Source: Planctomycetaceae bacterium
Lineage (GTDB): Bacteria > Planctomycetota > Planctomycetia > Pirellulales > Pirellulaceae
Assembly: GCA_007694185.1 (NCBI GenBank)
Contig: RECD01000174.1
Span: forward strand, 2,364-66,363
DNA length: 64,000 nt
Reading direction: 5' to 3'
A program made the position numbers and the translations under genes. Positions within the stretch are counted from its first letter, which is position 1, and each line of letters opens with the position of its first letter. Positions 1 through 64,000 of the stretch are shown piece by piece. The notes beneath the pieces were generated by a model. That model was not told the DNA's origin, made no database searches, and worked only from the letters and a program-made list of their open reading frames with translations.

Positions 1-234
1 GAGGACGCCGAGCAGATACCGCCCCCAATCTTCTCGGTCAGGACAAGACAACCGGTGCCGGCGCCAGATCGCGCCGATGTGATGAATCCCCAGTTCCTGA
101 TCACGGATCACCCCGCTGATTCGCTGGCGGAGTTCCTCGTCGTCGCGAAGCCGCTGTTCGATCTCAATCAACTGATCTGCCGGCAGCGACTCCTCGAGGT
201 AGCCGCTCAGCACGGCGTCGCTCAAGGGGATCAT
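1..234 (-). CDS. hypothetical protein, N-terminal part only (runs off the window start); start overlaps the ccoP stop
   Basis: Not in the ORF track because no stop lies in the window. The minus-strand ATG (234-232) overlaps the ccoP TGA (233-231) as ATGA. The frame is open for all 78 codons to position 1. Hand translation: MIPLSDAVLSGYLEESLPADQLIEIEQRLRDDEELRQRISGVIRDQELGIHHIGAIWRRHRLSCPDREDWGRYLLGVL. No family recognised with certainty. Confidence 0.4.
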   Translation of the reverse strand, partial: MIPLSDAVLSGYLEESLPADQLIEIEQRLRDDEELRQRISGVIRDQELGIHHIGAIWRRHRLSCPDREDWGRYLLGVL

Positions 235-950
235 GAGCCGTCCGACGCGGGGACGTCTTCGATTTGGGTGGCCGTGACCGGTTCGGCCTCGGTTGTCAGC
301 AGCGGGTCCATTTCCGCCTCGGCCGCCTCCGCTTCCGCTTCCGTTTCAAACTCGATCATGCTGGGCCAGGGGGGAATCACGTTTCCCTCCGCCGGCTTGG
401 GGCTGGCGGGAGTCGTTCCGCGAAGCGACGCGACGAAGCTGGAGACGAGGATTTGCTCGTTCAACTGCAGGCGGTTCTGCCAGGCGGGCATCGCACCTGC
501 GGCGGCACCGACTTGGACGATCCGCAGGATATCGCTGATATCACGCACGTTCTTGTAGTGATCGTCTGCCAGGTTCGGGCCGACCACGCCACCGCCGTCG
601 ATCCCATGACAGGAAGCGCAATTCCCACGGTAGATCGATTCGCCGACCTTGACCCACCCCGGATCGTTCATCATCCGCACCAGGGTCTCTTCGTTCGGTT
701 TCAGTTCGCCGATCTCGGCGAACTGCAATCGCATGTTTTCGGCTTGCGCGATCGAGAACCGTTCTTCGATACTGCGGCCGGGGGCACCGGAGTGAAAAAA
801 CGGCCAATAGAGCAAGCTGAAGACGATCGTACCGACGAACAGCCACTTCCACCAACCCGGCAGCGGGTTGTCGTACTCTTGGATGCCGTCGAAAGAATGC
901 CCGACCAGGGGAGGTTCGTTGGGATCGGTCGGGCGGGAATCAGTTGTCAT
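231..950 (-). CDS. ccoP: cbb3-type cytochrome c oxidase subunit III-like (CcoP/FixP), single-haem form
   Basis: ORF 231..968. The ATG at 950 is preferred; the GTG at 968 is possible. N-terminal FixP signature FDGIQEYDNPLPGWWKWLFVGTIVFSLLYW with a TM anchor. One CxxCH site (CASCH) and a distal Met in GAMPAW. Acidic Glu/Ala-rich tail. Sits downstream of ccoNO and a FixQ-like ORF. Confidence 0.8.
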   Translation of the reverse strand: MTTDSRPTDPNEPPLVGHSFDGIQEYDNPLPGWWKWLFVGTIVFSLLYWPFFHSGAPGRSIEERFSIAQAENMRLQFAEIGELKPNEETLVRMMNDPGWVKVGESIYRGNCASCHGIDGGGVVGPNLADDHYKNVRDISDILRIVQVGAAAGAMPAWQNRLQLNEQILVSSFVASLRGTTPASPKPAEGNVIPPWPSMIEFETEAEAEAAEAEMDPLLTTEAEPVTATQIEDVPASDGS

Positions 951-1122
951 CACGGGGGTCCTCCACACGATCGCTCAGTGGGATCGAAGCATAACGGTCG
1001 GTCGTCCGGCGGCTCAGCCTTAGCGTTCCGTAAACCAACAAGGCGAAAGCCAATAGGAACAGCCCGAGCGCGATTTCGGCGCTGCGGCTGTAATCCAGCG
1101 AAGTCAGTACGTCTCGCAGCAT
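940..1122 (-). CDS. small single-TM protein, CcoQ/FixQ-like cbb3 oxidase component
   Basis: 60 aa with an ATG start. One hydrophobic helix (AEIALGLFLLAFALLVYGTL) is followed by a basic then acidic tail. Lies between ccoNO and ccoP, where FixQ normally sits. Assignment rests on size, topology and position only. Confidence 0.5.
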   Translation of the reverse strand: MLRDVLTSLDYSRSAEIALGLFLLAFALLVYGTLRLSRRTTDRYASIPLSDRVEDPRDDN

Positions 1123-1208
1123 GATCCGGCTTCATCGGTTTGAATTCGGTTTTGAAAACGTTGTTCGGTCGCGAGCGGCATGTCGCCCCTCTCGCCTTCG
1201 GGGCGGCG

Positions 1209-3563
1209 TCAACCGCCGCCGACTTCGACTTCCACATCCTCTCCGGCCGGTGCGGCATCCGGCTCTGCCACGGGTTCGGGGGTGACAGGCCGATTCAAAT
1301 CGACACCCAGTCGTTGGAGGTAGGCGATCAACGCGACCGCTTGGGTGTTCATCACCAGCGTGTCGCCGTATTTAACCGGCCCGCCTTGGCTGACGATTTC
1401 GGCCGCGATCTCCTCGGCCTGCCGGCGAGCCATCTCGGGAGCCTCCTCGAGTTCTCGGTCGTAGGGGGCACCCAGGAAGTGAGCGGCGCGGACGCGGTCG
1501 GTGATCTGTTTGAAGTCCAACTCGTTGACCAACAGGTGTTCGTAAATCGGCATCACCGACTTAGGCGAAACCTGCTCAGGGTCCTCGAAGTGAACCCAGT
1601 GCCAGAAACTGCTCTGCCTACCGCCTTCGCGGGCCAAGTCGGGGCCGATCCGGCGACTGCCCCATTGGAACGGGCGATCGTAGACCGATTCCCCCGGTTT
1701 GCTGTAATCCCCATATCGCTTCGTTTCCGCGACGATCGGCCGGATCATTTGCGAATGGCAGTTGTAACAGCCCTCCGAAACGTAGATGTCGCGACCCGCC
1801 AGTTCCAGCGGCGTGTAGGGCTTGACCGAAGCGATGGTGGGAACGTTGCTGCGGATCAAGAACGTCGGGATCATCTCGAACAAGCTCGCGACCACAACGG
1901 CACCCAGCGTCAAGACCGTGAACTTGACCGGCAACCGCTCCCACGAGCGGTGCCAATCCATCCGGGCGAACTGGTCGACTTTCTTGCCGAACTCCAGGAC
2001 CGGTTTGCCCTCCAGCGGGCTCGGTTTGCCGGCCGGTTCCGGGCCGTTGTAGGGCAACAGACGCGGGGCCGAGTAGGTCGGGTTCTCGTATACCGCCGGA
2101 CGCGACATCCAGGTCATCAACGTGTTGATCGCCAGCATCACCACGCCGCTGAGGAACAACGCCCCGCCGAAGATCCGGATGGTCCAGTGCGGGATGATCG
2201 TCTGCACCGTTTCGAGGAAATCGGGATAGACGAGCCGGCCGGTTTCGTCCATTTCACGCCACATCAGCCCTTGGGTCAGCCCCGCCGCATAGATCGGGAT
2301 GATGTAGACCAAGATGCCGACCGTGCCGACCCAGAAGTGCCAGGTCGCCATCCGGACGCTCCACAGCTTCGTTTGGAACAGCCTCGGCAGCAGCCAGTAA
2401 ATCATGCCGAAGGTCATCATCCCGTTCCAACCCAACGCCCCCGAGTGAACGTGAGCGATCGTCCAGTCGGTGTAGTGGGACAACGCGTTGATGCTCTTGA
2501 TGCTCAGCAATGGCCCCTCGAACGTCGCCATCCCGTAAAACGTGATGCCGACGACGAAGAACTTCAGCACCGGATCGGTGGCGACCTTGTGCCAGGCCCC
2601 CCGCAACGTCAGCAAGCCGTTGATCATGCCCCCCCAGGAGGGCATCCACAGCATCAGGCTGAACAACATCCCCATCGTGCTGGCCCACTCCGGCAACGCC
2701 GTGTAGTGCAAGTGGTGTGGCCCGGCCCAGATGTAGATGAAGACCAGCGACCAGAAGTGCAGGATGCTCAGCTTGTAGCTGAAGACCGGCCGCTCGGCGG
2801 CTTTGGGGAGGAAGTAATACATCAGCCCCAAAAACGGCGTGGTCAGGAAGAACGCCACGGCGTTGTGCCCGTACCACCACTGCATGAAGGCGTCTTGGAC
2901 GCCGGCGTAGATCGAGTAGCTCTTGAACCAACCGACCGGCACGACCAGGTTGTTGAAGACGTGCAGCAGGGCCACCGTGACGACCGTGGCGATGTAAAAC
3001 CACAACGCCACGTACATGTGCCGTTCCCGGCGGGTGACGAGCGTCATCAGGAAGTTGACCCCGAAGAACCCGACCCACACGACCGCGATGGCGATGTCGA
3101 TCGGCCATTCCAGCTCGGCGTACTCTTTGCTTTGGGTGATCCCCAGTGGCAGCGTCACCGCCGCCGCCACGATGATCAGTTGCCACCCCCAAAAATGGAG
3201 CAGCCCCAGCGTGTCGCTCCACATCCGGCACTTGCACAGTCGCTGGGTGCTGTAATAGATCGCGGCGAAGATCGCGTTTCCGGCAAACGCGAAGATCGTG
3301 GCATTCGTGTGCAGCGGGCGCAGGCGTCCGAACGTCAGCAACTCACCCAGCGGGCCGAGTTCATAAAACAGCTTCGGCAGCACCATCAGGATGGCGACGG
3401 TCAGCCCGACGGTCATCGCGATAACCCCCCAGGCGACCGTCGCGATGACGAACATCCGGGTGATCCCGTCGTTGTACTGATAGGTTTCCACTTCGCCGAC
3501 ACTCGCTTCGAGCGAGCCGGTTCCGTGATCCGCTTGAGGGACGGCAACTGCCATCGAGATCAA
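1209..3563 (-). CDS. ccoNO: cbb3-type cytochrome c oxidase, fused subunit I + II (CcoN-CcoO)
   Basis: 784 aa. The N-terminal ~480 aa is a multi-TM haem-copper oxidase subunit I (WAGPHHLHYTA, AHVHSGALGWNG). The C-terminal part is CcoO-like: one TM, then CYNCHSQMIRP and RIGPDLAREG. No stop separates the two parts. Confidence 0.9.
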   Translation of the reverse strand: MISMAVAVPQADHGTGSLEASVGEVETYQYNDGITRMFVIATVAWGVIAMTVGLTVAILMVLPKLFYELGPLGELLTFGRLRPLHTNATIFAFAGNAIFAAIYYSTQRLCKCRMWSDTLGLLHFWGWQLIIVAAAVTLPLGITQSKEYAELEWPIDIAIAVVWVGFFGVNFLMTLVTRRERHMYVALWFYIATVVTVALLHVFNNLVVPVGWFKSYSIYAGVQDAFMQWWYGHNAVAFFLTTPFLGLMYYFLPKAAERPVFSYKLSILHFWSLVFIYIWAGPHHLHYTALPEWASTMGMLFSLMLWMPSWGGMINGLLTLRGAWHKVATDPVLKFFVVGITFYGMATFEGPLLSIKSINALSHYTDWTIAHVHSGALGWNGMMTFGMIYWLLPRLFQTKLWSVRMATWHFWVGTVGILVYIIPIYAAGLTQGLMWREMDETGRLVYPDFLETVQTIIPHWTIRIFGGALFLSGVVMLAINTLMTWMSRPAVYENPTYSAPRLLPYNGPEPAGKPSPLEGKPVLEFGKKVDQFARMDWHRSWERLPVKFTVLTLGAVVVASLFEMIPTFLIRSNVPTIASVKPYTPLELAGRDIYVSEGCYNCHSQMIRPIVAETKRYGDYSKPGESVYDRPFQWGSRRIGPDLAREGGRQSSFWHWVHFEDPEQVSPKSVMPIYEHLLVNELDFKQITDRVRAAHFLGAPYDRELEEAPEMARRQAEEIAAEIVSQGGPVKYGDTLVMNTQAVALIAYLQRLGVDLNRPVTPEPVAEPDAAPAGEDVEVEVGGG

Positions 3564-3699
3564 TCTCCGAGGGAATGCAAACCGGTCATCCGAACTGGTC
3601 CGTCGTCACCTCGTCCCGAATGGGCCATGAGTCGACGAGACAATCGAAAACGAGAGTTGGCCCCTATGGTAACAGCAGCCGTCCGGTTTGGAATTGCGC

Positions 3700-6600
3700 C
3701 TACCTAGCGGTATCTTGACGCAGGGGTTTGCGTTGCAGAGCCCGGTGGAGCGACGCCAGCAACCCTTCGACTTGAATCGGCTTGACCTGATGGTCGTCAA
3801 AGCCTGCCTCGTGGACCGCTTTGCGATCCTCGTCACGTCCGTAACCGGTCAACGCGATCAGGTACAACCGTTCCGGCGGGATCTGTTCGCGAAGTTGCCG
3901 AGCCAACTCGTAACCGTCGATCAGCGGCAGACCGATGTCGAGGATCGCCGCGTCGGGCTGTTCGCGGAGGATCAATGCCAACCCCTCCTGACCGTCGGAC
4001 GCGGTCTGGATCGAATAGCCCTCCAGCTCCATCAGCATTTTGAGCGTGCGGCGGCTTTCTTCGTTGTCCTCCACCAACACGATCCGCATCGATTCGGGCG
4101 GCTTGGCCAGTGGTACAGGCTTCACCACCGGCACCGACTTGTCGCTCAACCGCAGCCCGACGATGAACTCGCTGCCGGCCCCCGCCCCGTCGCTGCGGGC
4201 GACGACGGTCCCGCCGTGCATCTCGATGAGCGATTTGACGAGCGTCAACCCGACACCCATCCCCGCGTCACGACGGTCGATGCTGTTGTCGCCCTGGGTG
4301 AACATGTCGAAAATCGACTCCAACTTGTCCCGCGGGATACCTCGCCCGTTGTCACGGACGACGACCGTCGCGTGCCCGTGGCTGGCCCGCAGCGAAACGC
4401 GGATGGCGCCCTGGTCGGGGGTGTATTTGGAAGCGTTGGTCAACAGGTTTTCAAAAACCTGCAACATCCTGCTGCGATCGGCAAAAATCGGGCAGGGCGA
4501 TCCCGTCAGGCTGACCGCCAAGTCCTGCTGGCGACCGCGGAACAGGTACTCGGTTGCCGTGACGGCTTCGCCGATCACGTCCGACAGGTCGATGACCTCC
4601 TGCCGCAGTTGGACCTTGCCTTGAAACACGCGTGAAACGTCGAGCAAGTCATCGAGCAGGCGTGACATCTGACGGGCTTGGCCGACGATCAGTTCGATGA
4701 GCTCGCGATGCGGGAGGTCCGCGACCGTGACCCGATCGAGGATCGTGGCGGAATTGAGTACGGCGCCGAGCGGGTTGCGCAACTCGTGCGACAGCATCGC
4801 CAAGAACAGGTCACGGTTTTCCAACTGATCCCGCAACGACCGCTCCAACCGTTTCGTCTCCGATTGGTCGATCACCGCCGCCAGGGCGAAGCGCCCGTCG
4901 GGGGTTTGCAGAGGACTGAGCTGAATATCGACGGGGAACTCTTCGCCGTCCTTGCGGAGCCCGAGCAGTTGCCTGCCCTGCCCCATCGGGCGGAGCTTCG
5001 CGTCGTCGAAGTATCGATCTCGCAAGGCCCGGTGATCCCCCCGCATCCGCTCCGGAATCAGCGTCTCGATCGGCCGCCCGACCAATTCGTCCGCTCGATA
5101 GCCGAACATCTTTTCCGACAGCGAATTGGCCAAGCGGATCAGCCCTTCGTTGTCGACCATCAGGATCGCGCCCGGGGCCGTCTCCACCGCGACCCGAAAT
5201 TGCTGCTCGGCATGCTTCAGCGGCGTGATGTCGATCAGCGTGAAGACCACCCCCGATTTCGGTTGGTCGGCCTGGTACGGGTAGATCCGCATCAGGTACC
5301 GCGTATCGTGGATGTCTTCCACCTCCTCCTCGAATCGCTCGTTGTGATGGAGCGCCCGGGCGAGCTTGTCCTGCAAATCGGGACAGCCGATCGTATGCAC
5401 GAAGCTGTCGATCCGCCTGCCGAGATCGGACGGGATCAGATTGAAGACTTCGGCCATTTCCGGCGTGAACTTGCGAATCCGCAACGACTCGTCCAGGAAC
5501 AGCGTGTGGATCTCGGTGCTCAGCAGCAGGTTTTCCACGTCCCGGTTGAGCAGCCGCAATTCCTCGATCTTCTTCTGGTGTTCCGTGTTGACCGTGAACA
5601 GCTCCTCGTTGACCGAGTGCAACTCCTCATTGGTGCTCTGCAACTCCTCGTTGGCGGCCAGCAACTCCTCGTTGGACGCTTCCAACTCTTCGTTGCTGGT
5701 TTCCAACTCTTCCACAGTGATCTGCAGGTTCTCCTGCATGTTCACCAGCTCCCGTTCGAGCGATTCGATCCGGTCATGGGAAGCTCGCAACGCGGTGAGC
5801 TCATTGTCGCCGAGCCGCTCGATCGCGTCGTCGCCGGCCCGTTCGTCGCCGGAGTTGGTCACGGGCGGACGGCTTTGCGATTGGAACGTGACCAAGAAAT
5901 AGAGCTGGTCAAACCCCGTAGGACGGATCGGCCGAACGGTCACGTCGAGCGGTTCGCTCTGCCCGTCAGCCCGCAGCTTCAGGCTGGACAGTTGCACCAT
6001 GGCCCCTTGGCGTTCGGCCCGCTGCAGGCCGCTGGCCAACAGCATCTTGATGTCTCCCGAAACCATGTCGAGCAAATCGAGCGACGGACGCCCCGCTTTC
6101 AACTCCAAATACGAGCTCGCGTCGCCGAAGGTGTGCAGGACCTGCCGGCCGTCACCGATCAGGATCGACGACGGAAGCGTCTCGGTGAGGATCCGTTCGA
6201 AAACGACATTCAGCGGGTTGATCGACCGGGCGGACGAGGCCGCGGGAAAGCCGAACTCCCGAAACGCGCCGGCCACCGCCCCGGCGACGACGTCGGTCGA
6301 TGCGTGCAAGCGAACGTCCCGGCGTTTACGGAAAATCCGCCAATGGTCGTCGACCGCATCGAACTCGTCCGAATAATCCCCCAATGACTCGCTGGCACCC
6401 AGGAACAACAGCCCGCCGGTCCGGAGGGCGAAGTGAAACAGACTGAGCACCTTGCGTTGGGCGGGCGGCTGAAAATAGATCAACAGGTTGCGGCAACTGA
6501 CAAAGTGCAAACGGGTAAACGGCGAGTCCCGCAACACGTTGTGGGGAGCAAAGATCAGCATTTCACGTAGGCGTGAATCGACGTGGTAGCGTCCGTCTCG

Positions 6601-7965
6601 CAACGTGAAGTATCTCGACAATCGCTTTTCCGAAAGCCCCGACAGGCTTTCGGGAGGATACGCCCCGAAGCTGGCCGCTTCCAGCGACGGCTTGTGTACA
6701 TCGGTCGCGAAAATCTTGACCGTCACCGATTTCTTCTGGCGGTGCAGAATCTCGTCGACCAGGATGGCCAACGAGTAAGCCTCTTCCCCGCTGGCGCAGC
6801 CGGCGACCCAAGCACGGAACTCCCCCCCCTCCTCAATGCTTTCGAGCAGTGGCGGCAGCAGTTCGTGTTCCAGACGACAGAAGGCCGGGTCGTCACGGAA
6901 GAAACTGGTGACGCCGATCAACAGGTCGTGATAGAGCAGTTCTCGCTCGATCGGGTCGTCATTCAGCAGCTGCACGTAAGACGCCAGATCACGGCCGGGG
7001 GCCAACAACAACCGGCGCTGCGTACGCCGGGCGATCGTCGTCGGCCGGTAGAGCGAAAAGTCGATTTTGAAATCGTCCTTCAACAGCTCGAAGACCTCCC
7101 GCAATCCCGGCGGCGGCGAGGGCGGGGTGCTGTTCAGTTGCCGCTCCAACGCCTGATCGAAATTCTCCAGATGCGACTGCAAGAGCGCAGGCATCTCACG
7201 CGGCCGGACGGAATGGCCGACAACGCCCGACTGCATCGCGTTGTAAGGCATCCCCGTGAACTTCGCGCTCCCCTCTTCCTGAACCAAGACCAGGCCGCCG
7301 GCGTTGTGAACGTCGACAATTCCCCGCGACCCGTCACTGCCAGTACCCGACAAGATGATCGCGATCGCCCGTTCGCCCCATTCCTGCGCCATCGACCGAA
7401 AGAACTGATCGATCGGAAAGGACAACTTCGTTTTCGGATCCTTGTCGGTCAGCAGCAACCGGTTGCCCGAGACGATCATCTCGACGCCCGGCGGCATCAG
7501 GTAGACATGATCCGCCAGCAACTCGGTCCCGTTTTCGGCCTGCTGAATCCGCAGACGGCTGTGGCGCGACAGCAATTCGTCCATCAGGCTCTTGAAGTGC
7601 GGCGAGAGGTGCTGCACCACACAGAAGACCATCCCGGTCGGTGGCTCCAACGTCTTAAAGAACTCCTCGAGCGCTTGCAGGCCGCCGGCGGATGCTCCCA
7701 ACCCGACAAACAGCCGCGGCGGGGCCGGTCCGGTTGCCGCATTGCCGATCGGACCGCCGGATGCCGAAACCGCCTGTGACCCGCCGCCACCCGTCACCGC
7801 GTCACCTGTCCCCACCGAGCCGTTCTGGGCCGTGACAACGCTTTTCACCGTTCGAATCTGCGGAGAATTCACGGCGCTACCGGATGCATCGGGCTCGCCA
7901 ACACCCTCAGGAATCCCACCCAAGTCGTCCGCCTCGCTGCTCACCTGCCGTTGCTCCCGGTTCAT
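3700..7965 (-). CDS. hybrid signalling protein: CheB methylesterase - CheR methyltransferase - coiled coil - PAS - histidine kinase - receiver
   Basis: 1421 aa with an ATG start. CheB-like (VVQHLSPHF, ILSGTGSDGS). CheR-like (TSFFRD, RAWVAGCASGEEAYSLAIL, RNLLIYF). NEEL heptad coiled coil. PAS region. HisKA (LAMLSHELRNPL). HATPase (RDNGRGI, GMGVGL). C-terminal receiver (RIVLVEDNEE ... ILDIGLP). Confidence 0.85.
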   Translation of the reverse strand: MNREQRQVSSEADDLGGIPEGVGEPDASGSAVNSPQIRTVKSVVTAQNGSVGTGDAVTGGGGSQAVSASGGPIGNAATGPAPPRLFVGLGASAGGLQALEEFFKTLEPPTGMVFCVVQHLSPHFKSLMDELLSRHSRLRIQQAENGTELLADHVYLMPPGVEMIVSGNRLLLTDKDPKTKLSFPIDQFFRSMAQEWGERAIAIILSGTGSDGSRGIVDVHNAGGLVLVQEEGSAKFTGMPYNAMQSGVVGHSVRPREMPALLQSHLENFDQALERQLNSTPPSPPPGLREVFELLKDDFKIDFSLYRPTTIARRTQRRLLLAPGRDLASYVQLLNDDPIERELLYHDLLIGVTSFFRDDPAFCRLEHELLPPLLESIEEGGEFRAWVAGCASGEEAYSLAILVDEILHRQKKSVTVKIFATDVHKPSLEAASFGAYPPESLSGLSEKRLSRYFTLRDGRYHVDSRLREMLIFAPHNVLRDSPFTRLHFVSCRNLLIYFQPPAQRKVLSLFHFALRTGGLLFLGASESLGDYSDEFDAVDDHWRIFRKRRDVRLHASTDVVAGAVAGAFREFGFPAASSARSINPLNVVFERILTETLPSSILIGDGRQVLHTFGDASSYLELKAGRPSLDLLDMVSGDIKMLLASGLQRAERQGAMVQLSSLKLRADGQSEPLDVTVRPIRPTGFDQLYFLVTFQSQSRPPVTNSGDERAGDDAIERLGDNELTALRASHDRIESLERELVNMQENLQITVEELETSNEELEASNEELLAANEELQSTNEELHSVNEELFTVNTEHQKKIEELRLLNRDVENLLLSTEIHTLFLDESLRIRKFTPEMAEVFNLIPSDLGRRIDSFVHTIGCPDLQDKLARALHHNERFEEEVEDIHDTRYLMRIYPYQADQPKSGVVFTLIDITPLKHAEQQFRVAVETAPGAILMVDNEGLIRLANSLSEKMFGYRADELVGRPIETLIPERMRGDHRALRDRYFDDAKLRPMGQGRQLLGLRKDGEEFPVDIQLSPLQTPDGRFALAAVIDQSETKRLERSLRDQLENRDLFLAMLSHELRNPLGAVLNSATILDRVTVADLPHRELIELIVGQARQMSRLLDDLLDVSRVFQGKVQLRQEVIDLSDVIGEAVTATEYLFRGRQQDLAVSLTGSPCPIFADRSRMLQVFENLLTNASKYTPDQGAIRVSLRASHGHATVVVRDNGRGIPRDKLESIFDMFTQGDNSIDRRDAGMGVGLTLVKSLIEMHGGTVVARSDGAGAGSEFIVGLRLSDKSVPVVKPVPLAKPPESMRIVLVEDNEESRRTLKMLMELEGYSIQTASDGQEGLALILREQPDAAILDIGLPLIDGYELARQLREQIPPERLYLIALTGYGRDEDRKAVHEAGFDDHQVKPIQVEGLLASLHRALQRKPLRQDTAR
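5599..5724. repeat. six tandem 21-bp units inside the kinase gene, encoding the (S/T)NEEL heptad coiled coil
   Basis: Plus-strand units begin caactcctc/caactcttc every 21 bp (5599, 5620, 5641, 5662, 5683, 5704). On the coding strand they give ...ELETSNEELEASNEELLAANEELQSTNEELHSVNEEL... Confidence 0.8.
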
Positions 7966-8157
7966 TTCGACCCTCGGTCGATTGGCTCTCTTTTAAAAGG
8001 GGACCGGCGAGTCAATTCGCCAGCCCGATTGTAACGCATGGCAGAGTCGTTAGGGGGGGGTCGTTGGTCGACGACCACGAAATTCAGGCATTCGGAATCT
8101 CCCACCGGTCCGGTTCGTCACTCCCAGGAACCCCGAGCGGGGCAGCCGACGGACTGC

Positions 8158-9174
<1,017 letters not shown>

Positions 9175-9232
9175 AGGGACGGCTCACGTTAGAGGGAGGA
9201 AGTTTTACGGCCGCAGTTTAACCGAAATCGAT

Positions 9233-10858
9233 TCACCCCACCGGGGGCGTCGGTGGCCTCATTCCGGGAGTGCGCGGCTCTGCTCTTGCCGCCTGCGGCG
9301 CGCCGACGGCTTCGCCGGTTGCCATCCCGCCAGCCGGTGCCCCCGCAACGGGCGGTCCTGCAACGGGCGGTCCTGCAACGGGTGGTCCTGCAACGGGTAG
9401 CCCAATCGCGCCCGGACCGGTATCCGAATGCCTCGTCGGCCCAATCACCGGAGGTGGCTCAGGGAGCACCCACGGGCCGCTCGTTTCGCCCCGCACCCGG
9501 CGGAAATATTCGCTGATCCGTTGCCTCGCGACCTCCTGACCGCCACTCCGCTTGATCAACAAGCCGACGGCGTGGATGTGGTCCGCGAAATCGCCTTGAG
9601 ATCGATCGGCCAACCGCCGCGGGCGACCGAAAATCGGCAGCAGGATCAGGCAGGCGACCAGGCCGATCCAAGCGAGATGAATGGTGACCAGGCTGAGCGG
9701 CCAGACGGTCAGCCATTCCATTCCCGATGAGGTCGGGTTCGTCCCGCCCGGCGGGCGGATCGCAACCCCGGAATCGCCCGTCAGCAAAAAGCCGATGGAG
9801 CCGGAGGATTTCCCCAGCGGCTCAGCCAGCTCGTGGGCGAGTTGCCGAACCAACCGCCGCCCCTGAGGTGCCGGGTGTCGGGCGATCGCGTAATTATTGA
9901 TCAACGACCCGCCCGCCACGACGACCAATCGAGACGGCCCCAAGTCACCACCCCAAGCTTCCTCATCCGAATCCCACTCCTCGTCGTCCAGCGGATCGAA
10001 AACGGTGGCGCTGTCGAACACGTCTAAGTCACCCGTCGCGGGCGATTCATCGCCCCCGAAGGTAGACGCCGTTTCGATCCGTACGGCCAAAGGGGTGCCG
10101 TCCGCAGCGGTCGCCACCGGCACCCAGCTCAACCGGGCGGGATCGACGTGACCGGCGGCGAACTCGTCGTCGATCAACTCGAGCCATTTGGCGGTCGCCC
10201 GGCGGGTGCGGTCCGCTCGCCCCAAGCCCGATGCGAGATCCCGCAGGCTCACGACGCCGGCGTCTCGAGGCCGCGGAGAGAGTTCCCAACTGGGGATCAA
10301 TCCGGGACGTCGCCGTGCCGAGAACCAGACCCCGTCGAGGTGCAACGGTTCGGTCCGCGTCCCCCAAGTTCGATCGGTCATCTCCGCCGTCAATCGCTCC
10401 GCCGCGCGGCGACGGTACTCGATCCGCTGCCCCGGCGTGCCCGCATGCTTGAGCGAATCCCAGTATTCTCCTTCGCTCCCCGGATCCGGTAGCACAACGA
10501 TGAGGGTGCGGGGACGCCTCCGCAACCAATCGGCAAACCACGCCATCGCCTGTGGGTCGAGCGACTGGGCGACCGTGGGTGTCCAGATGATCGCATCCAG
10601 CCGCGACAATCGATCGCCGAGTTGCCGGATGTCCGTCGTCTTCCAACCGGCCGCTTCCAAACTCTGCCGGAAGGCGCCCAATCCGTTGACGCTCCGCATC
10701 CCCGTCCGGCCGTCGCTCCGGCCATATTCGGTCGACAGGTTCGAGCCACAGCCCACGGAGAAAACGCAGACGGCGACCGACAGGATAAGCCCGCCGAGCC
10801 AAGCTTTCGCCACGCCGGTAGCCGGCTTCCCGCGGTCGAGGTGAAGGTCGTCGGTCAC
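9233..10858 (-). CDS. DUF4350-like membrane-anchored protein of the MoxR module
   Basis: The track ORF 9233..11245 overlaps the upstream gene by 390 nt. An in-frame GTG at 10858-10856 overlaps that gene's TGA (10857-10855) as GTGA and is followed by a TM helix (AWLGGLILSVAVCVFSV). The region SVNGLGAFRQSLEAAGWKTTDI...LDAIIWTP...TLIVVLPD resembles DUF4350. A second TM lies near the C-terminus, followed by a PVAGP repeat tail. Confidence 0.55.
   Translation of the reverse strand: MTDDLHLDRGKPATGVAKAWLGGLILSVAVCVFSVGCGSNLSTEYGRSDGRTGMRSVNGLGAFRQSLEAAGWKTTDIRQLGDRLSRLDAIIWTPTVAQSLDPQAMAWFADWLRRRPRTLIVVLPDPGSEGEYWDSLKHAGTPGQRIEYRRRAAERLTAEMTDRTWGTRTEPLHLDGVWFSARRRPGLIPSWELSPRPRDAGVVSLRDLASGLGRADRTRRATAKWLELIDDEFAAGHVDPARLSWVPVATAADGTPLAVRIETASTFGGDESPATGDLDVFDSATVFDPLDDEEWDSDEEAWGGDLGPSRLVVVAGGSLINNYAIARHPAPQGRRLVRQLAHELAEPLGKSSGSIGFLLTGDSGVAIRPPGGTNPTSSGMEWLTVWPLSLVTIHLAWIGLVACLILLPIFGRPRRLADRSQGDFADHIHAVGLLIKRSGGQEVARQRISEYFRRVRGETSGPWVLPEPPPVIGPTRHSDTGPGAIGLPVAGPPVAGPPVAGPPVAGAPAGGMATGEAVGAPQAARAEPRTPGMRPPTPPVG
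9345..9404. repeat. 4 x 15-bp tandem repeat (gcaacgggcggtcct), coding for (PVAGP)n at the 3' end of the DUF4350-like gene
   Basis: Units at 9345, 9360, 9375 and 9390. The first two are identical and the later two carry point differences. Protein reads GLPVAGPPVAGPPVAGPPVAGAP. Confidence 0.8.
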
Positions 10859-12792
10859 GCGGCTTCCTCCTGCGTCTGTCGGGTCAATGCCTCCAACGCC
10901 AGGTTGGCTTGCCACAATTCGCCGAACCGCTTTGGAGTCGGCGGACGGCGACCGAAGTAAGAGGCTTCGAAGGCTTCCACCGTCCCGGTCAGGATATCGC
11001 GACCGGCCGGGGAGTGCCCCGCGGATTCCTGCAAGTACCGCCGGTTCGTCTTGCCACGCGCGAGCCGCAGCCAGCCACGCCGATCGAGCAGGAGCAACTG
11101 ATGGCCGAATAAAGCCAAAATCGCCTGATCCCATCGCCCCTCCTTCATCGCCCGTTCGACCGCCCCTCGCAGGTCGAGGGTCTGAAGCCGCAATTCTGCC
11201 GGCAACTGTTCCATCCGGCCGGATGTCTGGTCGTCCGCGGCCCAATCTTCCTGATCACTTCCCCGAACTCCTCGGCCTGCGACGCCCCCCGGTTCGATCC
11301 GGTTGAACAGGAACAGCAGTAGCGCCCCCACGCCGAAGCTGGCAACGATCAGCAGCACCCAACCCAACACCCGAAACCAAGGCGAAAACGACCAGTCCCC
11401 GAACCCCCAATTCGGTAGGCTGAAGTTCCAATCCGCAGGCTGATCGTCCCAGCCGCTCGCCCGGTTCGCCGCATCGGCGTCTCGCCGGCGGAGTTCGATC
11501 GGGATCAGTTCGCCCGATTCGCGGTCGTACCACTCGCTCGACGACGGCAGCACCAACGGAAAATTTTTGTCCGCCTCGAATTCCCTCACCACGCTCGCCC
11601 CGTCGCCGCTCATCTCGTCGGTGGCGGCTACATCGAAAACGGTCAACGCCACAGGCCCCGGCGCCGCACTCCGTCCCGAAACCTGCGCGATAACCTGACC
11701 CGGCAGGCTGCCCGCGACGGCGACTAACATCGCGACGAGAACGACAGATGCGATCCCACTTTGGCCAGCCGCCGCTGCGACCGGGATGCCGCCGCCAGAG
11801 CCCAGCGACGGGGTCTTGCCCGGCGTGACCGGCGACCGCGGGTGGGCAGCGGTTCGTGCTTCCGGCCCGCCGGCCAATCGATCCGCCTCGGCACGGACCG
11901 CCAGGTCGACTTCCCACCCCTCGAGACGAATTCGCGAGTCGAGGTAACCGAGGAACCGCACCAAAACACTCAAGCTGGCGACCAACCACAACGCCAACGG
12001 GTAGATCACCAGGTTCATCGTCAGGCTCGTTTTCCATTCGCCGAACAAGACACCTTGGGCCCAACCGAGCGACAATTCCAACCCGACGGCCAACACCAGA
12101 AGAACTACCGAGACGACCAGAAAGCGTGCGGTCAGCTCTCCGGCGAGCGGGTCATGGAGCGCCCGGTTGCGGCGTCGCACGGTGATCACGCCCGGCCGCT
12201 TCGAAAAGTAGGGACAGCGTTCCAGCAACAGGATCTCCGGTAGGAACGGCCGGCGGCCGCGGAGAAAACCGGTCCAAACCAGCAGGCCCAGCGGCAGGAT
12301 CAGTTCGCGAAACGAATCGAACGGTTGTCCCCAGCCGATTCCCAGCGCGACCATCAGCGGCAGCGGGCCGCGAACCACCCCCAACGACCACAGCATGACC
12401 CAGAACCGCTTCCGCCAATCCGCCACCGCTGATCGCCAACTGACTTGAGGCTCGAACACCGCGCGGGCGATCCAAATCGTCGTCAACGAACCGGCGATCG
12501 GGGCCTGCAGGATGACGAGCGTGATCAGCAGGAAGTGATAGCGTGCCAACTGCCAAGCCGTGTCGTCGTCCTCCAACCCGCCCCACCACTCCGACCAGAC
12601 CATCCAGCCGATCAGGGCCGTGTTTGCCAACGCCCACGGCAGAGCACCCAACAGCCCACCGAGCAGCGTCGCCGCCGGAAACCGATGGATCACACGGAGC
12701 GCCAGATCGCCGATCTCCGATAACGATCGAGCGCGAATCACGATCTGGGTTTGATCAAGTTGCACCGCGGTACTCCCCGACGGGTTCCTCAT
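10855..12792 (-). CDS. polytopic membrane protein with a C-terminal DUF4129-like domain (apparent fusion of two MoxR-module proteins)
   Basis: 645 aa with an ATG at 12792. The N-terminal ~310 aa has several TM helices and ends in RLEGWEVDLAVRAEADRL. Then comes a Pro/Gly linker, a new TM (IASVVLVAMLVAVAGSL), another TM (VLGWVLLIVASFGVGALLLFLF) and a DUF4129-like end (RRYLQESAGHSPAGRDILTGTVEAFEASYFGRRPPT). Confidence 0.6.
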   Translation of the reverse strand: MRNPSGSTAVQLDQTQIVIRARSLSEIGDLALRVIHRFPAATLLGGLLGALPWALANTALIGWMVWSEWWGGLEDDDTAWQLARYHFLLITLVILQAPIAGSLTTIWIARAVFEPQVSWRSAVADWRKRFWVMLWSLGVVRGPLPLMVALGIGWGQPFDSFRELILPLGLLVWTGFLRGRRPFLPEILLLERCPYFSKRPGVITVRRRNRALHDPLAGELTARFLVVSVVLLVLAVGLELSLGWAQGVLFGEWKTSLTMNLVIYPLALWLVASLSVLVRFLGYLDSRIRLEGWEVDLAVRAEADRLAGGPEARTAAHPRSPVTPGKTPSLGSGGGIPVAAAAGQSGIASVVLVAMLVAVAGSLPGQVIAQVSGRSAAPGPVALTVFDVAATDEMSGDGASVVREFEADKNFPLVLPSSSEWYDRESGELIPIELRRRDADAANRASGWDDQPADWNFSLPNWGFGDWSFSPWFRVLGWVLLIVASFGVGALLLFLFNRIEPGGVAGRGVRGSDQEDWAADDQTSGRMEQLPAELRLQTLDLRGAVERAMKEGRWDQAILALFGHQLLLLDRRGWLRLARGKTNRRYLQESAGHSPAGRDILTGTVEAFEASYFGRRPPTPKRFGELWQANLALEALTRQTQEEAA

Positions 12793-13813
12793 CGGCCAAC
12801 GGATCGATCAACTCCCGATCGGCTTCGATCGCCGGCCGAACCACAAAATCTCGCGGGAAACCGAGCACGACGAAGTAGAAACTGATCAACCCCGCGCTGA
12901 GGATCGCCCACAAGGCCTTGATGACGTAGGGCAGGGAACTGGGGGAAACGAAACCCTCGGTCAACGCCGCCAAGAAAAAGAGCATCGCGGAGGCGACCAT
13001 GATCGGGACCGCCAAGCGGGCGGAGCGATAGAGTGAATCGATCCGCGACAGGCCGCCGGTCGAAAACAGCCCCATGCCGAGCCGCAGGCCGGCGCCGCCC
13101 GCCAACGCGATCGCCGTCAATTCGAACGGCCCGTGCGCGGTGACGAAATGCAAAAAATTGTCGTTGCCCGTCGTTTCCAGACGTGACATGTAGCCGAAGG
13201 CCGTGCCGAGCTGAATCGCGTTGAACGCCAGCGTGATCAGGCAGGGGATCAACAGCACCCCGAAGGCGAAACACTGCAACCCGATCCCGGTGTTGTGCTT
13301 GATGTAAAACCCAGCCATCGTGACGTAATGGTCGAGCGAACCGTGGATCGGCTCCTCATACATCTTTTCAAGGCTTTCCATCTGGTCCTCCCCCAAAACC
13401 ATCTCGGCGAACCCTGGAAAACCGGCCTGCTGATAACCCAACGCGATCGCGAGCGCGAATAGGCCGAAAAACAGCAGCGTCGCGACCCGCACGCAGGGGT
13501 CGGCGAAGATCCGCTGTGGGGCGGTCCGAAAGACCATGTCGACCCAGGAAACGGGGTCGAGCCGGTCGGATCGGTAGAGATTGTTGTGGGCCCGAGCGAC
13601 CAGCCGATGCAGGTAGGCCACCGTCGCCGGAGGCAGGTGGTAGGAATCGGCCATCGCCAGATCGGCGCAAGCGGCACGGTAAAGGCTGGCAAACCTCAGG
13701 ACGCTCGCCCCGTCACCGCGAGCCGCCCGGCCGCGGACTTCCAGCCGATCGCAGAGCTCTTCCAATTCCCGCCATTGCTCTTGGCGGGATTCCAGCAGCG
13801 ACGCGATGATCAA
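12755..13813 (-). CDS. SpoIIM-like (DUF95) integral membrane protein
   Basis: 352 aa. Soluble N-terminal part, then the TM core FYIKHNTGIGLQCFAFGVLL...HGPFELTAIALAGGAGLRLG, characteristic of the stage II sporulation protein M/DUF95 family. The TTG start at 13813 overlaps the RDD stop (TTGA). Confidence 0.65.
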   Translation of the reverse strand: MIIASLLESRQEQWRELEELCDRLEVRGRAARGDGASVLRFASLYRAACADLAMADSYHLPPATVAYLHRLVARAHNNLYRSDRLDPVSWVDMVFRTAPQRIFADPCVRVATLLFFGLFALAIALGYQQAGFPGFAEMVLGEDQMESLEKMYEEPIHGSLDHYVTMAGFYIKHNTGIGLQCFAFGVLLIPCLITLAFNAIQLGTAFGYMSRLETTGNDNFLHFVTAHGPFELTAIALAGGAGLRLGMGLFSTGGLSRIDSLYRSARLAVPIMVASAMLFFLAALTEGFVSPSSLPYVIKALWAILSAGLISFYFVVLGFPRDFVVRPAIEADRELIDPLADEEPVGEYRGAT

Positions 13814-14859
13814 GGCCGTTCCTCCGTTTCGATCGAACCCGTCTGGATGACGGCCGCTTCACCAGGCCGCTGATCGCTGCCCGCCACTTCCGCATTCGGC
13901 GCCACGCCGGCCGCCGGGTCGGATTCGAGACCGCTCGCTTCCGGCCCGCTAGCCAATCGCGCGACGGGGATTTCCTGAGCAACGTTCACGTCCCGCAACA
14001 ACGGGCTCGGACCGGCCGGCGGCTCACCCCCGGCGGCTTGCTGACGCGGATCGACCAGAAAGGTGGCGTGATAAAGCGCCATCATCAACAGGTCGGGGTC
14101 GACATCGCTGCGGAACCCGATCCGCTCGCTGATCGGTTCGGCCAACACCCGCGCGACCTCCCTGCGGCGTGGTGGCGTCAGGTAGGCGCGCCGCTCGACG
14201 TAGGTGGCCAACGTCCGGGCCATCGTTCGCGAGGCGCGAAAGTCGGCCGGCAGAAAGGAAGCCAGCGCGGCCGCCCGCGGGTCGTCGACCTGCGTGACCG
14301 GCAATCGCCACGACCGCTCGTCGACCACGACCATCGTCCCGGCCGCCAAATCACCTAACCGCTGCATCCGCCGGGTGGAGACCATGCAGACGAGCCCGAC
14401 GATGCCCGTCGGGATGACGTAAACGGCCGGTAAGTCGCTGTCGAATTGGCTGAGCGCCGCCAAGGGAGCCAGATCGGCGATCCGCAGCAGGTTGCGGATC
14501 ACCGCGCCGGTGCCGTCCACCGGCCGGCCGTCGATGCCGATCACCCGCAGGCCGAACATCCATTTGCCGACCGTCCGACCGTTGAAGTAGGTTTCCAGAA
14601 CCGTCCCGTAAAACCAACTGATCAGGAAATACGCGACCAGCATCCCGGCGAGGAAGAACGACCCGGGAATCCAGATGCTCGTCGCCAAACCCAGCAGGCC
14701 CAAGACCATGCCGACCGCGAGAATCAGGCCAAGGCGAACGAGGATGTCGATGAGGTAGGCGGGCAGCCGCCGAAACGGACCGGCCAATTCATAATCGAAC
14801 GCGATGTTCTCTGGCGTGATTACCGAGATCGTCGTGTCCAAAGGGGTGGCGGTGCTCAT
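13810..14859 (-). CDS. RDD-family membrane protein
   Basis: 349 aa. RRLPAYLIDILVRLGLILAVG..., GRTVGKWMFGLRVIGIDGRPV and NLLRIADLAP fit the RDD domain. A long soluble C-terminal extension follows. Confidence 0.7.
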   Translation of the reverse strand: MSTATPLDTTISVITPENIAFDYELAGPFRRLPAYLIDILVRLGLILAVGMVLGLLGLATSIWIPGSFFLAGMLVAYFLISWFYGTVLETYFNGRTVGKWMFGLRVIGIDGRPVDGTGAVIRNLLRIADLAPLAALSQFDSDLPAVYVIPTGIVGLVCMVSTRRMQRLGDLAAGTMVVVDERSWRLPVTQVDDPRAAALASFLPADFRASRTMARTLATYVERRAYLTPPRRREVARVLAEPISERIGFRSDVDPDLLMMALYHATFLVDPRQQAAGGEPPAGPSPLLRDVNVAQEIPVARLASGPEASGLESDPAAGVAPNAEVAGSDQRPGEAAVIQTGSIETEERP

Positions 14860-14994
14860 GGTCAGGACACGACGGTCGCGATGGCCAACAGGATCGACTT
14901 CATTCGCTCCCCGGACCGGACGAATTCCGGCGTCAAGGCAGCCCTTGGAGTATCGTCTGCCGCCCCCCGCAGCGGCAACCCTCTCGACACGCGA

Positions 14995-15816
14995 TCAGTC
15001 CTGCCGGCGAATCCCCGTCGCGTCGACCGTCAGCCACGCGGCAACCTCCGGCCGGCCGTATTCCGCACCCGCCGTCGTCACGTTCAGCCGGTCGCCCAGC
15101 CGCGCCAACCCGCCGTTGTGCGTGTGACCACAGAGCACCTCCAGCCGCCCTGCGGGATGGGCCTCGATCGCTTCTCGCAAGACTTCGCCGACCTGACCGC
15201 AGACGAAAAATGGGGCCCACCAATCATCGGTCGTCCGCCCGAGGTACCAACAGGCTTCACGGAAAGGCGGGACGTGGGTGACAACCAAAACCGACGCATG
15301 GGTGGCCATTGCCGAAACCAATTTGCCTCGCAATCGTGCCGCCGATTGGCGGCCCTGTTCGATCAACATCGGCTTCCACGAGCCGATCGGAGCCAACCGA
15401 AAATCGTCGATCCAGCGGAAATCGTTCAGCCGTACCGGCGAGCCTTCGAAGTCGCCGATCGTCGCATCTCCCCAACCGTCCTCGCCGACCAACGCCACCG
15501 AGTCGTTCAAACAGATCGGTCCCGAATCGGTCAGGTAGTTCAAGAGCGGGTGACGCCGACATCCGGCCACGACGGCCGCACGCTTCGCATCGATGCTGCC
15601 ATGATAAAAGTCGTGATTGCCGAGCACGAAGTGGATCGGGATGGCCAGTTCGTCCGCCAACAGTCGCAGTTGAAACAGCACGTCTTCCCCCTCCGAGATG
15701 TCTCCCGAGATCAGCAGCGCGTCGGGGGCCCCGTCCTGAATCTCGCCCATCAGCGTTTCCCACGCGTCGAGCGGGCAGTGGTTGAAGTGGGGATCGGTGA
15801 GCCACGCCAGCCTCAT
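14995..15816 (-). CDS. calcineurin-like metallophosphoesterase
   Basis: Motifs in canonical order: WLTDPHFNH (DxH), ISGDISEGED (GD), LGNHDFY (GNHD/E), VVTHVPP, CGHTHNG (GHxH). The ATG at 15816-15814 overlaps the helicase TGA (15815-15813) as ATGA. The track start at 15843 would overlap by 31 nt. Confidence 0.8.
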   Translation of the reverse strand: MRLAWLTDPHFNHCPLDAWETLMGEIQDGAPDALLISGDISEGEDVLFQLRLLADELAIPIHFVLGNHDFYHGSIDAKRAAVVAGCRRHPLLNYLTDSGPICLNDSVALVGEDGWGDATIGDFEGSPVRLNDFRWIDDFRLAPIGSWKPMLIEQGRQSAARLRGKLVSAMATHASVLVVTHVPPFREACWYLGRTTDDWWAPFFVCGQVGEVLREAIEAHPAGRLEVLCGHTHNGGLARLGDRLNVTTAGAEYGRPEVAAWLTVDATGIRRQD

Positions 15817-18512
15817 TTCGGCGACTCCGTTTCGGCTTGGCATGAAGCTCCTGGGTCTGACCAGCCCGCGTCACCCACCTCTTCCCAAACCCGGCCGCCG
15901 ACGGTCGGGTCGAGGTCATCGCGTGCGCCACACCCCAGCGCATGATAGATCAATGCCGACGCCGATTTGTTCTTAAAGTCCGGCTTGTCCGCCGGCTGAA
16001 CGATCAGGTGCAGCGCCTGGCGGGCGCGGGTCAGGGCGACGTACAGCAGGCACAACGATTCGGTCATCAGCCCCGCGGCGTGGCCGCCGAAGGCACGCTG
16101 CCAAACCGTCGGCAAAAAGTGCCAGTGGTCGGCGCCGGCGTACCGCAGCATCGCGTCCGGGGCCGACCCGGCGTCCGCTTTCTTAGCGATCGTTTGCCGT
16201 GCCTGACGGGTAAGAACCCCTTCGAGTTCCGGCAACACGACGCAATCGAACTCGAGCCCCTTCGCTTGATGCACCGTCATCACGCGGACCTGGGCCGGCC
16301 GCGGTTTCTCGATCCGCTCGACCCGCACCCGCTCGACGAAATCACGCAGTCGTGGCTGACGATTCAACTCGTGCCGCTCGGCAAGCGCGACGAGCTGCCG
16401 CAACCGCGCGCGGTCCTGTTCGTCACAAACCGTGACCAACCGATCGGCGATCTCGATGACGGCGCCGGCGATCCCCAGATTTTCGACCAGCCTACGGACC
16501 CGCCCCGCCGCGGCGTGCGTTTCGTCCTGCGGCCCGGTCTGCAACCAACCCGCCAGCGGCGAGTGGGCGACATGGAACCACCACCGGCGGTCGGCCGGGT
16601 GCTCGGCCATCATCAATGCCGACAAGACCAACTCGACAGCCGCCGAATCGGTCAACGGGTTGCCCCCCTCCTGGCTGACGTCGACCCCGCCGCGACGGAG
16701 CAGGTGGATCAAGCCGCCGACCGTCCGGTTGGTCCGGGTCAGCACGCCGATCGACCGCCCCGGCATCGATTCGGCCAGTTCGGCGATCCGTTTCGCGACC
16801 TCGCCGAAATGCCGAGCCGATCGCGTTTCGCTGTCCTCCCGCCGGTCCGCTTCGGACGCGGAAGTGCAGGAGAAGGTGAAATGCCCCGGCAACCTTTGTT
16901 TATGAGCCGAATGCTCCGGAAAGTTGGTCGAAAAGTGCGTGATCGCGGCCGCTTCGTAAGCCGTCCGGTCATGCGGCGCCGCGTCCGGGTCTCCGCCATC
17001 GGCGAACTCGGGGTGACGCAACAGGTTTTTGAAGATCCGGTTGACGACGTCGATCACGACGGGGCTGCTGCGAAAACTCTCGTCTTGATTCCGCTGCTGA
17101 ACCCCCGGGATCTGCTCCTGGACCGCATCAAAGATCCCGGCGACGCCGCCGCGCCAACCGTAGATCGCCTGCTTCGTGTCACCCACACAAAAGAAACTGC
17201 CGCTCCCTTGCGGGTCGACAGCCGCCAGCGCCAGCGGCTTCAAAACCGCCCACTGTGCGGGTGACGTGTCCTGAAACTCATCCAGCAAGACGTGCTCCAG
17301 CGCGCCGTCCAGCCTCAACCCCGCCCGGCCAGGACTGACCATGGCGAACAGGCCGGCCAAGCGGTGGGCCAGGTCGTCGAAAGCCAACGCCCGCATCGTG
17401 CGTTTCAACGACATCAGGTGCGTTTCGTACGCCGCGATGACTTCGCCGGTCGCCTCCGTCTGGGCTCGCAACAGCCCGAGAAAATGAGTCCGGCAGGCCG
17501 CCGCGATCAAATCGATCGCCAACCTCGCCTCTTCCGGAACCGGCTTGCGGTAATACAGCAGTTCGGCTGCCGGACCCGCGCAGTGAACGTCGGCTACCAA
17601 CTTGTGGACGCTGGCCGCTTCCCACTCACCCGACTCGACCGACTCGGCCAACTTCACCAATTGCCCGTCGGCTGACTTGTGCCCCATCCGGGTCGATCGC
17701 AACCGCTCGGCTGCCTCCGCGAGCCGCTCCGGTTCCGGCCCACTCGGTACGTCCAACTTTTGCCAAGCCTCCGGCGGGCAGGCGCGGGCTTCCGCGTAGC
17801 CGTCGTTGACGACCGCCAACATCTCCCGGCGGACCGAACGTTTCGTATCCCCCTTGCCGAGCATCGCGAGCAAAGCGGTCACGGTGCTCCCCTCCAGACC
17901 GCCCAACATGTCGTCGATCGCCCGCTCGCGAATCCAGGCGTCTTCGACCGGATCCGTCAACCGCCAACCCGGCGGCAAGCCGAGCTCGTAGTCGAACGTT
18001 CGCGCGAATTGCGAGAACAGGCTGTCGAGGGTCAGGATCCTCAGGCGGTGTATGTCGCGAACGAGCGCGTGGACCAGCCGCTCGGCGGTCGGGCGGCTCA
18101 ACGCGTCGCCGCCGACTTGGTCGCGCAGCTCGTTCAATTTCTTGCCGCTGTCGTCGACCGCCGCCTCGGACAACGCCAACAACACCCGGCTGAGTATCTC
18201 GCCAGCCGCCTTGCGGGTGAACGTCGTCGCCAAAATCGACTCGATCGCCGCCCCATCCGCCAGCAAACGCATCAAACGCCCAGTCAATTGATACGTCTTT
18301 CCCGTACCCGCTGAGGCGCGGATCAACAGCGGCTCAGGACGCGAACGGACCGGTTCGCCAGACGCGCCGGGTCGGGAGATGCGAGCTGACAAGGGCGTGG
18401 CGGCAATCAGCCGATTCCGATGGGGCGAACGGGAAAGTACCGCCATTGGAAAAGCGACCCACGCCGCTGTCAACAAACGCGAATGGACATCAAACGCACG
18501 CCGCCAGTGCAT
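15813..18512 (-). CDS. UvrD/RecB/AddA-family superfamily-1 helicase without a recognisable nuclease domain
   Basis: 899 aa with an ATG start. Motif I ASAGTGKTYQL, motif II VLLDEFQDTSPAQW, motif III FCVGDTKQAIYGWRG, motif V/VI MTVHQAKGLEFD and LLYVALTRARQAL. Only ~70 residues follow motif VI. Confidence 0.8.
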   Translation of the reverse strand: MHWRRAFDVHSRLLTAAWVAFPMAVLSRSPHRNRLIAATPLSARISRPGASGEPVRSRPEPLLIRASAGTGKTYQLTGRLMRLLADGAAIESILATTFTRKAAGEILSRVLLALSEAAVDDSGKKLNELRDQVGGDALSRPTAERLVHALVRDIHRLRILTLDSLFSQFARTFDYELGLPPGWRLTDPVEDAWIRERAIDDMLGGLEGSTVTALLAMLGKGDTKRSVRREMLAVVNDGYAEARACPPEAWQKLDVPSGPEPERLAEAAERLRSTRMGHKSADGQLVKLAESVESGEWEAASVHKLVADVHCAGPAAELLYYRKPVPEEARLAIDLIAAACRTHFLGLLRAQTEATGEVIAAYETHLMSLKRTMRALAFDDLAHRLAGLFAMVSPGRAGLRLDGALEHVLLDEFQDTSPAQWAVLKPLALAAVDPQGSGSFFCVGDTKQAIYGWRGGVAGIFDAVQEQIPGVQQRNQDESFRSSPVVIDVVNRIFKNLLRHPEFADGGDPDAAPHDRTAYEAAAITHFSTNFPEHSAHKQRLPGHFTFSCTSASEADRREDSETRSARHFGEVAKRIAELAESMPGRSIGVLTRTNRTVGGLIHLLRRGGVDVSQEGGNPLTDSAAVELVLSALMMAEHPADRRWWFHVAHSPLAGWLQTGPQDETHAAAGRVRRLVENLGIAGAVIEIADRLVTVCDEQDRARLRQLVALAERHELNRQPRLRDFVERVRVERIEKPRPAQVRVMTVHQAKGLEFDCVVLPELEGVLTRQARQTIAKKADAGSAPDAMLRYAGADHWHFLPTVWQRAFGGHAAGLMTESLCLLYVALTRARQALHLIVQPADKPDFKNKSASALIYHALGCGARDDLDPTVGGRVWEEVGDAGWSDPGASCQAETESPK

Positions 18513-18697
18513 TCAATGCACAGAGACGCGATCACTCAGCGGATGCTCGATGCGTCCCGAAAGTCGGCCGGACGTTCTCGAACTCGTGTAACTAGTTGCT
18601 GAAAAACAGCTTACGAACCCGTTTTTGCGTCCGGCCCGGGGATTGCTATCGACTGGTTCGGTTTCCTTTCAACCCCCTTTGCTTCAGGAGCAAACCG

Positions 18698-20869
18698 ATG
18701 TCCCGTACTTCCCCATCCCGCCTTCTCTTTTCGCTCGGTACGGCCTGCTGCCTGCTGCTGGCTGCCGGCGGCACCGCCTCGGCAGCCGGATTGCTGGTCG
18801 CCGATGGCGGATTCGGCGGCAAACTCGAAATCCGTGAACAGCGAGTCCAGGTCACGATCAACAACGGGGTCGCGGTGACCCAAGTCGATCAGGTGTTTTT
18901 CAATACGGAGAATCGTATCGTCGAAGCGCTCTACACCTTCCCGGTACCCAACGGGGCTTCGGTCAGCAATTTCACGATGATCATTGACGGTAAAGAGATG
19001 ATCGGCGAGGTGGTCGAAAAACAGCGGGCGCGTGAGATCTACGAAAGTTACAAGCAGACCCGCCGTGACCCGGGGTTGCTGGAACAGGTCGATTTCAAGT
19101 CGTTCGAGTTGCGGGTCTTCCCGATCGCCGCCGGTGCGGAGCAGCACATCAGCATCACCTATGCCCAACCGCTCGACTTCGATCACAACTCGGCGACCTA
19201 CGTCTATCCGCTGGAAACGACGACCAGCGGCCCGGTCGACGCCCGCACGACGGGCACCTTTTCGCTGACGCTCGATGTCAAAAGCGAGATCCCGATCGTG
19301 GCGATGGCCAGCCCGTCCCATCCCGACGATTTCGTGATCTCCGAACACACCTCGAAGTACTCTCGCGCCAGCCTCGAATTGCCCCAAGGTGACCTCAGCC
19401 GCGACCTGGTGATCCACTACCAGACCGAACGCCCCCACACCGGGCTCGATCTGGTCACCTCGAAGCGGCCGGGCGAAGACGGCTACTTCCTGCTGTCGCT
19501 GACCGCTGGCAAGGAATTGGAAGCATCGGAGGCCGGCATGGATTACATCTTTTTGGTCGACATCTCGGGGAGCATGGCGAATGACAACAAGCTGAACCTG
19601 TCCCGCACCGCGGTCGACGGGTTCCTCTCGTCGCTGGGGGCCGAGGACCGTTTCGAGGTGCTGACGTTCAACTCCCAGCCGGTGCCGAACTTTCAAGAGC
19701 TCTGCGAAGCCACCCCCGAGGCGGTGCTGAGCGCTCAAGAGTTCTTGCGTTCACAACGGGCTCGCGGCGGTACCGTGCTACGTCCCGCCGTGCTGACGGC
19801 CTACAAGTACAAATCGAGCGATCGGCCGCTGAACGTGGTGATCCTCTCAGACGGTTTGACCGAGGTGCGCGAGCAGGCCGAACTGCTGGCGGCGATCGAC
19901 CAAGCCCCAGCAGGAACGCGGCTGTTTTGCATCGGGATCGGCAACGAAACCAACCGGCCGCTGTTGCAGCAATTGGCCGAAAATGCGGGCGGGTTGGCCG
20001 CGTTCATTTCGCACCAAGACGACTTCGGGCGTCAAGCCGAATCGTTTCGCCGCAAGTTGATGCGGCCAGTCGCGACCGATTTGGTGATCGAAATCGCCGG
20101 CGTCGGGACGCATGATATGGCTTCCGAACGTCTACCCGACCTGTACTACGGCGCACCGATCCGTTTGCTGGGGCGGTACCGCCAAGCCGGCCCGGCCAAG
20201 ATCCTCGTGACCGCCAACGTGCTGGGCCAACCGTTCCGCCAAGAGTTCTCGTTCGATTTCCCCGAAATCGAAGCCGACAACCCCGAGATCGAACGGATGT
20301 GGGCGTTCCAGCGGACGCAAACGCTGATGGATCGGTTGCGAGCCGCCGGCGGCAAAGACCCGCAGGTGATCGAGGAGATCGTGCGGTTGTGTGAAGGTTA
20401 CTCGATCGTCAGCGAGTATGCCTCGTTCATCGTGCTGGAGAACGAAGGGGAGTACGCCCGCTGGCGGATCGAACGCCGCAACGCCAACCGGGTCGTCCGC
20501 GATCGGGCCGCGCGGGATCGGCTGCGTGACGAATTCCAACGCCTTCGAGACGAATCGCTGGCCAAGATCGGTCCCGCGAAATCGGCCCCGCCTTCCGAGC
20601 AGGCCGCGCCCTCCGTCGACGCCGTTTCGGCACCTGGCATGAACGTGCCGCTGGCGAACAACGCCGCTTCGGCACTGCCACAACCACAGGGTACCCCCGG
20701 CGACTTCAGCATGCCCGGACCGAACTTCGACGGTGGTGGTGGCGCGATCGACCCGATCAGCGGGGCGTTGGCGGGTGGGTTGGCGGCCGCCACGGCGTGG
20801 GCCGTGCGGCGTCGCAAAACGAAAACGCCTGGCGGCACCCACGACGATCACAGCCAAAACGTGATCTGA
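18698..20869 (+). CDS. secreted VIT + von Willebrand factor A domain protein with a GlyGly-CTERM-like tail
   Basis: The ATG at 18698 is preceded by caggag (18685-18690) and begins a signal peptide (MSRTSPSRLLFSLGTACCLLLAAGGTASA). VIT-like N-terminus (VQVTINNGVAVTQVDQVFFN...YTFPVP). VWA MIDAS FLVDISGSM. C-terminus FDGGGGAIDPISGALAGGLAAATAWAVRRRKTK (20726-20866). Confidence 0.75.
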   Translation: MSRTSPSRLLFSLGTACCLLLAAGGTASAAGLLVADGGFGGKLEIREQRVQVTINNGVAVTQVDQVFFNTENRIVEALYTFPVPNGASVSNFTMIIDGKEMIGEVVEKQRAREIYESYKQTRRDPGLLEQVDFKSFELRVFPIAAGAEQHISITYAQPLDFDHNSATYVYPLETTTSGPVDARTTGTFSLTLDVKSEIPIVAMASPSHPDDFVISEHTSKYSRASLELPQGDLSRDLVIHYQTERPHTGLDLVTSKRPGEDGYFLLSLTAGKELEASEAGMDYIFLVDISGSMANDNKLNLSRTAVDGFLSSLGAEDRFEVLTFNSQPVPNFQELCEATPEAVLSAQEFLRSQRARGGTVLRPAVLTAYKYKSSDRPLNVVILSDGLTEVREQAELLAAIDQAPAGTRLFCIGIGNETNRPLLQQLAENAGGLAAFISHQDDFGRQAESFRRKLMRPVATDLVIEIAGVGTHDMASERLPDLYYGAPIRLLGRYRQAGPAKILVTANVLGQPFRQEFSFDFPEIEADNPEIERMWAFQRTQTLMDRLRAAGGKDPQVIEEIVRLCEGYSIVSEYASFIVLENEGEYARWRIERRNANRVVRDRAARDRLRDEFQRLRDESLAKIGPAKSAPPSEQAAPSVDAVSAPGMNVPLANNAASALPQPQGTPGDFSMPGPNFDGGGGAIDPISGALAGGLAAATAWAVRRRKTKTPGGTHDDHSQNVI

Positions 20870-20981
20870 ATCGATGCCTCGATGACGTGACGCCAGGGCT
20901 GCTTCTGCCCTGGCGTCACGCGGGCGTTTCCCCACTCCGTGTTACCCGACCACGACTTCCCCCCAGACAGGACCGATTCCG

Positions 20982-21719
20982 ATGCGCGGCGCACTCGGCG
21001 AACTCCGATCGATCCCCGTGACGATCCTGCTGGTCGCGATCGCGACCACGGCCCAGTTGGCACCCGAACTGGCCACTCGCTTGACGATCGACCTGCGAGA
21101 CACCACCAGCCTGGCGACTTACCGACTGGTCGGTTGCCACCTGATCCATTGGTCGGCCGAGCATTTCTTCTGGGACATCGGGATGTTCGTGCTGCTGGCG
21201 GGGTTTTGCGAACGCTGGTGGCCGCGAGCTTGCTACTTGACGCTGGCCGTTTCCGCCATTGCGATCCCGCTAGCCGTCGCGATCGGGCACCCGGAAATCA
21301 CCAGCTATCGGGGGCTCAGCGGGCTCGACACAGGTCTGTTCGCGTTGCTGGCGACCCGACTGCTGATCGGATCGTTGGCGGCTCGCGACCGCGTCGGTGG
21401 CTTCCTGTTCGCCGGCATGCTGGTCGCCTTGGCCGCCAAGGTGGCGATGGAGTTTCAGACCGGCGACTTGTGGTTTGTGACGCCTGCCGACTTCACCCCG
21501 CTGCCGCTGGCGCACCTGATCGGCGGCCTGATCGGTGTGGCGGCGGGTGTGATGGGGAGAGGCTTGGTCGGCGAAGCGGGGGTTTCGGCCGAGCGGCTCG
21601 CCGCTCACCGCTGCTCTGGCCCGCGAAGCACCGCCGGCCAACCGCTGGCAGCGCCCGTGCAGGACGCCCTGCCGCTTCCCAGCGAAACCTTTTGCGAAGT
21701 ATTTTTCAGAAAAGGCTAG
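20982..21719 (+). CDS. rhomboid-family intramembrane serine protease, rhombosortase-like
   Basis: 245 aa, about 6 TM. TM2-type motif YRLVGCHLIHWSAEHFFWD, catalytic GxSG (YRGLSGLDTG), and catalytic His in AHLIGGLIG. Starts 112 nt downstream of the VIT-VWA gene on the same strand. Confidence 0.65.
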   Translation: MRGALGELRSIPVTILLVAIATTAQLAPELATRLTIDLRDTTSLATYRLVGCHLIHWSAEHFFWDIGMFVLLAGFCERWWPRACYLTLAVSAIAIPLAVAIGHPEITSYRGLSGLDTGLFALLATRLLIGSLAARDRVGGFLFAGMLVALAAKVAMEFQTGDLWFVTPADFTPLPLAHLIGGLIGVAAGVMGRGLVGEAGVSAERLAAHRCSGPRSTAGQPLAAPVQDALPLPSETFCEVFFRKG

Positions 21720-21795
21720 AGCGACCCTTCGTGATTGGTCGATGAGACAATGAAAATACGCCGCGGGGGGGCAATCCTGCAGTGCGTGAAGTCGG

Positions 21796-23265
21796 ATGCT
21801 TGCTATTTTTTCAGTCACCAGCCAGACACATCGGGCGTCGGACCCGTTGCGTCTCATCGCGCGACGGCAGATCGTTGTGGCCCTGCTGCTGCTCGTCGCA
21901 GCCGGACCGGCGTCGGCTCAGAACCCTCCAGCCGTCAAACATTGGCGGGTGACACCGCCCGGCACCGCCACCGAGTCGGTCCGCCGATCGGGCGGGGGCT
22001 ACTTTGGAGAGCCCGCCGCGACAATCGCACCGGTCGAATACGTCGACGACCTGGACTACCCGGACGATCTCGAAGTGGCGGAAGCGCCCTCGCGACGTGC
22101 CCGCATGGACGGTTGGCGACATCCCCCATCCGACGCCTGCGACGATTGGCTTGACGAGGCCTACGCGAATTCGCTGTGTGGATTCGGCTTGCTGCGGATC
22201 GACCGACCGACCGGTTACTGGCTGTCAGGCGGTTACCTGCGTTGGTCGATCACGGGAGCGAACCTGCCGCCGCTGCTCCGATCCGGCGATGGGACATCGC
22301 TGGACAACATCGGCGTGCTCGGGCAACCGGGGCAGACGTTGCTCGGGGGGACCGAAGCGAACATGACTTCGTCCGGGTTCGAAATCGGCGGTGGCGTTTG
22401 GTTTGACAACTGCCAGCACTCCGGTTGGGAGTTTCGCTACTCCGGTTTGCCACAACAATTTGACCGCCAAACGGTCGACAGCGTCTGGACGCTGGGTCTG
22501 GGTCGGCCCTATGTCGCCGGTGATGGTAACGAGGCGGCCCTGTTGGTAGCGCACCCGAACTTTGCCGATGGGATGATGACGCAGTCTACCTGGACCGAAC
22601 TCCATTCGGTGGAAGCCTTGCGGCGGGACGCCCTGAGGATCGTCGGCCCCCGACGTGTCGACTCGCTGATCGGGTTCCGCTATCTCTACCTCGGCGAAGG
22701 TCTGCAACTCGACCAAAGGACCGAATACTTTGCCCCCCAGGCGCCGATCGCGGCCGGCACCCTGATCGAGATCAGCGACCAGTTCCGCACCCGCAATCAC
22801 TTCACCAGCTTTTCGCTGGGGCTCGACGCGACCGAACGGTTCTCGCTGTTCGACTTCAATCTGAGAGGCGGGCTGAGCCTCGGGGTGAACTCGATGGAAG
22901 TCGAGATCGCCGGCGAGACGACCGCGACCGTGCCCAACAGTTCCGGCGTCCCTGTCGCCGCGACCTTTCCCGGCGGCCTGTTGGCCCAGTCGACCAACGG
23001 GGGACGTCAAACCCTGAATCGCTTCGCACTCCTGCCCGAACTCCAGACCGGCATCACCGCGCATCTGACTTCCAATTGGCGGTGGGAGGTCGGTTATCGG
23101 CTGTTCTACCTCAGCGAGGCCGTTCAACCGGGTGACCAGATCGATCGCAGCGCATCCCAACTGCCACCCGAAACCCCAATCGCACCCTTCACGCCGGCCC
23201 CGACGTTTCGAACCGGAGGCGTGTTGGTTCAGGGATTGCGGACAGCGATGGTTTTCGACTTCTAA
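21796..23265 (+). CDS. BBP7-type putative outer-membrane beta-barrel protein
   Basis: 489 aa. Signal peptide (IVVALLLLVAAGPASAQ). Motif YWLSGGYLRWSITGANLPPLLRSG, typical of the planctomycete BBP7 family. Alternating beta-strand pattern and a terminal aromatic residue (MVFDF). Confidence 0.65.
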   Translation: MLAIFSVTSQTHRASDPLRLIARRQIVVALLLLVAAGPASAQNPPAVKHWRVTPPGTATESVRRSGGGYFGEPAATIAPVEYVDDLDYPDDLEVAEAPSRRARMDGWRHPPSDACDDWLDEAYANSLCGFGLLRIDRPTGYWLSGGYLRWSITGANLPPLLRSGDGTSLDNIGVLGQPGQTLLGGTEANMTSSGFEIGGGVWFDNCQHSGWEFRYSGLPQQFDRQTVDSVWTLGLGRPYVAGDGNEAALLVAHPNFADGMMTQSTWTELHSVEALRRDALRIVGPRRVDSLIGFRYLYLGEGLQLDQRTEYFAPQAPIAAGTLIEISDQFRTRNHFTSFSLGLDATERFSLFDFNLRGGLSLGVNSMEVEIAGETTATVPNSSGVPVAATFPGGLLAQSTNGGRQTLNRFALLPELQTGITAHLTSNWRWEVGYRLFYLSEAVQPGDQIDRSASQLPPETPIAPFTPAPTFRTGGVLVQGLRTAMVFDF

Positions 23266-23286
23266 ACCCGGCTATCTGGCGGCAGG

Positions 23287-25395
23287 TCAGCTCGGCTCGG
23301 AACGGGTGATCGTGAATGTCCCTTCGATCGACGCTTCTTGCAGATCGGTGCTCCGGATCCGTACCCGGAACGACTCGATCAGATCGAAATCCAGTTCGAC
23401 GCGCACGATCAATTCGTTGCCGACGATCTCGAAATACTCATTCTCCTCACCCCCATCGCCCGAGGCCAATGCGTAGGTGTGGAGGTCACCTTCGTCTGGG
23501 TCCTCTGTCGAGAGCGTGCCGATCACAACACCCGGGGCCGCGTTGCCGACGACTGTTGAATCGCTCAGTTCGATCGCCGTCGGCGCTGCGTTCGTCTTGA
23601 TCACCGTGATCACGAAAATCTGCTCGAAGAACGCTTCGCCCGAATCGGTCGAGCGGACACGGATCGTGTGCGTCGGGTTGGTTGCGAAGTCGAAGTTCGC
23701 CGCCGTGATCAATTGGTTTTCAACGATCTGGAAGGCGCCGTTGTCGTCATCCCCTTCGCCCTCGGCAAAGGTGTAGCTGTGCGAATCACCCGTGTCGGGA
23801 TCGATCGTCGAGAAGGTGCCGACAGGCGTGCCGATCTCGGCAGCTTCCGCAACAGACGAATCGCTCAGTTCGATCGCCGTCGGCGCTGAGTTCGTCTTGA
23901 GCACATCGATGGTGAATACCCGCTCGATGAATAAGCCCTGGCTGTCGGTCGAACGGACACGAACGGAGTAGGAACTGCGTGTTTCGAAGTCGAAGATGGC
24001 TGCCGTCACCAACTCGTCGTTGGCGATCACGAACGACGAGTTGTCATCGCTGCCCGTTCCCGACACGAGCGTGTAGGTGTGCGTGTCGCCCGGATCGGGA
24101 TCGTCAGTGAACAACTGGCCGACGACCGTTCCGGTCGGCAAACCCTCCCTGATCTGGTTTGAAGACAACGTCATGTTCATCGGCGCCTGAGACTCAGGCA
24201 AGGCCGGCAGGTTTGCCACTGGCAATCCGACAACGACCCGCAGCATGTCGCTGGCATCGAGTGGGCTGATCCCGTCCAAGCCGGTCACGTCGCCGATGAT
24301 CCGCGGGTCGATGGTCGGGTAAAGCACCCTGCCGGGGTCAGTTCCCGTCGGGTTGCTGACGGCAAAACCGCTATCGAGCCCGGCGGCAACGCGGGCGATC
24401 AAGCGGGCATCTTCCGCTTCGTAGCGACGGTTGGCGTTCGCATCGCCGACAAAGGCGACAACGTGAACCGCGTCATCTGCAATCGCTTGCAAGTCGCCGC
24501 CGTTGATCTCCAGCGATGTCACCCGCAGCACATGAGCTTGACCGTACTCCGCGTCTTCGGGGACGGTCGCCACCAAGTTCAGCAGATCTGCGGGGCCGCT
24601 GGGCATCGGGTCTAACGAGAAAAAGGCGATCCGCAATTGGCCTGGAACCGTCAGGTTCACTTCGACCTGCGATCCGCTCGGTGCGTCGCGTCCCAACGTG
24701 ACATCCGAAACGTCCAACAGACTCGGGTCGTAGTCGACCGTCATCGTCAGCGAGGTGATGCCCTCGGTCTGCGAGAAGCGGATCGGCAAACCGCCCAGCG
24801 GGGCGATGCCCGATCCGATCGCCGGAACGTTGACGCTCTGCGAAGGCCCGCGAGCAAAGTCGGGCATCCCGACAACGATCGCCGGCAGCGGGCCGACGGT
24901 GAACGAAATGACAAAATCGCCTCCCGGAACACCGTCCCCCGACGGGAAAACCCCGTCGAACTCGCCATCGAGCCATTGCCCCAATGCCGCATCGACGATC
25001 CCGTTCGCGGCGCTGCGGAGCGTCGCCGTGTAGTCGTCCGGTTGCAACGCCCCACCTGAGGCGATGAAGTGCAGGTCGGTCCCGTTGACGATCAAGGAAC
25101 CCCGGACATCGCCGGTGTTCGCCCCTCGCAAGACGACGTCGGCATCTCCCAGCACCTCGCTCTGGGCGTCGTAAAGGTTCAAATTCTCGACGCGGATCTC
25201 TTCGCTCAACGTCGCCGTGAAGCCGCTTGCCGTCGGCACGAAGGCTTCCACCGTCACCGCCATCACCCGACGGTCTTCGAGCGGCTCAATCCGCAACCGT
25301 CGCGAGGAGGTTGGAGCGCACTCCGTTCTGTTAAGGAGAAACCGTTCCAACGCCGAACGTTTCCACGGACGAGCCATGCGACGCAAACGATCCAT
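23287..25395 (-). CDS. secreted surface protein: LEDRR N-terminal motif, cohesin-like domain, dockerin-like repeats, three cadherin-like repeats
   Basis: Track ORF 23287..25581. The start is probably the ATG at 25395 (MDRLRRMARPW...) or at 25377. RRLRIEPLEDRRVMAV. Cohesin-like block (SLTMTVDYDPSLLDVSDVTLG...LRIAFFSL). Two dockerin-like segments (GDANANRRYEAEDARLIARV; GDVTGLDGISPLDASDMLRVV). Three ~100-aa repeats carry DPDxGDxHxY...FxI...L...DFE...Y.V.V..TD. Confidence 0.7.
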   Translation of the reverse strand: MDRLRRMARPWKRSALERFLLNRTECAPTSSRRLRIEPLEDRRVMAVTVEAFVPTASGFTATLSEEIRVENLNLYDAQSEVLGDADVVLRGANTGDVRGSLIVNGTDLHFIASGGALQPDDYTATLRSAANGIVDAALGQWLDGEFDGVFPSGDGVPGGDFVISFTVGPLPAIVVGMPDFARGPSQSVNVPAIGSGIAPLGGLPIRFSQTEGITSLTMTVDYDPSLLDVSDVTLGRDAPSGSQVEVNLTVPGQLRIAFFSLDPMPSGPADLLNLVATVPEDAEYGQAHVLRVTSLEINGGDLQAIADDAVHVVAFVGDANANRRYEAEDARLIARVAAGLDSGFAVSNPTGTDPGRVLYPTIDPRIIGDVTGLDGISPLDASDMLRVVVGLPVANLPALPESQAPMNMTLSSNQIREGLPTGTVVGQLFTDDPDPGDTHTYTLVSGTGSDDNSSFVIANDELVTAAIFDFETRSSYSVRVRSTDSQGLFIERVFTIDVLKTNSAPTAIELSDSSVAEAAEIGTPVGTFSTIDPDTGDSHSYTFAEGEGDDDNGAFQIVENQLITAANFDFATNPTHTIRVRSTDSGEAFFEQIFVITVIKTNAAPTAIELSDSTVVGNAAPGVVIGTLSTEDPDEGDLHTYALASGDGGEENEYFEIVGNELIVRVELDFDLIESFRVRIRSTDLQEASIEGTFTITRSEPS
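23290..24195. repeat. three tandem ~300-bp coding repeats (cadherin-like modules)
   Basis: The string gaatcgctcagttcgatcgccgtcggcgctg recurs near 23560 and 23860 (300-bp period). All three protein repeats align by eye. Confidence 0.75.
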
Positions 25396-25862
25396 TTTCG
25401 AACCCTTCTTGCAAAACCGGCCTGCGTAAACTGCGCGAAACATCACCATGGCGCAAACTTGGCGGGAACCCACAAAAAAGCTAGCTGACAAACAGGGTGG
25501 ATGGTGGCAGCGATCGATCCGATCCGGGGCGAATTGCCGAGACCGAACGATCGCGACCGGCGCCATCAACACGACCGTCAATAAGCTCCTGACCAGAAAT
25601 ATCGATCGAGAACACAGGTTGCTCAGATCAAACCGGACTCCAACCGCGTATCAACGTTTTGAACCGTAACAGCGGAAAAAGTTCCGCAATCGCCGCAACT
25701 TCGCGACGACAAACGTAATCTAACTTTGTGAAGTGAACGCTACTGGGGACAGCCTTACCGGAACCAGGTCACTGGGACACCGCGCGCCAGAGCGGTCCTC
25801 GGCCACACTCCAGCGTCACGGCTTCATCCGTTTCGTCCTGTTCCACTCGCCCCCAGTTCGAA

Positions 25863-27242
25863 ATGACCGTCCACCGTCGACGCCTGCGAATCGAAAACCT
25901 GGAAGACCGTCGCTTGCTCGCGGCGGTGAACGTCCCGACCGACATCCAGGGCGAGGTCGGCGCCGTCGTTTCCGTACCGGTAAACGTCGACCAACCGGAG
26001 GGCGTTCGCGGCGCCTTGATAACGCTCCGTTACGACCCCGATGTGTTGTCGTTGACGCCGGAACAGGTGACTGCGGGGACGGCTTGGTCCGCGACATCCG
26101 AAACCCTCGTCGTCGCGAACGTCGATCCGGTGGCCGGCGCCGTGACGGTTTCGCTTTCCAACGCGATCGGTTCGCCCGCCACAGGCGGTTCGCTCGTCGT
26201 GCTCGGGTTTCGAGTGCTGGAATCGGCCGAACCGGGGGTCACGTCGCCGATCGACTTGGTGGATGTCCGGTTAAACGAATCGGCCATTCCGGTGGTCCCG
26301 GCGCCCGTGCCGGGCCCTGACCCGACGGACGGCCGCGTCACGGTGGTGTCGACCGATCCGACCCTGGCTGATCGTATCACCGGGGTCGTTTTCGCGGATG
26401 TCGACAACGACGGCCAGCCCGGTCCACGCGAAGGCCTTCCGGGGGTCACGATCCGGCTGATCCGCCAAGCGACCGGCGAGACCTTCACAACCCAAACGGA
26501 CGACCGGGGACGGTACGAGTTCACCGACTTACCCGCAGGTGATTACCAGATCGTTCAGGTCCAACCGGCGGCGTACTTCGATGGCGGACCGAACGAACTC
26601 GCCGTTTCCCTCGCAGCGGGCCAAAGTCTGATCGAACAGAACTTTCGCGAGCATGCGTTGAGGCCCGAGTTCTTCTATTTGCGACTGATGTCGACCCCCG
26701 TCCAACCGGTCGGATCGCCGGCGTGGGTGGCGACTTTGCGCGACATCCAAAGCGACTCGGTCGGGTGGGAGCCGGTATCCGCCGCAGTCAGCTCGGAGTT
26801 GTCCAACGGGGATGAGGCCGCCGCGGTTGTCGGTTCGAGCTCGCAGGCTTCAGAGATTCTTGGCGCGGAAGTGGCCTCGGCGACCGACGACGAGGTGTCG
26901 GAATCCGTCTCCGAGCCAGGAACAGCGGCATTCGTGGGCGATACGGATGAGACTGGTGGCGGCGGCGAGGTCGATTCAGCGACCAACTTGCCACCTACCG
27001 AAGCCGAATCGCCACCCGCGGAAGGCGAGGGAGAATTGGGCTGGGATTGGGTAACGGTTGAGGCCCTGCCCGCTTTCGACGAAACCATGCCGGTTGGCGA
27101 TTTCCCCTCCTCAGACGCGTCGCAGACAGCCCCCCAAGCGGCCGTACAACCTCCCGGAACGCCTCAACCGGCGCAGGAAAACGAGGACGACGAAGCGGTT
27201 CGGCTGGCAGACATCGCCCTGGCGGCTTACGGGCTGTGGTAA
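25863..27242 (+). CDS. secreted protein: LEDRR N-terminal motif, cohesin-like domain, SdrD B-like domain, acidic low-complexity tail
   Basis: 459 aa with an ATG start. MTVHRRRLRIENLEDRRLLAAVNV. Cohesin-like (VSVPVNVDQPEGVRGALITLRYDPDVLSL...LVVLGFRV). SdrD-B/carboxypeptidase-regulatory-like fold (ITGVVFADVDNDGQPGPREGLPGVTIRL...TDDRGRYEFTDLPAGDYQI). Asp/Glu/Ser-rich C-terminus. Confidence 0.7.
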   Translation: MTVHRRRLRIENLEDRRLLAAVNVPTDIQGEVGAVVSVPVNVDQPEGVRGALITLRYDPDVLSLTPEQVTAGTAWSATSETLVVANVDPVAGAVTVSLSNAIGSPATGGSLVVLGFRVLESAEPGVTSPIDLVDVRLNESAIPVVPAPVPGPDPTDGRVTVVSTDPTLADRITGVVFADVDNDGQPGPREGLPGVTIRLIRQATGETFTTQTDDRGRYEFTDLPAGDYQIVQVQPAAYFDGGPNELAVSLAAGQSLIEQNFREHALRPEFFYLRLMSTPVQPVGSPAWVATLRDIQSDSVGWEPVSAAVSSELSNGDEAAAVVGSSSQASEILGAEVASATDDEVSESVSEPGTAAFVGDTDETGGGGEVDSATNLPPTEAESPPAEGEGELGWDWVTVEALPAFDETMPVGDFPSSDASQTAPQAAVQPPGTPQPAQENEDDEAVRLADIALAAYGLW

Positions 27243-27445
27243 GACGCTCCGCAGGAAGCTGACGTCTCCCCGAACACGTGTTTCAAAGGTCCTCCCCCCG
27301 CTTCAAGTCCCGCGCACACGGCCCATTCTCGACCGCTTTGGCCGCGACTTCGCGTCCCGTTTGCGGTCATCGTCAAGCGATTTTTTTGCACGGCCGGGGG
27401 TGCAAGCACCCATGGTGAAGTCGCTCGAACCGATTTGTGGCGCGT

Positions 27446-27784
27446 TCACTTTTCACCGTCCGCAAGGCCGCGTCGGCGGATCCGTTCGCGACGCTGGCTC
27501 GCGGCGAGCTTGACGTTTTCGGACAGCCCCGGGCTGGCCAACACCCGCGTCAGGTCTGCCGCCGCTTTCTCATCCTCGCCGATAGACGAGTAGGCCAACG
27601 CCCGGTTGTAGAGCGCCATCGCCATCACGTCGCTCGCCGGGGCGAGGCCCCGGATCGCTTCGGAATAATCCGAAACGGCACCTCGGAAGTCCTTCCGTTT
27701 CGCCTTGTCCATGCCACTGCGGTACTGCGACAGGGCTTTTTCGCGGCTCGAAAACAGCCCTTTCAGCCGGCCAAGAATACTCAT
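27446..27784 (-). CDS. small TPR-like protein
   Basis: The ATG at 27784 (MSILGRLKGLFSS) is preferred over the track start at 27847. AVSDYSEAIRGL...ALYNRALAYSSIGEDEKAAADLTRVL is TPR-like. Confidence 0.45.
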   Translation of the reverse strand: MSILGRLKGLFSSREKALSQYRSGMDKAKRKDFRGAVSDYSEAIRGLAPASDVMAMALYNRALAYSSIGEDEKAAADLTRVLASPGLSENVKLAASQRRERIRRRGLADGEK

Positions 27785-28041
27785 GATTGTCCTCTGGATT
27801 GAATCCCCGGCGGAAGTGCCGGAAGCCGTTGCCGCCGAATATGGCATGGCTCAGGGCACGACCGAGTTCGTGGGATATCGATCCGGCTCATCATAAGCGA
27901 TCAGGCCTGGTCCGACAGCCAAAAGTGCGGCCGACTCGCAGGAAGGCTCCGATCCGAAATCGAATCGTCATCGTCATCGGCTACCGCGCCGATCGCGTTT
28001 TCGAAACTTCGGATTGGTTTTCCGCGAGTCCCACGCTTTCC

Positions 28042-28986
28042 TCAGATCCCCAGCAATTCCCGAGTCGCGATGCGGTCGGCTCGGTAGGCGGCGATGCACT
28101 CGTCGATCCGGTCCGGGTCGCGATGATCGATGTATTCCATGTGCAACGACACCGGGACCGCCAACCCGGAATCGCGAACGGCCGCGAACAGTTTCGGGTC
28201 GACTTGGCCTGTCCCCAGCGGCACGTTTTCAGCTTTGCCTTCGGTCCAGTGAAAATCTTTCAGGAAGATAGCGCCGACATGCGGCCGGATCATCGCCCAA
28301 TTCAGCGGCCAACTCATCCCGGCCTCAACCGTCGCATGCCGGACGTCGTAGGCGACCGCGATCTCCGCCGGCGAGATCGATTCGAGCATCTGTCGCAGGT
28401 CCCAGAGCGGTGCCCCGACATAGCGGTCCCCGGCGTGGTTTTGGTAGACGCCGACGATCCCCAGAGCACGGTTCTGCTGCGCCAGCCGCTCCGCTTGGCG
28501 GGTGAAGTTCTGGAGCTGCGGCAGGATCGGCTTGTTCAAGTCATACTGGTAGTAGCCCATCCGGTAATGTCGCACACCGAGCTTGGCGGCCGTTTCCAGC
28601 ACCTCGGCGGCGTGGGGCGAATCGGGCGATGTGATCCCGGTCGTCATGATCACGATCCGGCGGTCCCGTCGGTCGAGCGCCTCAGCCAACTTCGGCAAAC
28701 CTCGCCGAGCGTCCTCCGGTTTGACTTGGCCGTCGTCTCGAACGGTCGCTTCGATCCCCGCGACATCCAACTCGACCAGCAGGTCCGCGAGCGCCTCGTT
28801 CGAAAGCCACTGCAAGTGTTTCGCGAAGACGCAGAGCGGTCCGAGCCCTTCATCGGCCGTTCCTTCCGTCGCCCCGGAACCTTCCGCCGCCCTGGAAGGT
28901 CGCCCAGCCAAAGTCGCTAGTGCGCTGGCCATGCCCCCCGCCAAAATCGTCCGTCGGTCGCATCGCATCGTCATTTGCCTCGTCAT
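28042..28986 (-). CDS. sugar phosphate isomerase/epimerase-type (xylose isomerase-like TIM barrel) protein with a Tat-type signal
   Basis: 314 aa. Twin-arginine leader MRCDRRTILAGGMASALATLAG. The body resembles the AP_endonuc_2/TIM-barrel family (GVRHYRMGYY..., VYQNHAGDRYVG, AVAYDVRHATVEAG, IFLKDFHW). Confidence 0.55.
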   Translation of the reverse strand: MTRQMTMRCDRRTILAGGMASALATLAGRPSRAAEGSGATEGTADEGLGPLCVFAKHLQWLSNEALADLLVELDVAGIEATVRDDGQVKPEDARRGLPKLAEALDRRDRRIVIMTTGITSPDSPHAAEVLETAAKLGVRHYRMGYYQYDLNKPILPQLQNFTRQAERLAQQNRALGIVGVYQNHAGDRYVGAPLWDLRQMLESISPAEIAVAYDVRHATVEAGMSWPLNWAMIRPHVGAIFLKDFHWTEGKAENVPLGTGQVDPKLFAAVRDSGLAVPVSLHMEYIDHRDPDRIDECIAAYRADRIATRELLGI

Positions 28987-29127
28987 AAAGCCGCCAAACC
29001 TCGTCCGGACGTCACCCGTCTCGCTGTCGCGGACGCCGTGTTGCCATTCTAACCGGTCGCCGGTGTCACCGGCCGGTCAACTCGCTTGACGGCTGGGCGG
29101 ATCGAGTCCCGTGCAAAACCGCACGGG

Positions 29128-32073
29128 TCACTTGCCACCCTTGGTCGCCGGTGATGGCTTCGGGGCGACCAACACTTCCGCCGGCACCGGGTGATCTTCG
29201 GTCGGCATGGTGCCGGGGGTCAGGGGACCCGGGGTTCGAATCAGCCCGGATGCGGTGTAGCAATCGGCATTGCAATGGCTCACCCCACTGGCGTTCATCC
29301 AGTCGCCGCCACCGAGGGTTTCCGGGGTGATCGCTCCGGGATCGATCCAGAGACCTTCGGGGGTCAGTTGCATCGTCTCCAGATCGAAGTCGAGGCTGCG
29401 GCGGATCACCTCGTAGTTCACGAAGATGTTCAGCAGCGTGTTTTGCGAGTTCAACAAGTCGGTCAAGGCGCTGATCGTATCCCGTGCGGCCGTCGGCCCG
29501 CTGCTCAGCCCTCGGGCGTCGCGGAGGGCCCGCAGGTCTTCGTTCAGTTCCAACTGCTCGGCCGCGATCCGGACCGATTGCCGCCCGATCTCGAAGTTGA
29601 TTTGGTTCGTCAACGCCTGACGAAGCTCACCACGGACCAATTGCCAGACCCCGTCCTCGAACTGGTAATAGTTCCGCCGTGCCTGTTCGAACTCGATCTG
29701 CGATTGGCGGTAGGTGTTCCGTTCCTGGAGCCTCGTCAGCGGCGCGTCCCAGCGGAGGCCGACGCGGAGTCGGCCGGTGCTGGTCCGCAGGTCGAGCGGG
29801 TTGCTGCTGCCGTTCTGGACGTCGCCCGAGAAGACGACATCGAGCGAACTCTCCAAGTCGTCCGCGTTGAACTCGATCAACCGCCACGTATCGACCAGCG
29901 CGGCGCGGGCGTTGGCCCAATCGCGGCGGTTGGCTTGCGCGATCTGGAAGGCCTCGGCGGGCGTCAGCCGGATTTCAGGCAGCACGACACTTTCGGTTCG
30001 GCTGCGGGCTTGGATCAGTTGCAGTGCCAACACGTCGTCGGCCAAATCGGCCAACAGGTCCTGGCTACCCAGGATCACGTCGTTGCGGATGGTATCCGCC
30101 AAGTCCCGCGGAGCGATTTCGGCCCCCGCATCCGGTTGGGAGAACCGCTCCAGCGTCGCTTGCAAGCGGTCCAGCAAAACCGCGTAGCGAGCGAATCGCG
30201 TCGACAACTTCTCGTAATCGCTCTCAAGCGTCGTCACGACGTCGAGGATCTCCGCTCCGTCGAACAGGTTGGTGGTAACCCCCTCAAATTCGAGCAGGTT
30301 GCAAATCTTGCCCCGATTCTGTTCGTAGGTCTCGCGAAGCGAATCCGCTTGGCGACGCCGCTCGCCCTGAGCGGCACGCAGCGTCTGGATGTCGTTGGCA
30401 ACCCGCGGAAGGTCGAGGTCGACCACCTGGCTACGAAATGCCAACAGCGGGCCGAGTGCCACCTCCAGACGCTTGACCGTCTCGGCCAACTCGGGCGACC
30501 ATTCGATTTCCAGTTTTGGCAACCCGGTATTGGCGTCGACCGATCGCGTGGCGTTGCCCAGCAACTCCAGGTTGATCTGACCGGCCGTCGTCCGCAGGTC
30601 GAGCAACTGCTCGCGGCGACCCCGCAGCGTCTGATCGATCAGCTCGAACCGTTCCAGCATTGGGTCGGCGATCTCGACACACAGGTAAGGCGGCAATCCG
30701 AGGGTCCGCAGGAACCGATCGATGTCGTTCTGGTATGCCGAACGACGGTTGATCAGTTGGGTTTGCGCGTTCAATAGCGCCGAACGGGCTTGCGCGATTT
30801 GCAGCCGTTGTCGGGGAATCCCCTCGGCGTCGTCGGGGATCGTCGTCAGCAACTCGATCAATGTGTCTTCGAGGATCAACAGATTTTCCTTCAGCCGCGC
30901 GACGTTCTCCTCCAAGTTGCGGATCTGCAATTGCGATTGGAGCAAGCCGAGGAATCCGCCCGCTTGGGGAACGCCCCCGCCGCCGGCGACGCCGAACCCG
31001 GCCCCGCCGCCACCGCCGCCGGCCAGACCGGCAAAACCGCCGCCCAAGCCGGTGAAGCCGCCCAAACCGACGCCGAACACCCCGCCGCTCCGTTGCACGG
31101 TGCTCTCGGTCGCCCGCCCGATCGTCACGTTCAAGTAGAAACTCCGTCGGTAACGTTCGAACGCCCGGACGTTCGCCAGCAAACGGCGTTCCGACAGCGT
31201 CAACCGTTCCAGCACCCGATCCCGGCCGGCGCCGCGGAGCAGCGGTTGCAACAACACGAAATCGAACACCGTGTTCGCCGTCTGCTGGTTCGGGCCGCTG
31301 AAGTCCCAGACGACGCCGTTGGCGAAACCGACCAACAGGTCCGCACCGGTCGCGAAGGTCCGCTGCATCGCCCAGGGACGGCGACCGACGCTGTAAGGGG
31401 CCAATTCCAAGCTTGAACGACTGTTGCCGCCCCCGCCCCGTCGGTTCGGGCCGTCCGCCGTGAAGAACGTTTGCATCCCGCCGAAGAACTGGGTGTCGAA
31501 CCGGAACCGTTCGCTGCTGACGTCGAGCGCCGACAGGTAAAGCTGTTCGATCTGACGCTGGTATTCGGGCGAATGGAGCAGCGCCAATTGCACAGCCATG
31601 TCCGAATCGAGCCGCAACACGCCGTTCTCATCCAGCGGCAGCGTCGCCCACCAATCCGGATTTTCCATCGCGTTGGTCGTCCCGGCGGCTTTCCAGAGCG
31701 GGTAGGCCCGGCGGCCGTCGACGACCCGCATGTAGCGGTGTGAAGCCGGATCGTCGACCGGCATCGGCTGAAAATCGAGGTCGAACGGGTTGTACATTCG
31801 GCTGCGCCCGTCCGGGTTGACCCGGATCAATTGCCCCGGGTCCTGGCAGGCATGCAGGACCTTCTCGTCGATCAGTTGATGCGCTTCCATATCCGCCTGG
31901 CGGCGGTAATAGGCGCGGTGGCAGCCCGTCGAAGTCGTTAAGCAGGCCAGCAGCAGCACCAGCCCCAGACGAAACGCCGGGGCAGTCGCCCGCTTCGGTA
32001 GCGAGCCAATCTCCAACCCTGCCCGCACCGCACCGCGATGGCTTCTCCGCCCCTGCCGAATCTTGGATCGCAT
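29128..32073 (-). CDS. TolC-family outer membrane channel-like lipoprotein, unusually large, with a Gly-rich insert
   Basis: 981 aa. Lipobox-like LLLACLTTSTGC. Two OEP-like halves (LRLDSDMAVQLALLHSPEYQRQIEQLYLSALDV...; IRLTPAEAFQIAQANRRDWANARAALVDTWRLIEF...). Insert GGVFGVGLGGFTGLGGGFAGLAGGGGGGAGFGVAGGGGVPQAGG. Confidence 0.6.
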   Translation of the reverse strand: MRSKIRQGRRSHRGAVRAGLEIGSLPKRATAPAFRLGLVLLLACLTTSTGCHRAYYRRQADMEAHQLIDEKVLHACQDPGQLIRVNPDGRSRMYNPFDLDFQPMPVDDPASHRYMRVVDGRRAYPLWKAAGTTNAMENPDWWATLPLDENGVLRLDSDMAVQLALLHSPEYQRQIEQLYLSALDVSSERFRFDTQFFGGMQTFFTADGPNRRGGGGNSRSSLELAPYSVGRRPWAMQRTFATGADLLVGFANGVVWDFSGPNQQTANTVFDFVLLQPLLRGAGRDRVLERLTLSERRLLANVRAFERYRRSFYLNVTIGRATESTVQRSGGVFGVGLGGFTGLGGGFAGLAGGGGGGAGFGVAGGGGVPQAGGFLGLLQSQLQIRNLEENVARLKENLLILEDTLIELLTTIPDDAEGIPRQRLQIAQARSALLNAQTQLINRRSAYQNDIDRFLRTLGLPPYLCVEIADPMLERFELIDQTLRGRREQLLDLRTTAGQINLELLGNATRSVDANTGLPKLEIEWSPELAETVKRLEVALGPLLAFRSQVVDLDLPRVANDIQTLRAAQGERRRQADSLRETYEQNRGKICNLLEFEGVTTNLFDGAEILDVVTTLESDYEKLSTRFARYAVLLDRLQATLERFSQPDAGAEIAPRDLADTIRNDVILGSQDLLADLADDVLALQLIQARSRTESVVLPEIRLTPAEAFQIAQANRRDWANARAALVDTWRLIEFNADDLESSLDVVFSGDVQNGSSNPLDLRTSTGRLRVGLRWDAPLTRLQERNTYRQSQIEFEQARRNYYQFEDGVWQLVRGELRQALTNQINFEIGRQSVRIAAEQLELNEDLRALRDARGLSSGPTAARDTISALTDLLNSQNTLLNIFVNYEVIRRSLDFDLETMQLTPEGLWIDPGAITPETLGGGDWMNASGVSHCNADCYTASGLIRTPGPLTPGTMPTEDHPVPAEVLVAPKPSPATKGGK

Positions 32074-32447
32074 CTTTGCCTACTTCCCAGGTACCGTCGG
32101 ATCCGGAATCTTCGACCCACGCGGCAACGCACAACCGTTGCCGACGGATCGACCCGCACTTCTGGATCGGTAGGAACGACCCCTGCACTTGATACAACCG
32201 GAATTCCCGGGCCGGATTCCGTTGACGGCTGTAGCCGTCGTGCCGATCAGGGCGACTTTGCCGATTGGGCGATCTGAGACGGGTGTTTGGCTGACAGAGA
32301 CCTGAGTCGAGATACGGACGCCAGATAACGCTGTTAAAACTTGACGGTCGGGACAGGCCGAAATAGCATCTGAACAGGTTCGCTCATCTCCACCCTGGCT
32401 TTGGCCTCGGTATCGTTCGCGACATTCGCCCATTGCCAGGCAAGCTC

Positions 32448-33896
32448 ATGTCCTACGCCCTGCTAGCATTCCTGATCATCCTGGTGCTGGCGTTCGGCTT
32501 TTTCATGTGGAAAAGCCGTGATTCGATGCAGTGGTACGCGATCACTTCGATGGCGTTGTCGTTGCTGTTGGGAATCACGCTGCTGCTCCCCACCGCCGCA
32601 ACGCTCAAGAGCCGCTCCGCCTGGCACAAGGTGAAAGAGGACTTGGAAGCCCAGTTGGTGCGATTGGAAAACGAGCAGGAATCGCTCAAGAACGGCGATT
32701 CGATCGGCGGTGGCGGCGTCTTGGAACTCCAGGAGAGCCTCCACCGTTATTCCCTCGAGGCGGGGCGGCGTTGGCAGGGGTTGCAGATGCAGGCCGGCGC
32801 CACGCCGACCTCCGTGCGGTTGGTGCGAACGGCCCCGGTGAGCGAATTGCCGCCCGGGATGGAAGCCGCCCCCGAACCCGCCGCTCCCGCTGCGGCCGAA
32901 CCCGCCCCCACCCTGCCGCTGATCCCCGAGTCGTTGGTCGTCTACGGGTTTGCCGAGACGATCACCGCCGGGCTGGAAGTCCCGATCCCGACCTTTTTCT
33001 TGGGCGAGTTCATCGTTCGCTCCAGCACGCCGACCGAAGTCGTGCTCGAACCGACCGGCAGGCTGGAAAACCCTCAAGCCCAAGCGATCACCAGCGGTGA
33101 GGCCCGGAGCTGGTCGCTCTACGAATTGTTGCCGTTGGACAGCCATGACGCCTTCGTCGCGGAAGGGAGCGAACCGACGGACGACGAGTTTTTCGGACGA
33201 GTCGACGAAGACCTGGTTCGGCAATTGCTCGGACAATCGGTTTCCGAGGCGACCCTCACTAAATACCTGCGTGATGGCGCCCGGGCCTCCCAGGACGATC
33301 CGCCCCCGAGCCGTTGGACGAAGGTCGAATTCACACAAAATCACTCGATCACGGTCGACAGCCCCGGGCAACGGGGGGCGCTCGATGGCGGATTCTTCGA
33401 CGGCAGTGGCCAAGCCGTTGATAGCCGACTGCAACGTGGAGAAGAAGGGAACGTAACCTTCCGCGTCGGCGACCAGTTGGTTTTGAAGGAAGAAGCCGCC
33501 AACGAATTGATCGAAGCTGGGGTCGTCAAATTGGTCGACAACTACTTCCTGCGTCCGCTGAACGATTATCGGGTGGTCCTGCGTCGGATTCGCCTCCGGC
33601 TCGATTCGCTGGCGATCCGCCGCCAACAACTCGAACGGGAGCAAAAGGTGTTGGACGATGCGATCGCGGCAACGGTGCAGATGCTGGCTTCCAACCAAGA
33701 CTCGAAGTTGAAATTGGAGAAGGACTTGGCTCAGATCCAGGTCGAACGGGCTGCGATCACGAGCTACGGCGATGCGGTCCGTCAGCGATTGTCCGAAACC
33801 AAGACGACCTTGGCGTCCTTGTACCGACAAAATCTCGGCATGCGGGCGGAGTTGGCCGAAATCCATGCCGGGATCGAAGCCTCGTTCGGTCCGTGA
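32448..33896 (+). CDS. hypothetical two-TM protein with N- and C-terminal coiled coils
   Basis: ATG at 32448 (track TTG at 32433). Two TM helices (YALLAFLIILVLAFGFFMW; ITSMALSLLLGITLLLP). Coiled coil (KEDLEAQLVRLENEQESLK), Ala/Pro linker, central domain, and a long C-terminal coiled coil. No family recognised. Confidence 0.5.
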   Translation: MSYALLAFLIILVLAFGFFMWKSRDSMQWYAITSMALSLLLGITLLLPTAATLKSRSAWHKVKEDLEAQLVRLENEQESLKNGDSIGGGGVLELQESLHRYSLEAGRRWQGLQMQAGATPTSVRLVRTAPVSELPPGMEAAPEPAAPAAAEPAPTLPLIPESLVVYGFAETITAGLEVPIPTFFLGEFIVRSSTPTEVVLEPTGRLENPQAQAITSGEARSWSLYELLPLDSHDAFVAEGSEPTDDEFFGRVDEDLVRQLLGQSVSEATLTKYLRDGARASQDDPPPSRWTKVEFTQNHSITVDSPGQRGALDGGFFDGSGQAVDSRLQRGEEGNVTFRVGDQLVLKEEAANELIEAGVVKLVDNYFLRPLNDYRVVLRRIRLRLDSLAIRRQQLEREQKVLDDAIAATVQMLASNQDSKLKLEKDLAQIQVERAAITSYGDAVRQRLSETKTTLASLYRQNLGMRAELAEIHAGIEASFGP

Positions 33897-34172
33897 TGGC
33901 CTCGTCCGCGGTACCCTCTCTCCCTCGGTCCCACCGCATCGGCATGATCTGCGGTTGCGTCTGACGAACGGCTGACTCCACGGCACACGGCACGCTCGGG
34001 TCGTCACTGCGAAACGAAATGGCGTTCCCGAGTTGGCTGAAACCTCGCAGCCCGCAGCCCTACCGCCTACCTAAATTGACTTCCTAACGAACTTCATTCT
34101 TCCCAGCGAAGTTCCCAGGCTTCCGTTTGAACGCCCGCGATGTTCAAGCGGGCAACCACCCGGTTGCATCGC

Positions 34173-36275
34173 TCAGCGGATCAAACGAATCCGTCCCCAA
34201 TTCGGCGTGATCGGTAACGGTTCGCTCCAGGTATGAGGCCAAAAAACCAGCAGCGCCTTGCCGACCAGCAGATCGCGGGGGACGTAATTCTTGTCAGCAA
34301 AGCGATATGCGTCCGGGTCGATCGGATTGGCCGGCACGTAGCCGATCCAGCAGCGGGCGTCCTGGCTTTCCGGGCTGTTGTCTCCCATCGGGAAAAATTG
34401 GTCCTGCTCCAAATCGAAGGCGACCGTGTTGCGAGCTTCCCAGCCGACGAAATCGTCCCACAAGGCGGGGGTGGCAAGGTAGGTCTGGATTTCGGCGATG
34501 TTGTCCCGATTCATCATCGGCGTACGGCCGTTTTCGGCGTAATCAAGCAGGCCGTTCGTCGAACTCTTGGACGAGATGTAGTACTTGTCGCGGTCGACCT
34601 TCAGATGTCGCACCGTCGCCTGGCCACCGCGGACGGCGATCGCCACCGGCGCGGCGTCGAGCGGATGAACCGCGGGCCGGTATTGAGGCCGATCCGCCTC
34701 CGGCGTCCGGTAGTCACGGTGATCGAAAGTCGTCGGACCGTCGAAGGTCACGACGCGATCGTTCACCCACAACAGCAACTGATCGTCCGCGTTGCTGAAT
34801 CGCACCCGCGCCCGCTTGCCGGCGCGAACGGCGGTCGCCGCCTTGACGGAAGTCGGACGCTCGGCGTCCTCCCCCAACGGCAGAACATGGTCGTCGTCCC
34901 AAACCCGCAATTCCGCCTCGCCCGACCGCAGGTCGAAGACGCATTGGTACTGCACACCGGCCTCCACAATTTCCAACAGCAGCGACTCGGCGTCGGCGGA
35001 CGTCTCCACGTCAGCTTCGAAAATCAGGTCACCGACCCAGTGCATCCCCATCGTCGCGGAGTCGTTCTGACCGAACCTGGGCATCTGCTTGCCCTGCTTC
35101 AGTTGGCCGCTGACGTAATTGGGATGAAAAACCCCGGTGGGACGCCTGAACAGCCCGCGGAACCGACCGAACAAACCACGCGACGACTCTCTCGCCATCT
35201 CTTGCGGCGAGACCCGATAAACGTATTGTGAAGGTAGGTGCAGGTAGGAGTTGTAAGGATAGAAATCGGTAATCGCTTCACTGGTGTACGGGTCGACCAC
35301 GCCCACGCCGAGCCCACGGCCGCTCCGCTCTCGGAGCGATCGGTCGACCGAGCGGTGATAGTACCGCAGCCATTTCCACTCGTCGTCGGCCGCGACTTCC
35401 GCGACCAAACCGTTTGCGGAAGGGGTCAGTACCCACGAATCGCTCGGCGGTACGGTCGCCCCCTCGCTCCAACTTTGCCATGGCGATGGATACCCCGCTT
35501 CGAGCAAGCCGAGCGGTTGATAGTTCGAATCATGGACCACGTGCGACATCGCCAACAATTTGCTCGGCGATTTGCGGAGGATCCGAAAATTTCGATCGTC
35601 GATGCTCGCTGCGGACTCATCCCCACCCGCGGGAGAACTCAGCGGCCGGGCATACACATCCCCGTGGTGGATCATCAAGGTTTCGCCCGGCAGGCCGACG
35701 ATCCGCTTGATGTAGTTCTGCTTCGGGTTTCCGGGATACTTAAAGACGGCCACGTCCCAGCGGTCGGGGTCAGACAAGGCGTACGCGAACTTGCTGACCA
35801 AGATCCGATCGCCGCTGAAGGTCGCGTGCCCGCGGTTTGACTTCAAGTCGAGCGCTTCGACGTGATTGCAATTCGGGCAGATCCCCCCGACGACCGTTTC
35901 TCGCGCGCGCGTCTCGATGCTCGCCCCAACCTGGTACTGAATTCCACATTCCTGACAAAACAGGTCCTTGTGCTCCCCCATCAGGGCGGGAGCCATCGAG
36001 CCGGTCGGGATCACAAAGGCTTCGGCAAGAAAACCGCGGAACAGCAGCGCGAGGATCAACGCCACGACGATCGATTCGACCGTCTCGCGATGCCCGCTCA
36101 ACCGGATCTCGATCGCCCGTTTCGCCGCGGGACTCAGCCGCTGCTCCTCCGCCGATTCCTCATCCGCGACCGGCACCGGGGTTTCGGCCGCCGGAGTGAC
36201 GGCCCCCTTGGTTTCGACCACCTGGGGTTCGGTCGTGGCGGTCGATCGGGCGTTGCGTTTGGGCGTCCGGGACAT
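34173..36275 (-). CDS. lepB: signal peptidase I (S26), very large form
   Basis: 700 aa with an ATG start. TM anchor, then catalytic Ser box VIPTGSMAPALMG. Also GDRILVSKFAY, Lys box YIKRIVGLPGETL, and FPMGDNSPESQDARCW near the C-terminus. About 400 residues are inserted between the Lys box and the GDN box. Confidence 0.85.
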   Translation of the reverse strand: MSRTPKRNARSTATTEPQVVETKGAVTPAAETPVPVADEESAEEQRLSPAAKRAIEIRLSGHRETVESIVVALILALLFRGFLAEAFVIPTGSMAPALMGEHKDLFCQECGIQYQVGASIETRARETVVGGICPNCNHVEALDLKSNRGHATFSGDRILVSKFAYALSDPDRWDVAVFKYPGNPKQNYIKRIVGLPGETLMIHHGDVYARPLSSPAGGDESAASIDDRNFRILRKSPSKLLAMSHVVHDSNYQPLGLLEAGYPSPWQSWSEGATVPPSDSWVLTPSANGLVAEVAADDEWKWLRYYHRSVDRSLRERSGRGLGVGVVDPYTSEAITDFYPYNSYLHLPSQYVYRVSPQEMARESSRGLFGRFRGLFRRPTGVFHPNYVSGQLKQGKQMPRFGQNDSATMGMHWVGDLIFEADVETSADAESLLLEIVEAGVQYQCVFDLRSGEAELRVWDDDHVLPLGEDAERPTSVKAATAVRAGKRARVRFSNADDQLLLWVNDRVVTFDGPTTFDHRDYRTPEADRPQYRPAVHPLDAAPVAIAVRGGQATVRHLKVDRDKYYISSKSSTNGLLDYAENGRTPMMNRDNIAEIQTYLATPALWDDFVGWEARNTVAFDLEQDQFFPMGDNSPESQDARCWIGYVPANPIDPDAYRFADKNYVPRDLLVGKALLVFWPHTWSEPLPITPNWGRIRLIR

Positions 36276-36504
36276 GCGGTGCTTGGCAAAGCGGGGGTGA
36301 GCGAAGAGCAGACATGGCGTCCGCCACTGCGTATTGACCGACCAGCAGCTTAACGGTTCCTTCCCAATGCCGAAACTTCATTCGACCCAGTCGCCCGAAA
36401 AAGGGCGGTTTGGGAAGGATTTGCGGCAACCGTCGTGGCCGCTCGACCAAAGCAAAACGGAGCCGTGCTCAACGGGTGTCAGCCGGCACGATTCCCCATT
36501 CGGT

Positions 36505-37185
36505 TCACTCGGCAGCGAGCAGTCGATGAATCACCGGGTCGGACAGCGAATCGGCGATCGCATGGACACCGGGGAATTCGTGCGTCCGGGTGTGGGGGCT
36601 CGGCACGGCGATCACGACCGCCCCCGCCGCGACGCCCGCCGCCGACCCGTTGCCACTGTCCTCCAGCACCAGCATTCGCGACGCTTCGATCTCCAGCTTT
36701 GCCGCCGCTGCCAAATACATCTCGGGATGCGGCTTGCCTTCACGAACGTCGTCGCCAGTCAGCAGGAAACTCAGCGAGTCGAACCAGGGTTGGGCCCGCA
36801 AAATCCGGTTGGCGAAACGGCCTCGGCTGCTGGTCGCGACGCCAAACGGGATACCGCCCGCGATCAGAGCGTCGATCAGCTCCGGCATGCCCGGCATCGC
36901 CGGGGGACCGGCTCCCAACAGATCGCTGTAAATTTCGTCCGATTCGGCCAACAAGTCGTGCGGGTCGTCGTCCAATTCGTGGAAATCGACCATCTCCTGA
37001 AGCGCCGCGACCCCGATCCGCCCCATCATCCGCTGCTGCAATCGGCTGCAAAAACTCCGGCCGCGCGGGGCGAGCAGTCGCTGCCCCACCTCCCAGTAGA
37101 TGTTTTCGGTATCGAACAGCAGGCCGTCCATGTCCAAAGCCACGCCCAGCACGGGGCGGACGGTCGGGAAGTCGAGATTCGGCAC
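36505..37185 (-). CDS. HAD-superfamily hydrolase (beta-phosphoglucomutase-like subfamily)
   Basis: Motif I VALDMDGLLFDTE, motif II GVATSS, motif III/IV ...K...LVLEDSGNG. The track start at 37293 adds 36 unconserved residues. The GTG at 37185 gives a typical 226-aa product. The start is uncertain. Confidence 0.7.
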   Translation of the reverse strand: MPNLDFPTVRPVLGVALDMDGLLFDTENIYWEVGQRLLAPRGRSFCSRLQQRMMGRIGVAALQEMVDFHELDDDPHDLLAESDEIYSDLLGAGPPAMPGMPELIDALIAGGIPFGVATSSRGRFANRILRAQPWFDSLSFLLTGDDVREGKPHPEMYLAAAAKLEIEASRMLVLEDSGNGSAAGVAAGAVVIAVPSPHTRTHEFPGVHAIADSLSDPVIHRLLAAE

Positions 37186-37877
37186 AGCGGGGGTCAACAA
37201 AAAGGTGTGGGGTGAACCTGAGCCAGGCTCGGAGCTCCTGACAAGCCGGTGAGACCGGCAAATCAGGGAGCCTTCCGAAACGAAACTGGCCATCGGCGAG
37301 GCGACGGGAGGACAGCCAGAGCCTCGCCCGGCAGGCGTGAATGCGGCGGCTGCCGCAAAACTCCGGCTGGATACCGCGTCATTTTACCGCGGCGGCCAAG
37401 CAGTTGGCAGGCCGGCAATGCCGCGGAGGTGGGGTCATGACGAATGTAACCGAGCCGTACGGGGTCTGGTGACGGATTTCACGTTTAGACTCTCGACTTC
37501 GGACTGCGGGATGAAAAAATGGAGAAGTAACCGTCTCCCCAGCCTGGCAGCGGGTCTGCTATGATGCCCGCCCAATGACCCCGAGAAACGTCGAGCGATC
37601 GACCGGCAGGCCGAACCGGCTGCGGATGGGTTTGCCATCGCGTCGATTCGGACCGCCGATATCGGGCTTATCCCGAGGTACTTTCCCGGCAGAGTGGTCG
37701 GGGGCGGAGAGGTCAGCGGGCCGCTACCGTCCGGCGACGGTTACGGGAACTGAGGCCCTAACGGCTTCCCCACCGACTACCTAGCGGCCGTGGTGTGGGA
37801 ATCCGATGGGTTCACACGACGAAACTGTCGCACAACTTGGGCCGGCAGCTTGGATATTCGATACACAGGAGTCAGCG

Positions 37878-38216
37878 ATGCAAACCAGCATCTCGGTTCG
37901 TCATGGTGAATTGCAGCCCGGCGATCAGCCGCTCATTGAAGACAAAGTAGCGAAGCTGCGTCGTCTGTTCGATCGGGTCAACGCGATCGAGGTGATCATC
38001 GACCTGAAGGATTTGGATCATCCTTGGGTTGAAATCAAGGTTTCTGCTGAGCACGCCAACGATTGCGTCGCGTCCGCCGATTCGACCACGGTCTTGTCGG
38101 CGCTCGATCTGGCGTTGCCGAAAATCGAGCAGCAGTTGCGTAAGTTGAAGGAAAAGCTGACCGGCCACCGGGCGGTTAGCCACAAGCATATCGATTCGCC
38201 CCTGGAATCCGATTGA
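37878..38216 (+). CDS. hpf: ribosome hibernation promoting factor / RaiA family (short form)
   Basis: The ATG at 37878 is preceded by aggag (37867-37871). MQTSISVRHGELQPGDQPLIEDKVAKLRRLFDRVNAIEVII...VEIKVSAEH fits the sigma-54 modulation protein/S30EA fold. Followed by ptsN, as in classical rpoN-hpf-ptsN clusters. Confidence 0.75.
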   Translation: MQTSISVRHGELQPGDQPLIEDKVAKLRRLFDRVNAIEVIIDLKDLDHPWVEIKVSAEHANDCVASADSTTVLSALDLALPKIEQQLRKLKEKLTGHRAVSHKHIDSPLESD

Positions 38217-38473
38217 GGTCGCGGCATGGGGGCATCGCCGAAAGAGCGTCACCCCGCGGTGGTCGGTCCGGCACCCGCGAGCCGGCTGGGTGTTGTCCCG
38301 TTGCCGGCGGGGTTGGCGTGCAGCCGGCCCAATTGCCTCGTCCGCAGGCGCGGCTCACAAATCCAAGGTCGAACGATGGGCGATCTTTGCCTCCCGGCCA
38401 AATTCGGGTGGCCAAGTGCCGCCCATTACGGACGCCGACTCCCGGCGCCGAATACACGAAATAAAGGACCTGA

Positions 38474-38953
38474 TTGATGAAGTTTTCCGATTTTATTTGT
38501 GCGAAGGCGATCCGAGCTCAGTTGAGCTCGGACAGCAAACAGGATGTGATCAACGAATTGGTCGAGTCGTTGCTCGAAGCCGGCGAGATCAATGCCGACG
38601 AGAAAGACGACATCATCGCGGCGATCATGAAGCGAGAAGAGTTGGGCAGCACGGGCATCGGCCGCGGGGTGGCGGTGCCTCACACCAAGCATGCGGGCGT
38701 TGATAAACTGGTCGGCACGGTCGGGGTCAGTGTTGACGGGGTTGATTTCAACAGCCTCGACGGCGAGAAGGTGCAACTGTTCTTCTTGCTGATCAGCCCC
38801 CCCGATCGCCCCGGAGACCATCTCCGGGCGTTGGAGAACATCTCGAAGCAGCTTCGTGGTGAGACCTTTTGTCGGTTCCTGAAGCAGAGTCGGACGGCGG
38901 AAGACATTCACCAGTTGCTGGAAGAAGCTGACAACAACCAGTTTGGCGGCTAG
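38474..38953 (+). CDS. ptsN: PTS EIIA(Ntr)-type protein (PtsN)
   Basis: 159 aa. EIIA type-2 signature with the phosphorylatable His in GIGRGVAVPHTKH. LFFLLISPPD is typical of PtsN. Confidence 0.8.
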   Translation: MMKFSDFICAKAIRAQLSSDSKQDVINELVESLLEAGEINADEKDDIIAAIMKREELGSTGIGRGVAVPHTKHAGVDKLVGTVGVSVDGVDFNSLDGEKVQLFFLLISPPDRPGDHLRALENISKQLRGETFCRFLKQSRTAEDIHQLLEEADNNQFGG

Positions 38954-39006
38954 TCGGTGGCATTGAATCCGTTCCCGTTCCCACGTCCTACGGCGATCCC
39001 GCCGCC

Positions 39007-39288
39007 ATGAGTTCTACCGTCATCACCCGAACCGTTGTCGTCCGCAACCCACAGGGATTGCACGCGCGGCCCGCGGACATGTTGGTCCGCGAGGCGAGCC
39101 GCCATGAGGCGACGATCCAGCTCGAGAAGGACGGCTGTCGTGTCGACTGCAAGAGCATCCTGTCGCTGCTGACGCTGGGTGCGGAGTGCGGCAAGCACAT
39201 GGAATTGTCGGCCGAGGGGCCGGACGCGGAACAGGCGGTCGCGGTCATTGCCGAATTATTCGAAAACGGTTTTTACGAGTTGGAGTGA
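39007..39288 (+). CDS. ptsH: HPr-family phosphocarrier protein
   Basis: 93 aa. Active-site His in NPQGLHARPA, and a Ser-46-type region CKSILSLLTLGA. Confidence 0.85.
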   Translation: MSSTVITRTVVVRNPQGLHARPADMLVREASRHEATIQLEKDGCRVDCKSILSLLTLGAECGKHMELSAEGPDAEQAVAVIAELFENGFYELE

Positions 39289-39519
39289 CCCGCATGGCCA
39301 CGCGACCGCAGACCTGCTCCGCAGAACGGCCCGCCGAGGCGGGCTCGACAGCAGCAGATCGGGTTCGCGAAGACGCCCGATCGGGACGACATCCGGCCCA
39401 TTCACCCGAACAGAAATGATGGATAGCCACCCCCCGCTCCCGAACGTCCGCACGGTTTGCCACGGGAATCCCGTGCCTCGCAGGCCGTCCGGATCGATCC
39501 GGCGCGGGTCCGGTCCTCG

Positions 39520-41265
39520 ATGCTCGAACTTCATGGAATCCCGGTTTCCCCCGGCGTAGCGATCGGTCCAGCCTTGGTGCTGAATCGGGAAGGCTATCGA
39601 ATCCCGCACTGCCAAGTCGCCTCCGCGGATATCGAGGAGGAGACCCTGCGGTTGCGTCGAGCCGTCGACGCGTTGTCCCGCGGCTTGGAAGCGAGTCGGA
39701 TGGAAACGGCCGCGATCGCCGGCGATTCGACCGGCGATATCTTTGCGGCCCAACTCCAGATGCTGCACGACCCGCGGTTGCATGCCGAATTGCAGCGGCG
39801 GATTCGTCAGGAAAATCAATCGGCCGCCTACGCCGTCAGCCAAGTCCTGCACCGCTACGCGTCGGACCTGCGGCGGCTCGACAATTCGCTCCTGGCCCAA
39901 CGCGCTGACGACGTGGTCGACATCGAGCAGCAATTGCTCGAGCATCTCGGGGCCGTGACGCGTCGGCCGCTGACCGAGCTGACCGAACCGGTGATCGTGT
40001 TGACCCACAACCTGACACCGTCCGAAACCGCCAATTTGGATCGCCGCTACGTCCGCGGCTTTTGTACCGAAATCGGCGGCCCCGGCGGGCACATGGCGAT
40101 CGTCGCCAAGGGGCTCGAACTGCCCGCCGTCGTCGGCATCGGCGATTTTTTGCAAAGCGTCGGCGGGGCGGCGATGGTGATCGTCGACGGGGATCGCGGC
40201 ATCGTGATCCTCGACCCGGACAAGGAGACGCTGCGGCGGTACGAGGAAGGACGCGAGCGGCGCCAGAACCTGGCCATCCGATTGGCCCAACTGCGTGACC
40301 TGCCGGCCGTGACGATCGACGGCGTCGCCATATCGCTGAGTGCCAACATCGAGTTCCCGCACGAGGTCGCCGCTTGCCTGGAACGGGGCGCCATGGGCAT
40401 CGGGCTGTACCGGACCGAATTCCTGTACCTGGCCAGCAATGTCGAGCCGAGCGAACAGGACCATTACGAGGCCTACCGCGAGGTCGTCGAGGCGATGGGG
40501 GGCCGCCCGGTCGTCATCCGGACGCTCGACCTGGGGGCCGACAAGATGGGCAGCCGGCCGTTGACCGAACCGGAACCGAACCCGTTTCTGGGTCTCCGCA
40601 GCATCCGCCTGTCGCTCAAACACCCAGAACTCTTCCGCCCCCAACTGCGGGCGCTGCTGCGGGCCGCCATGCACGGCGACATCCGGGTGATGTTCCCCCT
40701 GATCACGACCCTCAGCGAATTGCGGCAAGCCAAGTTCCTGGTCAACACGATCGCCGAAGACCTAGCCGAAGAGGGGATCCCGCACCGCCACGACATCCCG
40801 ATCGGGATCATGGTCGAAGTCCCAGCCACGGTGCTGATGCTCGATCGGTTCGTCAAGGAGGTCGACTTTCTCAGCATCGGAACCAATGACCTGGTGCAGT
40901 ACACCCTAGCGGTCGACCGCAGCAACGAGTGCGTTGCCGACCTGTACCAGTCGAGCGACCCGGCCGTGTTGCGGCTGATCCGACGCTGCGTCGAGGTGGC
41001 GGGCGAAGCCGGCGTGCCGCTGGGGATTTGTGGCGAGATGAGCAGCAATCCCGCCCGCTCGCTGTTGCTGCTCGGACTCGGAGTCCGCAGCCTCAGCGTC
41101 CCGCCGAATGCGCTACCCAAACTGAAAAAGGCCATCCGCAGCGTAACGCTGGAGCAGTGCGAGGAGATCGCGGCCCGCGCGTTGACCATGGAAGCCGCCC
41201 GCGACATCGACCTCTACCTACTCGAACGCCTCGGCAAACTCGCCCCCGAATTGATCGTTTCCTGA
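39520..41265 (+). CDS. ptsI: phosphoenolpyruvate-protein phosphotransferase (PTS Enzyme I), no GAF domain
   Basis: ATG at 39520 (MLELHGIPVSPGVAIGPALVL). Phospho-His region CTEIGGPGGHMAIVAKGLELPAVVG. PEP-binding domain GIGLYRTEFLY, FLSIGTNDLVQYTLAVDR, GICGEM. The track start at 39457 adds 21 residues. Confidence 0.9.
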   Translation: MLELHGIPVSPGVAIGPALVLNREGYRIPHCQVASADIEEETLRLRRAVDALSRGLEASRMETAAIAGDSTGDIFAAQLQMLHDPRLHAELQRRIRQENQSAAYAVSQVLHRYASDLRRLDNSLLAQRADDVVDIEQQLLEHLGAVTRRPLTELTEPVIVLTHNLTPSETANLDRRYVRGFCTEIGGPGGHMAIVAKGLELPAVVGIGDFLQSVGGAAMVIVDGDRGIVILDPDKETLRRYEEGRERRQNLAIRLAQLRDLPAVTIDGVAISLSANIEFPHEVAACLERGAMGIGLYRTEFLYLASNVEPSEQDHYEAYREVVEAMGGRPVVIRTLDLGADKMGSRPLTEPEPNPFLGLRSIRLSLKHPELFRPQLRALLRAAMHGDIRVMFPLITTLSELRQAKFLVNTIAEDLAEEGIPHRHDIPIGIMVEVPATVLMLDRFVKEVDFLSIGTNDLVQYTLAVDRSNECVADLYQSSDPAVLRLIRRCVEVAGEAGVPLGICGEMSSNPARSLLLLGLGVRSLSVPPNALPKLKKAIRSVTLEQCEEIAARALTMEAARDIDLYLLERLGKLAPELIVS

Positions 41266-41282
41266 CCTCGCCCGCGCCCACC

Positions 41283-42131
41283 GTGAACGCCGACATCCCC
41301 CGCACCGCCGAACCCCAGCCGACCGCCGACCCGGTGGCGTCGCGACCGATCCGCGATCGGTTCCGGGTCCGGTTCGCGAAAGTCGGCTTGCTCCGCTGGA
41401 TCGGCCACCGCGATTTGCAGCGGTTGTGGGAACGGTTGCTCCGCCGGGTCGGGTTGCCGCTGGCGATGACCGATGGGTTTCATCCCAAACCGCGAATCGG
41501 GTTCCCCTCGGCGCTCGCGCTGGGAGTCGAAGGCCTCGATGAGGTCGTCGAGATCGAAGTGACCCGCGAGCTCTCCGCCGCAGAACTTCACGCCGCGCTG
41601 GTCGCCGACAATCAACCGGGGCTTGAGATCGGCGACGTCCGTTTGGTGGCCCGAGCTTCCGCCGACGGGACACCGGACCCGACGTTTGCGAACCTGGCCA
41701 AGGCGAGGCTCCATTCGAGCGAGTACGACCTCGAAATCCCCGCGGCCTACTTGAACAACGTCCGCTCGGCAGCCCAGATCGATGCGGCGATCGACGAGGC
41801 AAAATCCCACGGGGCGATCCGATTCGTCCGCAAGCAACGCGAGGCCACGGCGGGCATCCCGGCCCCGCTGGCCCTACTGGACCGGCGCGACAACAGGCTG
41901 GCTCTGAGAATCGTCGAAGACGCCGGCACGTCGCTCAAGCCGACCGAGGTGCTCGACGGCATCGGGCTGAGCGACCTCATCGAACACGGCGGAATCCTCC
42001 GCCGCACCCGAGTCATTTTGGTCGACGAAGTAGTCGACCCCACTCCCGCCCCGACGGGCGAACTCACCGCCAACCCGGCGGCGATCCACCGAAACAATCC
42101 TTCCGACACCCTACAGCAGGAACGAAGCTGA
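41283..42131 (+). CDS. DUF2344 / TIGR03936-type protein (radical-SAM-linked family commonly found next to RNase E/G)
   Basis: The track ORF starts inside ptsI. The in-frame GTG at 41283 lies 15 nt after the ptsI stop. RFRVRFAKVGLLRWIGHRDLQRLWERLLRRVGLPLAMTDGFHPKPRIGFPSALALGVEG is the family signature. Its stop codon shares one base with the rng ATG at 42131. Confidence 0.65.
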   Translation: MNADIPRTAEPQPTADPVASRPIRDRFRVRFAKVGLLRWIGHRDLQRLWERLLRRVGLPLAMTDGFHPKPRIGFPSALALGVEGLDEVVEIEVTRELSAAELHAALVADNQPGLEIGDVRLVARASADGTPDPTFANLAKARLHSSEYDLEIPAAYLNNVRSAAQIDAAIDEAKSHGAIRFVRKQREATAGIPAPLALLDRRDNRLALRIVEDAGTSLKPTEVLDGIGLSDLIEHGGILRRTRVILVDEVVDPTPAPTGELTANPAAIHRNNPSDTLQQERS

Positions 42132-43738
42132 TGAAAAAAGAGATGCTGATCAACGTGGCTCAGCCCGAAGAGAGCCGCATCGCGATCATGGAAGACGGTC
42201 GGCTTGACGAACTGTTTATCGAACGAAAGAGCGTCGAAGCCTACGCCGGCAACATCTATCGCGGCCGGATCGTCAACCTCGAACCGAGCATCCAAGCCGC
42301 GTTCGTCGATTTCGGCGTCGGCCGCAACGGGTTCCTCCACATCAGCGATGTGGAACCGCAGTACTTCCGCCAAGGCGGATACGACCCGGTCGAAATCATG
42401 CGGGAATCGGACGAAATGGCCCAGCGGTCGGCCGAACGGGCCCGCGAAACCGGCCGCGGCTCCAAGACCGCGTTCAAGGGCGGCCGACCTCGCAACAAAC
42501 CGCCGATCCAGGAAGTCTTGCGCCGTGGCGATGAGGTGCTGGTCCAGGTCATCAAGGAGGGCATCGGCACCAAAGGCCCGACCCTCAGCACCTACATCTC
42601 GATCCCGGGCCGCTACCTGGTGCTGATGCCCGCGCTCGCCCGGGTCGGCGTCAGCCGCAAGATCGAAGACGAAGACGATCGCAAACGACTCCGACGCTGC
42701 CTGCTGGCGATCAACCCGCCCAAGGGACTCGGCTTCATCGTCCGCACCGCGGGGGCCCAACGCAAGGAAGAGGAACTCGAACGCGACATGGAATACCTGT
42801 TGCGGTTGTGGAAGTCGATCGTGAAACGGATCGAAACGACCACCGAACCGGGGCCGATCTATGAGGAGAGCGACATGATCATCAAGACCATTCGCGACGT
42901 CCTCTCCAGCGACATCGACGTGATCTACATCGACGAAAAGCAGGCCTACGAAAAGACCCGCGACTTCATCAAGATGGTGATGCCGCAATTCGTCGATCAC
43001 CTCAAGTTCTACGACGCCCGCCAACCGCTGTTCCACAAGTACAAGCTGGAAGAGGAAATCGCGAAGATCAACCGCCGCAAAGTCGACCTTCCCGGCGGCG
43101 GCTCGATCGTCATCGACGCCACGGAAGCCCTCGTCGCGATCGACGTCAACAGCGGCAATTTTCGTGGCGGCAGCGACTCCGCCGACGAAAATGCCTTCCG
43201 GCTCAACATGGTCGCCGCCAAAGAGATCGCCCGCCAACTGCGACTCCGCGATCTGGGCGGCGTCATCGTCAATGACTTCATCGACATGCGGCGAGAAGCA
43301 CACCGCCGCAAAGTCGAACGGGCCCTCCGTGACGCGATGGCCAAGGACCGCGCCCGGACCAAGATCCTCCGGACCAGCCCCTTCGGCCTGGTCGAAATGA
43401 CCCGCCAACGGATCCGCACCAGCCTCAAGCGGAGCATTTACACCGATTGCCCCTGCTGCCAAGGCCGCGGACTCGTCAAGACCGCCGAAAGCATGTCGAT
43501 CGAAGTCGTCCGGATGCTGGCGCTGGCCTGCCGCAACCCACACATCGTCCGAGTCACCATCCGCGTCAACGACGAAGTCGCGGCGTTCCTCAACAACAAG
43601 AAACGCCGCAGCGTGATGGAATTGGAGGACAGCGGCGAGATGACCGTCCAGATCCTCGGCAGCGAAAGCCTGTACCCCGAAGCACTCGAAATCGATTGCC
43701 GCGACAAACAGGGAGAACGGGTCGAAATCGATAGCTGA
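42131..43738 (+). CDS. rng: Rne/Rng-family ribonuclease (RNase G/E catalytic domain only)
   Basis: 535 aa. S1 domain (GNIYRGRIVNLEPSIQAAFVDFG...GFLHISD). DNase-I-like/5' sensor region (GGSIVIDATEALVAIDVNSG). Zn-link CPCCQGRG. No long scaffold tail. Confidence 0.9.
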   Translation: MKKEMLINVAQPEESRIAIMEDGRLDELFIERKSVEAYAGNIYRGRIVNLEPSIQAAFVDFGVGRNGFLHISDVEPQYFRQGGYDPVEIMRESDEMAQRSAERARETGRGSKTAFKGGRPRNKPPIQEVLRRGDEVLVQVIKEGIGTKGPTLSTYISIPGRYLVLMPALARVGVSRKIEDEDDRKRLRRCLLAINPPKGLGFIVRTAGAQRKEEELERDMEYLLRLWKSIVKRIETTTEPGPIYEESDMIIKTIRDVLSSDIDVIYIDEKQAYEKTRDFIKMVMPQFVDHLKFYDARQPLFHKYKLEEEIAKINRRKVDLPGGGSIVIDATEALVAIDVNSGNFRGGSDSADENAFRLNMVAAKEIARQLRLRDLGGVIVNDFIDMRREAHRRKVERALRDAMAKDRARTKILRTSPFGLVEMTRQRIRTSLKRSIYTDCPCCQGRGLVKTAESMSIEVVRMLALACRNPHIVRVTIRVNDEVAAFLNNKKRRSVMELEDSGEMTVQILGSESLYPEALEIDCRDKQGERVEIDS

Positions 43739-43773
43739 AGGATGCCCCGCAACGAGCAGCACGGACCGCCGCC

Positions 43774-44427
43774 ATGGATGACTTGCCACAGCGTATCGAG
43801 GATGCCCTGCGGGAACCAAAGTTTCGCCGCGTGCGAGCCCGAGGCTGTGCCCCCGGGCTGGCCTACGGGCGACACCGGGGGCCGGCCCCCGCAGATGCCC
43901 GGGCCGCCGCCGTGGCGATCACCTTCCTCCAGCACCCCGATCGATCGTGGTCGCTGCCGCTGACACTCCGGCCGCTCAGTTTGCGACACCACGCCGGCCA
44001 GATCTGTTTCCCCGGTGGCCGCATCGAGCCCGGGGAAACGCCGGTGCAAGCTGCCCTACGCGAATTTCAAGAAGAACTCGGCTACCTGCCCGGCCAACCA
44101 CGCCAATTGGGGGAGTTCGAACCGCTCTACATCTACGCCAGCAACCACCTCGTCTTTCCGATCATCTTCGCCGGCCAAGCCCCCGAGTCCCCTTGGCGAC
44201 CTGACCCGAGCGAAGTCGACGCCGTGATCGAAATGCCGCTGGATAGCCTGCGGAGCCCCGACCCACCAGGAACCCAGAAGCGTGATCGCCAGATCTTGAA
44301 AGACGATCGCGTCGTCGGCCGCTACCAATTCGAAGCCGCGGCCTACCGGTTCGATCAGCAGGGAATTTGGGGAGCGACCGCGATGATGCTGAATCAGCTC
44401 GCCACCATCCTCGCCCCCCGTCGCTGA
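43774..44427 (+). CDS. Nudix hydrolase, CoA pyrophosphatase-like
   Basis: 217 aa. Nudix box GGRIEPGETPVQAALREFQEELG, preceded by LTLRP..L..HAGQICFPGG as in the NudL/NUDT7 type. Confidence 0.75.
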   Translation: MDDLPQRIEDALREPKFRRVRARGCAPGLAYGRHRGPAPADARAAAVAITFLQHPDRSWSLPLTLRPLSLRHHAGQICFPGGRIEPGETPVQAALREFQEELGYLPGQPRQLGEFEPLYIYASNHLVFPIIFAGQAPESPWRPDPSEVDAVIEMPLDSLRSPDPPGTQKRDRQILKDDRVVGRYQFEAAAYRFDQQGIWGATAMMLNQLATILAPRR

Positions 44428-44510
44428 TCCCGCTGTCCCCAGCGAACTGTCCCCAAGCGGGCCGTACCGAGTCGACCACCCGCCTCCGAAAGCCCGACGA
44501 TCACAACGGC

Positions 44511-45644
44511 TCAGTGCTGGTGCTCCCCGGTCAGGCGGGCGCGAAACCGTTGCCCCGGTGTCATCGCCCCAGTCCCATCGCTGCCGACGGGTGAATCGGA
44601 CGTCCCGGCGGCTCGCGAGCTGCCATGATCATGTCCATGATCGTGCCCATGATCATGTCCGTGATCGTCGTGGCCGTGACCAGCATGCCCATGACCAGCA
44701 TGCCCATGACCAGCATGGTCGTGAGAATGCCCGGGAAGATTTTCGATCCCGACCGCCAACATGATCCCCAACACAAGCGCCGCCGTCAGCTTGCCGCGGT
44801 CATGATCATGAAAATGGACTTCCGGAAGTAGGTCCGCTAGCGCGATGCAGATGAAAAAACCGGCCGACAAGGCCAACCCATAACCCAACAACTGCTCTCC
44901 CGCCCCTAACCACATCACGCCGTAAAAAAACAACAGGGCACCGATCGGGCAACAGAGCGAGAAGGTGAAATTGACCACCGTTCGCTGCGTCGGTGACCAA
45001 CCGCCCGAAGCCATCACCGAACCGATCGCGAACGCGTCGAGCGGTTTGTGAAGGGCCACAGCCAGGAACGTACCGAGCCCGGCAAGCCCCATCCAAGCCC
45101 CATGGCTGGCGTCCGCCACCACGCTCGCTCCCAACGCCACCCCGTCCATGATCGTGTGCAACCCCAGCCCGAATAGCATGCCGAGCCAATTCAAACTGCG
45201 CTGCCCCGTCGCGTTTTGACCGTCGACCGCAGGTCCGTGGCCCTGATCAGGGGAATGAGTAGCGCCGTGAGAATGACCGTGCCCGTGATCATGACCGTGG
45301 TCACACGTCGCACCGCTCTGGTCATCGGTAACTCCGTCCACAGGCAGGGCATGCACCAGCGAACTGTCGCCGTGCGAATGGACATGAAAAACTCGCAACA
45401 ACAGAAACATGACCAGCACCCCGACCAGCAACGCGACGCCGACGCGATCGGTCGAACCGAGCGAACTCAGCGAGTGTGGCAACAAATGCAGGGTGGCGAT
45501 GCCGAGCATCAATCCGGCCACGAAGCTCATCAGCAATTGGGTCCGCAGGTGGCTCATGCGCACCCAACTGGGTAACCACCCGCCGGTAACCGACGCCAAC
45601 ACGATCAGCAAGCAATAGACGACCAACAGCCAGGGGGTCGACAT
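44511..45644 (-). CDS. ZIP-family divalent metal (zinc) transporter with two His-rich regions
   Basis: 377 aa with an ATG start. ZIP-like TM core (LMSFVAGLMLGIATLHLLPHS; HTIMDGVALG; ALADLLPE). His-rich loop CDHGHDHGHGHSHGATH and tail GHSHDHAGHGHAGHGHAGHGHDDHGHDHGHDHGHDHG. The tail is encoded partly by 3 x 15-bp repeats at 44675-44719. Confidence 0.8.
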   Translation of the reverse strand: MSTPWLLVVYCLLIVLASVTGGWLPSWVRMSHLRTQLLMSFVAGLMLGIATLHLLPHSLSSLGSTDRVGVALLVGVLVMFLLLRVFHVHSHGDSSLVHALPVDGVTDDQSGATCDHGHDHGHGHSHGATHSPDQGHGPAVDGQNATGQRSLNWLGMLFGLGLHTIMDGVALGASVVADASHGAWMGLAGLGTFLAVALHKPLDAFAIGSVMASGGWSPTQRTVVNFTFSLCCPIGALLFFYGVMWLGAGEQLLGYGLALSAGFFICIALADLLPEVHFHDHDRGKLTAALVLGIMLAVGIENLPGHSHDHAGHGHAGHGHAGHGHDDHGHDHGHDHGHDHGSSRAAGTSDSPVGSDGTGAMTPGQRFRARLTGEHQH

Positions 45645-45759
45645 GCGGGAATCTCCACGATGGACAACGAACAGGCCGGCTGGACGTGCGGCCGAGGGCG
45701 AGCGGCACGGGGTGCCGAAAAATCAGGTTTGCCTGGCCCACAGGGCCCCGAATCCTAAA

Positions 45760-45783
45760 GTAATGAGAATGAAATGCAAATAC
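45760..45783. promoter_or_regulatory. candidate Fur-family (Zur) operator: AT-rich phased hexamers between the ZIP gene and zur
   Basis: gtaatg agaatg aaatgc aaatac is a conspicuous AT-rich island in GC-rich DNA, about 115 nt upstream of the ZIP start. It has nnAATG-type 6-bp phasing reminiscent of Fur-family boxes. Dyad symmetry is weak by eye. Confidence 0.25.
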
Positions 45784-46025
45784 GTCGCCATCGCGGATGA
45801 AGAAAATGCGACGCCCGCACGCCGCCGGCCGGACCGGAAATCGCCCCGAAACGGCCTGCCAACCGTGTCCGAAGAGCAGAATGTCGACCGCGTCCGGTTT
45901 TCGCACCTGATTCTGACTCGCCGACCGACGAAAATGGTTATTCTGGGGTGTCGACGGCACCCAGTCCGGCGACTTTCGCGTCGGCTTGCAGGCCGATGAC
46001 CATCCGAAACCCACCCCCATTTGAT

Positions 46026-46559
46026 ATGCGTACGACCGGTTCCAAGGACTCCCAACCGCAGCCCCACACGGCCCCGTCGGTGGTCAACAACACCCGACCC
46101 AAGGCCCAGAAACCCTCGCCGGCGCCTCCGACCGAATCGCTGAGCGAGATGGAACTCGCCCGGAAAGATATCCGCGCCGCCGGATTTCGCGCCACCCCGG
46201 CCCGCATCGCGACGCTGCTCGAATTACGAAGCTCCTCGTCGCCGATGACGCACGCGGATGTGGCCGATCGGTTGGCCGGGGGCGGCTTCGACAAGGCGAC
46301 CGCCTTTCGCAACCTAAACGACCTGGCCCAAGGCGGTCTGCTGCGACGTACCGAATTGGGCGATCACGTTTGGCGTTTCGAAGCGATCGGCCCGGATGAA
46401 CATGACAAGCAAGCCCACCCCCATTTCGTCTGCATCGATTGTGGGCAAGTCACCTGTTTGTCCGACATCGACCTGAATACGGACAGCGGCTTGCAGAGCC
46501 AATCGGTCGGCGAGATCACCGAAATCTTGCTCCGCGGCCACTGCATCCAATGCCGTTGA
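46026..46559 (+). CDS. zur: Fur-family transcriptional regulator, probably Zur
   Basis: Winged-helix part RAAGFRATPARIATLLEL...MTHADVADRL. Metal sites HPHFVCIDCG and RGHCIQC. Divergent from a ZIP transporter. The start is uncertain: ATG at 46026, or ATG at 46149 (136 aa, the usual Fur length). The track start is 45948. Confidence 0.75.
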   Translation: MRTTGSKDSQPQPHTAPSVVNNTRPKAQKPSPAPPTESLSEMELARKDIRAAGFRATPARIATLLELRSSSSPMTHADVADRLAGGGFDKATAFRNLNDLAQGGLLRRTELGDHVWRFEAIGPDEHDKQAHPHFVCIDCGQVTCLSDIDLNTDSGLQSQSVGEITEILLRGHCIQCR

Positions 46560-46663
46560 CGGCGGCGACCGCATGGCCGGTCTGTCGAATTGACTGGACG
46601 GCCCGCACTCGGTCACCCAGAATGATAGGCTCCCGCCTGCACCTCCCTCCCCCCGGCTAGCCG

Positions 46664-49054
46664 ATGCCCAAGCACCGCACACCGACCCAACTTCGCTGCT
46701 TCGCAACCACTTGGACCCGTGGCATCTGCCTCGTCGTCTGGCTGATCGCTTGGCCTGCCGGACAGAGCCTCGCCGAAGACAAAACGGCCGCTACCGCCGA
46801 ACCGGTCGCCGCAACGCAAGCAGTCGAATCGCCGGCAGCCGACCCGGCGACCGACGCCGAGGCGGAACCCGACCAGCCGCTGTCGGGCCACAGCTACCAT
46901 GGCGAAGCTTTCAACCGAGGCCCGCGACAAGCCGCCGAGTTGCTCCCCGGCATGGGAAACATCGACTTCCCCAGTTCCGCCCGGGAAGAACAGACCCAGC
47001 AATTCATCAACCAGGGAGTCGCCGCCCTGCACGGCTTCTGGTACCTCGAGGCCGAGCGTTCCTTTCGCCAAGCCGCGACGCTGCAGCCCGACCTCGGGAT
47101 CGCCTACTGGGGCATGGCGATGGCGAATACGAACAACTCGACCCGCGCCCGCGAATTCATCGAAAACGCGAAACAGCGCCGCGGCGAAGCGACGCGTCGC
47201 GAGCAGATGTACATCGATGCCTTGGCGAATTTCCTTAGCAAGCCGGAAAAGTCAGAGAACGCCGAACAGAAAAAGAAGCGGCAGCAGCAATACATCGATG
47301 CCCTCGAGGGAATTCTGAACGAGTTCCCGGACGACATCGAAGCCCGCGCCCTGCTCGCGCTGCAGCTCTGGCAAGCCCGACTCACCGTCCCCATCGCCAG
47401 CAATCACGCCGTCAACGCGTTGATGAGCGAAGTCTTTGCCGTCAACCCGCTGCACCCCGCCCACCACTACCGAATTCACCTCTGGGACGGCCCCCGCCCC
47501 GCCAACGCGCTGGCTTCCGCCGCCCTCTGCGGCCAATCCTTGCCGGGGATCGCCCACATGTGGCACATGCCCGGACACATCTACTCCAAACTGCATCGCT
47601 ACGAAGACGCGATCTGGCAACAAGAGGCTTCCGCCCGCACCGATCACGCCCACATGACCCGCGCGCGGCTGATGCCCGACCAAATCCATAATTTCTCGCA
47701 CAACAACGAATGGTTGGTGCGAAACCTGATCTTCTTGGGGCGGGTCGAGGAAGCCTTGCGACAGAGCGAAGACCTGCTGGCGATGCCCCGACACCCCGAC
47801 TACAACTCGCTGACCAAGCGTGGCAGCTACCGTCTGGGACGCACCCGATTGCTGCAAACGCTGACCGAGTTCGAATTGTGGGAACGCCTGGTGGAAGCCG
47901 GCCAAGGGCCGCTGCTCGAACCGACCACCGACGACGAACTGCTCGACGAACATCGCCAATGGATGATCGTCGCCCGGACCTTGAGCGGCAACGCCGACGC
48001 AGCCCGCAACGACCTCCGATCTTTCCATCGCAACCGCTTGAAACTCGAAACCGAGGTGCTCGATCTGGAGGAAGCCCTCGACGGCGTCGAGGAAGACAAA
48101 CGCAAAGCAGATAAACGGACCGGCACCCTGCAGAAGACCCGCTCGAAGCTCGATTCACTGAAACAGCGGATCGCGCTGTGTGAAACCGCCGCCGCCGTAG
48201 CGGCCAAGGACAAATCCGCCTTCGACGCAGCGATCGGGAAGGCTGGTAAGGTCGAAGACGTTTTGGCCGCATCCTGGCGAGGTCAAGCGGGGGATCGCGA
48301 CGGGGCGATCGAGGCCCTCAAGAAACTCGCTGATCAACGGACCAATCAGGTCCGACCGTTGGCCATCCTGATCGACCAACTCTGGCAGGCTGACAAACAA
48401 GACGAAGCGGTCGAGCGGTTCGCCACGTTACGCAAATTGGCCGGTTCGGCCGACCTTGAAACGCCGCTGCTCGCCCGCTTGCGCCCGGTCGCCGACAAGG
48501 CCGGCGTGGAAGGCGATTGGCGAATCCCGCACGAACCCGCCGACGACATCGGCGAACGACCCGAACTCGACACCCTCGGCCCCCGTTTCTGGAGCTCTTA
48601 CCTCGCCCCCCGCTGGAAGGCCCACACCGCTGACGACGAACCGATCGACGACGATCACTACCAAGGCAAACCGAAGGTCTTGATCTTCTACCTCGGTTTC
48701 GGCTGCCTGCACTGCGTCGAACAACTGAAGGCGTTCCAGCCCAAGGTCGCCGAGTTCGCGGCTCAAGGGATCGAGGTCGTGGGAATCAGCACCGAGTCGG
48801 TCGCGGAACTCCGCAAGGGGATCGAAACCTATGGCGAAGCAGCCCCCCTGCCGCTGCTGGCCGATCCCGATCATGAAGCGTTTAAGGCGTTTCGCTGCTG
48901 GGACGATTTCGAAAACCTGCCGCTGCACGGCACTTTCCTGATCGACGCCGACGGCCGCGTCCGCTGGCAAGACATCAGCTACGAACCGTTCTCCCAGGTC
49001 GATTTCTTGCTCGACGAATCCCGCCGCCTGCTCGCGATCCCCGCCCAGCGCTGA
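46664..49054 (+). CDS. secreted TPR-like repeat protein with a C-terminal thioredoxin-fold (AhpC/TSA/redoxin) domain
   Basis: 796 aa. Signal-like N-terminus (ICLVVWLIAWPAGQSLA) and a long helical repeat region. The C-terminal KVLIFYLGFGCLHCVEQL...GIEVVGIS...LLADPDHEAFKAF...HGTFLIDADGRVRW is redoxin-like, with CxxC. Confidence 0.6.
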   Translation: MPKHRTPTQLRCFATTWTRGICLVVWLIAWPAGQSLAEDKTAATAEPVAATQAVESPAADPATDAEAEPDQPLSGHSYHGEAFNRGPRQAAELLPGMGNIDFPSSAREEQTQQFINQGVAALHGFWYLEAERSFRQAATLQPDLGIAYWGMAMANTNNSTRAREFIENAKQRRGEATRREQMYIDALANFLSKPEKSENAEQKKKRQQQYIDALEGILNEFPDDIEARALLALQLWQARLTVPIASNHAVNALMSEVFAVNPLHPAHHYRIHLWDGPRPANALASAALCGQSLPGIAHMWHMPGHIYSKLHRYEDAIWQQEASARTDHAHMTRARLMPDQIHNFSHNNEWLVRNLIFLGRVEEALRQSEDLLAMPRHPDYNSLTKRGSYRLGRTRLLQTLTEFELWERLVEAGQGPLLEPTTDDELLDEHRQWMIVARTLSGNADAARNDLRSFHRNRLKLETEVLDLEEALDGVEEDKRKADKRTGTLQKTRSKLDSLKQRIALCETAAAVAAKDKSAFDAAIGKAGKVEDVLAASWRGQAGDRDGAIEALKKLADQRTNQVRPLAILIDQLWQADKQDEAVERFATLRKLAGSADLETPLLARLRPVADKAGVEGDWRIPHEPADDIGERPELDTLGPRFWSSYLAPRWKAHTADDEPIDDDHYQGKPKVLIFYLGFGCLHCVEQLKAFQPKVAEFAAQGIEVVGISTESVAELRKGIETYGEAAPLPLLADPDHEAFKAFRCWDDFENLPLHGTFLIDADGRVRWQDISYEPFSQVDFLLDESRRLLAIPAQR

Positions 49055-49097
49055 GTCCCGCTCCCGCCTGCTGGCGCTGAGCCGCGGCCGGGCTCGC

Positions 49098-50846
49098 TCA
49101 GGCGTCGGTCGTTGCGTCTTCGGTCGCCCGCCGCCCGAACCAGCGGATGAACAGCACCAAGCAACCCAATTGGATCGGGATCAGGATCAGCGGCGAAACG
49201 CCCCAGCCGACCGGAAGCGTCCCGAACAGGACGGCGAGCACGGCCAACAGGATCGCGTAGGGCATCTGGGTCAGCACGTGAGCGATGTGGTCACATCCGC
49301 TCGCTTGAGACGAAAGGATCGTCGTGTCGGAAATCGGTGAACAGTGATCGCCGAAAATCGCCCCGGCCAAAACGCCCCCCAACGACGCGAGCAGCAGCGG
49401 GTTATCTGCCGTGACGCCGCCCTGCTCGGAGAGCAGGCTGTGCGTCAGCGACAACACGAGCGGGATCAACATCCCCATCGTCCCGAAACTCGTGCCGGTA
49501 CAAAACGAGACGACGCCTGCCAACAAAAAGGTGATCGTTGGCAGCATCCGCAGCGTCCACTCCTGACCGGTAGCAGACGACGGGTCACTCCCCGCGATCA
49601 GTTGGCTGAGGTATTCGCCTGTGTAGAGCCGATGATCGCGGTAGGCGAACGGCGTCTGCGAGTCGGACGCGACGACCGGATAGACCTCGACCGGCTGGTC
49701 GCTCGTCATCCGCGATAACGCCGACGCCAACCACAGGATCGCGATCGCCGGCATCACCAACCCGGCACCACGTCGGATCGTGTGGGACATCTCGGCGAAC
49801 GTCATCAAGCCCTGCACGCGGTACATCAGCATCGCGACCAATAGCCCGCACAGCGACCCGTACTGCAAGGCGACCGAAGAATCGGCCGCACCGACGATTT
49901 CTCGCATGCTCGGTGGGTCCGCGTCGGTCGCGTCGATCCCCAGCGCGGCCAAGCCGGTCTGGCGTATCAACAAGATCACCACCCCGAGTGTCAAGAAAAT
50001 CGGCACGAGCGCGTTGGCCCAATGTGACATCCGATCGGGCAACGGGATCTCGTCCACCCCATGGCTGGCGGCCATGACCGCCGCGGGCGAGCGTTCCCCT
50101 TCTGAAGTGCCGTCGGCATCCGAGTCCGCCGGTGTCTCACCCGACTCCGAAACCCGCTTTCGCTCGGCCGCCAACATCGGCCCGAAATCTCGCCCCATCC
50201 AGGCGATCAACGGCACCATGACCAACGCCCCGATGACGTAAAACCGATACGGGATGCTGGCGACAAACAGATCGACCGGCGCCAACCCCTCCGCCGGATC
50301 GATCCCGTCCAAACCTTGACGGATGAAATCGATCTCGATCGCGACCCAGGTCGACAACAGCGACAAGCCGGCGACCGGGGCGGCGGTCGAGTCGACGATG
50401 TAGGCGAGCTTTTCACGTGAGATCCGCAACCGATCGCAGACCGGCCGCAGCGTGTTGCCGATCAACAAGGTGTTCGCGTAGTCATCGAAAAAGATCAGCA
50501 TCCCCATCAGCCACGTCGTCAACTGGCCGCCTCGACGCGACCGGGCCAACGGCGAAATCAATTCGACAAACCCCTGCATCCCGCCGCTGCGGATGACCAA
50601 CCCGACCAGGCCGCCCATCAACAGCGTGAAACTGAAGACACGCAGCTTGCCGGGGTCCACGACCGTCGGCCACAAGTGGACTTCGAACAGGTCATGGATC
50701 GCCCGCAACAGGTCGCCCTGATTGGTGATCAACGCCCCACAAAACAGCCCGGCCAACAGCGACAACACCGCCCGGCGGGTCAGAATCGCCAACGCGATCG
50801 CGACCACAGGCGGCAACAGACTCATCCATCCGAAAGGGTGTTCCAT
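49098..50846 (-). CDS. nhaC: NhaC-family Na+/H+ antiporter
   Basis: Multi-TM. MGMLIFFDDYANTLLIGNTLRPVCDRLRISREKLAYIVDSTAAPVAG is the NhaC family signature. The ATG at 50846 (MEHPFGW) avoids the 38-nt overlap that the track start at 50900 creates. Confidence 0.75.
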   Translation of the reverse strand: MEHPFGWMSLLPPVVAIALAILTRRAVLSLLAGLFCGALITNQGDLLRAIHDLFEVHLWPTVVDPGKLRVFSFTLLMGGLVGLVIRSGGMQGFVELISPLARSRRGGQLTTWLMGMLIFFDDYANTLLIGNTLRPVCDRLRISREKLAYIVDSTAAPVAGLSLLSTWVAIEIDFIRQGLDGIDPAEGLAPVDLFVASIPYRFYVIGALVMVPLIAWMGRDFGPMLAAERKRVSESGETPADSDADGTSEGERSPAAVMAASHGVDEIPLPDRMSHWANALVPIFLTLGVVILLIRQTGLAALGIDATDADPPSMREIVGAADSSVALQYGSLCGLLVAMLMYRVQGLMTFAEMSHTIRRGAGLVMPAIAILWLASALSRMTSDQPVEVYPVVASDSQTPFAYRDHRLYTGEYLSQLIAGSDPSSATGQEWTLRMLPTITFLLAGVVSFCTGTSFGTMGMLIPLVLSLTHSLLSEQGGVTADNPLLLASLGGVLAGAIFGDHCSPISDTTILSSQASGCDHIAHVLTQMPYAILLAVLAVLFGTLPVGWGVSPLILIPIQLGCLVLFIRWFGRRATEDATTDA

Positions 50847-50862
50847 ACGACGCGACGGGGTG

Positions 50863-51708
50863 TCAAAGGGTGCTGCCGGGGGATCGCCGAATTTCCGCAA
50901 AACGTTCGACCTGGGCGGTCAACGCGATCTCTGTCGGCAGTCGCTCCATCGAACTGGCGCCGTAAAACCCGCCGAGACCGGGGAGTGCATCGAGCATGAA
51001 GCGGGCATCCTCGGGCATCGCGATCGGACCGCCATGGCACAGCACGATCACGTCGGGCCGGACGCCGCGCGCCGCGTCGATCATTTCGCCGACCCGCGGC
51101 ACACAATCCTCCAGCGTCAATGCCGTGCGGGCCCCGATCGTGCCGCTGGTGGTCAACCCCATGTGGGCGACGATGATGTCGGCGCCGACCCGCGTCATCT
51201 CACGAGCCTGCCCCGCGTCGAAAACGTAGGGCGACGTCAACAGGTCCATCCGATGGGCGGCGCCGATGCAATCGATCTCGTGCCCAAACCCCATCCCCGT
51301 CTCTTCCAAATTGGCGCGAAACGTCCCGTCGATCAGCCCCACCGTAGGAAAATTCTGGATGCCGGCAAACCCCAACCGCTTCAGGTCCTCGAGGAATACG
51401 TCCCGAATCAAAAACGGGTCGGTCGCGCAGACACCCGCCAACACCGGTGTTTCCTTCACCGCAGTCAACACCTCCCGAGCCATCTGCAACACCACCTCGT
51501 TCGCATTGCCATACGGCATCAGCCCCGCAAGCGAACCACGGCCCGCCATCCGATAGCGACCCGAATTGTAGATCACGATCAGATCGATCCCGCCCGCCTC
51601 CTCGCATTTCGCGCTGATCCCCGTTCCGGCACCACCGCCGATGATCGGCAACCCGGCGGCGATCTTCTGCCGCAGGCGCGTCAAGATTTCGGCCCGTTCG
51701 ATTCTCAA
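50863..51708 (-). CDS. phosphoenolpyruvate hydrolase-like TIM-barrel protein (PF09370-type, as in the Tm-1 C-terminal domain)
   Basis: [63 protein letters not shown]... matches this family by eye. The start is uncertain: TTG at 51708 (281 aa, typical length) or ATG at 51852. The track start at 51894 runs into the repeat element. Confidence 0.6.
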
Positions 51709-51883
51709 AACGTGTTCCTCACTGCGATCGATCGCCCCTGCTGCCGTCGACGTTACGGTAGCGTCATCCGGCGGAAAAAAATGTCCGATGCGAAAGGCAT
51801 TGTCGCGAAACACCGTCTGCGAAACGAGCCCACCACACGACACATCGATCATTCCTAATCCCGGAGCGGCTAAGAAATTTAAA

Positions 51884-52073
51884 GTAGCAGGCACACTCCG
51901 AGTGCCGTCCGCCCGCCTCCAAAAAGCGTAGCTTTGGTAGCGTCACGGCACACGGAGTGTGCCTACTACTTTGCCTCCCAATATCCCGCAGGGATTACAC
52001 GGGTCGCGCAGCGCACCCGGGGATTGCACGACAAAAACGAAGGTTTCGACCCCGCAGGGGTCGCAGAAACCGA
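51884..52073 (+). repeat. intergenic hairpin-bearing repeat element, copy 1 (MITE/REP-like)
   Basis: Module 1 has 21-nt inverted arms at 51887-51907 (gcaggcacactccgagtgccg) and 51946-51966 (cggcacacggagtgtgcctac), with 19 of 21 positions complementary. Module 2 runs ~51985-52073 (cccgcagggatt...gggtcgcgcagcgcacccgggg...cccgcaggggtcgcag). A second copy lies in the same orientation at 60416-60656. Confidence 0.85.
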
Positions 52074-52518
52074 CCGCCGGCTGGTCGCTGTCATCCCACC
52101 GTGATATTCGCTGACCGCTCTGACAGCCAACAACCATCGACTTGCGCAGAATCTTAGCAGAACCCACCGAAAAATTGAGCAACTCCCCGATGACCTCCAG
52201 AAGCGGGCAGCGGCAACTCATTTCAGGGCTTCCCTGTTAACGGAGCCGAACTTGCCGCAGCCTTGCCCGGGCGGAATTCTCGCTCACAAAGCCCTCGGTG
52301 CCGAGGGAATCGCAGCGGATTTTCTCAAGTTGGTTCGGATTATGCACTGCCGAATACCTGGCCGGCGTTGTTCGCCCATTTTTCGCCGGCGACAGATGGC
52401 TCGGTCGGCTGCGGATCGCGTCTCCGCGATGAACAGCACCTTGCCGTCTACGCGGATTCGGTACGGCCGGCGGGGCTGAGTCCAGCGGTTCATTCATGCA
52501 TTTTTTTTGGTGAAACTC

Positions 52519-53673
52519 ATGGTGATGCGGCACAGTCTGATTTCTCCGAGTCCTCGGCGGCGCGGCCGCCGCGGGTTCACGCTCGTCGAGTTGCTGGTGG
52601 TGATCGCGATCATCGGCGTGATGGTCGGGTTGTTGCTGCCGGCGGTTCAGGCTGCCCGCGAGGCGGCGCGTCGGATGTCCTGCTCGAACAACCTCAAGCA
52701 GCTCGGGTTGGCCCTGCACAACTACCATGACACGTTCAACTCCTTGCCCTTCCGCGAAGGCGGGACGAGCGGTTCGACCGACGGCGGTTCGGTGGGATCG
52801 ATCAACCAGAGCAACCAGAATCGCGGCAGCGGGATGACGATGCTGTTGCCGTTCATCGAACAGGGGCCGCTGTACGACCAGATCAATTCGGTCCAAACCT
52901 TCAACGGGATCACCTTCCCCCCGTTCGGTCCGACGCCGTCCGACGCGATGGTCTACCCGCCGTACGCCACCGACGTATCGACCTTCCTCTGTCCCTCCTC
53001 GCCCCAGGTGAAGCTGGTCGGTGGCGGCAATTACGGCCTCTGTCATTACGCCATGTCGAGCGGCGACAGCAGCCTGTTCATCACTTGGCGAGCACCAAGC
53101 AACGCCACTTCAGCCCGAACCCGAGTTCGTGGCACCTTCGGCTACCGTTTGAACAATCGGAAGTTCCGCGACATCCTGGATGGCTTGAGCAATTCGATCG
53201 CGATGTCGGAACTGACCACGTCGATCGGCGGCCGCGCCATCCTCGGCGGTACCGCCCGAAATCTCGGGATGGGGATCATCGATTCGCCGCTGACCTGCTT
53301 CCAATACGTCAGCAACCAGACGAAGGAGTTTCTCCCTTCGGTGCCGACCGTTTCGCTGGCCCGCGGACAACGGTGGGCGAGCGGTTCGGTGGCCTACATC
53401 GCGATCAACACGATCTTGCCGCCGAACTCACCGGCTTGCACGTTCGAGAGCGAGTTCCGTTCGGTAGGGCTTTACCCGGCCCAGAGCCGTCACCCCGGCG
53501 GGGTCCAAGTGCTGCTCAACGACGGGTCGGCAAGGTTCATTTCCGAAAGCATCGATACCGGCAACTTGGCGTTGCCTTCGCCCGACACCACCGGCACGGT
53601 GCTGAGCCCCTACGGCGTCTGGGGAGCACTCGGATCGATCGCCGGTAACGAGGTGATCGGTTCGATCGATTGA
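52519..53673 (+). CDS. DUF1559 / H-X9-DG protein with a prepilin-type N-terminal cleavage-methylation helix
   Basis: [55 protein letters not shown] and C-terminal [21 protein letters not shown] at 52519 or 52525 (track TTG at 52507). Confidence 0.85.
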
Positions 53674-53996
53674 AGTCGCCGCCCCCGCGGCTGCCACTCA
53701 CCAAAAGCCGATCCGCCGCGGATCGCCCGCGCCGCATCGGCGACCCGTCCGCGTCTGTCGGCGGCTCGGTTTCTTGCCACCAATCATTGGTCAACCAGTT
53801 TTTGGGCGGCCGCGTTCAGGGCGACCGCCCGGCGTGAAATTTTCCCGCGCACGGACCGTCGTGGCCCCAGCAGCCCAGCGGCCACGCCGCTTGCTGGTCA
53901 TCCCTTCGAACGGCGTCGTGGCTCGCCCAGCCCGCTCGCGGCGCCCGCCCATCCGATTTTTCGACCTTTCATCCACCACTCAAGAGTCTCTGTTCC

Positions 53997-54482
53997 ATGA
54001 CCGTTACCGATCAAGCTCGTGCCCTCCTGGCCGGAGCTGCCTTGCTGTTTCTTCCACAATTCTTGGGGTGCTCGGGTGGTGAACCGGCAGGCCGACCGGC
54101 ACGGGTTCCCGCTGGCGGCGTCGTGCTGGAAAACGGCCAGCCCGTTGCCGGCGCGACCGTCGTCTTCATCCCGATCGCCCACAAGCAGGGGGCGGCCGCG
54201 ACGACCGACGACAGCGGCCGATTCTCGCTGATGACTTTCAATCCCGAGGACGGAGCCGTTCCCGGGAGCTATCAGGTGACGATTCGCAAGGTCGAGCTGT
54301 TGCCGGGCAAGGCGGTCAAATCGAGCGAAGGGGGGAGCGGCGAAGGGGGCGAGGATGACGAAGCCCCGCCACCGCCGATCGAGAAGCATTTGATCCCCGA
54401 AAAATATTCCCAAGTCGCGACGAGCGGGCTGCAAGTCGATGTGGTCGACGGGCAAGCGAATGAGTTCAGTTTCGAACTCTAG
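53997..54482 (+). CDS. small lipoprotein with a carboxypeptidase-regulatory-like (beta-sandwich) domain
   Basis: 161 aa. Lipobox LFLPQFLGCSG. GGVVLENGQPVAGATVVFIP...TTDDSGRFSL...GSYQVTI. This is the usual partner type downstream of DUF1559 genes in planctomycetes. Confidence 0.65.
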   Translation: MTVTDQARALLAGAALLFLPQFLGCSGGEPAGRPARVPAGGVVLENGQPVAGATVVFIPIAHKQGAAATTDDSGRFSLMTFNPEDGAVPGSYQVTIRKVELLPGKAVKSSEGGSGEGGEDDEAPPPPIEKHLIPEKYSQVATSGLQVDVVDGQANEFSFEL

Positions 54483-54641
54483 CCGCCGTTCCCCCATCGG
54501 CCTCGTTGGACGAATCTTCCGGACTATCCTGGTAGTCAGCTTCCCCGTGTTCCCCGACTCACGGCCCGGGACGCTTTTCGCCGGTTTCACAGTCTCCGAA
54601 TCACCAGCCGGGTCGGTTTTCGACCTCTTCTTTGCAACCCG

Positions 54642-57272
54642 ATGGATACCATGAGATCGTTTCTTCGAAGCTCGGCTCGCGAGCGGTTGACCGACCTGCG
54701 GCGGATGATGCCGACTGACGGTCGTCTCCGTTGGCTCCTGCTGGGGATCGCCTGCCTCGGATTGCTGGCGTCGCCTGCCACCGTGTCGGCCGAACCGCCG
54801 ATCGGTCCGCTGGCGGCGGCCGCACGAGCCGATGCCGATGCCGTGGCCAGCGGCGACGCCGACGCGGTCCCGTCCCCCGCGACCTTCCTCGGGCGTCCCG
54901 TCGGCACCGATTTTCAATTGGCCGATTGGACCCAGGTGAGCGACTACTACCGCCGGTTGGCCGAGACGAGCTCACGGGTGATCCTCCGGTCGGCCGGCCA
55001 GACGACCGAGGGTCGCGACTTTCTCTACGCGATCATTTCGGACGAATACAACCTGGCGAGGCTGGACGAGATCCAAGCGAACTCGAAGATCATCGCCGAC
55101 CCGCGCGGCGTTCCCGCCGGCCGTCGCCGCCAAGCGATCCGTGACGGCAAGGTGATCCTCTTCGTGACACCGACGATGCACGCTTCCGAAACGGCAGCGA
55201 CCGAAATGGGGATGCAATTCGCCTGGTCATTGGCGACTTCCGATGAAGAGCCCTATCGGAACGCGCGTAAAAAATGTGTCGTCGTGATCACCCCGTCACT
55301 CAATCCGGACGGCGTCGACGTCGTCGTCGACTGGTATCGGCAACACGTCGGCACGCCGCTGGAAGGGACCGAACTGCCGCGGCTCTACCAGCTCTACACG
55401 GGGCACGACAACAACCGCGATTGGTTCATGTTGACCCAAGCCGAAACCCGGCACCTGACGCGATTGCTTTACCGCGAGTGGTTCCCTCAATTCCTGTGGG
55501 ACGTTCACCAACAGGGGAACACGACCGAACGGTTTTTTGTGCCGCCCTACCGAGACCCGTTGAACCCGAATCTCGATCCCGGAATCGTCGCCGGCATCAA
55601 CCTGATCGGGTCCCGCGCGGTTTTGGACATGACCCGCGAAGGGTTTACCGGGATCGCTTCGGGCGTCTCCTACGACAACTGGTGGAACGGCGGCAACCGC
55701 AGCGTCCCGGCACGCCACAACGTGATCGGGATTTTGACCGAGGCGGCATCGGTCAAGATCGCCTCGCCGATCTTCCAAACCCAAGCCTCGTTGAACGACC
55801 CGTTGGGGACCGGCAAGTACCAACCGAGCAATCAGTTCGTCCGGCCGTGGCCGGGCGGTTGGTGGCGGTTGCGCGACATCATCGACTACGAACTCGCCTT
55901 CGGCCGTTCGTTCCTGGGCAGCATCAGCCGCGAGCCGCAGCATTGGCTTCGTAACGCCATGGAAGCGGCCCAGCGGAATATCGACGCCGCCGATGTCAGC
56001 GGCCCCCGCGGGTGGCTGATCCCGACCGACGTGCACGACGTCGGGGCTACCCGTCGGTTGCTCGATGTGCTGATCGCCTCGGGTGTCGAAGTCCACCGGG
56101 CGACAGAAGCCTTCCGATCCGACGGCCGCGACTACCCAGCCGGCACGATCGTGATCCGTCGCGATCAACCCTACGGCGGTTACGTCAAGGATCTGTTCGA
56201 ACTGCAAAACTTTCCGCCGGGCGTCAAACCTTACGACGTGACGGGCTGGACCCTGCCGCTGCTGCTGGGGGTTCGTCGGATCGAAGTCCGCGACCCTTGG
56301 GAGGTGACGACGGAGCGGGTGGAGGAACCGAGTCAGGCGCTGTCCGCCTTTCTCGGCGATCCGCGACTGGCGGACGCCGACGCCGCGCCCGAAACCCTCT
56401 CACTCGCCGACAGCGATTCGTGGACCAAACTGGTGAAGCGGCTCGGCGATGGCGAGTCGCTGCGGATGCTGACCAGACCCCCTCAGGCCGGGTTGGTGGT
56501 TCCCAAACCGGAGGCCCAAGAACCTATCGGGATCGACTTGTCAGGACTACCTCGAATCGGGCTGTACAGCCCCTGGTCTTCCAGCATGGACGAGGGCTGG
56601 ATGCGGTGGGTGCTGGAGCACTTCGAAATCCCGTTCACGACGGTTCGGAACGAATCGATCCGAGCGGGTGATCTGAACTCGGTTTACGACGTCTTGGTCA
56701 TCCCCAGCCTTACCGCACGCTCGATCGACCGGGGCCGCCCGGTCGAAACCTCGCCATGGGAATTGGCTGGGGGGCTCGATCCGGAAGGGGCGATCGAGAT
56801 CCAGCGGTTCGTCCGTCGCGGCGGGCGGTTGATCGTGATGGACAATTCCGCCACCTGGGCCATCAACCTGCTCCGCTTGCCGCTCATCGACGTGACCCGT
56901 GGGGCCAAAGATTTGTCCTGTCCCGGCAGCGTGCTCCGCGGGGTCGTCAAGTCGGATCGGTTGACCGCCGGTCTGCCGGACGAATTGGCGTTGTTTTTCT
57001 CCAACTCTTCCGCCTACCGGGTGATGACCAACACCGAACGGGACGCGGCAGGTGCGGAGGAAATCCCAGTCAAGACGCTGCTGAGTTATGCCTCCAACCG
57101 GTTGTTGCTATCCGGCTTCCTGGAAGGGGAGCAAGCCCTAACCGGCCAGGGAGCCTGGATGCAACTCCCCTACGGCGACGGCCAGGTCCACCTATTCGGC
57201 TTCCGCCCCCACTACCGCGCCTGGTCCCAAGCGACCTTCCACCTCCTCTTCCGAGCGATGTTGATAAAGTAA
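54642..57272 (+). CDS. secreted M14-family zinc metallopeptidase-like protein (large)
   Basis: 876 aa with a signal peptide (LLLGIACLGLLASPATVSA). HxxE zinc motif in VTPTMHASETAATEMG. Also NPDGVD, YTGHDNNRDW and GILTEAAS, in the order expected for M14. Confidence 0.65.
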   Translation: MDTMRSFLRSSARERLTDLRRMMPTDGRLRWLLLGIACLGLLASPATVSAEPPIGPLAAAARADADAVASGDADAVPSPATFLGRPVGTDFQLADWTQVSDYYRRLAETSSRVILRSAGQTTEGRDFLYAIISDEYNLARLDEIQANSKIIADPRGVPAGRRRQAIRDGKVILFVTPTMHASETAATEMGMQFAWSLATSDEEPYRNARKKCVVVITPSLNPDGVDVVVDWYRQHVGTPLEGTELPRLYQLYTGHDNNRDWFMLTQAETRHLTRLLYREWFPQFLWDVHQQGNTTERFFVPPYRDPLNPNLDPGIVAGINLIGSRAVLDMTREGFTGIASGVSYDNWWNGGNRSVPARHNVIGILTEAASVKIASPIFQTQASLNDPLGTGKYQPSNQFVRPWPGGWWRLRDIIDYELAFGRSFLGSISREPQHWLRNAMEAAQRNIDAADVSGPRGWLIPTDVHDVGATRRLLDVLIASGVEVHRATEAFRSDGRDYPAGTIVIRRDQPYGGYVKDLFELQNFPPGVKPYDVTGWTLPLLLGVRRIEVRDPWEVTTERVEEPSQALSAFLGDPRLADADAAPETLSLADSDSWTKLVKRLGDGESLRMLTRPPQAGLVVPKPEAQEPIGIDLSGLPRIGLYSPWSSSMDEGWMRWVLEHFEIPFTTVRNESIRAGDLNSVYDVLVIPSLTARSIDRGRPVETSPWELAGGLDPEGAIEIQRFVRRGGRLIVMDNSATWAINLLRLPLIDVTRGAKDLSCPGSVLRGVVKSDRLTAGLPDELALFFSNSSAYRVMTNTERDAAGAEEIPVKTLLSYASNRLLLSGFLEGEQALTGQGAWMQLPYGDGQVHLFGFRPHYRAWSQATFHLLFRAMLIK

Positions 57273-58004
57273 CCTCCGCCCGCGCTACGGATCCGAACGA
57301 TCACACGGCAAGCTCATCGACTTCAACCTCGAGGGCATCGGCAAGGGTGCAACCGAATTTAGGCAACTTCGTGGAGGTCGAAGAAGCTGAGTGCTGCGTA
57401 TCCCAGGGCAGGAGCGGTTGGGTGAACTCCTGTTTCCGACCCGGTTCGACGTTCATCAAACCCGCCGCGTGAGGCCGACAACGATCAGGTCGAGAGCTTC
57501 CTAGAACCGGATTGCCGCGGTTCGGCCGGCTTGGAGTGTGGTTGAACCGGGGGTTGCGAACGGGGTTTAAATCGGCAACGTTCAATTGAAGGCGACCTCC
57601 TGCCTCCGTGAAACGGTTTTGCAGAACCCGAACCATGGCAGGTTGGCCACCTTTCAATTCCCCGCATGTCCTGCCCAGCGGTTCTCCGTCCGGCGAGATG
57701 ACGTTAACACCCTTGACGAACACGGGCAGATCCTGATTCAAGGTCGAGGTGACAACGATAGAATCGACTCGGCTCGTAAAGTGGCGACAGATTCGATCCG
57801 ATTCATCCGCCGGCGACGCGGCGCGCTGCTCACCGCAGCGGTGACCGGACGGATTTCCGTCGTGACGACGACCGGATGATCCTCGATACACTCAGGCTAG
57901 CCAACTTTGGGTTGCCAGCAGTTCGACCTAATAATCGAACCTCGGCTTACGGCCATCGGCGGCGTCAAGGGTGCGGGAACAAGCGAAATGAAGAGTGAGG
58001 CCCT

Positions 58005-59411
58005 ATGAGAATTGACCGACTGGAGCTGCGGAACTTCAAAAAGTTCTCGCGGGCAACGTTCGAGTTTCCGCGAACCGTCAACGCCCACGCCGATGCGGGA
58101 TCGTTCCACGTCCTGATCGGCGAAAACGGCGTCGGCAAGACCACCATTCTGGATGCCCTCGCCGTGGCGCTCGGAGTCTGGTTGGAACGGGTGCCCGATT
58201 CGCTCTTGGCCAACAGCCGGCGGCGGCTAAAAAAGGACGACAAGCGGATGATCGGTGGCCTCCAGGGCGACCGCTCACAGTTCCGGCGTGTCCCTGAAGA
58301 CATGTCGATTGACGCACGAGGTGTGGTACTGGATCAAACCGACGTCGCCTGGGGACAGACGCTCGCCGTCGGTAAGACGAAGGTCAGCAATGCCGCGTCG
58401 CAGGATGTTTTGGCATGGATTTGGTCGGCCTACGAGCGAGTCGGCCAGGGCGAGAGGGTCATCTTGCCGGTGATCTGCTACTACGGGGCCGGGCGGGCGT
58501 GGCTGGCCCACAATGAACGCAACAAGGCAAAAGCAAAGTCCAACGGACCATCGAATCGGTGGGAGGCGTTCTACGATTGCCTCAATGAGCGCATCCGCAT
58601 CGCAGACTTGGCCCACTGGTTTTTGGGCGAGCACATCGCGATGGGCAACCGAAACGGGCGCCCCCGCCCCGGATTCGAAGTGGTTCGCCGCGCGGTGCTG
58701 GCCTGCGTTCCGGGGGCCGATGGCATCTGGTACGACAGCGATTCGCAAGAGATCTCGCTGTCGATTGACGGCAACGCCCAGCCATTCGGAAACCTTAGCG
58801 GCGGCCAACGCGTGCTGCTCGCTCTGGTCGCCGACCTGGCGATCAAGGTCGTTACGCAGAACAACTTTCTTGTCCCACCTGACGAACTCGGTCCTGAGGA
58901 TAACGCGTTGCCGCGGGTGCTGGCCCAGACACCCGGCGTCGTGCTGATCGACGAACTGGACGTGCATTTGCATCCGACGTGGCAACGCAGCATCGTGGAG
59001 TCGCTGAGGAAAATATTCCCAAGGATTCAGTTCATCACGACCACACACTCGCCATTCATTGTGCAGTCACTCCGCGAAGATGAGCTGATCAATCTGCAAG
59101 GCCAGACCGTTCCGCAACTGGGCAACCTGAGCGTCGAGCAAATTGCCAACGGGCTCATGGGCGTCGATCGGCCGGATGTGGGGCAGCGGTACGAAGAGAT
59201 GGTCACGGCCGCAAAAGACTACCTGGTCACGCTGGATGAGGCGAAGCGAGCTCCCGCGGACAAACTCGCTGAGTTCGAGGAGAAGCTGGCGAATCGAATC
59301 GCACCGTACGCCGACAACCCGGCTTTTCAGGCGTTTCTAGAACTCAAGCACGCCGCGAAGTTGGGAGGTCACGGCCACTCGGCAGAACCCTTTAATCAGG
59401 GAGGGGCATGA
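58005..59411 (+). CDS. ptuA: ABC/OLD-type AAA ATPase, PtuA-like (Septu defence ATPase)
   Basis: 468 aa. ATG preceded by gagtgagg. N-terminus MRIDRLELRNFKKF...VLIGENGVGKTTILDAL (Walker A). LSGGQRVLLALVADL (signature-like). VVLIDELDVHLHPTWQ (Walker B/D-loop). FITTTHSPFIVQS (H-loop). No TOPRIM or other nuclease domain. Confidence 0.7.
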   Translation: MRIDRLELRNFKKFSRATFEFPRTVNAHADAGSFHVLIGENGVGKTTILDALAVALGVWLERVPDSLLANSRRRLKKDDKRMIGGLQGDRSQFRRVPEDMSIDARGVVLDQTDVAWGQTLAVGKTKVSNAASQDVLAWIWSAYERVGQGERVILPVICYYGAGRAWLAHNERNKAKAKSNGPSNRWEAFYDCLNERIRIADLAHWFLGEHIAMGNRNGRPRPGFEVVRRAVLACVPGADGIWYDSDSQEISLSIDGNAQPFGNLSGGQRVLLALVADLAIKVVTQNNFLVPPDELGPEDNALPRVLAQTPGVVLIDELDVHLHPTWQRSIVESLRKIFPRIQFITTTHSPFIVQSLREDELINLQGQTVPQLGNLSVEQIANGLMGVDRPDVGQRYEEMVTAAKDYLVTLDEAKRAPADKLAEFEEKLANRIAPYADNPAFQAFLELKHAAKLGGHGHSAEPFNQGGA

Positions 59412-60140
59412 ATGCGGCCCGTCGTCCGCGGAGATAGCCCACAAGCTGTTGATTTCGTCAACTACCGGGATGCGTTTGGAGAACTCGCTGCCCGGATCGG
59501 CATGTTCTGTTCGTATTGCGAACGCCGGATAGCCACACAGCTTGCGGTTGAGCACATTCAGCCGAAAAACGGCCCACATGGGCGTCCTGACCTGGAACGG
59601 CGGTGGGAGAATTTCCTTTTGGGTTGCGTTAATTGCAATTCGACGAAAGGAGCTAAAGATGTCGTCCTCGCGAATCTCCTGCTGCCCGATCGCGACAATA
59701 CCGCTGCGGCCTACGAATACACGATGGATGGTAAGGTCAAGCTTGCCGCCGCATTGACGGCCACCCAGTCGACCTTGGCGACGAACACGTTGACGCTGGT
59801 TGGGCTGGACAAACGATTGAATCAGGTTCTGGATTCCAATGGACAGCTCGTGGCGGTCGACCGCGTTGCCCAGCGTATGGAAGTCTGGTTGATCGCACAG
59901 GACAGCAAGGACGACCTGCAGGCGAATCCCACCGACACGTTCCGTCGCCAAATCGCTCGCACGGCGACCGGACATGGTTTCTTCAGCATCTGGATGACCG
60001 TTTTCCAGAACGATCCGACAGTTCGGAAGTTGTTGACCAAGGAGTTCGCGGGCACTGCCACGGACTGTTTCGATCCGACGACGACGCAAATCATCACCCC
60101 TCGACCAGCAAACGGCTTGCCGGATGGCAGCAAGCTATGA
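59412..60140 (+). CDS. ptuB: HNH endonuclease of the TIGR02646 type, PtuB-like (Septu defence nuclease)
   Basis: 242 aa. The ATG directly abuts the ptuA TGA (59409-59411). CSYCERRI...LAVEHIQPK...WENFLLGCVNCNSTKG is the Cys/His HNH pattern of the retron/Septu-associated HNH family. Confidence 0.7.
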   Translation: MRPVVRGDSPQAVDFVNYRDAFGELAARIGMFCSYCERRIATQLAVEHIQPKNGPHGRPDLERRWENFLLGCVNCNSTKGAKDVVLANLLLPDRDNTAAAYEYTMDGKVKLAAALTATQSTLATNTLTLVGLDKRLNQVLDSNGQLVAVDRVAQRMEVWLIAQDSKDDLQANPTDTFRRQIARTATGHGFFSIWMTVFQNDPTVRKLLTKEFAGTATDCFDPTTTQIITPRPANGLPDGSKL

Positions 60141-60316
60141 AAACCCGCATCGATTCCGCCATCGAAATCGTGCCGTTTGATAGCTTTTTGGCCGCAGGCT
60201 ACGAGGACGTCTCGTCCGCAGAATCTGTGGGCGAAAATGCAATAGCTTCGGCCGCACGTGCCGCTCGGTCGGGCCTCACTAACAAGGATACCTACCCGGA
60301 CGTGCTGTTAAGTTAA
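60137..60316 (+). CDS. 59-aa acidic ORF translationally coupled to ptuB (hypothetical)
   Basis: Below the 60-aa cutoff of the ORF track and found by hand translation. The ATG at 60137-60139 overlaps the ptuB TGA at 60138-60140 (ATGA). MKTRIDSAIEIVPFDSFLAAGYEDVSSAESVGENAIASAARAARSGLTNKDTYPDVLLS, with stop TAA at 60314-60316. Confidence 0.3.
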   Translation: MKTRIDSAIEIVPFDSFLAAGYEDVSSAESVGENAIASAARAARSGLTNKDTYPDVLLS

Positions 60317-60415
60317 GCACTTCAATAGCCCTCATCGCGCATAACTTGCCCGCGTCAATCGGAACCGCTGTTGGCCGACTCCCCAGATCATAACGAAACA
60401 GTTCTGTCGACATGC

Positions 60416-60656
60416 TTAGCAGGCACACTCCCTGTGCCGTCCGCCCGCCTCCCAAAAGCGTTGCTTTCGGAGTGCCACGGCACACGGAGTGTGCCTGCTA
60501 CTTTGCCTCTCGTAGAAATTCACAGTCCCTCTGGGCGACACGTCGTTCTTCTCCTATCCCGGAGGGATTAAAGCTATTAGCCCCGGGTCGCGCAGCGCAC
60601 CCGGGGAATACGCGACAAAAACAACGCCATCGATCCCGCAGGGGCCGCAGCGACTC
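60416..60656 (+). repeat. intergenic hairpin-bearing repeat element, copy 2 (MITE/REP-like)
   Basis: Arms at 60419-60439 (gcaggcacactccctgtgccg) and 60478-60498 (cggcacacggagtgtgcctgc), with 20 of 21 positions complementary. Module 2 runs ~60556-60656. About 45 extra nt (60511-60555) lie between the modules relative to copy 1. Confidence 0.85.
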
Positions 60657-60676
60657 ACTCGCGGTCCGACGCCGAC

Positions 60677-62308
60677 TCAGGGGAGTCGAATGACTTCATT
60701 GCCACCACGAGTAAACAGTCCCCAAAACATCTGCGGATCGATTTGGTCCGAGATGAATCGCACCGATCCGTCACCCAACCCGACATGGAAACCGCCCGGA
60801 CGATGTTTGGCCATCTGGGCCAGCGGGTTCGCCGGATCGATCGGAGCATCGGCCGGCTTCGTCCACGGTACCGCCGCCTCGGCATTCGCCTCGAACAACG
60901 CGATGGTGTTGCTCAGGCCGTCCGTGACCTGCGCGAAACGGACCGTCGCGGAGGGCTCGAACAGCAAGCCGTCACCGGTCGGTACTTGATAAATCGTCAT
61001 ACCGGGAGGTAGGGCGAGGCTCGGATCGGCATAGGTGCTGGGCATCCGTTCGAGCAGCTTCAGGTTGTGCTCGCTGTCCCAGGGCTCGTCCAGGTGGAAC
61101 TCGTTGTAGAGCTCCGCTTCCTCGATGAACGGCAGGATCGCGACCCGCCAACTGAGCAGCGGTTGCCCTTGCGGGTCTCGCTTGATCGCGGCGGGCAGGT
61201 GGCGGTAGGCATCGTGATAGTTGTGGAAAGCCAACATGATCTGCTTGATGTTGTTGCTCGACGTCATCCGCCGAGCTGCTTCCCGCGATGCTTGCACCGC
61301 CGGCAACAGGAGCCCCACCATCACGCCGCTGGTGGCGTAAGTGCTGCCGACACCGTCGAGCTGGATCGCCAATTCTCGTCCCGACTGCGTGGGGGTTAAC
61401 ATCGCGGAGATCTCGTCGCCCAACCGCCGCAGATAATTCCGGGCCGCGTCGGGCACCGCCCCTTGCCCTTCCACTGACTGCAAGGCCTGGATCATCGCGA
61501 TCTCCTTGCCGAACTGCATCCCCTCTTCCAAGACCGTCGACAACCGGCCGGCATCGGACTCGTCATTGGCGACCAAGGTCAGTTGCGAAACGCCGCTCGT
61601 CGAGAGGCTCGTCTCGATCAAGACAGCCTCGGTCAATTTCGGGATCTCGATCAACTGGCTCAAGGGCAGTGGCATGTTCTGGCTCTGCGCCACGATCGCA
61701 GGGCTAAGGATTTGACCGCGGACCGGCTCGATCACCATCGCGGCGAGGATCGGCGTCTGCCGCTGCCGCGACGCGACGAATTGTGCGAGCGGCCCCGGTT
61801 TGCTGCTCGGCGTCAGCATCGCCCCCAAAAACTCGCCGGTAGCGACGACGTAGGTGCGTGGATCGACGCGGTGTAAATAGGCCCCCGGCAAATCGGCCAA
61901 GGGAATCGCCATGTGGCCGCCGACCTGCTCCGCCGGTCCGGCAAACCGCTCCCGATTCAACCTTTTGGCATCCAGATCTTGCTTGAGTCGAATCCAGACG
62001 CCGTACTCGAGCCCCGTCGGGCCGGGCGTGCCAACCACCCCGGTCAACGACTCGATGCCGCTCAAGCCGACTCCGATGTTCTCGATCATCCAGGCGTCGG
62101 CAATCTCGATCGGCATCATCTTCATCTCGGGAGCCGAAAGGATCTCTTGCGGAAAGATCACCATGGCGGCCAAGGCGTCGGCCGGGATCCTTTCCACGGA
62201 TATTGCCGGAGTGGCTGCTCCATCTTGAGCCGAGGCGTGGCCGAGGTGGGTGAAGGCCGCGAGCGCGACCGCCGCGTAAACCAGAAAAGCCATGGGTTGC
62301 CGGTTCAT
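60677..62308 (-). CDS. secreted fusion protein: unknown ~327-aa N-terminal domain + C-terminal DUF1559/H-X9-DG domain lacking the prepilin cleavage motif
   Basis: The ATG at 62308 (ggagac 8 nt upstream) starts the signal peptide [27 protein letters not shown]. The internal [39 protein letters not shown] begins about residue 328. C-terminal [19 protein letters not shown]. The track start at 62494 adds 62 Arg/Ser-rich residues. Confidence 0.7.
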
Positions 62309-63032
62309 CGAGAAGTCTCCGAGTATTGAAAAGTTAAATGGCGATACGGTGGATGAGTGCCGGCTCAACCGGCGAATGGAAGCGGCCCGTTCCGGCTGGT
62401 CGCGTTTCCGTCGGCCCCCTTCGGCGGGTCGATAAAATCGGCATTGGCTTGAAACGGAGTCGCAGTCCGATGAGCGTTTTTGGTTCGCCACCAAACACCG
62501 TAACAGGAACCGACGCTAGGAATCAGATTAACACAACGACCAGGGCGCTGATACAGAACGCGACACTCACCCAACCCCGCCGGTTGTTGGCCCTACTGCG
62601 GCCAGCGCGGCGAGCCGCCGACGCGGGTTCGATCTTTTTCTCAAGAGCCCATCACACGCCCGCATCTCCCCAGCGAATCGAACGCCGCATCGAGCAATGC
62701 ACCCGCGACGCCTTTGGGATAGAGCAAGCTCGCAAACGGTCGAGCCGTCGGCTGTTGACGCACTTAGCGGCACGGCGCAAGCCGTCCGGTCCGTCGGCGA
62801 TGGCAAGACCGGACGGCTCGCGCCCTTCCGCTAACCTGGCGATGAACTCGCCCAGACGCCAGCGTCTGTTTTGCCAAACGACACCGGCCCAATAACTAGC
62901 CCAGCCCAGCAGGCTGGTTCGATGGGCAATGGGTACCGCGAGGACCAAAGGCCCGGCAATTTGCGACGAAAAAACGGTTAGCAACACAATGCCCACCGTA
63001 TCCCCGACCGCTTCCCCAGCGTCGTGTGCGAC

Positions 63033-63536
63033 TCACATCAGGCAGGTCCATTGCGGTTGCCGGCGCCGCAGCCGATCACAAGCTTCCGAGACGTCCGAGA
63101 TCATCTCGAAGTCAGCGAAGTCAAAACCGGGACTGACGGTGCAAGTCACCAACCCGTACTCGCCCACGCACCTGGCCGCTTGCCAATCGCCCGCTTTCAC
63201 CACCCGCACCCCCGCCTCGGATGACGCGGAGCCCAACGGCCAACACGAGACCCTCTCGAACTCTGCATCCGCGACAAACAGTTCGATCCCCGCCCCGTCA
63301 ACCAACTGCCACGCTTCATCCGACGCCACGCGGTGCCAGCGACTGAACATGCTGTCCGCCAACAGGAAATGAATCAGCGTCATGGCCGAACGCGGAGGCC
63401 TGCCGTCCCCCGGATCGACCATCGAATCCGAACGGTACAGTTCGCGATAAAAGCCGCCCTCGGGATGAGGCTGCAATCCCAACGTCTCGATCAATTCGCT
63501 CGCCCGTCGATGCATCGTCTCGTCCCTCGCTGACAT
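63033..63536 (-). CDS. cupin-fold protein, DUF985 type
   Basis: LIETLGLQPHPEGGFYRELYRS...TLIHFLLADSMFSRWHRVASDEAWQLVDG...VVKAGDWQAA...GLVTCTVSPGFDFADFEM matches the DUF985 cupin pattern. The start is ATG at 63536 or 63515. Confidence 0.7.
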   Translation of the reverse strand: MSARDETMHRRASELIETLGLQPHPEGGFYRELYRSDSMVDPGDGRPPRSAMTLIHFLLADSMFSRWHRVASDEAWQLVDGAGIELFVADAEFERVSCWPLGSASSEAGVRVVKAGDWQAARCVGEYGLVTCTVSPGFDFADFEMISDVSEACDRLRRRQPQWTCLM

Positions 63537-63727
63537 CCGCCTGCCCCCACCCAACTTGGTGCCTCCCTCACGCCACCCACTGCGGCGCATTCAAAGCCTG
63601 CTCCCTTCGCTCGACCTGCGTCAGCAGCGCCCCGGCCTGGCGCCGAACGCCCCCAGCCGCATCGCGAGCGAAACCGCTATCCTATTGCTTCCGAGCGCCG
63701 CCCCCAAGATCATCGAGACCGCCGCCG

Positions 63728-64000
63728 ATGGAATTCATGGTCGTCTGCGTCGTGGCGTTGGTCGTGGCGGCACTGACGCTGTTCTCAGGCTTCGGCTTGG
63801 GCACGCTGCTGATGCCGGCCTTCGCCCTGTTCTTCCCGTTGCCTGTCGCGGTCGCGGCCACGGCGGTGGTGCATCTGGCCAACAACCTCTTCAAAGTCTT
63901 GTTGGTGGGGCGAAACGCCGACTGGAAGGTGGTGCTCCGGTTCGCGGTGCCCGCGGCCGTCGCGGCGATCGGGGGAGCGCTATTGCTGGAATTCATGTCC
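63728..64000 (+). CDS. TauE/SafE (TSUP) family membrane transporter, N-terminal part only (runs off the window end)
   Basis: Not in the ORF track because there is no stop. Hand translation from the ATG at 63728: MEFMVVCVVALVVAALTLFSGFGLGTLLMPAFALFFPLPVAVAATAVVHLANNLFKVLLVGRNADWKVVLRFAVPAAVAAIGGALLLEFMS. The G-x-G-x-G...P...A..T pattern is typical of the family. Confidence 0.55.
   Translation, partial: MEFMVVCVVALVVAALTLFSGFGLGTLLMPAFALFFPLPVAVAATAVVHLANNLFKVLLVGRNADWKVVLRFAVPAAVAAIGGALLLEFMS

What the first reader, a model, noticed from the sequence alone, without database searches (positions are those of the whole stretch)
58005..60140. Two-gene ATPase + HNH module with Septu (PtuA/PtuB) architecture
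**Seen:**
- A 468-aa ABC/OLD-type ATPase has Walker A GENGVGKT, Walker B/D-loop LIDELDVHLHP and H-loop TTTHSP, and no nuclease domain.
- A 242-aa Cys/His HNH protein (CSYCERRI...VEHIQPK...CVNCNSTKG) follows immediately. Its ATG at 59412 abuts the TGA at 59409-59411.
- This stretch has visibly more AT-rich runs than its neighbours (for example aaaatattcccaaggattcagttcatcac).
- The adjacent 57.3-58.0 kb has no recognisable gene.

**Established:** an AAA_15/21-type ATPase plus a TIGR02646-type HNH is the Septu anti-phage system. The same pair is the effector of Ec78-type retrons.

**Inference:** this is a horizontally acquired stand-alone Septu-like defence module in a planctomycete-like genome, a lineage where such systems are little studied. 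No reverse transcriptase is present in the window.
Basis: partly seen in the sequence, partly recalled or inferred. Interest (0 to 1): 0.7.

Follow-up and report, generated by a model that had tools for sequence, protein, structure and literature searches.

The report
Ordinary stand-alone Septu (PtuA–PtuB) defence pair
Two back-to-back genes in a planctomycete genome encode an ATPase and an HNH nuclease that clearly match the known Septu anti-phage system, so this is a routine new example of a known defence system and not a new one.

Summary
ptuA (58005-59411, 468 aa) and ptuB (59412-60140, 242 aa) abut (TGA|ATG). All ABC-ATPase and HNH motifs are intact. Substitutions against a 92%-identical relative (L001) fall mainly at third codon positions, so both genes are under purifying selection.

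PADLOC models give full-length matches: PtuA E=2.9e-106 and PtuB E=1.2e-79. AriA, RecF, SbcC and retron-type models score far lower. A PtuA model (pLDDT 79) hits E. coli Septu PtuA in its top ten PDB fold matches. No RT, no Rfam RNA and no structured upstream RNA were found. PtuA lacks the N-terminal extension of retron PtuA. This is stand-alone (type I) Septu.

The pair behaves as a small mobile cassette:
- In five other genomic contexts, DNA similarity is limited to about 57949-60190.
- None of 80 other Planctomycetota loci anchored on the upstream M14 peptidase gene carries it.
- One homologue sits in a defence island next to a transposase.

The acquisition is not recent. L001 has the pair at the same site, ptuA has host-like composition, and only ptuB is clearly AT-shifted (GC3 z=-3.5). 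More than 100 close homologues exist, mostly from Planctomycetota.

Verdict: a new member of a known kind, of low interest. Any annotation pipeline that uses PADLOC would call it.

The parts
57949..58004 (+). Short 5' leader that travels with the cassette. It includes a Shine-Dalgarno-like GAGTGAGG at 57993-58000. Any promoter is not identified.
   Evidence: Nucleotide similarity to independent insertions starts at 57949 (L086) or 57994 (L003). The sequence was read. No sigma-70-like promoter was found in 57000-61000.
58005..59411 (+). ptuA: a 468-aa ABC-type ATPase. Motifs: Walker A 39-46, signature LSGGQ 264-268, Walker B 312-319, H-loop 345-350. A C-terminal helical extension spans about residues 394-453.
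   Evidence: ORF. PADLOC PtuA E=2.9e-106, full length. Pfam AAA_21 and AAA_15. PDB 8ee4 PtuA E=3.9e-27. Fold search top hits 8EEA, 8EE4 and 8SUX, E~1e-25. Substitutions by codon position 12/8/49.
59400..59406 (+). GGAGGGG ribosome-binding site for ptuB, lying inside the end of ptuA (translational coupling).
   Evidence: Sequence read. The abutting or overlapping ptuA/ptuB junction is kept in L001, L003, L085, L086 and L088.
59412..60140 (+). ptuB: a 242-aa HNH (beta-beta-alpha-Me) nuclease. The zinc-binding cysteines are C33-x2-C36 and C72-x2-C75; the catalytic residues are H48, N67 and N76. A C-terminal helical domain spans about residues 151-219.
   Evidence: ORF. PADLOC PtuB E=1.2e-79, full length. 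Pfam HNH 28.8 bits, above its cut-off of 21.4. Invariant residues. Profile against PDB: 9n69_F 1.5e-11 and Ec78 PtuB 1e-5. Substitutions by codon position 5/4/15.
60141..60190 (+). Short 3' tail that is still similar in one independent insertion (L003). This marks the outer limit of the cassette.
   Evidence: The blastn alignment to L003 ends at 60190, and the alignments to L086 and L088 end at 60140.

Best explanation
This is a stand-alone (type I) Septu anti-phage system: a translationally coupled two-gene operon, ptuA-ptuB.

Likely mechanism, by analogy with characterised Septu systems:
- PtuA, an ABC ATPase, oligomerises. In E. coli Septu the complex is 6 PtuA : 2 PtuB.
- PtuA uses its C-terminal helical extension to hold the C-terminal helical domain of the HNH nuclease PtuB.
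- In uninfected cells, nucleotide-bound PtuA keeps the nuclease quiet.
- Phage infection releases this control. [quoted passage not shown] This stops phage replication by growth arrest or abortive infection.

Shown here: homology, domain and motif integrity, operon structure, purifying selection, absence of retron parts, and cassette-like mobility.

Inferred from the literature only: oligomer stoichiometry, trigger, substrate, ATP control, and the protection itself.
For: - PADLOC gives full-length matches: PtuA E=2.9e-106 and PtuB E=1.2e-79.
- The best solved sequence relative is stand-alone Septu PtuA 8ee4, E=3.9e-27, aligned from residue 1.
- The PtuA model (pLDDT 79) has E. coli Septu PtuA as all of its top ten fold hits, TM up to 0.78.
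- The PtuB profile hits solved PtuB/TIGR02646 chains, and the top nine fold hits are all PtuB chains.
- The pair is homologous over its full length to an adjacent ATPase/HNH pair on a Bacillus mycoides megaplasmid, at 33% (E=5e-72) and 38% (E=1e-52) identity.
- All ATPase and HNH motifs are invariant.
- Substitutions show third-codon-position bias.
- The genes abut and have an internal ribosome-binding site.
- The cassette occurs in unrelated contexts, including a defence island with a Lit-like Peptidase_U49, a NACHT NTPase and an rve transposase.
- Mechanism sources: PMC12819146 and PMC12640716 for the hexamer, the 6:2 complex, ATP-inhibited nicking and the CTE-CTD interface; PMC13096335 for tRNA-Tyr cleavage and the requirement for Walker A/B and HNH residues.
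Against: - No experiment exists for this or any planctomycete Septu.
- PtuB is very distant from the structurally solved E. coli Septu PtuB (profile E=0.25).
- The PtuB model is poor in the HNH core (pLDDT below 50 for residues 29-90).
- NCBIfam scores fall below the curated cut-offs: TIGR02646 at 42 against 52, and the Ec78 PtuA and PtuB models far below.
- PtuA has a canonical signature Gln (LSGGQ). The solved E. coli Septu PtuA has Leu there and lacks ATPase activity (PMC12819146), so regulation may differ.
- No promoter was recognised.
Confidence: 0.9

Rival explanations
1. It is the orphaned effector module of a type I-A retron (Ec78/Eco7 or Ec83/Eco4 type, also called 'Septu type II'). 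Its RT and ncRNA have been lost or lie elsewhere in the genome.
For: PtuA and PtuB are also retron I-A effectors. The NCBIfam Ec78 PtuA and PtuB models give the best NCBIfam hits. The best PDB hit for the PtuB profile is a retron I-A PtuB, 9n69_F.
Against: - The neighbouring genes are an M14 peptidase and a DUF1559 gene, not an RT.
- No RT was found among 38 other window genes.
- No Rfam hit appears even at E<=1, and the upstream block has no excess RNA structure.
- PADLOC retron-specific models score far below the PtuA and PtuB models: ATPase_I-A E=5.8e-54 (partial) and HNH_I-A E=1.1e-14.
- Retron PtuAs align only over residues 225-357 and carry an N-terminal extension of about 63 residues that is absent here (PMC12819146).
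- The Ec78 models score 180 against 500 bits and 42 against 150 bits.
- None of six other contexts of this clade has an RT next to the pair.
Confidence: 0.03
2. It belongs to a different ABC-ATPase plus nuclease defence family, such as PARIS (AriA/AriB), Gabija (GajA), an OLD-family nuclease, or an AbiEii-like AAA_21 system.
For: The Pfam AAA_21 and AAA_15 domains are shared by these families. Weak partial hits exist to AriA, OLD and Rad50.
Against: AriA matches only residues 255-353 (E=1.2e-24), against a full-length PtuA match at E=2.9e-106. There is no TOPRIM or DUF4435 domain in either protein. The partner is an HNH protein that matches PtuB over its full length. PDB AriA and OLD hits have E of about 5e-4.
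Confidence: 0.02
3. The pair has a housekeeping or otherwise non-defence role. It could be a RecF/SbcC-like DNA repair ATPase with an HNH nuclease, or a purely selfish, addiction-type mobile cassette.
For: In the window it lies among ordinary metabolic and envelope genes and not in a defence island. ptuA has host-like composition. The pair is kept at the same site, and is better conserved than its flanks, in a relative.
Against: RecF, SbcC and Rad50 hits cover only the Walker A region and score far below their cut-offs. The pair is absent beside the M14 orthologue in 80 other Planctomycetota loci. Its neighbourhoods are different and unrelated in every lineage sampled. One copy sits in a defence island, and one copy appears pseudogenised. 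This is typical of accessory defence genes.
Confidence: 0.05

Closest known systems
Bacillus cereus-group Septu-type pair, represented here by the adjacent 'AAA family ATPase' and 'HNH endonuclease' genes on Bacillus mycoides plasmid p357 (NZ_CP035976.1). Septu was first described in this lineage (my own knowledge: Doron et al. 2018).
   Same: Same two-gene order with a coupled junction. Homology is full length: PtuA 33% identity (E=5e-72) and PtuB 38% identity (E=1e-52), including the PtuB C-terminal domain. Both fall under the same PADLOC PtuA/PtuB model group.
   Different: Different phylum (Planctomycetota against Bacillota) and chromosomal instead of megaplasmid-borne. PtuA here has the signature LSGGQ, where the Bacillus protein has LSDGV. 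I did not verify that this particular Bacillus locus is one of the experimentally tested ones.
E. coli stand-alone Septu PtuAB (PDB 8EE4, 8EE7, 8EEA, 8SUX; Li et al. 2024, as cited in PMC12819146 and PMC12640716)
   Same: The PtuA sequences align from residue 1 to 363 (E=3.9e-27), with the same N-terminus MRID.L.L.NF. The PtuA fold match has E~1e-25 and TM up to 0.78. There is no retron-type N-terminal extension. PtuB shares the C-terminal helical domain (8eea_G: 123 columns, rmsd 3.1 A).
   Different: PtuB is barely detectable at sequence level (profile E=0.25). E. coli PtuA has Leu in place of the signature Gln and lacks ATPase activity (PMC12819146). The window's PtuA has the canonical LSGGQ, invariant in its clade, so it may be hydrolysis-competent.
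Septu EcB88 (PMC13096335)
   Same: A two-gene ptuA-ptuB system. Defence there needs Walker A/B and the H-N-H residues, and the equivalents are all present here.
   Different: Its substrate (the tRNA-Tyr variable loop) and its phage triggers are known only for the E. coli system. Nothing here tests the substrate.
Retron type I-A, Ec78/Eco7 and Ec83/Eco4 ('Septu type II'; PMC12819146, PMC12673091, PMC12640716)
   Same: Homologous PtuA ATPase core and PtuB HNH.
   Different: No RT and no msr-msd ncRNA. PtuA lacks the N-terminal extension. NCBIfam Ec78 models fall far below their cut-offs.

Membership tests
Septu type I (stand-alone PtuA+PtuB; PADLOC definition) | ABC-type ATPase matched by a PtuA model over its full length | tested here: met
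   PDLC00278 E=2.9e-106, protein residues 1-452 against profile positions 1-432 of 436. The next 6 best hits are also PtuA models.
Septu type I (stand-alone PtuA+PtuB; PADLOC definition) | HNH nuclease matched by a PtuB model over its full length | tested here: met
   PDLC00315 E=1.2e-79, protein residues 1-228 against profile positions 1-219 of 227. Pfam HNH scores 28.8 bits against a cut-off of 21.4.
Septu type I (stand-alone PtuA+PtuB; PADLOC definition) | The two genes are adjacent and co-oriented in one operon | tested here: met
   TGA at 59409-59411 abuts ATG at 59412, and a ribosome-binding site lies at 59400-59406. The junction is kept in 5 homologous loci.
Septu type I (stand-alone PtuA+PtuB; PADLOC definition) | Intact ATPase motifs (Walker A Lys, Walker B Asp-Glu, signature, H-loop), which are needed for defence in Septu EcB88 | tested here: met
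   K45, D316-E317, L264-S-G-G-Q268 and H348 are all invariant in 32 homologues. The requirement is from PMC13096335.
Septu type I (stand-alone PtuA+PtuB; PADLOC definition) | Intact HNH catalytic and zinc-binding residues | tested here: met
   C33, C36, H48, N67, C72 and N76 are invariant, and C75 is kept in at least 90% of 22 homologues.
Septu type I (stand-alone PtuA+PtuB; PADLOC definition) | PtuA fold like solved Septu PtuA | tested here: met
   The model has pLDDT 79. The top ten PDB hits are 8EEA, 8EE4 and 8SUX, with E from 1e-25 to 1e-22 and TMt 0.68-0.78.
Septu type I (stand-alone PtuA+PtuB; PADLOC definition) | PtuB fold like solved PtuB | tested here: inconclusive
   The model has pLDDT 62, and the HNH core (residues 29-90) is below 50. 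The top nine hits are all PtuB chains, but E is 0.012-0.65 and TM about 0.33. Only the C-terminal domain superposes well (8eea_G, rmsd 3.1 A over 123 columns).
Septu type I (stand-alone PtuA+PtuB; PADLOC definition) | No associated RT or ncRNA (this separates type I from type II, the retron I-A systems) | tested here: met
   The neighbours are an M14 peptidase and a DUF1559 gene. PADLOC on 38 other genes hit only a UvrD-like helicase. No Rfam hit was found.
Septu type I (stand-alone PtuA+PtuB; PADLOC definition) | PtuA-PtuB complex (6:2 in E. coli) with an ATP-regulated nuclease | not testable with these tools
   This needs biochemistry or multimer modelling. The property is described in PMC12640716 and PMC12819146.
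Septu type I (stand-alone PtuA+PtuB; PADLOC definition) | Confers protection against phage | not testable with these tools
Retron type I-A effector pair (Ec78/Eco7; NCBIfam NF041760 and NF041761) | Score above the curated equivalog cut-offs | tested here: not met
   PtuA scores 180.2 bits against a cut-off of 500. PtuB scores 42.2 bits against 150.
Retron type I-A effector pair (Ec78/Eco7; NCBIfam NF041760 and NF041761) | Adjacent reverse transcriptase and msr-msd ncRNA | tested here: not met
   
Retron type I-A effector pair (Ec78/Eco7; NCBIfam NF041760 and NF041761) | PtuA N-terminal extension that contacts RT-ncRNA | tested here: not met
   The query's Walker A region (residues 4-63) aligns to residues 67-117 of Ec78 PtuA, so about 63 N-terminal residues are absent. 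The query is 468 aa against 550 aa. The feature is defined in PMC12819146.
TIGR02646 (NCBIfam subfamily 'retron system putative HNH endonuclease') | Score at or above the curated cut-off of 52.15 bits | tested here: not met
   The score is 42.1 bits, E=8.7e-11, over residues 25-134. JGI nevertheless labels close homologues 'TIGR02646 family'. The protein is a relative of this family, not a member by the current cut-off.
PARIS AriA / Gabija GajA / OLD-family ATPase-nucleases | Best full-length match to the family, plus a TOPRIM or DUF4435 nuclease either fused or as a partner | tested here: not met
   AriA matches only residues 255-353 (E=1.2e-24). Neither protein has a TOPRIM or DUF4435 domain. 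PDB AriA and OLD hits have E of about 5e-4.

The most novel reading that the evidence does not exclude
The planctomycete-centred PtuAB clade may work differently from the solved E. coli Septu. Three features point that way: it has a canonical, invariant LSGGQ signature (so a probably hydrolysis-competent PtuA), its PtuB is almost unrecognisable against E. coli Septu PtuB, and it carries its own invariant LLPDRDNT block. It could use ATP hydrolysis instead of mere ATP binding as the switch, or have a different nucleic-acid substrate or trigger suited to planctomycete phages.
Probability: 0.25. Interest if true: 0.35.

Novelty: new member of a known kind. Interest (0 to 1): 0.15.

Why it matters
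It matters little beyond annotation. The locus should be labelled Septu type I (ptuA/ptuB), and the result shows that this cassette circulates widely among Planctomycetota, a phylum whose phage defence has had almost no experimental study. The clade could serve as a comparison point for how PtuA nucleotide state controls PtuB, because it keeps the canonical ABC signature Gln that the solved E. coli protein lacks. Nothing here challenges current understanding of Septu.

Tried and rejected
- **Third gene.** A 59-aa ORF at 60137-60316 overlaps the ptuB stop (ATGA). I rejected it as a gene. It has no Pfam hit, its substitutions by codon position are 4/3/1, collinearity with L001 ends at 60214, and no such gene is called in six homologous loci.
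- **Divergent gene or ncRNA in the 732-nt upstream spacer.** Rejected. There is no codon periodicity. The 196-aa ORF has three stops in L001 and neutral-level aa identity. There is no Rfam hit at E<=1, the fold z-scores are 0.09 and -0.62, and the region is not shared by other cassette copies.
- **The strong hairpin at 60417-60509 as a Septu-linked RNA.** Rejected. It is a dispersed repeat with a second copy at 51885-51977, and it is absent from L001 and from all other loci.
- **Empty-site test in close relatives.** Only partly possible. The genome collection holds no M14 orthologue above 67% identity, so an exact empty site could not be shown. Only absence at the anchor in distant relatives could be shown.
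- **Mobility signatures around the window copy.** There is no tRNA and no meaningful flanking direct or inverted repeats. Flank proteins searched (52.2-57.5 and 60.7-63.6 kb) had no integrase or transposase domain.
- **Carriage on known plasmids or phages.** The best matches are at most 33% identical.
- **PtuB sequence search of the PDB with the single sequence.** It found nothing; a profile was needed.
- **The primary Septu structure paper (PMC12318543)** is not held. Its findings are cited second-hand from PMC12819146 and PMC12640716.
Full report
**Observation**

ptuA is 58005-59411 (+, 468 aa) and ptuB is 59412-60140 (+, 242 aa). The ptuA stop codon TGA (59409-59411) directly abuts the ptuB ATG. 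A GGAGGGG ribosome-binding site lies at 59400-59406, inside the end of ptuA. This arrangement suggests translational coupling.

All the quoted motifs are present:
- PtuA: Walker A GENGVGKT 39-46, ABC signature LSGGQ 264-268, Walker B VVLIDELD 312-319, D-loop 319-324, H-loop TTTHSP 345-350.
- PtuB: CSYC 33-36, VEHIQP 46-51, WENFLL 65-70, CVNCNSTKG 72-80.

These residues are invariant in alignments of 32 PtuA and 22 PtuB homologues. Pfam finds only P-loop/ABC-type domains in PtuA (AAA_21, AAA_15, AAA_23, SMC_N) and an HNH domain in PtuB.

Both ORFs are real genes under purifying selection. Against a relative that is 92% identical in DNA (L001, a JGI metagenome contig), substitutions by codon position are 12/8/49 in ptuA and 5/4/15 in ptuB. 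The neighbouring M14 peptidase gene shows a similar pattern, 39/31/133.

**Family assignment**

PADLOC models give end-to-end matches. PtuA matches PDLC00278 at E=2.9e-106 (residues 1-452). PtuB matches PDLC00315 at E=1.2e-79 (residues 1-228). The following hits are again PtuA and PtuB models.

- AriA: E=1.2e-24, over residues 255-353 only.
- RecF: 28 bits against a cut-off of 172.
- SbcC: 21 bits, and Rad50 27 bits, both over the Walker A region only.

In the PDB, the best sequence relative of PtuA is the stand-alone E. coli Septu PtuA (8ee4). It scores E=3.9e-27 and aligns from residue 1 to 363. Retron Ec78 and Ec83 PtuAs align only over residues 225-357. An AlphaFold model of PtuA (pLDDT 79) returns E. 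coli Septu PtuA chains (8EEA, 8EE4, 8SUX) as its top ten fold matches, with E from 1e-25 to 1e-22 and TM up to 0.78. Retron PtuAs rank below them.

PtuB is much more divergent:
- The single sequence finds nothing in the PDB.
- A 22-sequence profile finds the retron I-A PtuB 9n69_F (1.5e-11) and Ec78 PtuB (1e-5). It finds the E. coli Septu PtuB 8ee7_C only weakly (E=0.25).
- The PtuB model is mediocre (pLDDT 62, HNH core below 50).
- Its nine best fold matches are nevertheless all PtuB chains, and its confident C-terminal helical domain superposes on 8eea_G at 3.1 A over 123 columns.

The closest annotated pair I found is on Bacillus cereus-group megaplasmids. There, an 'AAA family ATPase' is followed by an overlapping 'HNH endonuclease'. 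These are 33% (E=5e-72) and 38% (E=1e-52) identical to the window's proteins over their full lengths. As I recall, Septu was first described in this Bacillus lineage.

**Stand-alone or retron-linked**

- The immediate neighbours are an M14-type carboxypeptidase gene (54642-57272) and a planctomycete DUF1559 gene (60677-62494, minus strand).
- A PADLOC scan of 38 other candidate genes in the window hit a single protein. It is a UvrD-like helicase at 15813-18512, whose Pfam domains include no RT.
- ARAGORN finds no tRNA or tmRNA. Rfam finds nothing at gathering thresholds in the whole window and nothing at E<=1 in 57200-60750.
- PtuA lacks the N-terminal extension that PMC12819146 describes as a retron-specific adaptation. 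The query's residues 4-63 align to residues 67-117 of Ec78 PtuA.
- The NCBIfam Ec78 equivalogs are far below their cut-offs, at 180 against 500 bits and 42 against 150 bits.

This is therefore type I, stand-alone Septu. According to PMC12640716, the retron-associated form ('type II') makes up about 7.6% of Septu systems.

**The flanks**

The 732-nt stretch 57273-58004 is non-coding:
- Its ORFs have no Pfam hit.
- Substitutions against L001 show no codon periodicity, 37/35/37 in every phase.
- The one long ORF (196 aa, minus strand) has three in-frame stops in L001. Its 73.1% aa identity equals the neutral simulation (0.732 +/- 0.019).
- The best-conserved block (57501-57750, 91% identical) folds no better than shuffled sequence.

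The 59-aa ORF that overlaps the ptuB stop is not conserved.

Downstream, collinearity with L001 breaks for about 440 nt (60215-60652) and then resumes. That stretch holds a 93-nt palindromic element (60417-60509). It has a second copy, 90% identical, at 51885-51977. Each copy folds into one long hairpin, with z-scores from -8 to -10. It is a dispersed REP/MITE-like repeat and not part of Septu.

**Mobility and history**

PtuA has 3208 homologues at E<=1e-10 among the candidates scored. The best 120 are 55-96% identical, and 13 of the 15 that carry an organism name are Planctomycetota: Pirellulaceae, Gemmataceae/Gemmatales, Isosphaeraceae and Anatilimnocola. PtuB shows the same pattern.

Seven genomic contexts were read:
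- L001 (96% aa identity) is syntenic with the window.
- L003 (83%), L086 (82%), L088 (79%), L085 (77%), L090 (73%) and L089 (65%) each lie between unrelated genes.
- L086 is a defence-island-like setting. A Lit-type Peptidase_U49 lies upstream, and an rve transposase and a NACHT/APAF1_C NTPase lie downstream.

Across these independent insertions, DNA similarity to the window is limited to the two ORFs plus at most 56 nt upstream and 50 nt downstream, that is 57949-60190. None of 80 loci from other Planctomycetota, anchored on the M14 orthologue at 37-67% identity, has PtuA or PtuB within 10 kb. No close relative is on a known plasmid or phage.

The insertion here predates the split from L001. 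The compositional signal is also modest. ptuA is within the host range (GC3 0.744, z=-1.2; codon-frequency distance 0.159, which is typical). Only ptuB stands out (GC3 0.671, z=-3.5, lower than all 31 other genes). A planctomycete donor would explain the near-native composition.

**Mechanism**

This section is inferred from the literature.
- In E. coli Septu, PtuA and PtuB form a 6:2 complex. ATP binding inhibits the nuclease, and the activated complex nicks DNA (PMC12640716 and PMC12819146, both citing Li et al. 2024).
- PtuB is held through its helical C-terminal domain by the C-terminal extensions of a PtuA dimer (PMC12819146).
[quoted passage not shown] It needs the PtuA Walker A/B residues and the PtuB H-N-H residues, and it behaves as an abortive-infection system (PMC13096335).

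The window's proteins have the matching parts. The ATPase site is intact. PtuA has predicted C-terminal helices at 394-453. PtuB has a confident helical C-terminal domain at 151-219. The HNH/zinc site is intact.

One difference is worth noting. The solved E. coli PtuA has Leu in place of the signature-motif Gln and lacks ATPase activity (PMC12819146). This clade has an invariant LSGGQ. Nucleotide hydrolysis, and not only binding, may therefore take part in control. This is the only lead towards anything new, and it is untested.

**Verdict**

The locus is an ordinary stand-alone Septu type I system that existing PADLOC models recognise end to end, with many close homologues in public planctomycete data. 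It is a new member of a known kind and of low interest (0.15).

The membership features that remain untested are all experimental: complex formation, regulated nuclease activity and phage protection. A literature search found only two papers that mention Septu and Planctomycetes together, and neither is about such a system.

Noticed in passing
window 60417-60509 and 51885-51977: A dispersed palindromic repeat of about 93 nt. The two copies are 90% identical, and each folds into one long hairpin (dG -55 to -63 kcal/mol, z -8 to -10 on both strands). The copy next to ptuB lies in the only stretch (60215-60652) that is not collinear with the close relative L001. None of the 90 fetched loci has a copy, and there is no Rfam match. 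It looks like a REP/MITE-like element.
   Followed up: partly
window 57273-58004: This 732-nt non-coding spacer differs from L001 by 109 substitutions (85% identity) but has no indel at all. The adjacent coding M14 gene has 6 gapped positions. A block at 57501-57750 is 91% identical, as conserved as coding sequence. I found no coding signal, no Rfam hit and no excess RNA structure, so the indel-free conservation is unexplained.
   Followed up: partly
window 58005-60140 compared with L001 10001-12136: ptuAB is less diverged from L001 than its flanks are. The third-codon-position difference is 0.090, against 0.152 in the M14 gene (Fisher p=2e-4) and 0.135 in the DUF1559 gene (p=0.01). This could reflect stronger constraint or a more recent allelic exchange of the cassette between lineages.
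   Followed up: partly
L086 5977-17216: An 82%-identical PtuAB copy sits in a defence-island-like region. A Peptidase_U49 (Lit-like) gene and a 140-aa unknown gene lie upstream. An rve-family transposase, then a 916-aa APAF1_C protein and a 563-aa NACHT/NPHP3_N NTPase, lie downstream.
   Followed up: no
L090 9475-10125: In this planctomycete MAG the ptuB homologue is split into a 61-aa HNH ORF and a 121-aa ORF after an intact ptuA. This is either a pseudogenised nuclease or an assembly frameshift.
   Followed up: no
L089 8001-10057 (Anatilimnocola sp. NA78, CP187419.1): A 449-aa PtuA homologue (65% identity) is followed, after a 110-nt gap, by a 198-aa protein with no HNH Pfam hit. DNA similarity to the window stops at ptuA position 59053. 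The partner may have been swapped.
   Followed up: no
window 15813-18512 (-): An 898-aa UvrD/REP-type helicase matches many PADLOC GajB models (best E=6.6e-27) and the helicase part of 'RTasHel' (E=1.8e-27). No GajA-like partner or RT domain was detected among the scanned genes, so it is probably a housekeeping helicase.
   Followed up: partly
window 60137-60316 (+): A 59-aa ORF starts in an ATGA overlap with the ptuB stop codon. It has no Pfam hit, is not conserved beyond 60214 in L001, and shows no third-position substitution bias. It is most likely not a gene.
   Followed up: yes
window 29128-32073 (-): A 980-aa ORF with gene-like GC3 (0.805) has no Pfam match at E<=1e-5.
   Followed up: no
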